DNA from: Ginglymostoma cirratum
Taxonomy: Eukaryota
Assembly: GCA_024137785.1 (NCBI GenBank)
Contig: JAHRHZ010000046.1
Location: 30,792,360 to 30,856,359, forward strand
Length of the DNA stretch: 64,000 nt
Direction of reading: 5' to 3'
In this document: piece after piece, positions 1 to 64,000 of the stretch
How the letters are laid out: the number at the start of each line of letters is the position of its first letter
Numbering within the stretch: the stretch's first letter is position 1
Program-made: the position numbers and the translations under genes
Notes under the pieces: generated by a model
Told to the model about the DNA's origin: nothing
Seen by the model: only the letters and a program-made list of their open reading frames with translations
Database searches by the model: none

Positions 1-38
1 TCAGATTCTCCAGCATCTGCAGTTCCTACTATCTCTGA
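1..38 (+). mobile_element. Terminal fragment of a Penelope-like family A repeat, cut by the window edge
   Basis: tcagattctccagcatctgcagttcctactatctctga matches the long-arm tails at 37267-37300 and 29368-29407. Confidence 0.75.
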
Positions 39-2080
39 ATAAATTATACCCAGGTCATTTTAGGTCACTGATTTTTTTTTATTGGAACAGGCCATTGACC
101 TGAAATCTCTCTCTGATGATGCTGTCGGGCCTTCTGAATATTTTCAGGATTTTCTATTTTCTCTTAATTAAGCAGTCGTAAAAACCAATACTTATGCTTT
201 AATGTTTAAAAAAGTATTTCTATCTGTTAAATTTATTATAAAAACTGACCACTTATATGTAACTTATAAATATTTCTGTGTGGATTTTTAAAGCTACTTT
301 GAGTTATTTAAAGTTGATCATGTTCAGATGGTGGCATGAGACACTGAATGAAAATGTTGACTTGTTTTGGATAAATCTAGTTTTTGCAGTGTTATTCAAA
401 CTGCATTCTTAGAAATTTTAAATAATATGCTTTAAAACAAACACAATTTTTTAAAAAGAAAATTTATTCTAAAAATTGCCAAGTTGCACTCGTCCAAGAC
501 AGAATTTCAGGCTTGGTGATGTGCAAATATGTTTCAGCAGAAAGTTGAGAAACAGAAACTCATCTAAAGATGGCGCAATTTTGAGCAAAATTTGTGCCAC
601 GTCTCTGATTGCATCCAAAATAGAAATGCTATTCCATTACTTCTAATGTCACAATTCCACTTACAGTAAATGTATCTCTTCAATTTTACTGACACTGTAA
701 GGTATTGGTTTTTTTATGCAGAATGTGTTTCAGCAAATAGGTTTATAAAATGGAATTGTAAGATTAATACAGCAAAGACAGATGAAAATTGACATTTGAT
801 GTTTTCTTAAATGATGATGAATTCATTCCAGCACTGCAGTTGAAATGTAAAAGAAAATAAAGACAAATTACTTTTTAGTTCATCACTCTAAACCAACAAA
901 CCATGAGATTTGTGTATGCATATCATATCTAAGCTCATTTCCAAAAACATCAATGTGTCATTCAGCACATTCATTTGTAGCCAGTAAGTACAGAATCTGA
1001 TTCCTGTTCATTAGAACAGAACTTATCCTTTTATTAATAACCCCAGTTCTGCAAATGAAATCCCCACAATGCTAAAAGAAAGTAAAACATTTTACCCCAT
1101 GCATAAAAAAAGGTGTAAAGACCTGGTCAAGAAGTAGTAATAACAAATTAGATTTTGATTCTTTTAATAGAAATTTTAAACCAGAACAAGCATGATTTCC
1201 ATAAAATGAAGAAATGTTCACATGGGAACCTGCAAAGCTGACGATGACTTGCTTTGATTCACTACTGAAATATCATGAATTAGGTCACAAAGCCATATGC
1301 ATTCTAGATCCCCAAGGGGTTATATCTATTCATTGATTTGCTTCACATCTATTGGTTCATTCTGTCCTGATCAATTTAATTTCAACAAGTTAAAAACTTG
1401 AGGTGGTTTCCATGTTAAGCATCCAATCTGCAGCAGATCAAAAGTGGAATATGTACCCAAATCCCTCTTCCTTTCTTTTCTCGTGAAATAAAACTAGTTC
1501 TGTGACTTTTTTGGTAAATAAACTTTGATAGAGGCACATTTTTTAAATAGTTGGAAGGTTTCTGACATATTAGGGTATAATTGATATAGGTTTCATTGGA
1601 GCAGGATATCTCCCGAATGCTCCATCGGTTGCACTTGTTACACTCTAGCCTGAAAAGTCTTTACACAGGAGTTGACAGAGCACCTGAAACTTGGTGAATG
1701 ATGAATCAATAATCTCCCCCCTTGATCACAACTGAGGTTAAAGTATTAAGAAATAAACAAAGGTGTAATGGTGAAGGAAACAGGATGAATTAGAGTCAAA
1801 TCCGATACAGAAAGAAAAATAGTAGACTGGATCTTAAATGAAAAAAAGGCATTTTGTCATCACGGTCTCAATCTGCCATTTGCCAACCCACACCTTCCCA
1901 TTTCTAGATTTATCTGAGGCTTGAAGTGGTGGATAACTAATCCAATCCAATCCAAGTCAGAATTTTAAATATGATAAGGAGGTCAATGGCTGATCTACTT
2001 GGGAACTTTAACTAACATGAGATGGGTTTCCTGACCATCGGATTGCCTGGCAGTTTCGTTGATCAAGGACCTGGCAGATT

Positions 2081-2434
2081 AAAGTTTTGGCAAAGATCTG
2101 TAGCTCGGGTTATCGGTGAGGTTGTTGACGTGCTCGCCAAGCTGGCTTGTTTTTGTTTAGACGTTTTGTCACTGTGCTCGGTGACATCATCAGTGGAGCC
2201 TCCGATGAAGTGATGTTATTCTACATGGAAACGCATAGAATTGGACCCCATTTACAAACCCATACAGATCAAAACCGTAAATGACAGTACTCACCGTAAC
2301 AGACTGGACAATATAAATTCCAAGCGGGGTAGAATAACATTGCTTCATCGGAAGCTCCATTGATGATGTCACCTGGCATGGTGACAAAACGTCTCAACGA
2401 AAACAAGCCAGCTCGGCGAGCAAGGCAACAACCT
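2081..2434 (+). mobile_element. Penelope-like element 3' end with inverted terminal repeat (family C)
   Basis: Inverted arms ~2119-2224 and 2329-2434. The spacer encodes KRIELDPIYKPIQIKT from 2229, resembling the C-terminus of a PLE RT/GIY-YIG ORF. Exact 13-bp TSD GACCTGGCAGATT at 2068-2080 and 2435-2447. Decayed hammerhead motifs at 2160-2193 (-) and 2360-2393 (+). Confidence 0.85.
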
Positions 2435-3346
2435 GACCTGGCAGATTTCAGAAGTTAGATTTTCACACCTAACTTCTGGATCCAGATTTCTACCTGAGGA
2501 GGCTCCGTGATTATGGATTTCCACGACAAACCTTCCCATAAAGATCTTCAATTAACCCCAAAGTGGGAATCAATCCCCTTACCACCACATCCTAATTTCT
2601 TCACCACCATCAAGCCCTGTCTCCCCATTACACTGTCTTGAAACCTCCGTCACCATCAGGCCCAAATTCCCCACAACTGGAGTGTGGCATCTCAGATCAT
2701 CCCCATTCAAGACCTGATCTGGATACCAGATAGTGGCCCCTTCAATTAAAATGCCGATTCCAAATTGTATCATCACATTGGCTCTTCTCGTTGCCCCATT
2801 CAGTTAACCCAATCCTACCTTCCAGTTGACCACCTCAGCATTGTGAACACTATACTCTGCACCCTCACCTCTGATTGCCCTGCTCTGTAGTTGATCACAT
2901 TCCCATTCACCCCAATCCCGCCAAGAGAACCAACTCCCACCACTTTGCTAGTTATGCTGGCTCTACAGTTCACTTTAACCCAGCTGGTAAGGGAATTCCA
3001 TGAGGTGAGATGCCCCCAGAATTCAGTCTAATCTGCTCCCTATGGCTTGCCTCAGTTCTGCTGAATTAGAGGGAAGGAAATATTAGATGAATAGAAAAAG
3101 TAGAAGAGACAAAATGAAACAAAAATGGTGAATTTAGTTAGCCATTTGTTGTGATTCTACTCTCATGGATTATTTCTTCCTTATCACAAGTTGCTGGACA
3201 ATTTATGACTCAAGAGTGGCAAGCATCATTAAAACTAGCTCAGGAAGTTTGCTTGTTACGGGAGCTTGCATGGAATAGAGGAAATGAGGAAGGAAAAAGG
3301 CATCTACCAACTAAAATAAAACAAAGACCTGTAGCTACTAAGATCT

Positions 3347-3553
3347 AAAACAAAACCAAACATTGCTGGAAAAAAAATCAACAAGTCTGGCAGCTACTGT
3401 GGGGAGAAAACAGAGTTAATGTTTTACTTCCAGTGTTTCTTCATCAGAAGACTTCATCTCATGAAGAGTCACTGGATTACAATGTTGACTCAGCTTTCTT
3501 CCCACAGGTGCTGCCAGACCTCCTGATTTTCTCCAGCAATTTCTGTTTCTGTT
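3347..3553. mobile_element. Diverged fold-back PLE family B repeat
   Basis: ttgctggaaaa...gtctggcagc...agagttaatg followed by its reverse complement cacaggtgctgccagacct...ctccagcaatttctgttt; similar to 49748-50011. Confidence 0.75.
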
Positions 3554-4598
3554 GCATCTGCTGTCTGGTTGATTGCAAAATGTCAAAATTGCTTATCGTT
3601 AACAGTAGAAATTGTGCTATCTTATGCTTCTACAAGCACTTCAATCTGTTGGCACTAACTGCATAGTGTAATTTAAAGCCACAAAATCATTACAATCTTA
3701 GTCAGTAAACTTCTAGTCAATCTAATTGTGTATGCCTGATCCATATGCAAACATTTCTGGACAAAATTGTAAATTACAAACGTGCCTCGAAAGACTGATA
3801 TTCCAGCCTGGCAATCACAACAAGGAGAAATACTTGCTAGGAACACAAGTTGAACAATACTCCTTGTAAAATGGGTCAGAGTATCAGCATTCTAGGTGAT
3901 TCTCAAACTTTTCTTCTTTTGAAAGTGGGGTTGATTACACAGCTGCATGGTATCTTAAGGTGAATTTATTTATCGTAAATTTGAGTGAGAACATGCAACT
4001 TAAGATACTGGACAACACAATTAATTTATGTATTTATACTTGGAAGAATTGAACAGTTCCTTAAGAGGTTAAAAACTATAAAACAGAGCAAATAAACCGA
4101 CTGAACACAAATGTTTATCAAATAGCTGCACCACAAACCATGTGTTTGCAGAAAGTTCTAAAACCTAGTCACTTCAGATTTATTAATTACAGAAAAAGAC
4201 CTACTGAATGGGGATTTCTAAATGCCTGGGATTTAATGTATTGATGGCAAGCCAATAGCATCATTATTTAAGGAATTATCCAAGTATTCAACATATCGAT
4301 TACATGAGAACAGCAATTAACAAATGAATTAAAGGAATAAGAGTGATGGAGTGCTTTCGACTGTTGCCCTAAATTAATTTGCTTGCCTCCCTGCAAATCA
4401 ATGCCCAACTTTCGGTGATTGCTGTTCCACACTGTCCTCAGAGCAAGATCTCGCCATGATCACCCCTGTCTCCAGGGTCTGATGCCTCAGAGTCAGAAAC
4501 CTCGGTTGTTACTGAACCCTCCACACTGCTCCACATCACACACAGCCAGGTTCCCCAAAACCACTGATAAAGGAGGTGGGGAGTCAAGGTTATAAGTA

Positions 4599-5435
4599 AT
4601 GGGTGACCTCTGTAGGATCTTTCAATTGTGCACCCACAAGAGTATCAGGACAGTAACCAATGCTATCTGTGTAAGATCACCCCAGTTGATTTTGTTTCCT
4701 GATGATGAGGCCAGTGCTGCAGCCCGTGCTGTGAGATTTTTAAACATAGTGAACTACGCTCAGGTGCAGGGTGCCATTGACTACACACATGTAGCATGAA
4801 AGAGGCCGTATCACAACACTGTGGAGTTCAACAACAAGCAGGGTTTCCATTCAATTAATGTTCAGATGATACGTGATCACTGTAACCACCTCCTGGGGGT
4901 GTGTGCCCACTACCACAACAGAGACTATGATGCCTGCAGCCTGGAGCACTCTTGTGTATGGGGTGCTTTTGAAGTTCCAGGTGCCTTGGAAGGTTGGTTA
5001 CTGGGGAACAAAAGCTCATGACACCATTGCACAACCCTCAAACTGATACAGAGCACAGATTTGATGCCTGTACATTTCATAACCAGGGTCATGGTGGAGT
5101 AGAGTACAGGTCTGTTAATATTGTGGTTCTGCTGCTTGGATTGGTCTGGGGTGGGGTCCCTCCATAAATAGCCTGGACAGCGCGTGCAGCATCATTGGGG
5201 CATGTGGTGCGGTGCACAACTGAAACAAACAGTGTTGGATGCTGAAAAACTAGGTGAAAGACAACAATCTTCTACTGAGGATGAAAACACCTGGGAGGTG
5301 GAAGTTCTTTCTTTCATTCATTCATGGGATGAGGGCAGCACTGGCTCGGCCAGCAATTTATTGCTCCTTGTCCATAATAAAGCTCTATTATGTTGGATAC
5401 TACGAGCCAGACAGGACCTGATTGACACCTAGTTC
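4599..5435 (+). pseudogene. PIF/Harbinger DDE transposase remnant (HARBI1-like family)
   Basis: Motifs in the expected order: QVQGAIDYTHV, NNKQGFHSINVQ, GWLLGN, TPLHNPQT, TRVMVE*STGLL..FCCLDWSG, IIGACGAVHN, RARQDLI. Stops and frameshifts present; a short LINE/SINE tail is inserted at ~5310-5370. Confidence 0.9.
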
Positions 5436-8400
5436 CAGTAGATGAGAGCTGGGTGCAGCAGACCATCATGAACCTTATCGTAGTAATTGATCTTAAACTG
5501 GGGGCCAGACTGCTGCCTCCATTAATTTAGTTTGAGTTCACTTTTGCTGGCTATAAATATATTTTCATTGTTTGATTGCTTGCTTGCATGTGGTGTTTTC
5601 CTCCTGGACAATGTCAAAGTGTAGATCTTCAGTGGGCCTTGGATACAGGGCAGCTGTGAGGTAGCCAGGGCATTTAGATGGGCTATAGACAGGTTAACTG
5701 TGTGACATGGTGGTTCAACAGCAATAAGATTGAGATAGCGAGGTTGTCCATGCTGGCTAGATATTGTGAGCAGAATGGTTTTGTGGTTGCTGTGCCATTA
5801 TGCTGCCAGTGAGAGGCAATCTGAAATGCAAATGTTTGTCTAGGTGCACAATGTGTTTTAAAAGATGCACGGGGTGCAAAGGATGTCAGTCCTTCAGCAG
5901 ATGGCTGGTGAGTATCGAGTTGTTTTGGGGATGGTATTTGGTAAATCGAGCTAGAATCAGAAGTGAATGATGCCATTAGAGTGAGGTAGGTGGTTAATGA
6001 GGTACATTTTCTAAAATACAGTGAGAAAACTCTCTGAGCCTCACAGTGAAAACACGAGGCCTAACTGACACGTAGCCAAAAACGATAAGAAATTCACCTC
6101 TACGTTTGAATCAGTCTGCACCTGTGGTCTTGTTAAGAGGGATGTTTAAGTCCATATAAGACCATTCTTATTTGGTACACTTCCTACAGAAAACCTTCAA
6201 CTCTTCAGCACTACAATTTAATTATTGCTGGTATTTCTCCACTGTCTCCATTAAATTAGTCTATTTTTCTGGCATTTCACCAGCGGGTTTTTATAGTAAA
6301 CTGCAACCATTAAAAAGCTGTAAGCAGCTAATTCATATCCACTTAAAAACCTCATTCTGCCCTTACTGGTATTAACACAACAGTGGACAGAGGGCTCACT
6401 ACGCAGAAAGGATGACAAGCTAATTCACACAGCATTCCTTGTGGTTTTCCAACGGGAACATCTCTGGTCGCAAGGCACTCAGACTTTTGAAGAACCATAC
6501 ATTGAGAAGGCAAGCCCATTAAGAGGTGTCTCACTTGTCCTTGCTCCAATGCCTGTCCCTCGGAGGCTCCAATCCATAAAGCACCCTCCTCGATCCTGTA
6601 GCATCAATCACTTGTGTGGAATTCATCATTGATACTAGTCCTTGGGGAGGGAGGGATGTGTGAGGGTGTGACCACACGGGCAGCAATTACTGTCTCACAG
6701 GTGATGCCGCCATTCAATAAAGCTGCCAGTTTCCAATTGACCAATCTTCCTTGGCATGGGTACTTCTGACCCTGGGATCTTTGATCCTGGGGAAGGGTCC
6801 CTGTTGGCCACTGAATGGTTGGTAATCCAACAGGGCTCCCATCGAGTCTTTAACCAATGCGCAAGATATCACTCACTTCCATTAAGTATCATACCTTAAA
6901 ATCTATTTCACTGTCCAGGGCTGTTCAGATTCATATTAACTCATGGTGAACAAGCCAAAATGACATGGTAGGGTATGGAGCTTTCTTTTGTTTCTCAGGG
7001 GAAAAACAAATAAACTGAAGGGTTAAGAATCATCATGCAGGACACAATGAAATTGAAAAGAAGAGGTAATAGTGATTAGATGGTGTCAAGCTTAGGCATT
7101 AAAAGCCTAAAGATTATGGAAGGAAGGGAAGATTGAAGAAGGCAAGGGAGTAAATTTTGTGAGATTGGAAATTTACGGGTCATTGAGGACAGAAAATTGC
7201 AAGCAGAGAGCCCATGAATTTTCAATTTATATGGACTGTATACAAGGCTTCACCAGCAATACAGGGTCTTGGAAAAATTAGCCCAAGGAGTTTCACAGTT
7301 TAAGATCTTTGAGTAGGAGGTGGTACGATGAGTCACGTGATTTCAATACAATGATGCATGAAGGAGAAAGAGCGTGAAGGATATATTTGTACCTTAGGAA
7401 AAATAGAAGCAAAATTCATGGAGGTGTTCAAGAAAGAAGGAAATAATTAAAGTGCAAATATAGAAAGTCCCCAGCTACTTCACAATTGATGGATTATTTT
7501 TGAACTATAATCATTTCCATTAGATTCACAACTGTTGCAGTGAATTTGTGCCATTAAGTTCAGCAAAGAGAAACGGGAGACGACTGGCCATTTCATCTGG
7601 ATTATTTACAGTGGTGTTTGTTGAGGGAGAAATTTTAGCCAGGAGAATATGAGAATTTTTGCCGTGCTTTGAGTGAACAGTATTGTGACAGAAAAGTTTA
7701 AGCCTGTGCATGAAAGAAGAATCCTCTGTCAGCTGAGCATTTTCTTGGATTAATCCCAGAATTTGACGCAAACACGAGAAAAGTTTTCCAGATATGACAG
7801 CAGTATTACAGACTTGCATTGTCTTGCGAGTACCAGCTTTCGATATTGCAGATGTTAGTGTAAACAGAACTCCCAGTGTCACTTTAAACTCATATCATTC
7901 TCCATTTCTCAAAGAAAAGAATCAGTATTTTCTTATGAACATTAACAAAACAGAGGAAAATACATTATTTAAAAAAACAACCTCAGGTGCAAACTTGCCA
8001 ATTATATCCATGTTTAGCGTGTTAAATGTTATAATAGAATGCTTTCTTATTTAAAGTAATAGTGTTACTTTTACCTCTGTTTAAAATATAAGCTGAATTC
8101 ACCCCATCAATTAACCCGTGGAGCTACGGATCAGTAATAAAATAATCCTCTATCTGGCTTTTCGGCATTCAATTTAACCGCAATAATTTGTTTTGTAACA
8201 GAAGAGGAACAATAGAATAGAATAGAAAATGTTTCACATACCATGTAAACTCCTGCTTCTATTGCACAATGCTGTACATTACATTCATTTAAGACATAAA
8301 GTATCCCTTTCAAATAGCCACCACAATAATTTCTTGGTTTTACATATGTACTGAAGATGAACATACTGTACTTGGCATTATCCAATGCTTTGCATTGATT

Positions 8401-8685
8401 CTTACCCCTGCTCGTTACTAGACAGAGATAATTAGAACTAACACCTCCAATAATAGAGGTAGTACAAAAAGACTTTGAAATTGGTTTTGTGGGAGTTCTG
8501 CAAATACTCTACAGAATAGCATCAAATCAACTCCTTTCTTTTGCAAGCCGATAGGAATAATGGTCCAAATAGAACGCATAAAGGAAAATGGAGAGGGAGC
8601 ATCACACATTTGTAATTGAGCTCACATAATTTTCTGTCCAAAGTTAATGTGGTTTATTCATGAAAGGCATGTGATCTTCAATCAT

Positions 8686-8780
8686 CATCATAGGAGCAGG
8701 AAAACTTGACGTTTCGGGCCTAAACCCTTCATCAGAAATTTCATCTCGGATTCTCCAGCATCTGCAGTACCTTTTATGTC
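8686..8780. mobile_element. Very short fold-back PLE family A insertion
   Basis: Minus-strand hammerhead arm joined to the plus-strand tail atctcggattctccagcatctgcagtacc. 14-bp TSD TGATCTTCAATCAT at 8672-8685 and 8781-8794. Confidence 0.85.
8704..8739 (-). ncRNA. Minimal type I hammerhead ribozyme motif (core intact)
   Basis: Minus strand reads AUUU CUGAUGA A GGGU UUAG GCCC GAAAC GUC AAGU; activity not shown. Confidence 0.6.
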
Positions 8781-9329
8781 TGATCTTCAATCATTTTCTT
8801 TTCTTCAATACATTTAATTAGAACATTTTCACCAGCTTTACCAGTGCACAAAGGAAAAGATAATTTACTCCATATCTTTGAACATTATTATGTGGTGATG
8901 TCTCTGACCCTTGATTTTTAGGCAAGATCAGAGTTGAGACTGGTCAAAAGATGATTCCACTGTTGCATTCTTTATTTCACTACAGAGCTGCAAGAGGCCG
9001 ATTTGCACGCATCGATATCTCATTTTTATCTGTTCTCATCTCATTTACTTGCAGTTTGCTATTTTCCGATGTGCTGGTGTGAAACTATATGGTGACAAGT
9101 CCTGTCATGAAAGTCAGAGTGGCTACCTGACGGCTCTAGTCCCTCCAGGTCTTGGTTAGCAGTCCCTAGCACCTCAAAGATTTCTCCATGGTAGTGACAC
9201 CTGCACTGTTCAGCTACGGAGGTTGCGTTGGACACACACCAGCCTCTTCACATTATCATGGCACAGCTTTGACTGACTTAGATTATAGGCCTCCACTTTA
9301 ATGCTGAATTTTGGAGCACACTGATATCT

Positions 9330-11220
9330 TGTATTCTAATGCTACTTACCAGCGGCTTACACACACCAAGCAGCAATGATTGAAGGAGGGTGCATCTCAG
9401 GAATCTTTGCCTCCTAAGGGTGCTCACTCACTCAAGTATTTGGATGCTTACAGTATCCCTGATTTGCCTTGCTTTACCTGTTTCAAGCATCTTCAGTGTT
9501 GTCAGAGCTGCACTCATCCAGAGAAGTGGGGAGTATTTCATCACACTCCTGACTTGTGCCTTTTAGATGGAGGACAGGCTTTGGAGAGTCAGGAGTTGAG
9601 AAACATCCTGCAGGATTCCTAGTTTCTACCTACTCTTGTAAGCACAATACATATATGGCTAGTCCAGGTCAGTTCCTGATCAATGGTACCCCCCACACCC
9701 AGAATGTTGATAGTAGGGTATTCAGTGATGGTAATGCCATGGAATGTTAAGAAGAAATGGTTCAATTCTCTCTTGTTACAGATGGTCATTGCCTGGCACT
9801 TATACGACGGATATGTTACTTATCAGTTGTCCATATCCTAACCTAGATATTGTCCACACCTTGCTGCATGGGTTGCCTCCGTATCTGAGGAGTTGTGAAT
9901 GGCGCTGAACGTTGGTTATCGTGAATTACACATTACTGATTCTGACCCTATAATGGAGGGAAGGTCATCAATGAAGCAGCTGAAGATGCTTGGGCCTAGG
10001 ATACACCTCTGTGGAATCCTAAAGAAATTTCCGGCAGTTGAGATTAATTCTCACCAACCACCACAACCGCCTTCCTTGTGCTAGGTATGACTCCTACCAC
10101 AGGAAAGATTTTTCAACTGATTCCCATTGACTCCAGTTTTGCTCTGGCTCCTTGAGTAAAATTGGCCTTGATGACAATGACAGTCACACTCACCTCAGCA
10201 ATGGAATTCAGCGTTTTTTGCCCATGTCTCACCTAAGGCTGAGGTCAAGAGGTGATTGACATTCAGCTTGGGTTCTGCCCAGGTCCGCAAGCAGGTTATT
10301 GTTAAGCAAGTGTTACTTGATAGCACTATTAATGACACTGTCCATCACTTTACCAATGACCAAGAGTAGGTTGATAGGGCAGTAATTATTCAGGTTGGAT
10401 TTGTCCTTTTTTTGTGTATAGGACATACCTGGGCAATTTACCACGTTGTTGGGGAAATGCCAATGTTGTGACTGTAGTGGAACAGTTCGGCTAGGCGTGT
10501 GGCAACTTCTGAATCGATAGTCTTCACACTGATCAAAACCTCAGAGTCGCTATGTGACACAAGTAGTTTCACTGTGATGACATTCTCACATTTAGATATA
10601 TCTGATGCTGCTCCTGGCATGCACTCCTGCTCTCTTCATAGAATCATTGAATCCCTACAGTGAGGAAGCAGGCCATTCAGCCTATCAAATTCATACCACT
10701 CTTCGAAAGAGCATCCCACCCAGAACCAACCACATCCCCCACCCTATACTTGTAACCCTGCATTTCCCATGGCTAATCCACCTAATCTATACATCACTGG
10801 ACACTATGGGCAATTTTGCATGGCCAATCCACCTGAGCTGTACATCTGTGATTTGTGGGAGGAAACCGGAGGACCAGAAAGAAACCCAAGGAATCATGAT
10901 TTATTTGTTTGGCTTGATAGTAGTAGTAGAGTGGGTGATAAACCATACTGTGAGGCTACAGATTGTATTGGAGTATAATTCTGCTGCTGCTGATGGCTCA
11001 CAGCCCTTCATGGATGCCCTGTCCTGAATTGACAGATCTGTTTGAAGTCTATCCTATCTAACACAGAGATAGCATCAAACAACATGATGGAGGGTTAACT
11101 CAAAACAAAAACAAAACCTTGGCTCTAAAAGGACTGTGTGGTGGTCACTTTTACTGATTCTATCATGGACATATGTGGCTGTGGCAGGCAGATTGGTGAG
11201 GGCAAGGTCAAATATGTTTC
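9330..11220 (-). mobile_element. Decayed CR1/L2-group LINE ORF2 (endonuclease end plus RT), interrupted by a SINE
   Basis: Minus strand encodes a KAQVRSVMKYSP-like RT C-terminus (~9520-9560) and an endonuclease end FDLALTNLP...SDHHTVL (~11130-11215); many stops. Confidence 0.75.
10636..10890 (-). mobile_element. HE1-type SINE, 5'-truncated
   Basis: Reverse complement matches the core and CR1-derived tail of the copies at 37787-38121 and 44720-45022. Confidence 0.8.
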
Positions 11221-11452
11221 TTTGCTCTTGACCCAGGCAGAATTCAATCACTTATATTGTATTGCCTGGTGCTCCTCCAATTACATATCTTTTTCTCTCC
11301 CATATTTATTGCGGATAGCCTCAATACTGAATCTATCAGAAACAAATGTGGGAGAGATTGGCCTGTGATTGGTAAAGTTTCTCTTTTAAAACATTTCCAA
11401 CTACACTTCTTTATAGTCTCAGCGGCTATATAGGTCTCCTTGACAGATTACC

Positions 11453-11616
11453 TCAATTGCAACATTTAAAAGGCATCTGGATGGGTATATGAATTTGGAA
11501 GGGTTTAGAGGGATATGGGACCAATACTGGCAAATGTGACTAGGTTGGATTGGAATGTCTGGTCGGCATGGATGAATTGGACCAAAGGGTCTGTTTCCAT
11601 GTTGTATGACTCTATT
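11453..11616 (+). mobile_element. CR1 LINE 3' end
   Basis: FKRHLDGYM-type ORF2 end followed by the gggtctgtttcc...gtatgactct tail. Confidence 0.8.
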
Positions 11617-13353
11617 GCACAAGCCTATTCAAACAGTTCAGTTTAAAAATTTTGACGCCTTCAAATATTGCAAAGAGATACGATGTTGTGATTTGGATGT
11701 ATTTTTAATGCAGCGGTTGATTGTAGGGCTCTGTCCTGCAAACTAAGTTAAGCATTACATTACACACAGCATTGTGTGAATTTGTTGATTTGCATTAGCT
11801 TTCCAAATGGGGAAAGTGTCATAATGCATTTTAATGCGGATAAAACATGTGGAAAACAGTCTTGCTATGTCTAAAACTGATATTTAAATGTCCAGATATC
11901 TTTTATTTTGAAAAAAAAACTGCTGTTGAACGTTAAGAACTACCTGTGCCTCTTCGTTAATCGATAGGAAACCTGCCTTGAAATGGAAATGAGGCCATTT
12001 TTTCTTTCACTTTCAGGGTTTCTTTGGAATTAATACCTAATGTTTTGATAGTCGTGGCCATTAGGAATACTTGATTGAGTTCCACAAGTTAATGGAGTAC
12101 CCAGCTCTGTTCATACAGCCATTCAGGGAATGATTGACAATTTTAAATGGCTATAATAACAACCTTTCTATGATGTGTTTCCTGAAAAGATTTTTCTTTT
12201 GCTTGCATAAACTAATGGCTACTTAAGGTTTTAAGCTTTTATTTTTTTTTCTATAGCATTACCATTTTTCCACAATATTAATGGAAGTTTTATTAAATTG
12301 ATACAGATTTTTGTTTAAACCAGAACCGATTGCTTTTGCATATTTCCTGAGTACTACATGTTGTTGAAACTAAATGGTCATGGCGGATACATGGGGCATG
12401 TGGATGGTATAAGAGACAAGAGAACATATTTGGAGTAAGAGGGATATGGAAAGAGCAGGAAGGGGAGAGAGGTTGAGGACTGATGATTAATGGTCATAAA
12501 AATGATTTTGGGAGCTGGACTGAAGTCCTCAGAAAACAGGTAAATGTTCTAACAAGCCTGTGTCTACAACCAAACTTACTACACTATATTGTGGCTCATA
12601 AACTTGCACATTGAATCAACCCCTTATTGAAGAAATAAACATTTTGGAAAATATCAGTAATGAGTCAGAAGCCACTAAAAGGATCCAACTCATTTTTTGC
12701 AAGCCCAAGTGGGGGATTTCTAGACCCAGATGTTGGGTGAAAGGGCATTATAATCAATTGTGCTGCAAAAGTACTCATAAATCTGTTAATTGAGAAATAT
12801 TGGATTGTATAACAGGGTGTTAATAACCACAAAAAAATCAAAAGAACTGAATGCTGGAAATCAGAAACTGTAGGATTGAGCAAAAATGCGTATCATCTAA
12901 AATACTGGAGCAAAACCCTGGACTTTTCAAAAGCCTTTAAAAGTAAAGAGGGCAGCTGGGCTGAGCTTTGGAAATAAATACACAGACAGAGTGATGCCTG
13001 CCTGGAACCATTGTTCAGCCTGGAATTCCAATTTACACTTCCACTCTAAGAGAACAATCAACCAAACCTAACACTCTCGACTGGAACTAACTTTTACACC
13101 TCAGGCTACCCAGCACAGATAGTATGCAACCTATACAGATACCATACATTCAACTTCAACCAATATTCATTCACAGAGATTTTGAGCATTTAAACTTCAA
13201 TCAAAGTACATTTCCACATGCTCGTTAACTATTGGGAAACCAGTTGACTTCAAAGAGAGCCCCAGTAACATAATGACAAACACAGATTTGGCATGAAGAT
13301 AAGAGGCCTACAATCAGTATTATTGCAGGCCCTGACCTCACCGAAATGACTTT

Positions 13354-13482
13354 CCCCACAGCTATCCCCAGAAGAGGGATCCCAAAGAGTTATCTCCCAG
13401 AGAGTAATGCCCCAGCAGCTATTCCCCAGTAGGCATTCCAAACAGCAATCCCCAGAAGAAGAATTCCAAAGGCTAATTCCAG
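13354..13482. repeat. Degenerate minisatellite with ~14-17 bp units (CCCAG...AT core)
   Basis: About 8 imperfect units such as ccccacagctat, cccagaagagggat, cccaaagagttat, ccccagcagctatt, ccccagtaggcatt. Confidence 0.55.
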
Positions 13483-14247
13483 TGGCTATTTCAAAAGCTC
13501 TCAGGAGGAGAGGTCCTCACAGCAGTTCTGAAACCGAGTGACACAGGCCGGCTCCCTACCAGGGGACCAACAGCAACTGACCAGCAGACCTAAGAACTGA
13601 CAGCCTCCGAAAGCCACTTACCCGACCAACATCACAAAGCTTCAGACACATCCTGAGGTGAAAACCGGCCTGCAAAACCACCACAAAGTAAGGAAAACCA
13701 AATACTCACCTGATAAATCCACTATGTATCCTACCACATCACCAGACTCAACCCAGACTGAAGGCCTACACTGCCAGAAGTCTTCATTGAGGCACTGGGT
13801 ATGGCAAGTGGGAACAGCCAGTTGTAATTCAAAATCACTTCTTTTCTCACTGGTGAGCTTAAACTCCCAAGACCCCAAAGTTTCCAACCTAGCTAGCAGT
13901 GAGCGGAAGGCAGGTGGTGACAGTGCAGAAATCCCAAAGATAGGAAGTCTGATCAAAGTTTCTGTGATTAAAACTGCTGTTTAGCTTCTAATAGTGTTTA
14001 ACCTGTGTTCAATTTAAAAATGTATTTCATTACTGCTCTCATTGATTGTGTCAATTTCATTGTTTTTCTTACATTTGCATTTATTTCTTATATTATAATT
14101 ACCTTTTGTATTTATTGCCCTGAAACACCTGTCTACTACCTCCTTCATTTCACATTCCATAAATAAGTTTAGTTTCAGAACTAAGGATCTGGGGGTGATT
14201 TGAACCACCTAAAATCAGCAAATTACGGATTGCAAATAAGAACCCTA

Positions 14248-14352
14248 CAAAACAAAACAACAGAAGTTGCTGGAAAATCTCAAGCAAGTCTGAGAGCATC
14301 AGTGGAGAGAAATCAGAGTTAACATTGCAGATTCAGTGGTCCTTCTTCAGAG
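14248..14352 (-). mobile_element. PLE family B single arm
   Basis: cagaagttgctggaaaa...agagttaac...ccttcttcagagc. Confidence 0.7.
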
Positions 14353-14869
14353 CTGGAAGTACTTTATTGGGGACAGTGTGGATGGCAACATTATTGATTC
14401 TGGAGAGAAGAGAAATACTAAGTATATTATAACATATTTCTTGACATCAAACTGCAAGAATAAAGACTTTGGGCAACTCAATCAAAATTGCTTCAGGAAT
14501 CAGGACTGTTCAATGAAGCAATATTTACAAATGTCTCAATTCTGTTGCCACTGCCGTATGCATGGGAAATATGTAGCCAAATCAGAGACAGAAAACCTGC
14601 TAGAAATATGCTGCCTGCTATTTTTCAATCAAACAGCAGGGGAGACTATGGGGAACTAAGCATGAGGCTCACCACGGGGTTGATTTTTACTTTGTGCAAT
14701 GATGATTGTGAATTGACAACCTGTGTTACATCCCTTTTAGTCAGATGGAAATAAAAATCAGGCAAGGTACTACTAATCCTATAGATTTTGTAACTTCTTA
14801 TTTTATACAATCTCAACAAATCAAACCCTAAGGGTGAAAACTATCTTAAGCTCTGGTAGAGTTGGGATT

Positions 14870-15040
14870 TTAGAATCACAGGATGGTTACACCCCAGATC
14901 ATTCGGTCTTCATGACTTTGCCAGCTCTCTGAAATTGCAACTCAGCCAGTCCCATTCCCACACCCTTTTCCCATAATCTGACCTGATGTTTTTTCACTTC
15001 AGCTAATTATTCAACTCCCTTTGGAAAGCTATAATTGAAC
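14870..15040 (-). mobile_element. Old CR1 3' end
   Basis: tagaatcacag tail and a region similar to 21830-22010. Confidence 0.55.
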
Positions 15041-15217
15041 TTGCAGCTGTTATTGGTTTTCCTTGATTGTTTTTAGCAGTTACCTGTGCCCATTAATGGA
15101 ATAGATTGCGGAAATGGGAAACTTGCACGTTATGTTCCTTCTCGTCTCCCCCTCAGAAAATTTTAAGGTACTACTAGAAGCCTGGCAACCCACAAGACGT
15201 GGAAGGATTTCTGAAAT

Positions 15218-15322
15218 TAAAATAGAAAATGCTGGAGAAACTCAGCAGGTCTTGCAGCATCGGTGGAAGAAGAAACAGAGTCACTGCTTTGAGTCTGATA
15301 TGATTTTTCTTCAAGTTCCGAA
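15218..15322 (-). mobile_element. PLE family B single arm
   Basis: aaatgctggagaaactcagcaggtcttgcagcatc...aaacagagt. Confidence 0.7.
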
Positions 15323-16516
15323 CACGCTCTAAAATGAAATGCTTCTGGAAGGGTTAAGTTTGGAGATCGTATTAAGCTCCACCCAACTGATAATGTCATA
15401 CAGGTTTAGATGTGGATAAGACAGGACATTTTAAAACCTTCTGGAGTGAAGACCTACAGCCACATATCCTCCCAAAGTCCTGGGAAGTATGTGAATCTAG
15501 CTAATGTAAATTTTCATCATGCAATAAATTAAATTTTGTTTAAGACAAGAAGCTCTTAGTTTTAAGATTCACTAGTGGTTGTTCCTGTATCGTAGTAAAC
15601 CAACTTGACTGTTCGATGCAGTCAAGGAAAGAGGAATGGTGACAATATCCTTCTAACCACAAATATTGCAGTCAGTTGTGTCCCAGCCAATAGCTGGTTG
15701 GGCCAGGAGAATGGTAGAAGATTGGTATCTGTCTGGCAGATAAACAGGCAGAAGATGGGTATCAGCAAGACAAGTATGGGGATTAGGTGAGGTTTGGTGA
15801 ATTGCAGTGTTGGGCAGATTGAAGTTAATGAAAATTAACAGGGGTGTATCCAAACTGGCTGGCAACCTGATTATATCATTTCCCATCAGGCAAATATATA
15901 TATATATTATACACACACACATAATATACACACATTGTCATCATTCTGTTGAGTTGATGATCTCAGCCGCTTTGGAACGTAGAACTGAGGTAGGTAATCG
16001 CACTCGAGACAGGAGGGAAGATGCAGATGGAGTGTCTCCGTGGGGTTACTCTTCTTACTTCATAGCAGAGTTCTTGAAAGCAACATTGTGAGCAACCCTG
16101 GCGATGGCTGTTGCATATACAGTATGATTTGGGTCATTTTCAAATGAAGAAAATTAGTTAATATGAGGATGGATTTCCACGTAGTATAATACATTTACAA
16201 AAACCATAAATTCAGTTGTGTGATCTAAAATATACTTTCAATATCTTGCAAGACCTTTAGTTCAACGAGAAGGTAGAAACAGCTGCCTGAATTACTAATT
16301 AAAAATGTTGAATACACAGTATAGCTCAGAAATTGCCGACCACAAAATAAAGCAACACCAGAAGCACAAACAGACAAGAAGAACTTTTTCTGCACTAATC
16401 CACAGTCTATTGGATTCAGTAATGTCAATTTTGTTCTGAGCTTTTCAGCATTTCAAATGTCTTTTGTGTGATAGATTACCGTGATCTATAATTATTGGCC
16501 CAATAATAGAGAAACT

Positions 16517-16712
16517 AAAATAAAATAAAGAATTGTGGATGCTGGAAATCTGAAACTAAAATAGAAATTGCTTGAGTGACTCAGCAAGCGCGGCAGCATC
16601 TGTGGAGAAAAAGCAGAGTCAATATTTCGAGTCCAGTGACCCTGGAGGAGGTCTGCTCTGCTTTCTCTCCATAGATGCTGCCAGACCTGAGTTTCTCCAG
16701 CAACATTTTTTT
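16517..16712. mobile_element. Fold-back PLE family B repeat with central deletion
   Basis: Left arm gatgctggaaatctgaa...tttcgagtccagtgaccct; right arm ctccatagatgctgccagacctgagtttctccagcaac. Confidence 0.75.
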
Positions 16713-18799
16713 TAACTAAAAGAAATTGCTCCAACCATTTGAACAGGTGACTGCATCCACAAAAGTTAAATCATAGTCAGCAAGAACCTTTGTTTTTAGC
16801 TTCATTATTAATTTAGAAATCCTAGAGACTAGAGGCAAAAATGAATGAAAAGAACTGTTTAATTCTTTTTAATGATCACCACTTTGGAGAAAAGTGAACT
16901 GACTTCTCAAAAACACCAAGCAAATCCCTGAATCCATGGACTAGAATCAGAATCTGATCTAAAAACATGCAAAATTCTCATTTAGTAGCAAAAAAACATT
17001 TGTTTGCTATGCTTTTTGTTTATAATGTAAAATGTTTCATTCTTCTAAATAAACTCTTTAGATACTGAGTTGTAGTTTTGAAATGTCCTGAATTTTTCTA
17101 CATTGACTGCTCCTGCGAGGTTTTACTGAAGCACAGAATTACTGCAGGAACATTTATCTTAAGAAAAACTTGGTCATTCCCAACTCTGAAGGTGGTGCCC
17201 TCCAGGCTTAGTTTGCTGCAGACACAGGTCTTGAAATAACAAAATGCAAAATGTTCTCAATAAGTTGAACGAATCAATTATAAATGACGCCATAGCTCTG
17301 AATAACTGGAATTCATTCAATCCATTTTGGGGCAATGATTTAACGACATGGCAATGACTGATTCAATCTTGTGCGACCGCCATTGCTTTCAAACATTGAA
17401 AGGGTTTGATAGGAGAGCTTGGGATTATTTATACTATACCCTCAAGGAACTTGCATTTGGCACCGGTTTCATCAAATCAATCGCAAAGCCTGTCATAATC
17501 CTAGAGCAATACTTCATAGAAATGTACGACCTTATCTATCTTTTTAATCAACCGTGGAATTAGACAGTTATCCAATCCCCAATCTTGTTAGGGATTGCAG
17601 TTCTGTATCAACTGAGGTCAGACTGACATGACAGTTCCCATGGTGTTCAGCCCAAATGACTCAGGACACATGGCAGATACTGAAATCCTCCCCCATATTC
17701 ATTAGTAAATGTTGAGCGCAGGTGGATAAAATGAAAGCAGTTTGCAGATAAAGCAGGTTATCAATCAACACAGTACAGTCAAGCCGCATGCCATGCTGGA
17801 AGCAATTTTGACGCACATAATTAGCAGGTTTCACTTTATACATAATTAGGCAGCACAGCTTAAATCAAATAAATGTAGAAAATGCTGGAAGTACATAACA
17901 GATCCATCACAACAGTAAAAAAGAAGAACCAACCTTGTCTAACAGTTTCTACCAAATATATTAACTGTTTCTTTTTTGAAATGTCATCTAACCTGTTGAT
18001 TTTGTTTTCACTTTAGGTTTCTGGTATATGTCCTTTCTTTCTTTTGAAAGATTAAATGAAAAATCTTCCCTGTTAGAATCACTGAAAACGTGTCCAAAAT
18101 TAAAAGGATACGGTCTCTGCAACAATTAATGCAAATTGGCAAAAACCTGGACGATTAGCTGAAACTTGCAGTGTTTCTTTGCTTTCTGCAGCATGGCGTC
18201 TGATCCCGGAAAGGAAGAGTAGGAATTGTAATAAAGTTGTTCTGCTTTTGCTTGTTAAGGCTTTGTTAATGAGCCTGCAGGGCACAATGCAACAGTTTTT
18301 TTTTCTCTCCTCTGATGGTAATAAAATGACCAGGTAGGAATTAGCTTCCCAACTGACTTGAAGTTAATTCAGTAATAAAATAACTCTACACTTTGGTGGT
18401 ACATCTGTTCAACATGGATACTGCAGCAACTGTTAGACAAAGTGTGAATAGTAAGAGAGTGCTCTGGTATAGACACATCCCTATTGACTATGATTGGCCT
18501 TCTAAATTGCCTGTCTGGCAATGAAAGAATATTTCCTGACTCATGGGGCAATTTAAGCAGATAAGCAAAATCATTGAAAAACCTCAATATTCTACTCAGA
18601 GAGTGTTTATTTATCTTCATGGGAGACTAAAAAAAATTAATAAAGTTTAGCAAATAGAAACTCATCTCAGGCAGTGGATAAAACAAGTGATATTGAAACC
18701 AGTCATCCATTTTATGCAGTACTCGATAGTTAATTCTAATGATTGCAATGGCCTGAAGACGAGATACTGTAGAATAAGAAGGCAATCCTGTATCACCCA

Positions 18800-19017
18800 G
18801 AGATAGTAAGAACTGCTGATGCTGGAGTCAGAGGTGACACAGTGTGGAGTTGGAAGAACACAGCAGGTCAGGCAGCATCAGAGGAGCAGGAACGCTAACG
18901 TTTCAGGTCGGGGCCCTTCTTTTTTCTGAAGAAAGGTCCCAACCCGAAACATCAACTTTCCTGCTCCTCTGATGCTGCCTGGCCTGCTGTGTTCCTCCAG
19001 CTCCACACTGTGTTATC
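18800..19017. mobile_element. Fold-back PLE family A-related insertion
   Basis: Inverted arms meet at ~18920 with decayed hammerhead cores. 13-bp TSD CCTGTATCACCCA at 18787-18799 and 19018-19030. Confidence 0.85.
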
Positions 19018-19261
19018 CCTGTATCACCCATTTTGTGCCACTACCTGAGACCAATTTCTACTCTGACGTTTATGTAAATGAACTGACGTCTCTAACTGGT
19101 CTATCAATTGTTTTAAGAAACTATTGATTATGGGGAAGATTGACCCCCAAAAAAACGTGATAATTCTATTACAATTTCACTTACAGACTTTCCATCTAAC
19201 AACAGCAACACTACAAGACCTTGCTTTTACATAGCATTTTTTGCAGGAAATGGTGCTTCAT

Positions 19262-19661
19262 NNNNNNNNNNNNNNNNNNNNNNNNNNNNNNNNNNNNNNN
19301 NNNNNNNNNNNNNNNNNNNNNNNNNNNNNNNNNNNNNNNNNNNNNNNNNNNNNNNNNNNNNNNNNNNNNNNNNNNNNNNNNNNNNNNNNNNNNNNNNNNN
19401 NNNNNNNNNNNNNNNNNNNNNNNNNNNNNNNNNNNNNNNNNNNNNNNNNNNNNNNNNNNNNNNNNNNNNNNNNNNNNNNNNNNNNNNNNNNNNNNNNNNN
19501 NNNNNNNNNNNNNNNNNNNNNNNNNNNNNNNNNNNNNNNNNNNNNNNNNNNNNNNNNNNNNNNNNNNNNNNNNNNNNNNNNNNNNNNNNNNNNNNNNNNN
19601 NNNNNNNNNNNNNNNNNNNNNNNNNNNNNNNNNNNNNNNNNNNNNNNNNNNNNNNNNNNNN
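19262..19661. other. Assembly gap (400 N)
   Basis: N run. Confidence 1.
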
Positions 19662-19793
19662 GGCTGGATGAACACAGCAGGTCAAGCAGCATCATAGGAG
19701 CAGGAAAAGATGCTGCTTGACCTGCTGTGTTCATCCAGCCCCATGCTTGTTATCTCGGATTCTCCAGCATCTGCAGTACCTTTTATCTCTGAT
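19662..19793. mobile_element. Young fold-back PLE family A copy at the gap edge
   Basis: ggctggatgaacacagcaggtcaagcagcatc followed closely by its exact reverse complement and the tail; essentially identical to 29321-29406. Confidence 0.85.
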
Positions 19794-20094
19794 AAAATAT
19801 AAATGAGTCTTATTTTGCCTTTTGAAAATGCAGAACATTTTTGCATTGCACTTTATGTAACTTTACATGGGAGTACTTTTACAACTAGCAGCAGATACTT
19901 GCAAAAAACAAAACATTGAGGATGGTTTCATATGCTTGCAATTTAATAATTATGTTTGTTCTTTTTGTGTTCGAGTTGTGGGGGTGTGGTAGACAATTCT
20001 CATTTAATCACAGTTTCAGTGAGAATTGACACTTCCCTGGCTGATGGAGCAACCTATGCAAGAATAATTAGACCAAGTTAATCTGAATATTTTT

Positions 20095-20202
20095 GAACCA
20101 ACCTGTTCAGATATATTACTACACACCTTTAGAGCAGGTAGGACTTGAACCTAGGCCTCTATGGTCCAAAGGTAGGGGCACTACCACTGTACCACATGAG
20201 CC
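20095..20202 (-). mobile_element. tRNA-derived SINE head
   Basis: Minus strand has A-box-like tggtacagtgg and B-box-like ggttcaagtcc at tRNA spacing; I could not see a full cloverleaf. Confidence 0.6.
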
Positions 20203-21828
20203 TTTGTATCTAATTTAGCTGATAGATATGTCTTTATTTCATTCACATAATATTATTTGCTGTATGCAACATGAAGACAAAGTAATTGACTTTGGAGTAT
20301 GTTACCAACTTCAAAATGGTATGTCACCATTAAATATGGCCACGAAGATCAATCTGAGCAAGTGCATGTTCATCTGCAACTCATTTGCAAACATAAGCAA
20401 TAGTTCCACTTGTGCAAGCAGGTAATCTTTATGACATAATTGAATCTAATCTTTCATTAACCACTGCCACTTTCGTGCATACATGTGAACTGACTCTTTT
20501 CAAAGGAGATTTTGCCACAAAGTCATCCAGGTGCAATAGTTGGATTACTTATGCTGAAGACAATTTCTGGGAAAGTTGTCGCAATGTTAGTGCTGCTGAT
20601 TGAGAGTACCCCGGTCCTTCATTTGACAGTTAAAGTCATGCCAAGGACAAAACAAAATGATTCGATGTAACTGGATCATCAGATAAAAAGGAATTTCTAG
20701 CTCTTTCAACACACTTGCCTTGATAATTTCTTGGGCCTACATTGTACAAGTTTAAGGATGACATTCTGATGATGTGCGTGTGGTGCTCCACATATCAATG
20801 ACATTGGGTACAAATGCAAATATTTGCTGTAGTTGATTGATCAAATGCATCTTGAAAGGTGATTAGGTGATACCTCAAGATCAACAACAGCGACATGTGT
20901 CACAAACATAATTTGTTTGTCCTCAAACTTGGCCATGAACCATTATTTTTTATGAAGTTGTTTCTAACCTTCTTTTAGTTTTTTAGTTTCTCAATTGAAG
21001 AGAAAACTGCAGAGCCTCATGATTTAAAGAAGATAAATGGGTTGGTTTAATACACAGTTATTTCTAATGTTATTCAAGTAAACGTGATAAGGTTATTAGC
21101 AACTACACTTGCAAAGATTAAATAATACATATAAAAAAATACCATCAGCCTCTAAGAATATTGCTGGTTTGTTAACTGCTTTGAAAATTCTCTTTCTGAA
21201 GTTAAGAGGTTTGAAAATTTAAGGTCAGAATTCAGCAGGTTGTATTGGCTTCTTCAGTTGAATATTTGGAGGTTGCACTCAGTGGAAGAACAGGCTGGAG
21301 GAATGAGTGAATGTTCCTTTGCTGACCTTGCTGGTTGCAGCTGTTGGTAACGTTGTTCAATCCTTCCTCCTGTCCCTATGTTGAGCAGCTGTTACTGAAA
21401 CATAGAAACACAGATCTCGCTTCAAGATGACATTTTCATGGCTATGTATGCAGTGTTTACTCATTCCTAATCTTTGATATAGACCAAAAATTAAAATGGC
21501 AGCTATCCCAAAAGTGTTAACTCATGCTCCCTTATTAAATTGGTTGGGTTACCTTGGATCTGTGTACAGACCCATCCATTGTCTTTTAGTTGAGCTAAGT
21601 AACTTTCGACAGTCTCAGCCATTTACTTGGATGGCTTTCATTTCTTAGCTTGTTGGTCAGCTATAAGGAAATGTTCACACCTCCAGTAAACTATTGTCAA
21701 GGAATTTTACTTTTCAAAATGTTTGTTAAATTTTTAAAGGTCTCTTGAGGTTATTTCTTGAAAAGGGCAAAGTCTGGTCCTTATTATCAGGTGAACCCAC
21801 AAGGGTAATCTTGTGACTTCTTGAAGCC

Positions 21829-23365
21829 ATCATAGAATCGTTGAATTTTTACAGTGCTAAAAGAGGCCATTTGACCTATCATGTCTCTGCCAGCTCTAGA
21901 AAGTGCTACCCAGCTATCCCTTTCTCCAGCTCTGTCCCAGTAGCCCTATAAATTCATCACTTTCAAATATATCCAATTCTCTTTTGAAACATCCTATGGA
22001 ATCTGCCTCCATCACTCCCTGAAGCAGCACTTTGCAAATCCTAACAACTCTCTGAGTAAAGATGTTTCTCCTCAACTCACTACTATTGTGACCCCTAGTT
22101 ACTGGCATACCAGATAGTCGAAAGAGAATATACTTCTTTACCCTGTCAAAATTGTTCATAATTCCAATCACCTCAATAAGGTCACCTCTTAATATTCTCT
22201 GCTCCAATTTCTCTAATCATTCCCTGTATCTAAAATAGCTCATTCCTGGCATCATTCTAGTAAATCTCCTTATTACTCTTTAACATCCTTCCTTACATAA
22301 GATGCCCAGAACTGAATACAATATTCCAATCACAAAAACAGAAGTTGCTGGAAAAGCTCAGCAGGTCTGGCAGAGTCTGTGAAGAAAAATCAGAGTTAAC
22401 ATTTCGAGTCCACTGACCCTTCCACAGAACTGACAAATGAGTTGTAGAGGTGTAGCATTACTTCCTTGTTTTTATACTGTATACTTCTATTTATAAACCC
22501 AAGGATCCTATAAGCCTTCCTAACAACTGCTTCAATTTGTCTGGCCACCTTCAGAGAATTATGCACGTGAATGCCGAGGTTCCTCTGCTCCTGTACGCCT
22601 TCAAAGTTGTACCATTGAGTCTGGATTATCTCCCCATGTCTCTTCTACCAGAATGCATTGACTCATTTCTTTGCATTGAAATTTCCAGGTGTCTGGCTAT
22701 TTGGTTAACTGGTCAATGTCCCTCTGAAGTCACTCAGCATCATCCTCACAATTTGTTACTCACCCTAGCTTAGTATCATCTGCAAATTTAGACATTTTGC
22801 AGTCAACACCCATCTCCAAATTATTTATATGAATCAGAAAAAGCATGGGTCCCAGCACTGATCATGAGGGAATAACACTTTTTCAATTTGTGTCCAGTCT
22901 GAGAAATGCCGAGCTACACCTACCCTCTGTTCCCTATCGTTTAGCCAATTTCTAATCATTGCTGCCAAGGTCTCATCAATTCTAAATATTTTGAATGTCC
23001 TTACCAACCTGCCATGTGGCACTGTATCAGATGCTTTCTGAAAGTCCAAATATACAACATCCACTGCACTACCTTCACCCATTGCCTTTGTCACCTTGTC
23101 AAAGAACTCAATTAGATTTGTCAGACATGACCGGCCCTTAACAATGCCGTGTTGACTGTCTAGTATAGATTTATTATTCTCCAAGTATGTATTTATCTTA
23201 TCCTATATTATTCCCTCCATCAGTTTTCCCACTATTGATATCCACATGACAGCTCTGTAGGTTCCTGGGTCATCCTCTACCTCTTTCTTAAACAAAGGTG
23301 TCATATTTGCAAGTCTCCATTACTCTGGGACTAATCCTGCGTCCAAAGAGGCTTGGAAAATTTCT
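21829..23365 (-). mobile_element. CR1 LINE ORF2 RT region to 3' tail, decayed
   Basis: QHGIVKGRSCLTNLIEFFD, DVVYLDFQKASDTVPH, LRGDLIEV, TRGH, FTQRVVR motifs; tail ending attctatg. Confidence 0.92.
22333..22432 (-). mobile_element. PLE family B arm inserted in the CR1
   Basis: aaaaacagaagttgctggaaaagctcagcaggtctggcag...tttcgagtccactgacccttccacagaac. Confidence 0.8.
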
Positions 23366-24611
23366 GTCAGTTTGTATTGAGGTTGTAAGATTAATTTAAA
23401 GATTCCAATTTCAAAACAGATTAGCTTCCCTTACAAAATATATAATAACATAGCTACACGAACACTACACATTAAAAGCTCTTTTTGCAGCAAAGGCATT
23501 CCCATTGTTTTTCATCTTTACCATCCTCATCTGGACCTTCTTTTGACTCTCTACTTATACTATTACCACCTACAACTTCTGCATAACATCATTCCTTTTA
23601 TCACAGATACACCTTCATTCTCCTTCTCAACACAAACTATCTCTGCCCCATATTCACGTGACTGCAATTCCCCTCCAGCTTTTGTTCAACTGCTTTGTGC
23701 TTGCTTGAAAAATCTCTAACTTGTCCCATGTGTAAGTCCTTAAATCTGAAATGTTCATTTGACTTCTCTTTCCGCAGAGTTCACTGTTTTTGTGTTGAGT
23801 TTCATTACCTGATAATGATATTTGAACGCCACCACACACATCATCACTGTTGTGTGTACTGCCATCCATATCTTAAGTTTCTTGGTTTTGTGGGTGTTGA
23901 TGTGATCTGGTATGTGCCAGGGTCGGCTACTGTTGGTCTAATGAGAGGAGTCTTGTGGAGTAAACAAGTACTCACAAGTTATAAAAATACACACATATTT
24001 ACTACAAAGACTGTTGGGGTGACTTAGCTCTAAACCTATCTCTCACAAAATCCTACCTTACTCTCCCATCAAGTCCTCCTGACATCATCACAGTGAGTCA
24101 ATGCTTATTGCACTCAGTTAAGTATTAACTCATTTATGTCTTTCCATGTTCACATTTACATATGTCTGAAATTCCTTGAATTCTCCAAACATTGTCCAGT
24201 GGTCCATCTGTAAGAAATGCATTCATTTTAATCTCATTCATTTGAAGATTGCGAGTGGGCTCAATCCCTGAACCAGCACAACACCAAATGTAGATTTAAA
24301 TAATCTATCTACTAGACATTGAAAACTGGGTCCTGATGAAAGTTGCTGACCTTAAACTTAACTCTATTTCTCTCTTGATAGATGCTGCAAGATCTGTATT
24401 TTTGTACCAATAGGTGCCACTTCAGTTTATATGTACCTGCTTATTTGAATGGAAATACAGCTTCAGGCAAAATATAGTATGATATCATTATCAAGAAATG
24501 AACAGGTAATTAATTCAATTTATGTGAACACAGCTGGATAGCGATAGATTTCAAGAAATATTGGCTGGAAATATTTCAGAGCCTGTTTCAGCCAACAACC
24601 TGAAATGTTAA

Positions 24612-24695
24612 TTCATTTCCTCTCACCACATATGCTGCCTGATCCACTGAGTGTTACCACCATTTTCTGTGTTTTCTTCATTTTGAATTTATAGC
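24612..24695 (+). mobile_element. PLE family B arm, old
   Basis: cacatatgctgcctgatccactgagtgttaccaccattttctgt. Confidence 0.55.
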
Positions 24696-25366
24696 ATTTC
24701 ACTTTTGCTTTGGTAGAATCTGTAGCTTCCATTTGTACTCTGACATTGCATAATTTATCAGCGATAGGCTTGTGGCACAGAGTAATTTTTTTGTACCATA
24801 TCTTAATATATTTACAATACAATTCCTTCATCATCAGAAAGAATGAAGACAGAAACCTATGTATTTTGTAGAACAGCTTCCAGTCAGTCAATGTCAATAC
24901 TGCCATTGTTACTAACATTCATAAAGGTGGAACGCGGTCAACTCTCATTGAAATTGAGAAAATGCAGTGAATCTACTCATTTTCAAAAACAGAGGCACAC
25001 ATTCCTTCACACAGCTTAAAAGAGAGTGATGCCCTCATTACATTTCCATAAATTAGATTTTAAAATAAATATTAGCGAGAAAAATCATTATCTAGCTAAC
25101 TGTACTGTTACTTTGTTGAGGATAAATTTCATGAATCTTTTATGAACATCACAGGTTTTCGTTACCTGAGCGTGCCAGTACATTATCATCCAAGAACATA
25201 TCCTAAGTCAGATAACACTTCTATACTGTCTTGTGTTCTGAAATTGTACTCACAAAACTGAAACTAAATCTCCAAAATGTGATGGAGCTCAGACAACATG
25301 TAATAGAGCTAAATTTCTCTGAAAAACATCATGACACAGTTTAGAGAGAGAGAGAATCACTGTGGT

Positions 25367-26190
25367 CTTGATTTGATTTATTATAGTAATGTGTTCCTAA
25401 GTACAATGAAAAGTTTTGTTTTGTGAGCAGTACAGGCAGATTAAAGCAAACAAAGACATATAGATCATAAGGTGTTTAGACAGAGCAAGGCATTCAGATT
25501 ACACTGCACAGGAAGTGCGCAAACCAAGATCAACGTTAACCAGATCAACATTATTTAAAATTAGAGACTCCATTCATCAGTCTAATAATGCCAGGGAAAA
25601 AGCTGTTCTTGAACCTGCTGGTGTATGTGTTCAAGCTTCTGTATCTTCTGCCTGACAGAAGAGGTTGGAAGAGAGCATTACTGGGGTGGGAGAAGCCTTT
25701 GATTTTGGCAACCTTTCCGCGGCAACAAAAACTGTAAATGGAGTCCCACGGATGGGAGGTTGGCTTCCGTGATGGTCTGGGCTGTGCGCACAACCTTCTA
25801 TAGTTTCTTACAGTCCTGGGCAGAGAGTTGCCATACCAAGCCATTATGCACCCGGATAATATGCTTTCTATAGTGCAGTTATAAAAGTTGGTGAGGATCC
25901 TTATGGACCTGCTGAATTTTCGAAACCACCTGGGGTAGAATAGGCATTGTTGTGCTTTCTTGACCGTCATATCTACGTGAGAAGTTCAGGATGGGTTGTC
26001 GATTATTGTCACTCCTAGGAACTTGACACACTCAACCTCTACTCGAGCAATGTAGATGGGGCCATGCTCTCCTCCTTTCTTCCCAAAGTCAATGATCAAT
26101 TCTTTTGTTTTGCTGAGATTGACTGAGAGATTGCTATCATTGCATCACAACACCAAGCCCTCTATCTCCTTTCTGTATTCTGACTCATTA
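25367..26190 (-). mobile_element. Rex/Babar-type LINE RT C-terminus and 3' UTR
   Basis: VKKAQQCLF..LTNFYNCTIESILSGCIMAWYGN..LLSGRRYRSL..TSRFKNSFFP (DUF1891-like region); upstream KTKELIIDF and KFLGVTI motifs. Confidence 0.85.
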
Positions 26191-27277
26191 TTGTTTCTAT
26201 AGCACAACTTACAGAGTACACTGAAGCTACAGACATAAATCTGATTAGAATGCATTGCATGAAGGCAAAGCATTGACTCCTGTTTCACATTAAAAACAAA
26301 TGTAATTTTTTGTATGCTTAATTTCGCCATTGAATTGAAATATGTGACTCCTTGGCAAACTATTGACTTTTTAGATCAAATACGTGGACAGTTTATCTTT
26401 AAATTCATCTTTGCTTTAAGAGCCATTGATTCAATTTAAGAAATATGTGCCATTAATTATTACAATCTCCAAAATTCAACATGCGACATGATTTGTAATT
26501 TCTCGCTATCCAGCACTTAGCTGTAATTGCAGATATCCTTATAAATCTCATTATAAAACTTATGCCTTCTATCATCATGCCAAGATGCTTAAGGCAAGGT
26601 TGAGTACAATGTCCACTAGTACATTGGGTAGCTCTTGATTTATTTTGAGACCAAGTCACATCAGTTCCTAGCCTCCCTCAGTCTCTTACTACAATATCAG
26701 CAATGACTCCCAGCACAATCTATCAATGGCAAAACTTATCTCCATTTTCTTTGACACAGGTCCAACAGATTTTGCATAAAACCTTAAACTAAATGAGTCT
26801 AATGGCAATCTCTTTAATAACTTTGCAAGCATCTTTCAAAGTTCAATTTTATATGAGAAATTGCTCCTATATTTCTACAAAATTAGCATGCACCTTAAAT
26901 TATAGTCAATTAACCTGACCAATCTGCTGTATGTCTGTGACATAATCTGTGGATTGTTCCGTTTGGACTCAAGATGAAGCTAAAGTCCTTATTCCAATTT
27001 GTTCATTGACCCCAGTGTGTACAGATGCCAAATGTGGAAAAATTCATACCTGGGTGTGATGCCTTATGTGGTGGGTCCATTAACTATTTTCACCATCTAG
27101 GCTTATAGATAATGAACGGTTACTTAGGCAATACCTGTAATTATTTCCATGGTTCAGTATTTCAGGAGAGATGAGGTAATACATATGAGAGCCACGCTTA
27201 GTTCTACGTATAAAGCATATGCTGATTTAAACAAAAATGATAATAGCATTACCTGGAGAAAGACATTGGCACAGATT

Positions 27278-27375
27278 ACAAAAACAGAACTTGCTGGAGA
27301 AATTCTGCAGGTCCAGCAGCATCTGTGAAGAAAAAGCAGAGTTAATATTTCGGGTCCACTGACCCTTCTTCAAAA
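27278..27375 (-). mobile_element. PLE family B single arm
   Basis: ttgctggagaaattctgcaggtccagcagcatctgtgaag...tttcgggtccactgacccttcttca. Confidence 0.75.
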
Positions 27376-28875
27376 TGGTCAAGATTAGTCTTGCTTCTGA
27401 CATTGATCAGATTAAAAGTTATCAATTTACCTTTAGATGTTTCCTCCACTGGAAACGCCTGGACAGAGGCCTCCCATCATGAACCTGCCCAGGAATTTAC
27501 AAAGACAGCAGTTGGGAAATTCTTTTTAGAAACCATGGGCCCTTTTGCTGCAACGTGCAGAAGCATAACCAGGTCCTTTATAAGGATAAGTACTTCAGAA
27601 AAGTGTAAGGTTAGGGCAGTAGTTGTTTAAGGGCTTCAGATGCCAGATGGGTAAGGGAGGTAAAGTGATGAGTGGTTGTGTTGGGTATTGTGCCAAGTAT
27701 GTAGGATGCCAGCTGGATGAGGTTCCAGGTAGGTGAGGTCATACTACCAACTAAGCAAATGAGTGTTTAGGGTTGGTCGTGTTTCGGGGGAACGGGCGGG
27801 GTTGGGAGGAAGGCTGCTTTGTCAATTCTCCAATGGAGCAGTTACATTGGCTCCGACAAGTTGAAAGGAAGTCTGAGAGGGGTGGCAGAATAGTTTAGAC
27901 CAGTGGTGTAGAAGTATCAGTTCAGTTTTCAGGACCAAAGGAGGTGCCAGAGAGTGGACTGAGGCAATATTTTGGGCTGGGAACTGATCAGTGATGGGGA
28001 GTGTCTGGTCGCACAGCCAGGAGGTTTTGATGGTGCAGGAGATGTAAGGTCAGTAGAGGGGAGAGTGGGGCACAGGTGAGTAAAGGTGTCTGGTCCTGGG
28101 GGCTGAGACTGTTCAGGGGTTGCGGGGGGGAGCCAGATCCCAGAATATCATGTCAGGTAAGGGGTAGTGAAGGTTTCAGAATCTGGCAGTTACAGTTCTG
28201 CAGGGCTGAGTCAGGAGCTAGTGTCCAATTAGGCCAAGTCAGGACTCTGGTTATCAGAAGTCTGGCTTGTGCAAATGTTCAGAGAAGTTGATTCAGCTTG
28301 ATGCAAAAATATTTTTAAGGCAGCAAGGACAACTATTTTGGAAAACAGACTACCAGGTCGTACTGTTGCAAACATGGGCACATTTGTTTCACCACCAAGA
28401 TATGTCACATTTCAACAATACCCATACCAGGGAGCAGTTAATGTTGCAAGTCAAACATAGACTGTTTCCCCAGAATTGTTAAGGTGAGAAAACAAAGCTA
28501 AAATTGTGTGGATTTTCATAGGCTACTGAAGGTGAGAGAGGGTTGGATGTCGAACACTGTAGAAATCATGAAAAACCACATCCTTATTCTACTCCTCCGT
28601 AGAAATCTGACGCAGATCTATGATGGTTTGAAGCATTAGTCAGATATGTAAGGTCACACCTGTTTAGAATACACCTTGAATTCTGAATGAATTGGTTGCA
28701 GGCAGAAAATCCACCAGCCCCAAAGGATCAGTTGTGTGCAAGTGACAGGATAGCAAGAAATTCCACCTTGAACACCAGAATTATTTTGTATTATAGAAAG
28801 GCAGTATATTACCAAGATTACAAGCATGGGGCTGAATGAACACAGCAGGTCAAGCAGCATCATAGGAGCAGGAAA

Positions 28876-28911
28876 ACTTGACGTTTCGGGCCTAGACCCT
28901 TCATCAGAAAT
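28876..28911 (-). ncRNA. Minimal type I hammerhead ribozyme motif (core intact)
   Basis: AUUU CUGAUGA A GGGU CUAG GCCC GAAAC GUC AAGU: 4-bp helix I, 4-bp helix II, and palindromic ACGU in place of helix III. Confidence 0.65.
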
Positions 28912-29150
28912 GGGGGAGGGGAAGAGGGTTCTGAAATAAATAGGGACGTTGCAGTGGGACAGAGATTCCCTGAGGTTTGTCCGGAGGGAGGAGGGTAACT
29001 TCTTCAGGGTAGGCATCCTTAGAAGAGGCTTCGCAGTGGGGTTAAAATTGTATCAGAGATAAAAGGTACTGCAGATGCTGGAGAATCCGAGATAACAAGC
29101 ATGGGGCTGGATGAACACAGCAGGTCAAGCAGCATCATAGGAGCAGGAAA

Positions 29151-29186
29151 ACTTGACGTTTCGGGCCTAGACACTTCATCAGAAAT
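29151..29186 (-). ncRNA. Minimal type I hammerhead ribozyme motif (one helix II mismatch)
   Basis: Same as 28876-28911 except GUGU for GGGU in helix II. Confidence 0.55.
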
Positions 29187-29959
29187 GGGGGAGGGGAAGA
29201 GGGTTCTGAAATAAATAGGGGGGTTATTTATTTATTTCAGAATTTATTTCAGAACCCTCTTCCCCTCCCCCATTTCTGATGAAGTGTCTAGGCCCGAAAA
29301 GTCAAGTTTTCCTGCTCCTATGATGCTGCTTGACCTGCTGTGTTCATCCAGCCCCATGCTTGTTATCTCGGATTCTCCAGCATCTGCAGTACCTTTTATC
29401 TCTGATGTTACCAAGATTACCTGTCAAACCAAGAAATGGCTGTATACACTGGCTTTGATTACACACATTGTGTCTGAGCCATCTGCTTTGACTGGAGTGA
29501 TGGTTAAAAACCTGTTCTAAACTTTCTGATCTTAACTGTGTTGTTAAGAGAAATTCTAAAAGTTGTCATCTCCTGTTGTGAATAGGAAATCATTCCATGT
29601 CTGACACTTTAGCTATGAAGCATTTACAATGACATTCACGAAGGGCATCCTTTTTATTGTTCCGACTATGTGAGGGGGGGGACTTGGCTCCCTTGTTTTA
29701 ACATGTTCTTCATCAATTTTATTTTATTTCTTTCTTGGCGCACACCTATCACACTTCAATTACAACATAATTAACTAGAACAAAATGAAGGAACTAAATT
29801 ACTAGGTTTTCTTGAAAAACGAAGGAACGTTTTATCACTTACTGCCCTGAGATAAATAATAAAAACTGCGACATTAAGCACACGTGCAAACACAAATGAT
29901 AATTCTAAAAAGAAACTAAAGTGCGTAGCAAGTACAGACAGGAAGGAAAAGGTAGTGTG

Positions 29960-30072
29960 CAGGAACATGGGAAAAAAGCAGGAGGTTAGCTCTAGATAGC
30001 AGAACGGGTGTAGGCACGATGGGCTGAATAGCCTTCCTCTGCACTATAATAATTCTGAGGTTCTGTGATTCT
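29960..30072 (+). mobile_element. CR1-type 3' tail
   Basis: ggcacgatgggctgaatagccttcctctgcactat...ttctgtgattct. Confidence 0.6.
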
Positions 30073-30184
30073 GCCATTGTAATTTAAAGTTCATATATGC
30101 TTTAATATTGAAAGCGAAACCTGGGATCACAGCATTTTATTTGTAGTCTTGTTTCCTCAACAGTGGTTAAGATTTTTATGACTG

Positions 30185-30710
30185 GAATACAGCACGTAGT
30201 TCAGGTCACCATATTATAGGAAGATTGTGATTGGACTGGAGAGGGTGCAGAGGAGATTTATCAGTTGGATACCTGGGCCGGAGGGTCTGAGCTATGAGGA
30301 GTTCTACGACAATTGGAAAAGCTGGGGTTGTTCTCTTGGAAGCAACAATGGTTGAGAGGGCACCTGACAGCAGTGTATAAAGTTATGAGGGTCAGAGTAA
30401 GGGTAGATAGAAAGAACCATATTTTTCTATTAGTCAAGGGGCCAATAACTAGAGGGCATAGATTTAAGCGAAGAGGAAAGTTGCGGAGAAATGGTTCCAC
30501 CTAGCAGATGGAATTCATTGTCTGAAACAGTGGTTGAATTAGAAACATTCGGAACATTTAAGCAATATGTGGATATTCACTTCAGCGTATAGCCTTCAAA
30601 GTGATGGGTCAAGGGCTAGAAAATGGGATTAGTGTAGTCAGATCTTTTTGAACTGATGTGAACACAATTGGCAAAATGGTCTTTCTGTGCTGTAAATGTC
30701 AATGTGTCCA
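30185..30710 (+). mobile_element. CR1 LINE 3' portion
   Basis: YRKIVIGLERVQRRF, LGLFS..LRGHLTAVYKVM, ITRGHRFK motifs and a 3' tail. Confidence 0.85.
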
Positions 30711-30779
30711 TCTCCTTGAGGTCTCATGAATGGTTATTTTTCCAAGTCGCTGCTTCACCAGGCATTGGTTTTTGAGGTT

Positions 30780-30802
30780 GAGAGAGAGAGAGAGAGAGAG
30801 AG
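30780..30802. repeat. (GA)n microsatellite
   Basis: About 11 GA units. Confidence 0.95.
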
Positions 30803-31254
30803 GGAAAAAGTGGTTTGCAGCGACCTTGTCATTATCAGTTCATATTTATTTTTCACAGTCCTTTGCTGCTTAAAGCAGCTGTTGATTTAGGTAATTTTCT
30901 ATATTCCAGAGTCTGGTCCGTAGTCCTTCCAAGCTGAATGCTCTACTGGTAACATTTCATCTCCCAAAATGTGAATTTTTCATATAAGTGAATTAAAGAA
31001 GTGTGAATTTCTTGACACTGACTCATTTCGGTCTTCCAATTATATGGTAATATCAATGCAGCCAGTTTCAATTCTTTCCGGAACTTGTCTCAATTTGTGG
31101 TCAGGTGATTATAGCAGCCACTTTAGGCTAGTATTGTCACGTGAAAAAAAGCAAATTCTAGTCCATAAAACCTTCTCAGGTATAATAATCAGATGATGGA
31201 CGATGATTATTGGCAGTCCATTTTTACTACCATCAAAATATGATAATAGAAGTA

Positions 31255-31710
31255 GTCATCTATTACACACAGCCCATTGTCAGCCATTAATAGTCCCAGA
31301 TAATAGCTATTCACCCTTCTAGCCAGTTCGTTATCCACTCCTTTGTCTGTCCAACTGCTCTTCTCTCTTTTTAGGCTCTATCCCCACCAATCATTTAATC
31401 CTTCCACCTCCAGCACCCCAAACCTTATCTTCTGCATATAAACAGACTTTTTCCTAGCTACATAAAAACTGAAAGAACCGCGGATGCTGGAAATCAGGAA
31501 CAAAAACAAAATTGCTGGAAAACCTCAGCAGGTCTGGCAGCATCTCTGAATAAAAAGCTACCAACCAACCAACTACCATCAGTTCTGAGGAAAGCTCACT
31601 CGACTCAAAACATTAACTCTGATTTCTCTCCACAGATGCTGCCAGACCTCCTTTTCCAGCAATTTCTGTTTTTGTTTCTGATTTACAGAATCCACAGTTT
31701 TTTAGTTTTA
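31255..31710 (+). mobile_element. PLE family B 3' region with a nested inverted copy
   Basis: Pyrimidine-rich leader, decayed hammerhead at 31585-31614 and arm to 31710. An inverted arm at 31462-31555 is flanked by an AGCTAC duplication. Confidence 0.75.
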
Positions 31711-32499
31711 CTTAGTATGTAAACCCAAGAGCTTCAAAATAAGCCAGAAGCACTAAAGGAACAAAACAATAAATGTCAAATCAATTTATACAACTCAAAG
31801 CTGCCTTAGATATAAGACCAGCTAATGAACAACCCGATGCAAAACGTAGCTGTCGTGAGTCAGGATAAACAAATTCTGAATCAACAGCTGCAGGACATAA
31901 AGTAAATTTTGATGATACAAATAGGAACAACAAAAATATCATTGAAATATCACTGGTAATCAATGGCCCCTCGAGTTGAAGCCGACTGCAGATCCACAAG
32001 AGCTTGATGCATCAGCAATTCATGAAAACCGGATAGGTTTGCTTGTTATTGGAAATAACAGGGTTGTTTAGAAAACAGGGTTTGCTGTATGTGTCCCCCG
32101 CCTTTAAGAAATTTCTCATTTAAGAATGCTATGTGCTATATGTTATGACTGTACCTGTCAGAGTATGCTATGGGTTCACAAGTTCTGCATACAGAAATCA
32201 GCTGGCCTGCTGTTTGTCTGTGTTATAAGTTATTTTCTTCCTAATGTTTAAAAAAACCTAACCCACAGTGTTAAAAAAATCTGATTGAAAATTGGTTATT
32301 AGACAACCATTATTAACATGAAACTTGGGGGATAGATTAAGTAATTTAGATTCCAAGAAAATGAAATGGGCACACATGGGAAGAGAATCAGCACTTCTCA
32401 TAAGCCTCTTTCCCCAGCTGATCAATAACCTAAATATTTTCATGGCTTGTTTATTCCAGTTGTTGTCCTCATTGTAACAAGTTCAATTAGCTGGACTTC

Positions 32500-32833
32500 A
32501 AAAAATATGAGTTCCTGGATTGGGGTTGTTAATCTGATCCAATCAAGGAGCTCTGGCTGACATATAACAATGTCAAAGACACTGACATCTTGGTGCCTGA
32601 CTCTGTACAAAGCAGTACTATAGTCAAGGAATATTTATCTGAAAATAAGGGGTGACTGAGTTAATGTTTTGAGTCGGGTGAGCCTTTCTCAGAACCAATG
32701 GTAACTAGGATGGTAGCTTTTTCTTCACAGATGTTACCAGGCCTGCTGAGCTTTTCCAGCAGCTTGTTTTTTGTTCCTGATTTATACCCTTTATAAAATA
32801 AATCAGGGTATCTGCCTCTGTGGAGTTATTCCA
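32500..32833 (+). mobile_element. Probable solo LTR interrupted by a PLE fold-back (32658-32785)
   Basis: CCAAT, TATA-like catataac and polyA-like aaataag in order, ending in ...ggagttattcca. The family B insert is clear; the LTR call is from recalled similarity. Confidence 0.45.
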
Positions 32834-34479
32834 GTTGCCTGCTTTTGGTGATGAGACTATACCTAAGGACATTTATTTCATAGCTAGAGTTACCCTACTC
32901 CAAGACTTTATGTTGAATGGTTTTTGCCTTCACCCAGTTGAATACATAGGTAATTGTCTGATGCCTTACTAATAGCGCAGGAGATGTTCCCCTGTTCACA
33001 TTCCTTCAAGGGTTTTGGTACAATTTTGAATTCATGACTTTTCTATCCTTTCATGGGATGTGGCCACCCTGGAAGCATTAATCACCCATCCCTAATTTCT
33101 TTTGCACCACTACAGTCCATGTAAAGTCAGTACACTCACAAAGCTGAAGTCATCTCCATTTCAATGGTATTGGAATGTACGACGTACAGTGATGTACAGT
33201 GATGCTATTTTAGTCTATGATCCCGAATAACAGAACATGACTTTTTCCTTTGAATGTACATGATTAGGGATTTCCAGCCAAAAAAATCCAAAAATTTGAG
33301 GGGCTTTTTGTATCATTTGATTTCATAAGAACGTCCATACAAAATTTGGAAGCAATTTCCACTGATACGATAAAAGCACCAGCTGCCAGAAATCAGCGAA
33401 AGAAAGCATTACAGTTTTCTATCAGGAACTCTTTTTATCCAAAATTGAAACAATTGAGGATATCTGTTTGACATACAAACATTCAATATCATTCACATTC
33501 CTGACGTTTGATGCTTTTGCAATATAGCCACACTTTAATTGTCATCAATTATTACCTACTTCCTCTTCTAGCATTGTTTAACTGATTAGAAATATTGTTA
33601 GAAGGGGATGTGTTTCAATGACTAGATAATGGCCAAGCGCAAGAGAAAACAAAGATTGTGAGCTATTTAAAACACAATAATTTATGTCCAGGTGAGTAAA
33701 TCAAACACAATGACCACATCACATGCATTATTATTTTGTCTAAGCGACAATTGCAGGTTGCATTGAAGAAATTAACTGCATAAGATGAAAAAATATCAAC
33801 CAGTGATTTGCATTCTATAGAATGCAAAACTCTGATAATGCAAGGGAGCAGAACTGCTAAAGCAAAGTCTCTTGGAGTTCTGGTAGCTCAATCATTCACT
33901 TAGCCTTCCAGAGTGATAAAACAGTGCTCTGATATTTACAAATTTAACATTATGCTTCTATTGCAAAACAGTTTACTAGACTGTCTAATCTGTTCAGTGA
34001 ATTGTCCATGTTTTGTCGGAGAAAAACGTACAAGTAAACATCTGGTTTCAAACTATTCTTTCGGAAAATGTTCTCAGTGTATGCATCAATGTGATGGATT
34101 TTTGTGCATGCAGCAAGTGAATTACTTGATCCAGTTTGTTCATCTTTACGATTTAATAGTATTGATGTTTTTTTTTAGACAGAGCTTAGCTCGCAAATTA
34201 AACATCAGATTCGAATTATCATAATGTCAATCGGCTATTCAGGAATGTGAAATTCCTCCCTGTTCATTTATCATAGCTGGACAAAGTACCCTGCTTAGCT
34301 CTTATTGTGTGGCACCAAATGTGTGATTCTTTCAGTTATCTAGTCATCTTTACAGAATTCTAGATTCATTTAAAAATGTCACATAAGAGGAAATAATTTC
34401 ATAAACCGGATCTCAGTAATGCAACATTAGTGAAAGTTGTGAATTCCAATTAATAACCTGTCAGATGTTAGATTATTTC

Positions 34480-34950
34480 ACTTGGTACTATGCATGTCTA
34501 TGAGTTGGAATGTAGTGGATTCAAGCCCCACTGTACGGTCAACATAAATGGTACACATAAATTGTTCTGACATGCCAAGACAGGACTGAAGAAATGCAGT
34601 TTGACTGAAGCTGTTGTACCTCAGTTTGGTCATTAATCTGATACCCCTTCTGTTCTTTCGATACGATTCTACGTCACTACCAAAGAAGTGTAAGTGTATC
34701 CAGGCTAACATCCTTCCTCATACTGAGGTACTGAGAGACTGTTGCAGTGTCTTTAGGCTGTGACATGAAAACAAGATCCCAGTTACTTGTTCAGGATTAT
34801 GTAAAAGATTCCATTATTTGATGAAAAATTGAGATTTCCAAATAGCTCTCAATCTAATTTACATCAGTGGGATCTTGCTGATAACAAACTGGTTACTGCA
34901 ATTATTAAGAAAATGTTATGGTTTTTTTTGTGAAGTATTATAAGAGGTGA
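34480..34950 (+). mobile_element. Highly decayed Deu-domain SINE(s), SacSINE1-like
   Basis: gtggattcaagccccact B-box, caggctaaca...tactgag, caggattatgtaaaagattcca and gtgggatcttgctg segments in Deu-SINE order. Confidence 0.55.
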
Positions 34951-35039
34951 ATCACTGTGAACTGTTGTCTAGACATGACAAGATGCTGCATCAACACAAC
35001 AATCATCACCAAACTAAGATACTGAAAAGGATACCATTC

Positions 35040-35630
35040 AACTAATTGAATCTATGTTCTTTTTCCACGGTGCAACCCAGTTGGTCCTATTCCCCTACTT
35101 TATTTTTGTAGCACTGCAAATTAATTTCCTTCTAATGCCCATTAATTTCATTTTGAAATCACTGATCATCTCTGCTTCTACAACTCTGATAGGCAGCAGG
35201 TTCCCAGATACGACTTGCTGCAAAATTAAGTTTTTGCAATCATTCACTTACATCTTTGTCCTTAGTCCTTGTACCATCAGTTAATGGATCAGATTTCCCT
35301 TGTCTGTCTGATCCAAACTTGATACAACGTTATGCATCTCTACCAAATTTCTACTCAATCTCCTGTGCCATAAGGACAACAAAGTTACCCATGTAACTAA
35401 AACCTTTATCCGTGGAAACATTCTGGTTCATTTCCTTCCTCAGTATCTTCTCAAGGATCCTCATACTTTTCGTAAAAAGTGTGATGGCCGGAACTGGATG
35501 CAACATTCTAGATGTGGCAAAGCTTTATGAAGATTCAGCATAACCTCTCTGTCATTGTATTAAATGCTTCTATTTATGAAGCCCAGGATAAACACTCTCT
35601 TCCTGTGTCCCAACATCTTCACACACCTCC
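35040..35630 (-). mobile_element. Old CR1 3' portion
   Basis: Colinear similarity to 21830-22560. Confidence 0.65.
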
Positions 35631-36354
35631 AATATTCTTTTCTACCTAATTTAGTTTCCGTTCTTCTGCAATCTAACCGTCACTGTTTCCAATCTAATGA
35701 CTGTCATTAACTACTTTTGAAAGTCTGCGTGGATTTTCTAAGGGAACAAAACATGGTGAGTTCCTTTGAATTAATGACATTACAAGTTGCGATCCAAAAT
35801 GGAAATGTTGTCAGCTTCTGCGCACATGAATTGCAAATAGCTCATACCAACTGATTATCCAGGATTGGCAACTTTACTTTGCATTGTTCATAAAAAGTCA
35901 ATAATGGAGCACAAAATCATCATCTCACTGAGCAACATTGAAGGATGGTCACACAGCTGGATCATTGGGGTAACCTGAGTTTGAAGTTGAGAAAATTTTC
36001 AAGCACAGATAAAAGAGTACGAATCTGTTGATTCAATGTCAGCAGGATGTGATCCGTGGCATTGTTAATTCCCCATTTGTGTTGTATGCCCTAATTCTAC
36101 TTCCTTGCTCCTTCCCTATACCTTTTGTGGATTTATCAAATTACTTAAGAGATGTTGTGATTGCCTCAGGATTAATAGCTATTTATGTTAACACATCCAT
36201 ATTCTAATAATTGTATGCTTTAAGCTCCTCTTAGTTTCTCCCTTTTAGCATCCAATTTTATTCAGAATCACGGAATTTTTACTGTTAGGAAGGAAATGAT
36301 TATTCAAAGATGCTGCAATAGCTCTTCAAATGAACAATTTACTTTTTTTTAAGA

Positions 36355-36712
36355 AGTTCTTTTATGGGATGTCACTGGCAAAAGTGGCATTTATTACCCA
36401 TCCTTAATTGCCCTTGAACTGATTGGCGCTACAGGCAATTTCAGATGGCATTTAAGAGTCAACTGCACCACCATAGCTCTGGAGTCACATGTAGGCCAGG
36501 CCAGATAAAGATGGGACATTTCTTCCTTAAAGGGCAACAGTGAACCAGATGGGTTTTTATGACAATCCACAATGGTTACGTGGTCACTATTAGACCAGAT
36601 TTTAATTCCCAGATTTTATTGAATTCAAATTTCATTATCTGCCATGATGGCCTTCAATGTCCACAGAACATTATAGTCGGCCTCTGGATTACTAGTCCAG
36701 TGATACAAGGGC
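36355..36712 (-). mobile_element. tRNA-derived SINE with LINE-derived tail
   Basis: Minus-strand head tcactggactagtaatccagaggc; tail gggcaattaaggatgggtaataaatgc...catcccat shared with fragments at 5310-5370 and 33050-33100. Confidence 0.65.
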
Positions 36713-37080
36713 TCCATAATCACCTTTATCAGCCTCTCTCCCTATACAGCTGCACATTCTTCTCCTTTACATCATGGTCTAATTTCATGCTGAGTGCATC
36801 TTTTAAGTCTGGCTCCATCACACTCTCAGACAGTGAACTTTCAGACCCCAACCACTCACTGTATAAAGAAGAGTCTCTAATAACACGTTTGCTATCTTTG
36901 CCAATTGTTTTAAATCTGTGACTGACTCAACGATCACTGAAAAAGGTCCTTTAGTATTTACACTTGTGAGCTCGTATACCATTTTAAGCAATCCAACTAG
37001 AGCCTTTATTTCTCTTCTCTGCTGCAGTAAAAAAAATGCCCTTTTTAAGAACTTCTGTAACACAGTTTCTAGTAGCTGAA

Positions 37081-37300
37081 ATACCAAGGTGTAGAGCTGG
37101 ATGAACACAGCAGGCCAAGCAGCATCAGAGGAGCAGGAAAGCTGACATTTTGGGCCGAGACCCTTCTTCAGAAATCATTTTTTCAGTCTAGGGCCAAAAC
37201 GTCAGCCTTCCTGCTCCTCTGATGTTGCTTGGACTGCTGTGTTCATCCAGCTCTACACCTTGTTATCTCAGATTCTTCAGCATCTCTAGTTCCTACTATC
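37081..37300. mobile_element. Fold-back PLE family A insertion (older subfamily)
   Basis: Inverted arms ~37081-37175 and ~37185-37266 plus a 34-nt tail. 14-bp TSD TTCTAGTAGCTGAA at 37067-37080 and 37301-37314. Confidence 0.88.
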
Positions 37301-37786
37301 TTCTAGTAGCTGAATATCCTTTACATAATGTGTGCCCAGAAAACTCCAAATGGCTTTGTAAAGCCTGCATATAGTCCTTTTGTCGATTGATTGATGTCTT
37401 CCTGATGTACAAAGGTGCAGACACAGAACTGAAATGACTTCAAGAAGCAACAGCAGCAGGACGTCAGGTGCTGGCTGTGCCTGTGCAGAAATAAGCTTTC
37501 ATGCTAATTGAAAATAGTAACAACGACAACTTGCATTTAATATAGATCTTTTTATGTAACAGACAGTAGGGAAGTCCAGAGCTTAGGGTCTAGGCATTAT
37601 CACCAATATTGGCATATCATTCTAGTGACTGTCTGAATTGGAAGGATCATAAAGATCAAGAATCAATTACAGGTGTCAGTTGCAATAAAATGGCCATCTG
37701 TGCAAATGTAACCTCTTTCTCATGTAATGGGGCACAAAGGCACCAGTTGGGGCTTGGCTGTTAGAATAGTTGGAAACTAATCTGTA

Positions 37787-38121
37787 GGGTGGCATGGTGG
37801 CTCTGTGGACAGCACTGTTGCCTCACAGTGCCAGATACCCAGGTTTGGTTCCAGCCTTGGGCGACTGTCTGTGCAGAGTTTGTACATTCTTCCTATGGTT
37901 GCATGGTTTTCCTTCGGGTGCTCTGGTTTCCTCCCACAGCCCAAAGATGTGCAGGTCAGGTGGATTGGCTATGCTAAATTGTCCCTGGTGTGCAGGGATG
38001 TGCTGGCTAAACGGATTAGCCATTGGAAATGCAGGGTTACTGGAATAGAAGTGCTCTTCGAAGGATAGGTGTGGACTTGATGGCCCAAAGAGTCTGCTTC
38101 CACACTGGAGGGATTCTATGA
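37787..38121 (+). mobile_element. HE1-type SINE, near full length
   Basis: tRNA-like head gggtggcatggtggctc...gcctcacagtgccag, core ggtttcctcccacagcccaaagatgtgcagg, CR1-type tail gggattctatg. Confidence 0.88.
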
Positions 38122-39249
38122 ATTGTAAGAATGTTGCAGAACAAACATGGGGCTATCTTAGGACAACATGTTAGTTTTTGTAGATGTTGGCTCAGAGTAA
38201 TGTTTCAAGCGAATGATGAATAACTGAAGCATCGAATGGGGAGGCCTCCTAAGTTCAACTATCTTGGGACATTAATGGATTCACACTATGTCCGAGGTTC
38301 TAACTATACCAATGGAGGTGCACTGAGTCCATTCATTTGCATGCCTGACCATGCAGGATCTCAATTCCCAAACAGTTATGTCAAAGTACTGGTTATTTTT
38401 GTTCTCTGTAGCAGTTAAAAATAGCTCGGTAAAAACAAACACTAGTGTTACCACATTGTTCTTGGTATCAAATTCAGGAAATACAATGCAAGACAGCTAA
38501 TGGGTTTTGATGTTTATTTCTATTATTAATTATATCATCCGTAAATAAGTCATGAACTAACTTCCTGCATGCTCTAGCTTTTATCTCAGCAAAAATTAGC
38601 TTGAATCCAACTATTGATTCCTCCCCCATTCAAATAAGTTAATGAGACAATTACCCTTGCAGGCAGTATAAGAAATATTGACAGAATCTGTCTGGAAGTA
38701 TAATGAAGCTTAGTTGATTAGTTACATGTATTTCCTGCTGGCAGATAACCCTTAAATATGTATACATTGCTGTAAACTCTCTTTCACAAACTTTTTTAGA
38801 AGCGTTATAGAAACAAACTTCAATAGACTTAATTTTCAGGTCCTATTATTTTGTCAAATTGAAGGCACACGACAGTGCAAACCTGCTCTGGAAGAATGGA
38901 TCCTTATCAACTGACCAGTCTGTTGAAGTTAATAATCTATCGCTGAAATATCTACAGGTCACTTTGATACAACTAAAAACTATGGAATTATTAATGGAAA
39001 TATTGGGGCTCTGAATAATGTTCATAGAAACTTCTCTAATACTGGGTGTACCTGTCGGAAACGTGATTGAAAGATGCAAAAAAGATGAAGCTAATTGTTA
39101 GAAAATGTTTTCCCCACAATTAATTTTATAAGTCATTGTGAAATTCATCCAAAGTCATAACGACCACAAGGGATTTTGGATATATTATTGCTACGCCTCA
39201 TGAATTTAATAAAGTTTTTTTTGCATAAATAAATAAATCAGATGGCTTT

Positions 39250-39410
39250 CTATGTGGTGTTATGCACATAGATTTCCAGGAGCCCTTCAATCAAGTTCCA
39301 CATCCTTGATTTTTAAAGATAATTAAGATGCATAAAATTAACGATGGATTAGCAAATTGGAACATAATGAGCTTGGAGAAAGACAACAGGAGTAATAATA
39401 AATGGACAAG
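39250..39410 (+). mobile_element. Old CR1 RT fragment
   Basis: IDFQEPFNQVPH resembles the CR1 motif MDFQKAFDKVPH. Confidence 0.5.
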
Positions 39411-39936
39411 GCTCTGTAGAGAGATATAATGATGAACTAGAGCAGGATACATCTTGTTATATTATTAAATTTATTGTTGAACCTAAGCAGTGTGTCCAGA
39501 CAACCTGAGCAGTGTCTTATAAGGGAATCTGGGTAACTTAATTAGATGGTCTAAGAAGATCAATTATATGATCTCACAGCTCCAATGGGTCATTATTTAC
39601 ACAGAGAAGAGAATGAGAAAGGATTCTAAAATGATCCAGGATAGAAGGCATTCATTCTCATCATGCCAGGCTGGTTCCTTGGAAGAGCTATGCAGTTGTC
39701 CTTTTCCTCTGTCCTTTCCCTATGGGGATCTGTAAACCAAAATAATTGCATTTACCAAAGAACGCATCCCCCGGCCCCCATAACCACCAAATGAAGAAAT
39801 TGTAAGGTTTCACTTCTTCTCATTTTAATTTTGACAGGAATGAGAAATGAAAAGTAAACATGAATAAACAGGTGATGTATACTTCAAACAAACAGGAAAA
39901 TTTCCCTTTTAATAGTCAATACAAAATAAGCACAAG

Positions 39937-39962
39937 CACCTGCTGACACGTGGCACCACGTG
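39937..39962. promoter_or_regulatory. Three E-boxes at exact 10-bp spacing
   Basis: CACCTG at 39937, CACGTG at 39947 and CACGTG at 39957; function is inferred. Confidence 0.35.
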
Positions 39963-41009
39963 CAGTTCCAAAGATCTTTTAATGCAGCCTCTCTTGCATG
40001 GACTCCTCACTTTCCCATCAATTGATTCAGTTCCTGAGTCATATTCACTAACCATCAAGGTCCTTGCAGACAGTCATCTCCCAAACACCACTCTCCTGCA
40101 AAACTTCTTTAGCTGGGTTCACAACAGCACTGATGTCAAGTATTCCCCAAAAACTCATTTTGTGATCCCTTTAATAAACCCATTTGAATGGTCTGGTCAA
40201 CTCTGTCAAAGCTGAAGCAGTGATAGTAAATTATCCATTCTGTAATCTCTCCACTAACTCTGTGTTCAGTTGTCTGTCCTGTGTAATGTATTACACACAG
40301 TGTCTTATAAATATGCTTTTTCTGATGTTCCCTAGGCTTCAAGTCTGCTTTTATCTTTACAGAAGTAATTTATTTGTATCTCATTTCTCGACATGCATCT
40401 GTGTGCTGATCACTATTATCCTCAACTCTGTTTTGTTTCTAGCTATATGACTTAACCATAATTTCTTGCTGTTGGTACTGCTTCCAGGCCAAGTGTCATT
40501 AGGTCACATTGACTGGTATTTCTTGTTTTTCAAGAAAATTACAATTTATCTGTTGTATTTGGTGCGAACTCTTAAAAGTGCCTTCCAAACATTTTAAGGA
40601 AAACAATGTAAGGTTCCACGGACATTTTAAATAAATTATACATGCTTCTTCGTGCACTGCATCAGGGTCAAGAATTATCACAAAATATCACAAGTTTTTT
40701 AAAAAGTTATTCAATTTTGAAAGGAAAATCTAGATCATAACACTGCACGGTATAGTTTCATTCTCCTTGTGTTGCCAGGGCTACATAAAAATAGAATATC
40801 ATAGTCTGAATTCTACTTTGTTTTTCTTTCTAATTTGGTCATAGCCTGGAGAAATATTAAAATCTTACTTTCATCTTAGTGGCCAAAATCTTAAATTCAT
40901 AAGATATGTGATTCATAGCAGTCAATGTCGAATGCAATTTGTTGTCAAACCACCTAATGTATGAAACAAAAGGCACTGAGCTAGGTTTTGCCAGCTTTCT
41001 GATCAAAAA

Positions 41010-41572
41010 AGTGACTCGTAAAATGACGCAACAAAGTATAGCCGATGAGCCGATCGACTTTGCAACGCCAGGCATTCCTGCCAGAGGCAGGAAGAGTTGT
41101 TGACAGCCCTCTCACTCAAAGCTATTTAAACCTCTTAAGGGCATTTATCCACCATTACTGTCATTTTGTCAGCAGTGGTGAAGGGGGCCTCCATCAAATA
41201 CAGAGAGCAAACCCAATGGCCTTTCAGCAGGTTCAGGATGGTTTGTAAGCCTCTTATTTGACTCGTGGATTGCTCTCTTAGTAACAATGGCATCTATCAT
41301 TGCAAGTGCCTCCACCAACATACACACACGCCACATTACCAGTGCTTGTCTGATCCCAGCATTGTATCTCCACCCACCTGTTTGTGAGAATACCATCTAT
41401 CGTTGAGGCCTCCTCTTCTGAGTGCAACCGGAGGAGTGGCTACCGCTTCCAGTGGTACCACTGAGCTGCTGACTTATCGACAGTTCTCCGGCTTGTCGAC
41501 ATGTGTTGAGTCTGAATTTGGGAAATGTCGCAATTATCATGAGAAGAGCATAGCCAAAACTAACAGGTAAGT
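41010..41572 (+). promoter_or_regulatory. Candidate promoter and non-coding first exon
   Basis: Local CpG retention, TGACGCAA at 41024, TATTTAAA at 41123, and a perfect donor CAG|GTAAGT at 41566/41567. Confidence 0.3.
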
Positions 41573-44500
41573 TATTTTACATGGTGCAGAATCAGCGGAA
41601 GTTTGGTTATCCAAAGCAAACAAATTTCCCTCCATGTGAACCTTCTCCGCTTACTGTGGTTCTCTCTGTGACCTTCCCGAACTTATCAATCTCCCCCTAG
41701 GATTTCTGATTATCTCCTCATCCAACCTTTCAAATCTTCCATCCACCATCGACCATCAATTCCAACCACCTCTCCCCTCCCCCCCCCCAACCCCAGCTTC
41801 CAGGTCCCTCCCTTCCTCTGTACTTTCCAATTATAGACTGATGGCGCATGCTTTTTTTTCAACAACTGTACAGTCTCACAATCTGTCTGATTGTTACCAG
41901 GAAATAGGGGAAAAAACATGAAATGTCAAAGTAAATAATAGATCTCTGATTTGTTCTTTTCCTTCTTCATCTCTAACAAATTCCCTTCACTTCACCCTTA
42001 CCCTGTCAACTCACACCTCATAAATATCAAGATTTCTAGATGATGTCGGTTTCCATATCAATAGGACAGCTTATCATTCATGGTAGTAATTTTGATTGTG
42101 TCATGAAAAATTAACGGATTATGGACCATAAACATTTAGTAGGTTTTTGATGACGTCCACTATATATTATGCGATTTGAACTGGATGGTTTCGAAACAAT
42201 AATGAGAAATCTACCAGAATCTTCCCAGTTTGTAAGCTGTAAGAATGAATTTTATTGGTTACAGTTCAAAATGACAGTCTTATGTATGATTCTGCATTCA
42301 ACTCATTTGTACCTCTGCAGCTTGCAAACTGGTTTAGTTGTGATCGTTGGGACTGTTATTGAAAATGACTCCGGGTTAATTACATCTGCCTCATTTTTTC
42401 ACCAGCAGAAACACATTTCCACCAATAAATGCCTACATTTAAAAGATACTGTGATTTGGAGAGAGATACACACTTACCTGATACTACTGTATCCTCTGTT
42501 GTGGAGTATTAATCAATTTAATGTAAATATTGTTGTACTATTGGAGCAGGGGATGTTGCATAATTTTTTTCAAGCAATTATTTATTCCAAGAATGAGTTG
42601 AATGTGCCAGCCCTGCCTTTTTTGTCTGTTATATGGATACTATTACGACTTGATTTTGTTTTCATTCTATTTATCTTGAATGCAACATTTGAATACCCTT
42701 CATGTCACTTTCAAACACAGAATAAGCCCCAAAATCAATCAGATGGTAGTTATTTTGCCAATAACACATACAATTCATTTCAGAACAGACTGTTGAGCTC
42801 TCTACTTAGCTTGTCACACAGATTCCCCTCTGTGCATTGGTTAATTTAAGGTCCATCTCGATTAACCTCCCAAACTCATACTGCTGACATGCATCAGCAA
42901 GTTTGAGTCTTAGCGTTCGGTAAAGATACGGGAAGAGGTCATAACAATACTTATAAGAAGATCTCCCACATTGGAAAACACAAGGCCAGCTGTGCTTGAA
43001 ACTGTGGTTTGAATGGTTTTGTACTGTTAACATTTTTTAAAATAATTTGGTTCTAGATATAGAATGTTTTCATAATCCATAATGCGTTTTCTCAATAACA
43101 ACAGTCAAATCACCCTAAGGAGATCCAGCAAGGCCTACTGTATCATTTTACATCAGCTCAGCTGGACTCAACTGATTCTTTCAGTCAAAGTGTTCTTGAT
43201 TTGATTAGGATCTTAAACTTTTTCTTAAACGCAGCTCAATTTTTTTTTATGACTTCCAGTCATTGTTATTTATCATTTGTCAGTTCATCGGTATTTTTTT
43301 CCTGCTGCATTGTTTAATTCAATTGTTGGTATATAATATTTCTTTTAACAGTAAAGGAATAACCTAACCTTAGTAAAAGTTCTATATATGAATGTGCTAA
43401 CCATTACACAAATCTAAACTCATGAGGTCCTGGATCACTAACAAAAGGTAAAAGAAGGTAGAAAATTCAATCCACCCTATTTCATCCTCCAATAAATATA
43501 TATAGCTACACCAAAATGATATTCAATTCTTTCTTGAATCATTCTATTACCTCAGATTATTCAACTTGGTTTCGCTCAGCTATGATGGGCAGCATGAAAG
43601 GTGGACTTGGCTTCACTGCCTCTGAACAAAGGAGTGTAAGAGGAAGGTTTTTCACGCCTGGTCACTTTCTGGTGTTACCCCAGCTCAGACATATTCACTT
43701 GTGTATTTAAGGTGTGGCAGACTCTGGCTGAGGTGCAAGATCCAGCATTCATATAATCTGCCAAATCATTGTATACATGAAAATAATTAATGGCCCCGAG
43801 TTTATTCCAAAATATTTTGAGGACGTAAAGATTGATTGAAGAAAAATGGAGTAAAAGGTACAAATATGTACTAATTATTCATATCTGGAGCACTGAGGTG
43901 ACACTGAAGCACTAATATTTAAAAAAGGAGCAGGAATCAAATGATGGAGGCAAAGCTAACACCGACGCCACGCACCCTGCTACCTCCACACCCGCACCCC
44001 CCCAACCGCAATCCACCCAAACAACATAAGGCCTGGCTGATTCTAGCTCCTGGGGTCCCAATTTGCCAATCAGTTGTTCATATAAAACAAGCAACTGGTG
44101 ACAACTGGTTGGTGAGCTAAAGCAGAGTTTCACGTAACTGGAGACAACCCATCAGCACCAAAAGGATCCATGGGGACAATGTAAGTCCCGGAAAGCTTTA
44201 TGAAGGATTTCAAGAAGGGTAGGGACACAACCATCTGCAGGGGAGTCTGAAGCGTTCTTTGAGTCTCTGGGAGAATGTGACTGGTCTCACAAAAAAAGTG
44301 AAAATACTTACGTGCAGAGTGATTTTTTTTCTTCCCTCTCACTCTTCTTCATCTAGCAGGAAAGGCCTAATGTTATTCCCTCACTCAGATCATACTTAAA
44401 GTTGTAGTCACTGCCCAAATGCTTCAAAAGGTCCCCAATTTGGGTATTTAAAAAAGAAACACAGCAACTTCAGACAGGTATGCTTACCTACTCAGGGAGC

Positions 44501-44719
44501 ACATGTTAAAATATTAGAGTGTACTGTTGGTCGAAGACAATAGTGAATCTGTCACCTAGCTGATTTAAAATGCATGTTTTTTAGCAGGCAGGTAGGGTTA
44601 AAATTATTACTTTGGCTATGATGAGGATGTAATTTTTCAGAAGCTATTCATTACAATTTTAACAATCCTATGCTTTTGCAGGTATATGGAAGCAGCTTTA
44701 ACAAGCATTACTAACGTGT

Positions 44720-45022
44720 GGGCGGCACAGTGGCTCAGTGCTTCGTGCTGCTGCCTCACAGTGCAAGGGACCTGGGTTTGATTCCAGCCTTGACCGACTA
44801 TCTGTGTGGAGTTTGCACATTGTCCCTGTGTGAGTTTTCTCCCACAGCCAAAAGCTGTGGAAGTTACGTGAATTGGCCATGCTAAATTGCCCTGCAGTGT
44901 ACAAGGATGTGCAGGCTAGTTGGATTAGCCATGGGAAATGGGTGGGATGCTCTTTGGCGGGTCAGTGTGAACTTGATGGGCTGAAGGGCCTTCCACACTG
45001 TAGGGATTCTATGATTCTATGA
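44720..45022 (+). mobile_element. HE1-type SINE
   Basis: gggcggcacagtggctcagtg head, HE1 core, tail gggattctatgattctatga. Confidence 0.88.
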
Positions 45023-45364
45023 AATGCTGTTGATTATAATGTTTCACAATCAGTTCTGTCTGTTCAGAAGGGCAGAACTTATTTAACATGAAATATACAT
45101 TATCATACCAGAAAACTCAAAGAACACTGGTGATAAAATGAAACATCTGTTATTACATTTACAAAATGCTGATTAAATTATACATTGATTTTATTCCTTA
45201 CCCAGACTCTTCAAAAACTAAACTTTGTCTTTTTTTCTCTTGGAAGTATGACACTGAAAGGTTTTTAACATGTGGAATCGATTTATAAATTAGAATCAGG
45301 GTCTGCAGTCATTCAAATTATTTGGAGTACAATATCATTTTAAGTAGTGTTGATATTAATCAGT

Positions 45365-45650
45365 CATAATGAAGAAACTGTTTCCAGTGGCAGGAGGGTC
45401 AGGAACCAGAGGACACAGATTTAAGGTATTTTGCAAAAGCACTGGGATAGATGAGGAAAATGTGTTTCGTGCAATTTGATATTATGATGTAGAATACATT
45501 GCCTGAAAGGATGGTGGAAATCCATTCAACAGTAGCTTTCAAGAAAAGTTGCGTAAATGCTTGAAGTGAATAAAAAGACAGGGTCATTAAGAAACAAAAG
45601 GAGAGTGGACTAATTGGGTAGCCCATTCCTTCTAAGCTGCAGGATTCTAA
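45365..45650 (+). mobile_element. CR1 3' portion
   Basis: KLFPVAGGSGTRGHRFK motif followed by the ORF2 end and tail. Confidence 0.75.
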
Positions 45651-47198
45651 GTGTCATTCATATTTTCTATAAAATTGATGTCTTGAAACGTTTCATGCAG
45701 TAAGAGTCATCACCTTGCTTTCAAAACATGCTTTGTTTGGTGCCATTGCAGCAAGTTGCAAGGGTTGGATTTTTCCACCTCTGTATAATAACGCAGACTG
45801 TGAAGGCTCATTAATGTGAAGTTAATTTTAAAATCCTTAAAACGGTGAGCAAAACCAAGAAGGAGGAAAAGCATCCACAACTGTCTATGAACCTAAAGAA
45901 TGCAATGCATTTTGCATACCAATTCGATTCAGCAGCTAACGATCTTCACTTCTACAGAATTAATAAACAAGCATCAGCTCAAGATAATAGCAAAATTCCT
46001 TTCTCAATATTTTATCTAGTATTGTAATTTAGATACAACTGAAGTGTCTGCTGCAAAATGTAAAATATTAGCCGCCAGTATGTGCACATTTTATTATTCA
46101 TTCCAATTCTCCATTATAATAAATAATATTTGATCAATTGAAGCTTACAGTATGAATTGAAGTAATATTTTTCCCAAATAAGCATTTAGTCCTCTCTGCT
46201 GTAATTTCATGTTTATGACATGAAAAATTACCTTAAAGCACATTGGCGCTATCATGATTTAAAGAATGGAGATTTATTAAATATATCATCTGGGCATCGC
46301 TTCCTATGCTTCAGGTAATCATGCACCTGTCAGTGCTTTTTAGTTTGTATAAAGTGCAATGTGGTACAAATTTACCTGTGGTTCACATTCGTAAAGGAAA
46401 AATATTCACTAAATTGATCCTCTATAATAGCATAATTCAATCTATAGTTACTTCATGTTGCAAATACATCAACTAACGTAAACACTTTCCTTGCTGTAGA
46501 CTTGCACTGAATATGAATGAATACACAGTACACATCTGTGGTGTACCCTCGCCCAGATATTAATAATTAACCACAGTCAACAACACTAAATTGTATTAGA
46601 GAAATCTATTCAAATACAGAATAATTACATCCTTCCAGTAGCCTCTGTGTACAAATCACAAAAACTATCATCTTGCTTCATAGTGTTAGAACTTATGTAA
46701 TGATAACATGCATGTAATTACATAATGACGCTGGTAGCATTTTACTGTTTAAATAATACGAAATATGAATTATGAAAATGCATACTATTTTTGCCTAGAA
46801 ATTTAAAATAAAGCTAGATGGTGCAATTGGCATGGACTAGGATTTAAAAGAATGGGCTGGATTTTATGTGCAACGTAATGACTCTAGAAAGAATATGACA
46901 GTCTCTGTACTGGCCCTTCACTGCAGGATTTGCTCAGCCTAGCGCTGTTGTGTTTAACTTCATGTTCTAGTGCATCAGCGTGCGGATCAAGCAGAATATC
47001 TTGGTCTATGTGAGAGATGGATAATCTGTCAGCATATCAGACATAATCATTCTAGCACCTGACTTGTATTTGATTTCAAAGTCACATTGTTGCAGATCGT
47101 TGATTGATCAATTGTGTCACACGTGGTCAGTTCCATTGCAGTGGCCGTGGATTGAATGTCTGGAATTGCAACTGCACTTAAGATCTGTGAATACTTAT

Positions 47199-48242
47199 AG
47201 AAATAAGAACTAAAAACAAAAAATTCTAAGAATATATCTAACTGCTTCTTGAAAATGTTCAATGTTTTTGGCCTTAACCACTTCCTGGAGCAGAGAATTC
47301 CACAGGATCTCTGGGGCAAGACACTTTCCCTCATCTCAGTACTAAATTGCCTTCCCTGTCTCCTTAGGCTGTGACCAGTGGTTCTGGACTCCCTAGTCAT
47401 TGGGAATATCCAATGCAGTCTAATCCTGTTAGAACTTTAAGTTTCAATGAGATCCCCCCCACTCATTCTTCCAGTCTTCAGTGAATATAGCCTTGACCAA
47501 TCCAGTCTCTCTTCATAGGTCACTTCTGTCATCCCAGAAATCAGTGTGGTAAACCTTTGCTGCACTACCCCGAAGCCATAAAATTCTTCCCAAGATAAAG
47601 GCGCCCAAACTATGCACACAACACTCTTTGTGTTTTCACAAAAGCCTTGTCCAGTTGTAACACCACATCTTTGATCCTGCATTTAATCCTCTCACTATGA
47701 AGGCCAATGTACCACTTGACTTCTTCACTGCCTGCTGAACCTACATGTTCAGTGTTTGTTGTACAAGGACACCCAGGTCTTGTCACAGCTTTTGCCAATA
47801 TATTGTCATTCAAATAATAATCTGTCTTCCTGTTTTTGTCACCAAATTGGATAACCTCACATTTATACACATTATACTTTATCTGTCATGCATTTTCCAC
47901 TCACACAACTTGTCCAAATCGCACTGAAGCATCTCTAAATCTTCTTCACAGTTTACTGTCCCACTCAGCTTTATGCCATCTGCAAACTTGGGGATATTAG
48001 ATTTAAATCCCTCATCTAAATCATAAATTTATATTACGAATAGCTGGGATCCAAGCAGTGTTCCTTGCAGAACCCCACTAGTTACAGGATGGTACTTGGA
48101 AAAAGACCAGTTTATTCCTAGTCTTTGGTCGGCATACAGGAAACAGTTCTCTATCCTCGCCAGCACGATACCTCAATCCCATGTGCCTTAATTTTGTATA
48201 CTAATCCCTTATGTGGGACATAATCAAAAGCCTTCTGGAAGT
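47199..48242 (-). mobile_element. CR1 LINE RT region, decayed
   Basis: FQKAFDYVPH, KFADGIKL, KCEVIQFG, VQQRFT, GDLIET motifs. Confidence 0.9.
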
Positions 48243-48265
48243 ATCTACCAGGTAGAAGATTGTAG

Positions 48266-48322
48266 GAAACTAGAATGAGTTTGCATTTTAGCAAGAAACT
48301 AGGATGAGTTTGCATTTTAGCA
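48266..48322. repeat. 29-bp-period tandem duplication
   Basis: gaaactag(a/g)atgagtttgcattttagca occurs twice with one mismatch. Confidence 0.9.
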
Positions 48323-48589
48323 CTACAGTGTGGTTCCGCCAAAGCATGGAATTAGTGATCTATTATTCACTGTGACATGATCTTTTGTAGGTCTCACCGT
48401 GGAGCATCAATGCTATAGTACATGTCTTACAGGATGTTTGTGCTGATATGCTGATGCTAACTCCAGTTAATTTTAGCCTTTATTGTATGCTGTCCTGCCT
48501 TTTCAGGACATGTGATATTACTAGTTGTAAAAATTCTGATTGCCTGACACCATCAATATGGCTTTCAGAGTTAGCAACATGGAAATTCT

Positions 48590-48675
48590 GTTCTGAAGAA
48601 GGATTACTGGAATCAAAGCATGAACTCCGTTGTCTCTCCATAGGCCTGTTGAGTTTTTCCAGCAATTTCTGTTTT
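48590..48675 (+). mobile_element. PLE family B arm, old
   Basis: gttctgaagaaggattactgga...gagtttttccagcaatttctgttt. Confidence 0.6.
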
Positions 48676-48849
48676 CTTTGGTAGCAAAATGGAACCCTTG
48701 ATCATCTGAGTTTTGCTTTTCAATTGGTTTATTTTGAACCTCCCTAATGCATTTGTGCCTTTGTATTGCCTTGACACTTTTCTTGCTGCCAGTTTGTGGT
48801 GTCATGCCATTTTATTGATCATTTATGTTTTGTTCAGAAGATGACTTAG

Positions 48850-49215
48850 CCTTTGAAACTAGACTTCCTGCACACGCATGCCCAATATTCCTTTGTGCTA
48901 AATGTTTCACAGGTATCAAGAGAAGCTGGACAGCTTTTGGGTAAGTATGACAAATCACGCCTGGTACAGATCTTTCTGGTTTGAAATTCTTTACTGAACG
49001 CGCGAATAGTATTGGCTATATCTAAGGCATGCATCAAAGATATGACCCTTTCTCTTGCCCAGAAAATCCTTCCAAAAATCTTTAACTGACTTGGAGGTTA
49101 TAACTAATTTAATAAGCCTTTCTAAAAGCTCCTCTTTGGAAAAGTGACATTCGCGCTCTTTATTGTGGCATCTTCTGGCCAACTGGTCAATCTTGTGGTT
49201 CTTTTCTTCATGACG
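48850..49215 (-). pseudogene. Gypsy-type gag fragment (capsid-like end and decayed zinc knuckle)
   Basis: IDQLARRCHNKERECHFSKEELLERLIKLVI..KDFLGK, then PKSCPASLDTCETFSTKEYWACVCRKS. Confidence 0.65.
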
Positions 49216-49269
49216 TGAGTTGGAGTTTGGTACTTCTGAAGTGTGACATTTATCGGAGGCATTAGATGG

Positions 49270-51480
49270 ATAAAGCCATGGCGACAGCTCAACAACAATT
49301 ACATGCCTTAAGTGGCTGCCAACATTACAGCTACAGTGAGAAAAGTGTACTAAAACAACAAAGTGTAGTTTGTTGTACCCACCCTGAAATTGTCCAACTT
49401 TGTGATATTTGTAAAGCACATGACACCAAGGGCCTTTGAATGCGGACATGCAGGAAATCTGATTACAAAGGCAAAGCCAGACCCCAGACAAAGTACATGC
49501 GCCCAACAAGATGGTACAAGCGCTGGCAGCAAGGAAAAAACTCAAGAGAGTACACAAATTCAAGAACATTGTCAAAGTTCAGAGTCAACTAAACAAAAAG
49601 CAAACTTCGAAATACGTTGTTAACCTCAAACATTATGTTGATGGTATAAGGTGATCAGAAAGTTTTACAACCATTAACAATCTTTTTGAAATGGCAGATC
49701 AACGTATTTTAAAAGTTAAAATGAAGACAGGAGCTAGCGTTAATATAATAAAAACCGAAAGAACTGCAGGTGCTGTAAATCAGGAACAAAAACAAAGTTG
49801 CTGGAAAAGCTCAGCAGGTCTGGCAGCATCTATGAAGGAAAAAACAGAGTTAATGTTTCGAGTCCAGTGACCCTTCCTCAGAACACTTACTTCTGAGGAG
49901 AGGAAGTAAGTGTTCTGAGGAAGGGTCACTGGACCCGAAACTTTAACTCTGTTTTTTCCTTCATAGATGCTGCCAGACCTGCTGAGCTTTTCCAGCAACT
50001 TTGTTTTTGTTGCTGGTGTTAAGATATTACCTGAAAGACATGTATCTCAATAAGTGGTGCGCCACAATACCTCCTGTAAGAAACCATTTTACCACATGTG
50101 ACAGATCACAAATACAACACAAGATCACAGGGCAGTGTCAATGTGCAAACTCATTTTGGCTTCTCTAAGTCTTCAAATTGGTAAATGTCAATGCTCTGGC
50201 ACTATGCACAGATCTCAGTGTAGTCGCATGAGATTGAAACCATACCCATGTTGGTGGAACAGATGACACGTGATGCAACCAGAACAGTTAATGATCTGCA
50301 AGGATATGGTTTTGAAATGAGATGGGAGTCAAATACCAGGATGACTACATCTGACGCACTGGTCAGATTACCTTACCCACACAAGGACAAAAGTATTCCT
50401 CTTGACATATGCATTGATGTTCTTAACAACAAAGTTGAAGATGCTCTTAAGGTTAGACTGTTACACTTTAGCCAGAGCGAGTGTGAGCAGTTGCAATCTG
50501 CAAATGCCGAAGGTGAACAAAAGATCATTAGCTCGGGCTGACCTGACAGGACGAAGGAAATATGAGAAGATTTGTTCATTCTGGCCATGTCATTTTCAAA
50601 GGCAAAAAGTCCGACTCCCAAAAATATATTCGATGACTCACGAATGCATGTGAGGCATGTCAGACGTACCAATGCCAAAAGCAGGGGGAGCTCTACATCC
50701 ACATAGCGTTCCATCCACCTGTTAGACAAAAATAGCAATAGACCAACTGACAGTGCATGAGGATGATTACATCCTTGTGAATGCCGCTGACACAATGAGT
50801 GCTAATTTCGATGTATAAGTATCCTGAAATTGACAGTGTCTGACAATGGACTGCAGTTACAAGCAAACCATCTCAAGATCACATCACATGGTCACATCTC
50901 ACCCCCTATCTCATTGTCAACCAACTATCCACACTCAGATTGTCCAGCAGAATACATAGTACACACTACCAAACTAATGATTGAAAAGTATTGAGCAACA
51001 ATGTAAGATTTTTGTCTTGTTTTGGTACATCTCCGTGCAACAACGGCAACAGGGATCCCATCACCAGCACGACTGATGCTCAAAAGGCCAATGCAAACAA
51101 ACTCACCAGAAACCAAAATGTCTAACCATTCCGTGACACAGAACAATTCTTATTCAAAGAAAGAGGAGGATGAAAGAAATACACAATGAACAAGAAAGGA
51201 GAGCACCACCACAATAGTGCACTGGGCAGACAGCATAAATTACAAATCCTCGGATACCAGCATACGTTTCGAAAATTTGCATCCAGCCCAAACATACAAA
51301 GTCATTACTGATCATGGTGCTACATTGTGAATGAATAGACGGCAGCTTAGAACAATACCATACACCGATCATACACACAAACGATGATGATTCGCTGTTG
51401 CTATAAGACAACCAAGATGTTTAAAAAGTACAGCACAGAACAACATGTACCTCTCCTGATGGACATACAAACAACAGAAC
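49270..51480 (+). pseudogene. Gypsy LTR retrotransposon gag end/pol remnant (protease, RNase H end, integrase; RT not recognisable)
   Basis: NCP..DICKA...MRTCRKS knuckle; KMKTGASVNI/LPE protease site; LQGYGFE..SDALVRLP; CEACQ; TKIAID..DYILV; VSDNGLQ; HLRAT..GIPSPARLM. Confidence 0.85.
49748..50011. mobile_element. Near-perfect fold-back PLE family B insertion in the Gypsy protease
   Basis: Arms 49781-49893 and 49903-50015 with 3 mismatches and a 9-nt loop; hammerhead motifs at 49852-49881 (-) and 49915-49944 (+); degenerate 15-bp TSD at 49733-49747 and 50012-50026. Confidence 0.9.
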
Positions 51481-52459
51481 AGGATGGGATTCAGATGTCT
51501 AAAGTGTCATAATGATATTTAGAATAAAATTAACAATATAAGTACTGTTGCAAAGACACTAGATAGTAAATAAAACACATATCAAACAGACTGGGATGAA
51601 TCTTATAGGGGCCTGAATTACATGGGCTATGGTGAGAAACATGTGAGAATCACACGAGAAGTTATTAAGGACATTATTGAGTTTCAAAGCAACTAGTTGC
51701 ATTTTCTAATTATGCTTAGGATGCCCAAACGAGATTCACATTCCAAAGCAGCAAGATGCCTATTCATGTGATTACCACTTGTTGTCATCATCATTAAGTG
51801 TAAATCTCACCTCTTTAGCATGCAGTTTTCTATCTTAACCACCTGCTACAAGGAAACATTGACAATTCCCAACAGGGAAGTCAGAGGAGGTAGCTGGTGA
51901 TTCCAGCCCGCCACTTGTTCCTTCAGGCCTTCATGTTGGAAATCTGGTACCAAATTCTCAGAGTACACTCCATGGGTGGTTTCCGCATGAAGCCTATGTC
52001 CACAGATGTTGGCATTTGAGAAGTACCAGCCTCACTATGCCATAATGGTGTGTCACTGATCCACTTAGAGCATGTTTCTACACTTGACTGCTGCATTTCA
52101 AGATGTACCAGAAAATATCTTTACGGCACTGCTGATAGCATGCAGGATTGGCACCCAGTTCATTGACTGGACCAGAATGCTGGCTTGCTTTCTTAGCACA
52201 CCCTCGCAATGAGCACACATAGATGCTTACAGCAGTGCTGACTTTTTTCAGAATGCCCCCTCTGTCAGTGCTACCAGACTCACAATACTGCTGTACTGCC
52301 TCGCCATTTAGTGCAGACACAAAGCCAAGAAGCTCATTCTAGTTGCCAGAAGTCCTCATTCAAGTAAAGTCAAATAAAGGTAATACTCTTTAGTCAGAGT
52401 TTCCAGGACAGTAGGCCAAGGGCAGCCCTCAATATCAATCCCAGGACTTGGGCCCAGTC

Positions 52460-53055
52460 AGTCAGCTAGCCAGGGTGATCAAATTCAGGATCCTGGCCTC
52501 ATTGGGGTTGACAGGCTGATTGTCAGGTTGACCATCACTTATTATCATTCTTTCTGCTATATTGTGGGCTATTTTCTCATGGAATGAGATAAAGGGATGT
52601 ATTAAGAAAGACGCAAGTGAGTGGTGGATCTGTAGATGCAGGTACAAATGAGAGAGTGAGATGGTGATGGTGCTCTGAAAGAGTGACTAGGTAACACAGA
52701 GGCCATGCAGAATGAGGAGTGTGCGAATGAGTGAGGGAAGATGTGGCATGAAATAGTGCGAGGCGGAAGGCTTGAGCTTTGGTAGGAAATGGGCGCAGTA
52801 GGAGAGTTAGAGTGAGTGTAAAGTATCGGAGAGAAGATGATAATGCTTATCCTGTCAGAGTAGAGAAGGAAATTGAACTTCTTCCTACACCCGCAGATGG
52901 CTGAGACTCCACTGGCCAGAGTGGTGACCTCAGACTATATTGGCATAGTCTGTTGGTGTGGCCACCTCTGAAAGTCCTGGGGGAAAAGGATGTCCCTCCT
53001 GTATATCGCCCAGTCCACCAGGACCTTAAGTCCTGTGAAGTGAGGGCCAGTTTTC
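52460..53055 (-). pseudogene. Harbinger Myb/SANT-like (second ORF) gene remnant with two exons
   Basis: Exon 1 PHFTGLKVLVDWAIYRRDILFPQD..SEVTT..CRKKFNFLL (~53048-52851); exon 2 EKIAHNIAER..QPVNPNEARILNLI (~52580-52470); both splice sites mutated. Confidence 0.7.
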
Positions 53056-53410
53056 ACTTATTTGCCATATCCAGGACAAATATGAGGAACTGTGCAGAGC
53101 AATTGCAGCCTGACAGTGCTTGTCCAAGTTCACAAAGGCCTGTTAAGGATGGTGCCAGTGTCAAGGAAGCCAGTCCATCCTGGAACATTCTAGCAGCAGT
53201 GAATAGTTCTGAAAATGACTAGTGGTAGAAGCAGGCTAGTATCTAACAAGGGGGCACTAAAGGGATGGGTAGGTAGTTAATTAGGTGCATTTGGGACATT
53301 AGGGAGAAAACCCCACTAGGCATTGTGGAGACAAACTCCCTCCTTAAGACTCAACACAAAACAGACTCTTCACTAAAACATGATGACATTCAGCTGTTTT
53401 GCTTCACATT

Positions 53411-53553
53411 TCATAGAAACATAGATGGCAGGAGGAGGAGGAGGCCATTTGGCTCTTCGAGCCTGCTCCGCCATTCTTCACGATCATGGCTGATCGTCCA
53501 ACTCAATGGCCTAACCCTGCTTTCTCCCCATAACCTTTGATCCCATTTGCCCC
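53411..53553 (-). mobile_element. CR1 3' end
   Basis: catagaaacatag...ggccatttggctcttcgagcctgctccgccatt...gatcatggctgatc. Confidence 0.85.
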
Positions 53554-56500
53554 AATTGCTATATGTAGCTGCCTCTGCTGCCATTTCCGAATATAATGGA
53601 AACTGACAAACACGTATTTCTAACCAAAGCTGTGGAATCACAAAATAAATTTAGCACAACACTTGATCAAGCAGATAAGTCACTGGACTCCTATCTCATC
53701 AACACAAGAGCCTACAAGGGATGGATTAAAATAGGGGCAGGCTCAGGTACACCCTTGTGTACTTTGTAAGAGTTGACTTAATAATAGCATCAGCCAGGGA
53801 TAGTTTTGCTTATTGAAGGACTATGGAAGGACAAGATGCAAATGTTGTATGACCAATATATTTAGTGCATTTTCATTTATGTAATCATATTTCGACTGAA
53901 GTGTAGCTCAAATAATCATTTATGTTTGTGAAACGTCTTGTGCTTAAAACCTACATCACAAATAACGGAGGTATAATATGGTACTGAGCTTTTGTTTAAA
54001 ATTCCCAGTCTGTTAATACACAGAGAAGGATTTAACCAGCTTAATCAAAACTTAAGGTTTAACTAATTTACCCCCACAGTGATTCCTCAGAGATACTGAA
54101 GTTAAACTTAATTTTATTATCCTGGTACTATAGGAGCCGATTACTACCTGCAATTCCTAGACAGCTCAGCTCCATAAAAATCTTTTGGCAGCTCTCTAAG
54201 CAGAAGATGCCTCCTCTTATTGGCTTTCACAGTGCTGTATTCATGAATATTTCCTTCAAAATTCACTGTCCTCATTCCTAATGGAAGCTGACAGAATGTA
54301 AATGAGTTTCTAAAGGAACCGGCAAAAGTGGTAATTTTTCTCATTTAATCTTTAAATGAACTGTCCGTCTCCCAGCTGCTGATCCTCATTAGAATTCTGA
54401 AACTAATCCCACCTATCAACACACGATTATGGATCTAGGTGAGATTTCCTACTTTAGGGTGAGTTGGCCGTTGAGATTTGACGTGCAGTATGCTGAACTT
54501 TCACTCGGTGGGGAGGCTGCCACACAAAAACAAATCTGCCTTTTTTGCAATAAATTCAGGTTTCCCTTTTGGCTCCTTAACATGAATTCCCTACCCCCAT
54601 CGTCACCAATATACACTGCCTGTGCAAAGAAGAAAGAGTTTGAATCCACTTCTGAATGAGGATCATTGTCCATTATGTTTTCTGAACAGCGTTTCTGACC
54701 AGGTTTACTGGGACCACACATTCCCAATGTCCTAAACAGCTTGGCTCAATGCAGTAAAGTCTTTATTATGGGGAAGACAATGTTTGTTTATGCATTTGTA
54801 ACACTTTCATTGGCTTATAGTCAATCAGGGTCTTTCACAGGCCAATGCTACCAAACAGAGAAAAAGAAAAATTCGACATTATTACTTTGCCATCCAAGTA
54901 ATGTGGCTGCGGGCTTGGACTATGAGCATTGAAAGCGAGGCTTAAATTCTGCGGCAACCATTCAAGTGTAGTTCATTGCCATTCTATTTCAATCATGTGT
55001 TTTTATGTGTTCAGCTACAATAAAGGGATTTAAAATTTGCTATGGTCATCATTATATAGTTTCAATGGACGCAAACAACTCCTCAGTAAACTTGCAATTA
55101 GCATTATAACAACTGGAGGCCTGATGGCTTCAGATTCACATCTGAATATATATTACGCAAATGGTCTTTAAGTTATTTTTTTTCTAAACAAGAGAAGAGT
55201 CTAAAAATCTGTACGGTGCCTCTTGGTCACAAGAGGATTGCTGACTACACAATTTTGCATAACAAAATCACTTTTCCATATAATGTTTTTGCATTTCATT
55301 CTAACAAATGCATCTTTTGTAAAATTACCATTGATATGCCTCTGTCAATATTCCACTTGTAACTATCATGCTATTTTAGTTTGGCTTTGTCATTAAAACA
55401 TAATCCAAAGACATTAAATGACTTAAGGCATCCAAAGCTAAAGAACTAAACAAAACCTCCCTTGTTAATTGGGGAAACTGTGTTTAATCTGGGAATTGTG
55501 TGGCCAATGAACAGTTATAATTTATGCAGCCTGTTTAAGATGTTAAATGAGCCATAAAGGGCAGATGACAGAGACAAATAATCCTCTTTCCTTGAATGGG
55601 CAAAGTTTGAAGACCCATGTTTACTTTTGCACTGAAATACTGTGTGAGGCTCTATGGGGTGGTTATCAAGCTCAATCCCTTTTTTAACCTTCAGCTCTAA
55701 ACAGAACAGCTCCTCCTTAGTGTCGTCAATTACATAAAGTCAAATACTTCATGTTTCCAGCTTAGACACTTAACGTTTCTATACCTGCAAATAAATAAGT
55801 TCAAGTAACGTTTTGCCCACACATAAATAATTACAGCACCAAAATGTTAATGACGAGTTTTGGTTCTTGACTGAACGACATTTTGGACAGATTACAATAA
55901 TCCAAGCATTAAGTACAGTGAGTGGAATGGAAAAGTGGGTTAGAATATTTTCTGTCACCTCTAGGAAATGAATTGGAATCCACCTTATACAGATAGAATT
56001 AAAATATCACTTTCCAATCTTTACCAGGGGTCTTAGATAAAATTAATATGGAAAGTCACACTGTTGTTCCCAGTTAGTTGATGCAAGGCTATAGGATAAT
56101 TCTGTTTCTAAGTGAGTATATTATTTGGCACCAACTGGACAATGTTAATTCAAGTGAGCATATTTTGAGCAGATGGTATGGAAAATGGATATTCTATGTT
56201 GGTTCAGCAGGAGGTGCTCATCTAGAGCTCAGTTTGAAACACATCATCATGCAGTATGGGGAGTTTCAACAAGGCATCTCATTTTTTGGCACAACTGACT
56301 TCAATTTACTCCCACAGGAGTATTCCCACTGCACTTTTATCCAGCTACGACACATAGTTTACAGCATGAACAAGTTATATTGTTTGCTGTGTTGGAATTT
56401 TATATAATTAATTTGTTAGTAGGATAAAATCTACTGCAGTAAGTCAGAATATGTTTTTGTCAAGAAAGTGCTATCTTCCAAAAACAAGAAATTCCTTGAC

Positions 56501-56906
56501 TATGATTATGTTCTGCCAGTGATACACTACTGGGGTTAGATCAACATGCGATTAGGTTACTGACAGATTATTATTGTTACTGAAAGTACTTCTGATTTTG
56601 CAACATACCACATCAAGACTTAGCTAACATTCTCTATTTATTTAATTTGTTACGATGCCCTACTCATTTTTCTCAATACAACTCAGTTTCTTTCCAGCAG
56701 GTGGCAGCACCTTCCAACTCTTCCATTGGAAAAGTGAATGGAGCGTTGTTGACAACTGCCACAATTTCATTCCAAGCAATAAGTCTAACCAAACTTCCCC
56801 CAGTGTCACAGACAACTGAAGAACTGGGTTAAGCAGGGAAGGTACATGCCTAATAATTGAAATGCTGGCCACCAAGTAGTGGAAGTAAACTGAAGGAAGA
56901 ATCAAC

Positions 56907-56976
56907 ATTGTATCAGAGATAAAAGGTACTGCAGATGCTGGAGAATCCGAGATAACAAGCATGGGGCTGGATGAAC
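56907..56976 (-). mobile_element. Young PLE family A end running into a gap
   Basis: Identical to ~29046-29116 (attgtatcagagataaaaggtactgcagatgctggagaatccgag...). Confidence 0.85.
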
Positions 56977-57376
56977 NNNNNNNNNNNNNNNNNNNNNNNN
57001 NNNNNNNNNNNNNNNNNNNNNNNNNNNNNNNNNNNNNNNNNNNNNNNNNNNNNNNNNNNNNNNNNNNNNNNNNNNNNNNNNNNNNNNNNNNNNNNNNNNN
57101 NNNNNNNNNNNNNNNNNNNNNNNNNNNNNNNNNNNNNNNNNNNNNNNNNNNNNNNNNNNNNNNNNNNNNNNNNNNNNNNNNNNNNNNNNNNNNNNNNNNN
57201 NNNNNNNNNNNNNNNNNNNNNNNNNNNNNNNNNNNNNNNNNNNNNNNNNNNNNNNNNNNNNNNNNNNNNNNNNNNNNNNNNNNNNNNNNNNNNNNNNNNN
57301 NNNNNNNNNNNNNNNNNNNNNNNNNNNNNNNNNNNNNNNNNNNNNNNNNNNNNNNNNNNNNNNNNNNNNNNNNNNN
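56977..57376. other. Assembly gap (400 N)
   Basis: N run. Confidence 1.
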
Positions 57377-60300
57377 TCCTTACAGAGATAGATAACAGCG
57401 AAGTGCTGGAAAGGTTGCTTTCTGAAATGTGATAATGTCCCTGATAGAAACTGGACAAAGAAAATAAAGCAAGAAAAACACTTCTCACTAATCAATAGTT
57501 TTTGTGCCCATTCTTTCAAGGAGGGAACAATCAAGCATTTTAACCAAAGTTTTCATTCAAAATATTTTTTCCTTATTTTGCAAATATGCTGGAATAGCTC
57601 TCAAAACCTGTTCCAAATCACAGGAAATCAAATGCTTAGTTTATTTTTCAATGACAATTTAAAGGGGTATAGTTATCTATTGGTGATGATCAGTTTCGGT
57701 TAATTTGGGAACAATATATCCATTTTCCAGAAAAGTTTGTACTTCCAGCTCATCGTGGACACATCAAAGTGGCCAGACATCACTTTTCTAATCACTACAT
57801 GGAATAAAATTAAATCATTTCACTGACTTGGTAACATTGGTTTAAGAAACACTCGCGTTATTCACTTGAATCATAATCACAATGGATTTAAGACATTTTT
57901 GAGCAGTTTTCTAGAGAGTCAGTTTGTTGTTACAGTGGCCTATGCTTAGGGAACCTTATTTTGTGGTAGCAACTTAATATTCGGCACATTTTTCCCACAA
58001 TTTAATACTGTTTTAATTTAGGAAGAATTTTAATTACAAATTACTTAAAGATAATGCTTGGTTGCAGAGCTCAAGAGACTACGCATGCATTTGTCAGTGG
58101 AGATTACTTCAATCTACAACCAAGGTACAAATAATTTTATTTAAATGATCTAGTATTGTTGTGTTAATTTAACATAATGCCCTTATTCACACTTCACAGA
58201 TGATTGTGTCACTCTAATGCAGTTGTACAGTTGTAAAACAGTCCTTTGGGAACACGCTGACATTTACTGAATGACATTCTTTATAATAAAGGGTGGTGTA
58301 ATTACAACTGTTCATGAGAGGCACCTACAGCTGGAGTTAGATGGCTGAATAAGCCAGTGACCAGTCTATAAAGACAATCATCAGTCTTAGGGCTAATCTC
58401 CATGCACAAATGTTTTTTTAACGTTATTATGATGCCTATGTGCCAAAACTTAAAATAACACCTGGTTTGTTGATTTGATTACAGTGAAATAATTTATTTA
58501 GTGACTATTCAGAATTTTAAAAGAAACCTTAGATTCTTCATATTTCTATATCTTTATGTAAATTAATATTTGTGATTAAATATTTACAGAAATAGTGTTT
58601 GTAGCTGTTATATCAAAGAAAAAACTTGCACATTTTGAAAACTGTAAAGATCTTTCAGTGTTCCCGGAAGAAAATAAGCTTACATCTTAGAAACTGCACT
58701 GACCCTTCTGACCCAGGACTCTGCATACCACATTCTGAAACTTTGCCAATCTTTCATCATCACTGCAGAACAAAACAGTTTTAATGTGAACTGCACATTT
58801 TCTCTTTAGTCTTGCATCTAATGCCATCAAACAATTTACATGTACCCAAAAAGCATGCACTCCTGCTTAAAAATATTACAGAGAAAATCGCAAGTTGTTA
58901 ACGCTAGACTGGAATCAGCTGTCTGTTTCTCACACCAGTCAATTGTATCATCAAGTATGAGCTGAGGATCAACCAACTGGCAATGGTATGCGTATGTGGG
59001 GGAGGGAAGGGTGAAGGTGAACATGTAGTAACCTGAAATAACAGGCCACTGAGGATAACAGCCTTCTCTTCTCCATTCTATTCATCACCACAATAAAAGA
59101 CCAAGCATCTGTATTCAGCTGGAAATATTTACTGACTCGAAGTCAGCGGCAGTTTCCAACAGAAACTTTTAAGTAATGCAGCAACGGGAAAATTACATTT
59201 CAACTCTCCGGAATTTAGTGCACCTCCAAAAGTTTGTTGGCTTTCAGTTGTAATATGCACTGACCACTGTATTCATTTGATTCAGCAGTAGTGAGAGTGA
59301 CTCGAACAGGTTGAACCTGACGCCTTTAAGTGATTGATAGTGCCACGGCTGTATTTTTATTCAGTACACTCCACACTAGTGAAGATCTGTGAGGAGAGGC
59401 AGACAGCTAAAGGCTGATGTCATTTTTTCATTTAATAGCTGACATTTGCCAGATAAAGCAGCAGCGACACCCAACAGTATACTCACTGGCCATCTGAGCA
59501 TCCGACATCTTACACACGAGCATCTTTTACACCAGTGGAAATCTCAAATCTCAAATTTGCAATAAAGAACATTTTTTTTCATTTTTTATTGCAATTCATT
59601 TGCACTGTTTGAGACAGTATTGTATTATAGCTCCTATCCCCTTAAATACATACACATGGACGAAGATTCTCCCTAATATGGGAGGTACAATGTTCTCAAC
59701 TGTCCAATGATACAAGAAAGCTAACTCGTATAAAGAAAGCAAATATTTCTGATTACTTCTGGATGTTTGAGTTGACATTAGATACAGACTATTCAGGTTA
59801 TATTTTCTAATTCTTTCCTGAGGGAGATTCACTGTATATACTGTGAATGCCAGAACAGTACCTACTGCTTGCAATTTCATGTTAATACGCTTACAACAGT
59901 CAAGATGCCTCTTATTTTGGCTAGAGCTCTTCTCATAACTTCATAATATTTCTGTCATGAAGTAGGCCAAAAAACATTGACTTTCACTTTTGCAAGGAGG
60001 TGCTTTCTCGTGCCCTGCTAACAGCAGGCTAAAGTAGTAATTGAAAGGGTAGTTACCCAAATGAAAACTAGCAGATAGCTTTCACTAGTACAAATCAACA
60101 GCCACAAGGCTTTATGTAAAACCAAAATGTAAGTTCCTATCCCCGGTACAATAAAAATGACAAGAGATTTTGTTTCTCAGGAAGTGTTGATAGGGGAACA
60201 CTTATGTTTGGGTGGAATGACTAATGAATCACTCAATATCCAGATTCCACCAGTGGGAAGGAAATCTCTGGAGGTCCAGAAGCTTCTTCACTAAATAAAG

Positions 60301-62059
60301 GAAAGGCACGAGCCTTTATACATGAGTTTTCAACCTGCCTGAACATTTACAAACCAATTGCAAACCAATGGTGTTATTGATTGATTACATACATATCAAA
60401 TTAAGTCAATCATGTGACTGCATGGCCAATGATATGCAACTCTAGATCTTCCCATGAAATCATGATGTATACCAGAGACCCTTATCACCTATCTTTGGGC
60501 TTTCACAATGCATCTTATTCAACCACATTCCAATGCAGCTGACTTCTGCATCTGTCAATCGATCATTCCTGCTAACAGGTTGCGGGGGGCTTCTGTCCGT
60601 TGTCTAAGGCTGCCTGTCCACAGGAATTCATGTAAATCCCTTAATGTTAGTTTGTTGGATGTATTTAGAACTTCAGTGTACCTGTACAAGTGTATACAAT
60701 ACGTAATAGCAATTACTTAAAGAATCTTAATTATTGGGAAGTCAGGTTTTTTTCTTCTAATCTTTACTAAATAATGAGCCAGCTGTCAAAAGCAGCCCCT
60801 ATCTTGGCTTTTCAAGGGTCTTCCTTGTCAAGACAGCCTCTGTATCTAAAGATGATTCTACAGGAACCCAATTAAATCCCTTGATGTTGAATACATTAAA
60901 ACTACTATTATCTGTGTATACATATGTGCAATTGCAGTCACCTAAAGGATCCTAACTAATGTGAATCAAGCTTTTCCCCTTCTAACTCATATTAAATAGC
61001 AAACTTTAAATTAGCTTGCAAGAAAGCCTTCTATCAGTGCTTCCCTTATCAAAACTCCCTCAGTGTAAACAGTGGCTACAATTTGCTTCTTCCTAATAAG
61101 ACCCTATTGCCTGATTTCTATGAGACACTTTATTATCTTATCTAGTTCCTGTGAGTAAGAAGGCCGCACTTCTGACTGTACACTACTGCTTCAACTAACA
61201 ATCTTTTTTGGCTATTTTAACGTCAACTAAAATCCGTGGGCAGCCATTTTAACTAAGAAGCCATGGGCAGCCCTAGCACTTATGAAGGGAAGGAAAGGCT
61301 AAGAGTGTCAGTAATAAGGGAAATGTGTATGTCTGGGAAGGAATGTAAAGCAGCTGTTATAAACTTTCAGAATGACAGTAGTCTCCTTATTTAAGTCTAT
61401 TCCTCACAGTTTTTATTTTGTTTTTGCCCTAACAGCTTACCTTCTGCTCCATTGGCAATATTTAAATTCAATCAATGCCAAAGTGGCCACTGGAGAGAAG
61501 GGAATGTTTCTGTGTTGCAGTTAAAGGAAAATAAACATGACAGAAAGGGTAAGGTGACAAATACATCATTTTTGTCACCCAGTGCCCCAGGAATCTGTGT
61601 GTATCTTCTTGTGACCTGTACTACCTCCTGGAGAAGACTGCTGGAAAATGACATGCACCATTATGGCTGGTTCTGGGCCATTTCTGAAATATTACAGCTT
61701 GCCTTGGGAGAGATGAAGTTTCTGCCTTTATCTTCAAATGCAAATATTATTACAGTGGAGCCAGGACAGGAGATATCTTATGTTCTCCTGTCATAACTTG
61801 AATGACATGCTTTATGGTCAGTTCACTCATCGTTCTCGCAATCTGAGAGCAAGAATTCCATATCTATTGGGCAGGGACAGTGACTGAGGCCTCTCTGAAG
61901 CTAACTTCTGGGAGATGCCGCTTCTTTTGATACAACCTAATAAGATAGATATGTTGTGTGAGATGCATTGCCTCCACCTCTAGAAAAGTGCATGTGGGAA
62001 CCCACAAGTATCCTGCCTCCTTAAAAGAAAGTTAACTTTATTGTTTCAATATATACCAG

Positions 62060-63965
62060 GACTGGGAGCCAGTACAGTTGAGAAATTGAGTTGTAAAAAA
62101 TTTAAAATCCAAGTTAATTAATGAACTAGAACAGAGATGGCTTGTACATGATGTGTTACAGCTATTGTATGTGGAGCTGGTGGATGCTGGTGCAATCCAC
62201 AGTGACCACATGTGCAGCAATGTTTGGCTCCTTGAGGAACTTCAGCTCAGTGTTGATGAGCTGGTGCCTGAGCTGCAGACTGCGACATATCAGAGAGGGA
62301 AAGAGGCAGCTGGTCACTACGTTTCAGGAGGTAGTCACACCACTGTGATTAATTACATAAAATTTAGTCCGTAGTTGGGATAGGGGGTTGGTGACTGTGA
62401 GCAAGGCAGGTGCAGGAATCCTGAAGTTAGCTTCAGAGAAGCCTTATTCACTGTCCCTGCCCAATAGACATGGGATTCTTAAAACCATCATCCAGACTGT
62501 CATTCAAGTCGTGTCAGGAGAGCGGAGCAGAGAGTTGAAATATAGTTGTAATTGGGAATGATATATTTATGGTAATTGATGATGTTTTCTGCAGGAAAGA
62601 CAGAGTCCCCAGTATAGTCTACCTGGTTTAGGACATCTCTTCCTGGTGGAGAAGAACTTGGGAAATGAGGTGAAACATCCAGTTACTGTGGTCAATGTAT
62701 TTACCAACCACATAGGTGAGACAAGGAAAAGCGTTCTGCTGAGATATTATGAGCAACTCAGGGTTAATTTAAAAAGCAGAACCACAAAGATAATAAGCTC
62801 TTGATTACTACATGAGCCACGTGCAAACTAGCATCAGGTAAATAACATTAGAGAGGCAAATGTATGGCTCAATAATTACATTGGGACAAATGAATTCCAA
62901 TCCGTTGAGTTGTGGTGCTTGTACTGGGGAAAGGGAGAGCTGTTCCACTGGGACAGGCTTCATTTGAAGCATGCAGAGACCAATGTCCCAATGAATTATG
63001 TAACTAGAATTGTAGATAGAGATTTAAACTAATTAATTGGAGGAGAGTTCAGTTGGAGGGAAGTTTAAAAAATCAAAGAGAAAAGATGGCAGAGATGCAG
63101 ATAGTGATTAGGCAAATGACGATCAATGTGTGACAGGAAGGGACAGAAAATATAAGCAGGAGAGTGCAGCACATATTAGAACCACAGAGAGTACATACTG
63201 GTAAAAAGTTAAAGCATTAAGCCCTTTATCTGAATCCATGCAGCATTTGTAACAAGATAGTTAAGCCAACGGCACAAATAGAGATTAATGAATATGAATT
63301 GATGGCAATTACAGAGAAGCTGTTGCAGGGCAAAAATACTAGAAACTCAGCATTCAAGGAGATTTGATGTTCCAGAAGAAAAGGCGAAAAGAAAAGAAAT
63401 GAGATGAGATAGCTTTATTAAAGGAAGACTATGTTAATAAAGGAAGATTCATGTGGATGACATTATATACTTCATAAAACTACCAGTTAAATAGGGTGAT
63501 AATGGGAGAAAAGATCTTGTAGCAGTCTCTATCACAAGGGCAAATTATTTGACAAACTAATGGAACTAAAAACAGACAAGTCACCATAACCAGGTGGCCT
63601 GTGACCGGGAGTTTAAGGAAGTGGCTGCAGACATAGTCGAGGCATTGGTCAAAATATTTCAGAACTCACTGGATGGCAGGAGAGGTCCATCAGATTGGCA
63701 AGTAATTAAACCTTTCTTCAGAGTGATTCCGGTTCTGAAGCAGGTTCACTGGACTCAAAATGTTAACTTTGCTTTGTCTCCACAGATGCTGCCAGACCTG
63801 CTGAGTTTCTCCAGCAATTTTTGTTTTTGGTTCAAACCATAGACCAGTTAGCCTAACATCTGTTGTTGGAAAGAAGAGCTGAGGCCTGGGGCATGATCAT
63901 GTCGAACAGCAGGTTAGGCTTGAGGGAACAAATGAATTACTCCTGCTCCTATTTGTTATGCTCTT
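62060..63965 (+). mobile_element. Internally deleted CR1 LINE (ORF1 zinc finger/coiled coil and esterase, ORF2 endonuclease start, pre-RT fragment, 3' tail)
   Basis: C..C.MW..DHMCSN.WLLEELQLSVDEL; esterase-like VVIGN and LFHWDRLHL; ALYLNPCSICNK..MAITE; KEVAADIVEALVKIFQNSL..PSDWQ; tail actcctgctcctatt. Confidence 0.8.
63728..63832 (+). mobile_element. PLE family B arm inserted in the CR1
   Basis: gttctgaagcaggttcactggactcaaaatgttaact...cacagatgctgccagacctgctgagtttctccagca. Confidence 0.8.
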
Positions 63966-64000
63966 TGGCTTGATCTGTGAGAGGGGAAAGGATGGCAATG

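Follow-up and report, generated by a model that had tools for sequence, protein, structure and literature searches.

The insertion at positions 28822-29407 of the window (the whole stretch of 64,000 nucleotides of Ginglymostoma cirratum DNA that was analysed) is a young, TSD-flanked, non-coding mosaic of a Neptune-type Penelope-like element (PLE). It is real, and it is an ordinary by-product of an active element of this type. Its tandem hammerheads are likely to go back to a single event at insertion, in which the reverse transcriptase (RT) jumped between templates, and not to a self-propagating 275-nt circular RNA.

The insertion is built wholly of PLE front-end sequence, laid out as pLTR, 23 codons, pLTR and inverted pLTR (Table 1), and every piece maps onto intact parent copies. 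With the hammerhead cut site taken as 0, the insertion maps on the parent as -66 to +68, -65 to +207 and, inverted, -61 to +103. The two outer ends of the insertion fall in the two clusters in which family members end, +60-69 and +95-109 past the cut site, the 3' end of the first pLTR piece (28822..28946) lying in the first of these (+60..+69), and the three inner ends all lie at -61 to -66. A direct repeat of 139 nt (28812-28950 and 29087-29225, 96%) has a period of 275 nt, and the inverted copy (29242-29406 versus 29052-29216) is 99% complementary over 165 nt. The alleles at 29154-29087 (CATCC...GTTATCTCGG) can be distinguished from those at 28879-28822. The earlier note had described two minus-strand hammerheads whose GUC triplets end 275 nt apart, at 29155 and 28880, a third, inverted copy, and the loss of almost the whole ORF; these coordinates hold, the third motif is present within 29242-29407, and codons 1-23 are what the window copy retains of the ORF. 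The exact 13-bp TSD also stands, since exact matches between 2000 random window pairs never exceeded 10 nt (0/2000), compared with the 13 observed. Of the inner 10 nt of the left TSD, 8 agree with the element RNA at +59..+68 past the cut site, a likeness that could represent priming microhomology. The near-identical pieces pointed out at 8686, 19662 and 56907 proved to be pLTR sequence only, with no seam, and two of the three adjoin N runs. Elsewhere in the window, the pLTR insertion at 8673-8800 is short and rearranged, with its hammerhead intact and an apparent TSD of 14 bp (TGATCTTCAATCAT). At 37096-37301 and 18798-19017 lie older pairs of pLTRs in fold-back arrangement, which belong to related subfamilies and are 80-89% identical to the element.

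Table 1. Features of the insertion and its flanks (positions in the window; parent coordinates relative to the hammerhead cut site = 0).
Feature	Position	Strand	Details
TSD, left copy	28809..28821	.	TTACCAAGATTAC
First pLTR piece	28822..28946	-	parent coordinates -66 to about +58
Hammerhead core HH2, minimal type I	28880..28907	-	predicted cut 28880/28879
Seam	28947..28947	-	single G, absent from both parent segments; joins ORF +207 to pLTR -66
First 23 codons of parent PLE ORF	28948..29016	-	MPTLKKLPSSLRTNLRESLSHCN, opened by the ATG at 29016
Second pLTR piece and 5' leader	29017..29220	-	parent coordinates -65 to +138
Hammerhead core HH1	29155..29182	-	G-to-U in helix II (U.C mismatch); predicted cut 29155/29154
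Inversion joint	29221..29254	.	extra C/G letters and 12-nt stutter (ATTTATTTCAGA x2.1)
Inverted pLTR	29242..29407	+	-61 to +103; ends at the family's second end cluster, the 'tail'
Inverted hammerhead	29276-29303	+	HH1-type helix II change; reads GAAAAGUC
TSD, right copy	29408..29420	.	TTACCAAGATTAC

The PLE origin proposed earlier is borne out by parents with RT and GIY-YIG in the same genome, to which the window pieces are 97-99% identical. Parents were sought by a protein search of the own genome, in which 150 of 7170 candidates were scored; six were retrieved and ORFs were listed for three. Loci L132, L133 and L134 each hold an open ORF of 1037 aa that starts with MPTLKKLPSSL, and in L134 the matches to RVT_1 (E 8e-8) and GIY-YIG (E 7e-5) are both above the curated cut-off. 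The linker CNRRKCYTC of L133 and L134, a CX4CxxC sequence, fits CX2-5CxxC, which the accessible part of PMC8557442 gives as the Neptune motif between RT and C-terminal EN, also present in Nematis. The parent would thus be a Neptune-type EN+ PLE, the clade being assigned by motif and host type, and the three open RT and GIY-YIG copies indicate that the family is probably still mobile. Its members show the features of EN+ PLEs, i.e. pLTRs with a hammerhead, a partial tandem or inverted 5' copy and a one-sided tail. The parental ATG lies at +139 relative to the cut site. In the near-full-length copy L137 the hammerhead-to-hammerhead unit measures 3568 nt, and the second pLTR piece of the window, together with the leader and the ORF piece, is 98.9% identical to it. 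The hammerhead motif itself occurs in 51,344 exact copies in the 4.36 Gb genome.

The anatomy of the family was assessed in 88 loci around exact motif matches in the first 5.4 Mb of one contig. Among 121 hammerhead-spanning segments the 3' end lay at +60..69 in 56 and at +95..109 in 45; 5' ends at -70..-56 were seen in 1/121 segments, with 47 truncated by the masked reference, yet three such ends coincide at the window locus. For 55 of 113 motifs the 5' boundary lay no more than 6 nt upstream of the core, often after extra T letters (L032-L061, L138-L195), and such boundaries may mark a transcription start or an RT run-off point. The 85 non-overlapping loci comprised 63 solo copies, 19 with an inverted partner and 5 with a same-strand partner within 1 kb (two with both). 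Inverted pairs usually have one arm per end cluster, as at the window locus. The pairing of ends at the window locus has a parallel in 8 of 22 displayed mini-units, from loci chosen by similarity or spacing, in which both 5' ends lie at about -25..-34 (the main -31 cluster). A cap-derived extra G at the main 5' cluster was considered and set aside as weak (7/17 in an unbiased set; 11/20, p 0.04, in a biased one).

The proposed origin of the unit is as follows. The endonuclease would nick the target with a 13-nt stagger, and RT would begin near +60 on uncleaved RNA and copy back through the hammerhead to -66, the likely 5' end of the copied RNA. After addition of one untemplated base, RT would jump to codon 23, on the copied RNA itself or a sister molecule, into a landing zone that would be C/U-rich, copy through the hammerhead again and stop at -65. 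The inverted arm would derive either from fold-back of the cDNA or from priming at the other target end, at +103, two options that are equally open. Hammerhead cleavage would have no role in forming the unit. Taken together with the stutter and the untemplated base, the coincidence of the inner ends makes an RNA 5' end near -66 the simplest account. Both the second pass and the inverted arm stop at the donor point instead of running across the seam, and this speaks against a covalent circle. Fold-back synthesis, a mechanism put forward for Adineta PLEs in the available part of PMC3846280, or later conversion would fit the T that HH1 has in common with the inverted arm. Several points count against the template jump, among them the weak extra-G signal and the passes beyond the donor point at L007/L012 and L011 (below): the locus could descend from a seam-bearing template whose source is absent from the assembly; the one-base helix II difference between HH1 and HH2 would, for a single RNA copied twice, need an RT error or later conversion between the inverted arms; and deletion at the DNA level from a full-length copy yields an identical sequence.

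The last of these is the basis of an alternative that we consider unlikely, in which the inserted element was a full-length copy of 3.6 kb, bearing an inverted 5' arm, and its ORF was later lost by microhomology-mediated DNA deletion with a one-base insertion. In its favour, short microhomology is present in the C/T-rich tracts at both breakpoints, the difference between HH1 and HH2 is one that two separate pLTRs could show, and deletions of this kind are reported for Adineta PLEs (PMC3846280, in the part available). However, the coincidence of the deletion end (-66) with the other 5' ends (-65, -61) is left unexplained, and the ends of all 5 ORF-start segments in two sampled sets (one of them the GTG set) are confined to a narrow zone, +207 to +285, unexpected for random deletions.

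The earlier note had taken the locus for a member of a 275-nt retrozyme-like family. In the corresponding scenario, which we regard as improbable, the insertion descends from, or founded, a true retrozyme: the PLE machinery would have copied a 275-nt circle cut by the hammerhead about 1.5 times over. Two same-strand motifs with a dimer-type ACGU helix III and a unit size within the retrozyme range (PMC7229834, in the part available) speak for it, as do a near-identical seam at two other loci and the head-to-tail seams in five insertions described below. The family claim, however, did not survive a search of the genome. That the ORF-to-repeat junction might occur only here had been set beforehand as an outcome that would speak against a family, and with 1 mismatch allowed the search returned 1 match genome-wide; the seam is single-copy in 4.36 Gb. 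A gapped seam pattern gave 22 matches, with the extra G in the window locus only. L197 and L212 carry a similar seam without the extra G, each with one hammerhead-bearing arm beside the seam and no two-hammerhead unit. Motif pairs spaced 265-285 nt numbered 65, at 1 to 7 per length, and the 275-nt spacing occurred once; 98 pairs were spaced 338-368 nt, at many lengths. These counts are lower bounds, as N gaps lie at many copies in the assembly. Thirty of the 65 pairs were inspected by eye and comprised 12 units of pLTR, ORF start and pLTR, 8 pairs spanning N gaps, 6 chance second matches and 4 other rearrangements. Tandem Repeats Finder (TRF), with settings that differ from those of the preprint cited below, detected no array of period 275 at the locus, which holds only about 1.5 units, and the halt of both later arms at the seam stands against a circle being copied.

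The motifs themselves do fit the minimal PLE hammerhead described in PMC4209133 (in the part available), as had been claimed. HH2 combines an intact 4-bp helix II with a CUAG loop, an ACGU helix III and a 4-bp helix I (AUUU/AAGU), and so has all the elements of a minimal type I motif (core, helix I, helix II, palindromic 15.2-16.2). HH1 lacks an intact helix II, its G-to-U change reducing that helix to 0.0 from -3.9 kcal/mol, and folds at -2.8 kcal/mol (on a 36-nt cut) compared with -9.3 kcal/mol for HH2. The palindromic ACGU that was claimed for helix III is present in both same-strand motifs, but it is lost from the inverted motif, which also carries the helix II change of HH1. An Rfam scan of the locus gave no hammerhead match at E<=1 and only hairpin-driven miRNA matches below the gathering scores. 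The inverted copy is predicted to sequester HH1 in a 165-bp hairpin; in the whole-element transcript a hairpin of -376.5 kcal/mol would lock HH1, the other arm being made first. For the predicted circular 275-nt monomer the minimum free energy (MFE) was -44.3 against a mean of -46.6 for 100 shuffles (z +0.58), with 44% of positions paired, i.e. the circle would not be highly self-paired. The helices of the dimer had near-zero probability in secondary-structure ensembles, a type of folding that does not model the active fold. With helix II of HH1 lost and HH1 sequestered, the copy is predicted to be poorly built for cleaving itself twice and would serve poorly as a source of circles. A role of the helix II T variant as mark of a master's 5' pLTR was also considered and rejected: the variant occurs in 167 exact copies on several subfamily backgrounds, and 0 of the partner-bearing loci among 30 GTG loci had it in the partner motif. 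In three hand-picked inverted pairs it was common to both arms. L280, L281 and L282 have inverted arms that share a rare private variant, like the window locus, and bear on the choice between fold-back and two-end priming. A fold-back pair of a more distant PLE family (window 49763-50011) has a hammerhead with a different N7 and a 5-bp helix II, differences that support the motif as a conserved fold.

Transcripts were looked at in one polyA RNA run, possibly from another organism. Reads of the family were abundant and unstranded, and the locus flanks (28600-29086 queried) were without depth. For the family reads in this run no pile-up of starts or ends was listed, and the commonest loose end, 28946, is parent sequence. 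The flanks being uncovered, the run speaks for the family and not for expression or assembly of the locus itself. The back-junction joining 28880 to 29154, suggested earlier as an RNA-seq check, is not diagnostic because the joined sequence is the ordinary sequence across any of the ~51,000 hammerhead copies. Misassembly of a high-copy repeat is a very improbable source of the tandem or the inversion: many copies adjoin N gaps, such structures trouble short-read assemblies (PMC8557442, in the part available) and no read or contig was seen spanning the locus, but the locus is without N and has a perfect 13-bp TSD at its outer ends, two arms share a private variant, and the same layout is found at many other TSD-bounded loci.

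The wider retrozyme idea fares better at the level of the family, where similar seams recur, sometimes head-to-tail in one insertion, than for the 275-nt unit itself. About 160 near-related seams were found in the genome; a second gapped pattern gave 140 matches. In four classes an identical seam is present at 13, 12, 7 and 7 sampled loci, which are independent sites and often bounded by a TSD, and the recurrent seams span old and young subfamilies (L218-L279). On the ORF side a T almost always precedes the seam, the pLTR points are fixed (-127, -133, -145), and one common class has no microhomology. Clonal subfamilies were rejected as the source of same-seam copies, since the within-class distance was 0.0445 compared with 0.0450 between classes (48 loci, permutation p 0.41); same-seam copies form no clades, so the seams arose repeatedly. 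A spliceosomal origin was likewise rejected, parent flanks inspected by eye giving no GT-AG fit on either strand. Among 100 seam-bearing insertions, from seam-enriched loci, 19 have two or more seams, and in 17 of the 19 (16 by script and L014 by eye) it is the same seam. The repeat is head-to-tail in five insertions (L009, L014, L215, L235 and L238). Their seam periods are about 280-366 nt (also L085). These five, and also L085, are better retrozyme candidates than the window locus. Inverted seam repeats could come from fold-back; for head-to-tail repeats the template must have been periodic, the exact jump must have been repeated or a duplication must have followed, and they hint that short seam-bearing RNA templates exist elsewhere in the family. 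In L007/L012 and in L011 the second pass continues beyond the donor point, so the donor point is not always an RNA end. L007 and L012 have the same seam and the same 3' flank on two contigs, and would represent one duplicated insertion rather than two events. A search of the literature by title or abstract opening found no description of recurrent seams of this kind, on which the supplements of the preprint (bioRxiv 10.64898/2026.07.22.740005) and of PMC4209133 may bear. The average of 363 bp given for chondrichthyan retrozyme families in the accessible part of the preprint is the size of one seam class in this genome.

On its own the locus is an ordinary PLE by-product, of value as a single instance of a pattern that can be tested. 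The exact recurrence of seams across subfamilies in the absence of clades, and their repetition within single insertions, suggest a sequence-directed step at the level of RNA or RT, which the intact parents in the same genome make testable in vitro. Tentatively, and with more doubt than belief, we suggest that the family continually makes short front-end RNAs, with preferred 5' points at about -31, -66 to -77, -127 and -145 and U-ending 3' points at +207 to +250, that would be joined precisely, independent of hammerhead cut and GT-AG splicing, and copied in rolling-circle fashion. If this is true, the genome holds a swarm of nascent retrozymes of which the window locus is a first-generation member, and a direct mechanism is provided for the origin of non-LTR retrozymes from PLEs. 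Circular-RNA elements may arise from stubs like this one whose seams recur. The questions touched are how the tandem and inverted ends of PLEs are formed and how retrozymes derive from PLEs; the preprint, in its accessible part, argues the latter link from phylogeny without giving the step.

Retrozymes are described as multi-copy tandem units that yield highly self-paired circles (PMC7229834), and the preprint defines them by at least two complete units and reports cleavage in 1/9 predicted dimers (both in the parts available). The locus resembles the metazoan non-LTR retrozymes of these sources in being non-coding and PLE-related, with a unit within 150-450 nt, a long TSD (>4 bp) and a type I hammerhead per repeat. 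It differs from them in three tested features, namely a run of two or more consecutive units that all carry a stable hammerhead (TRF and MFE below -5), a multi-copy family of one monomer and a highly self-paired circular monomer, none of which it has, and therefore lies outside the group; its hammerhead is also minimal, not canonical. With the minimal metazoan PLE hammerheads (PMC4209133, in the part available) the motifs have in common the core, an extra A before helix II, G10.1-C11.1, a 4-bp helix I, the palindromic ACGU and the absence of loop III, whereas helix II has 7-8 bp in Schistosoma compared with 4 bp at the locus, and one of the two locus motifs has a helix II mismatch. The Poseidon element PAc of Anolis carolinensis has two internal RT start sites and uses uncleaved RNA as substrate (PMC11167929, in the part available). 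The family's two end clusters, ~36 nt apart, match two RT start sites plus tail, and its inserts hold uncut hammerheads; unlike in PAc, both clusters are upstream of the ATG, and there is a hint of another landing zone, at +207 to +285. Compared with the EN+ PLEs in the accessible part of PMC8557442, the tandem unit of the window keeps 23 codons only and has its hammerheads 275 nt apart instead of 3568. In other respects the parent is like the Neptune and Nematis type, with RT, a CX2-5CxxC linker and GIY-YIG at the C-terminus, and the insertion is like those of EN+ PLEs, with a partial tandem, an inverted 5' copy, a one-sided tail of ~35-40 nt and a pLTR hammerhead.
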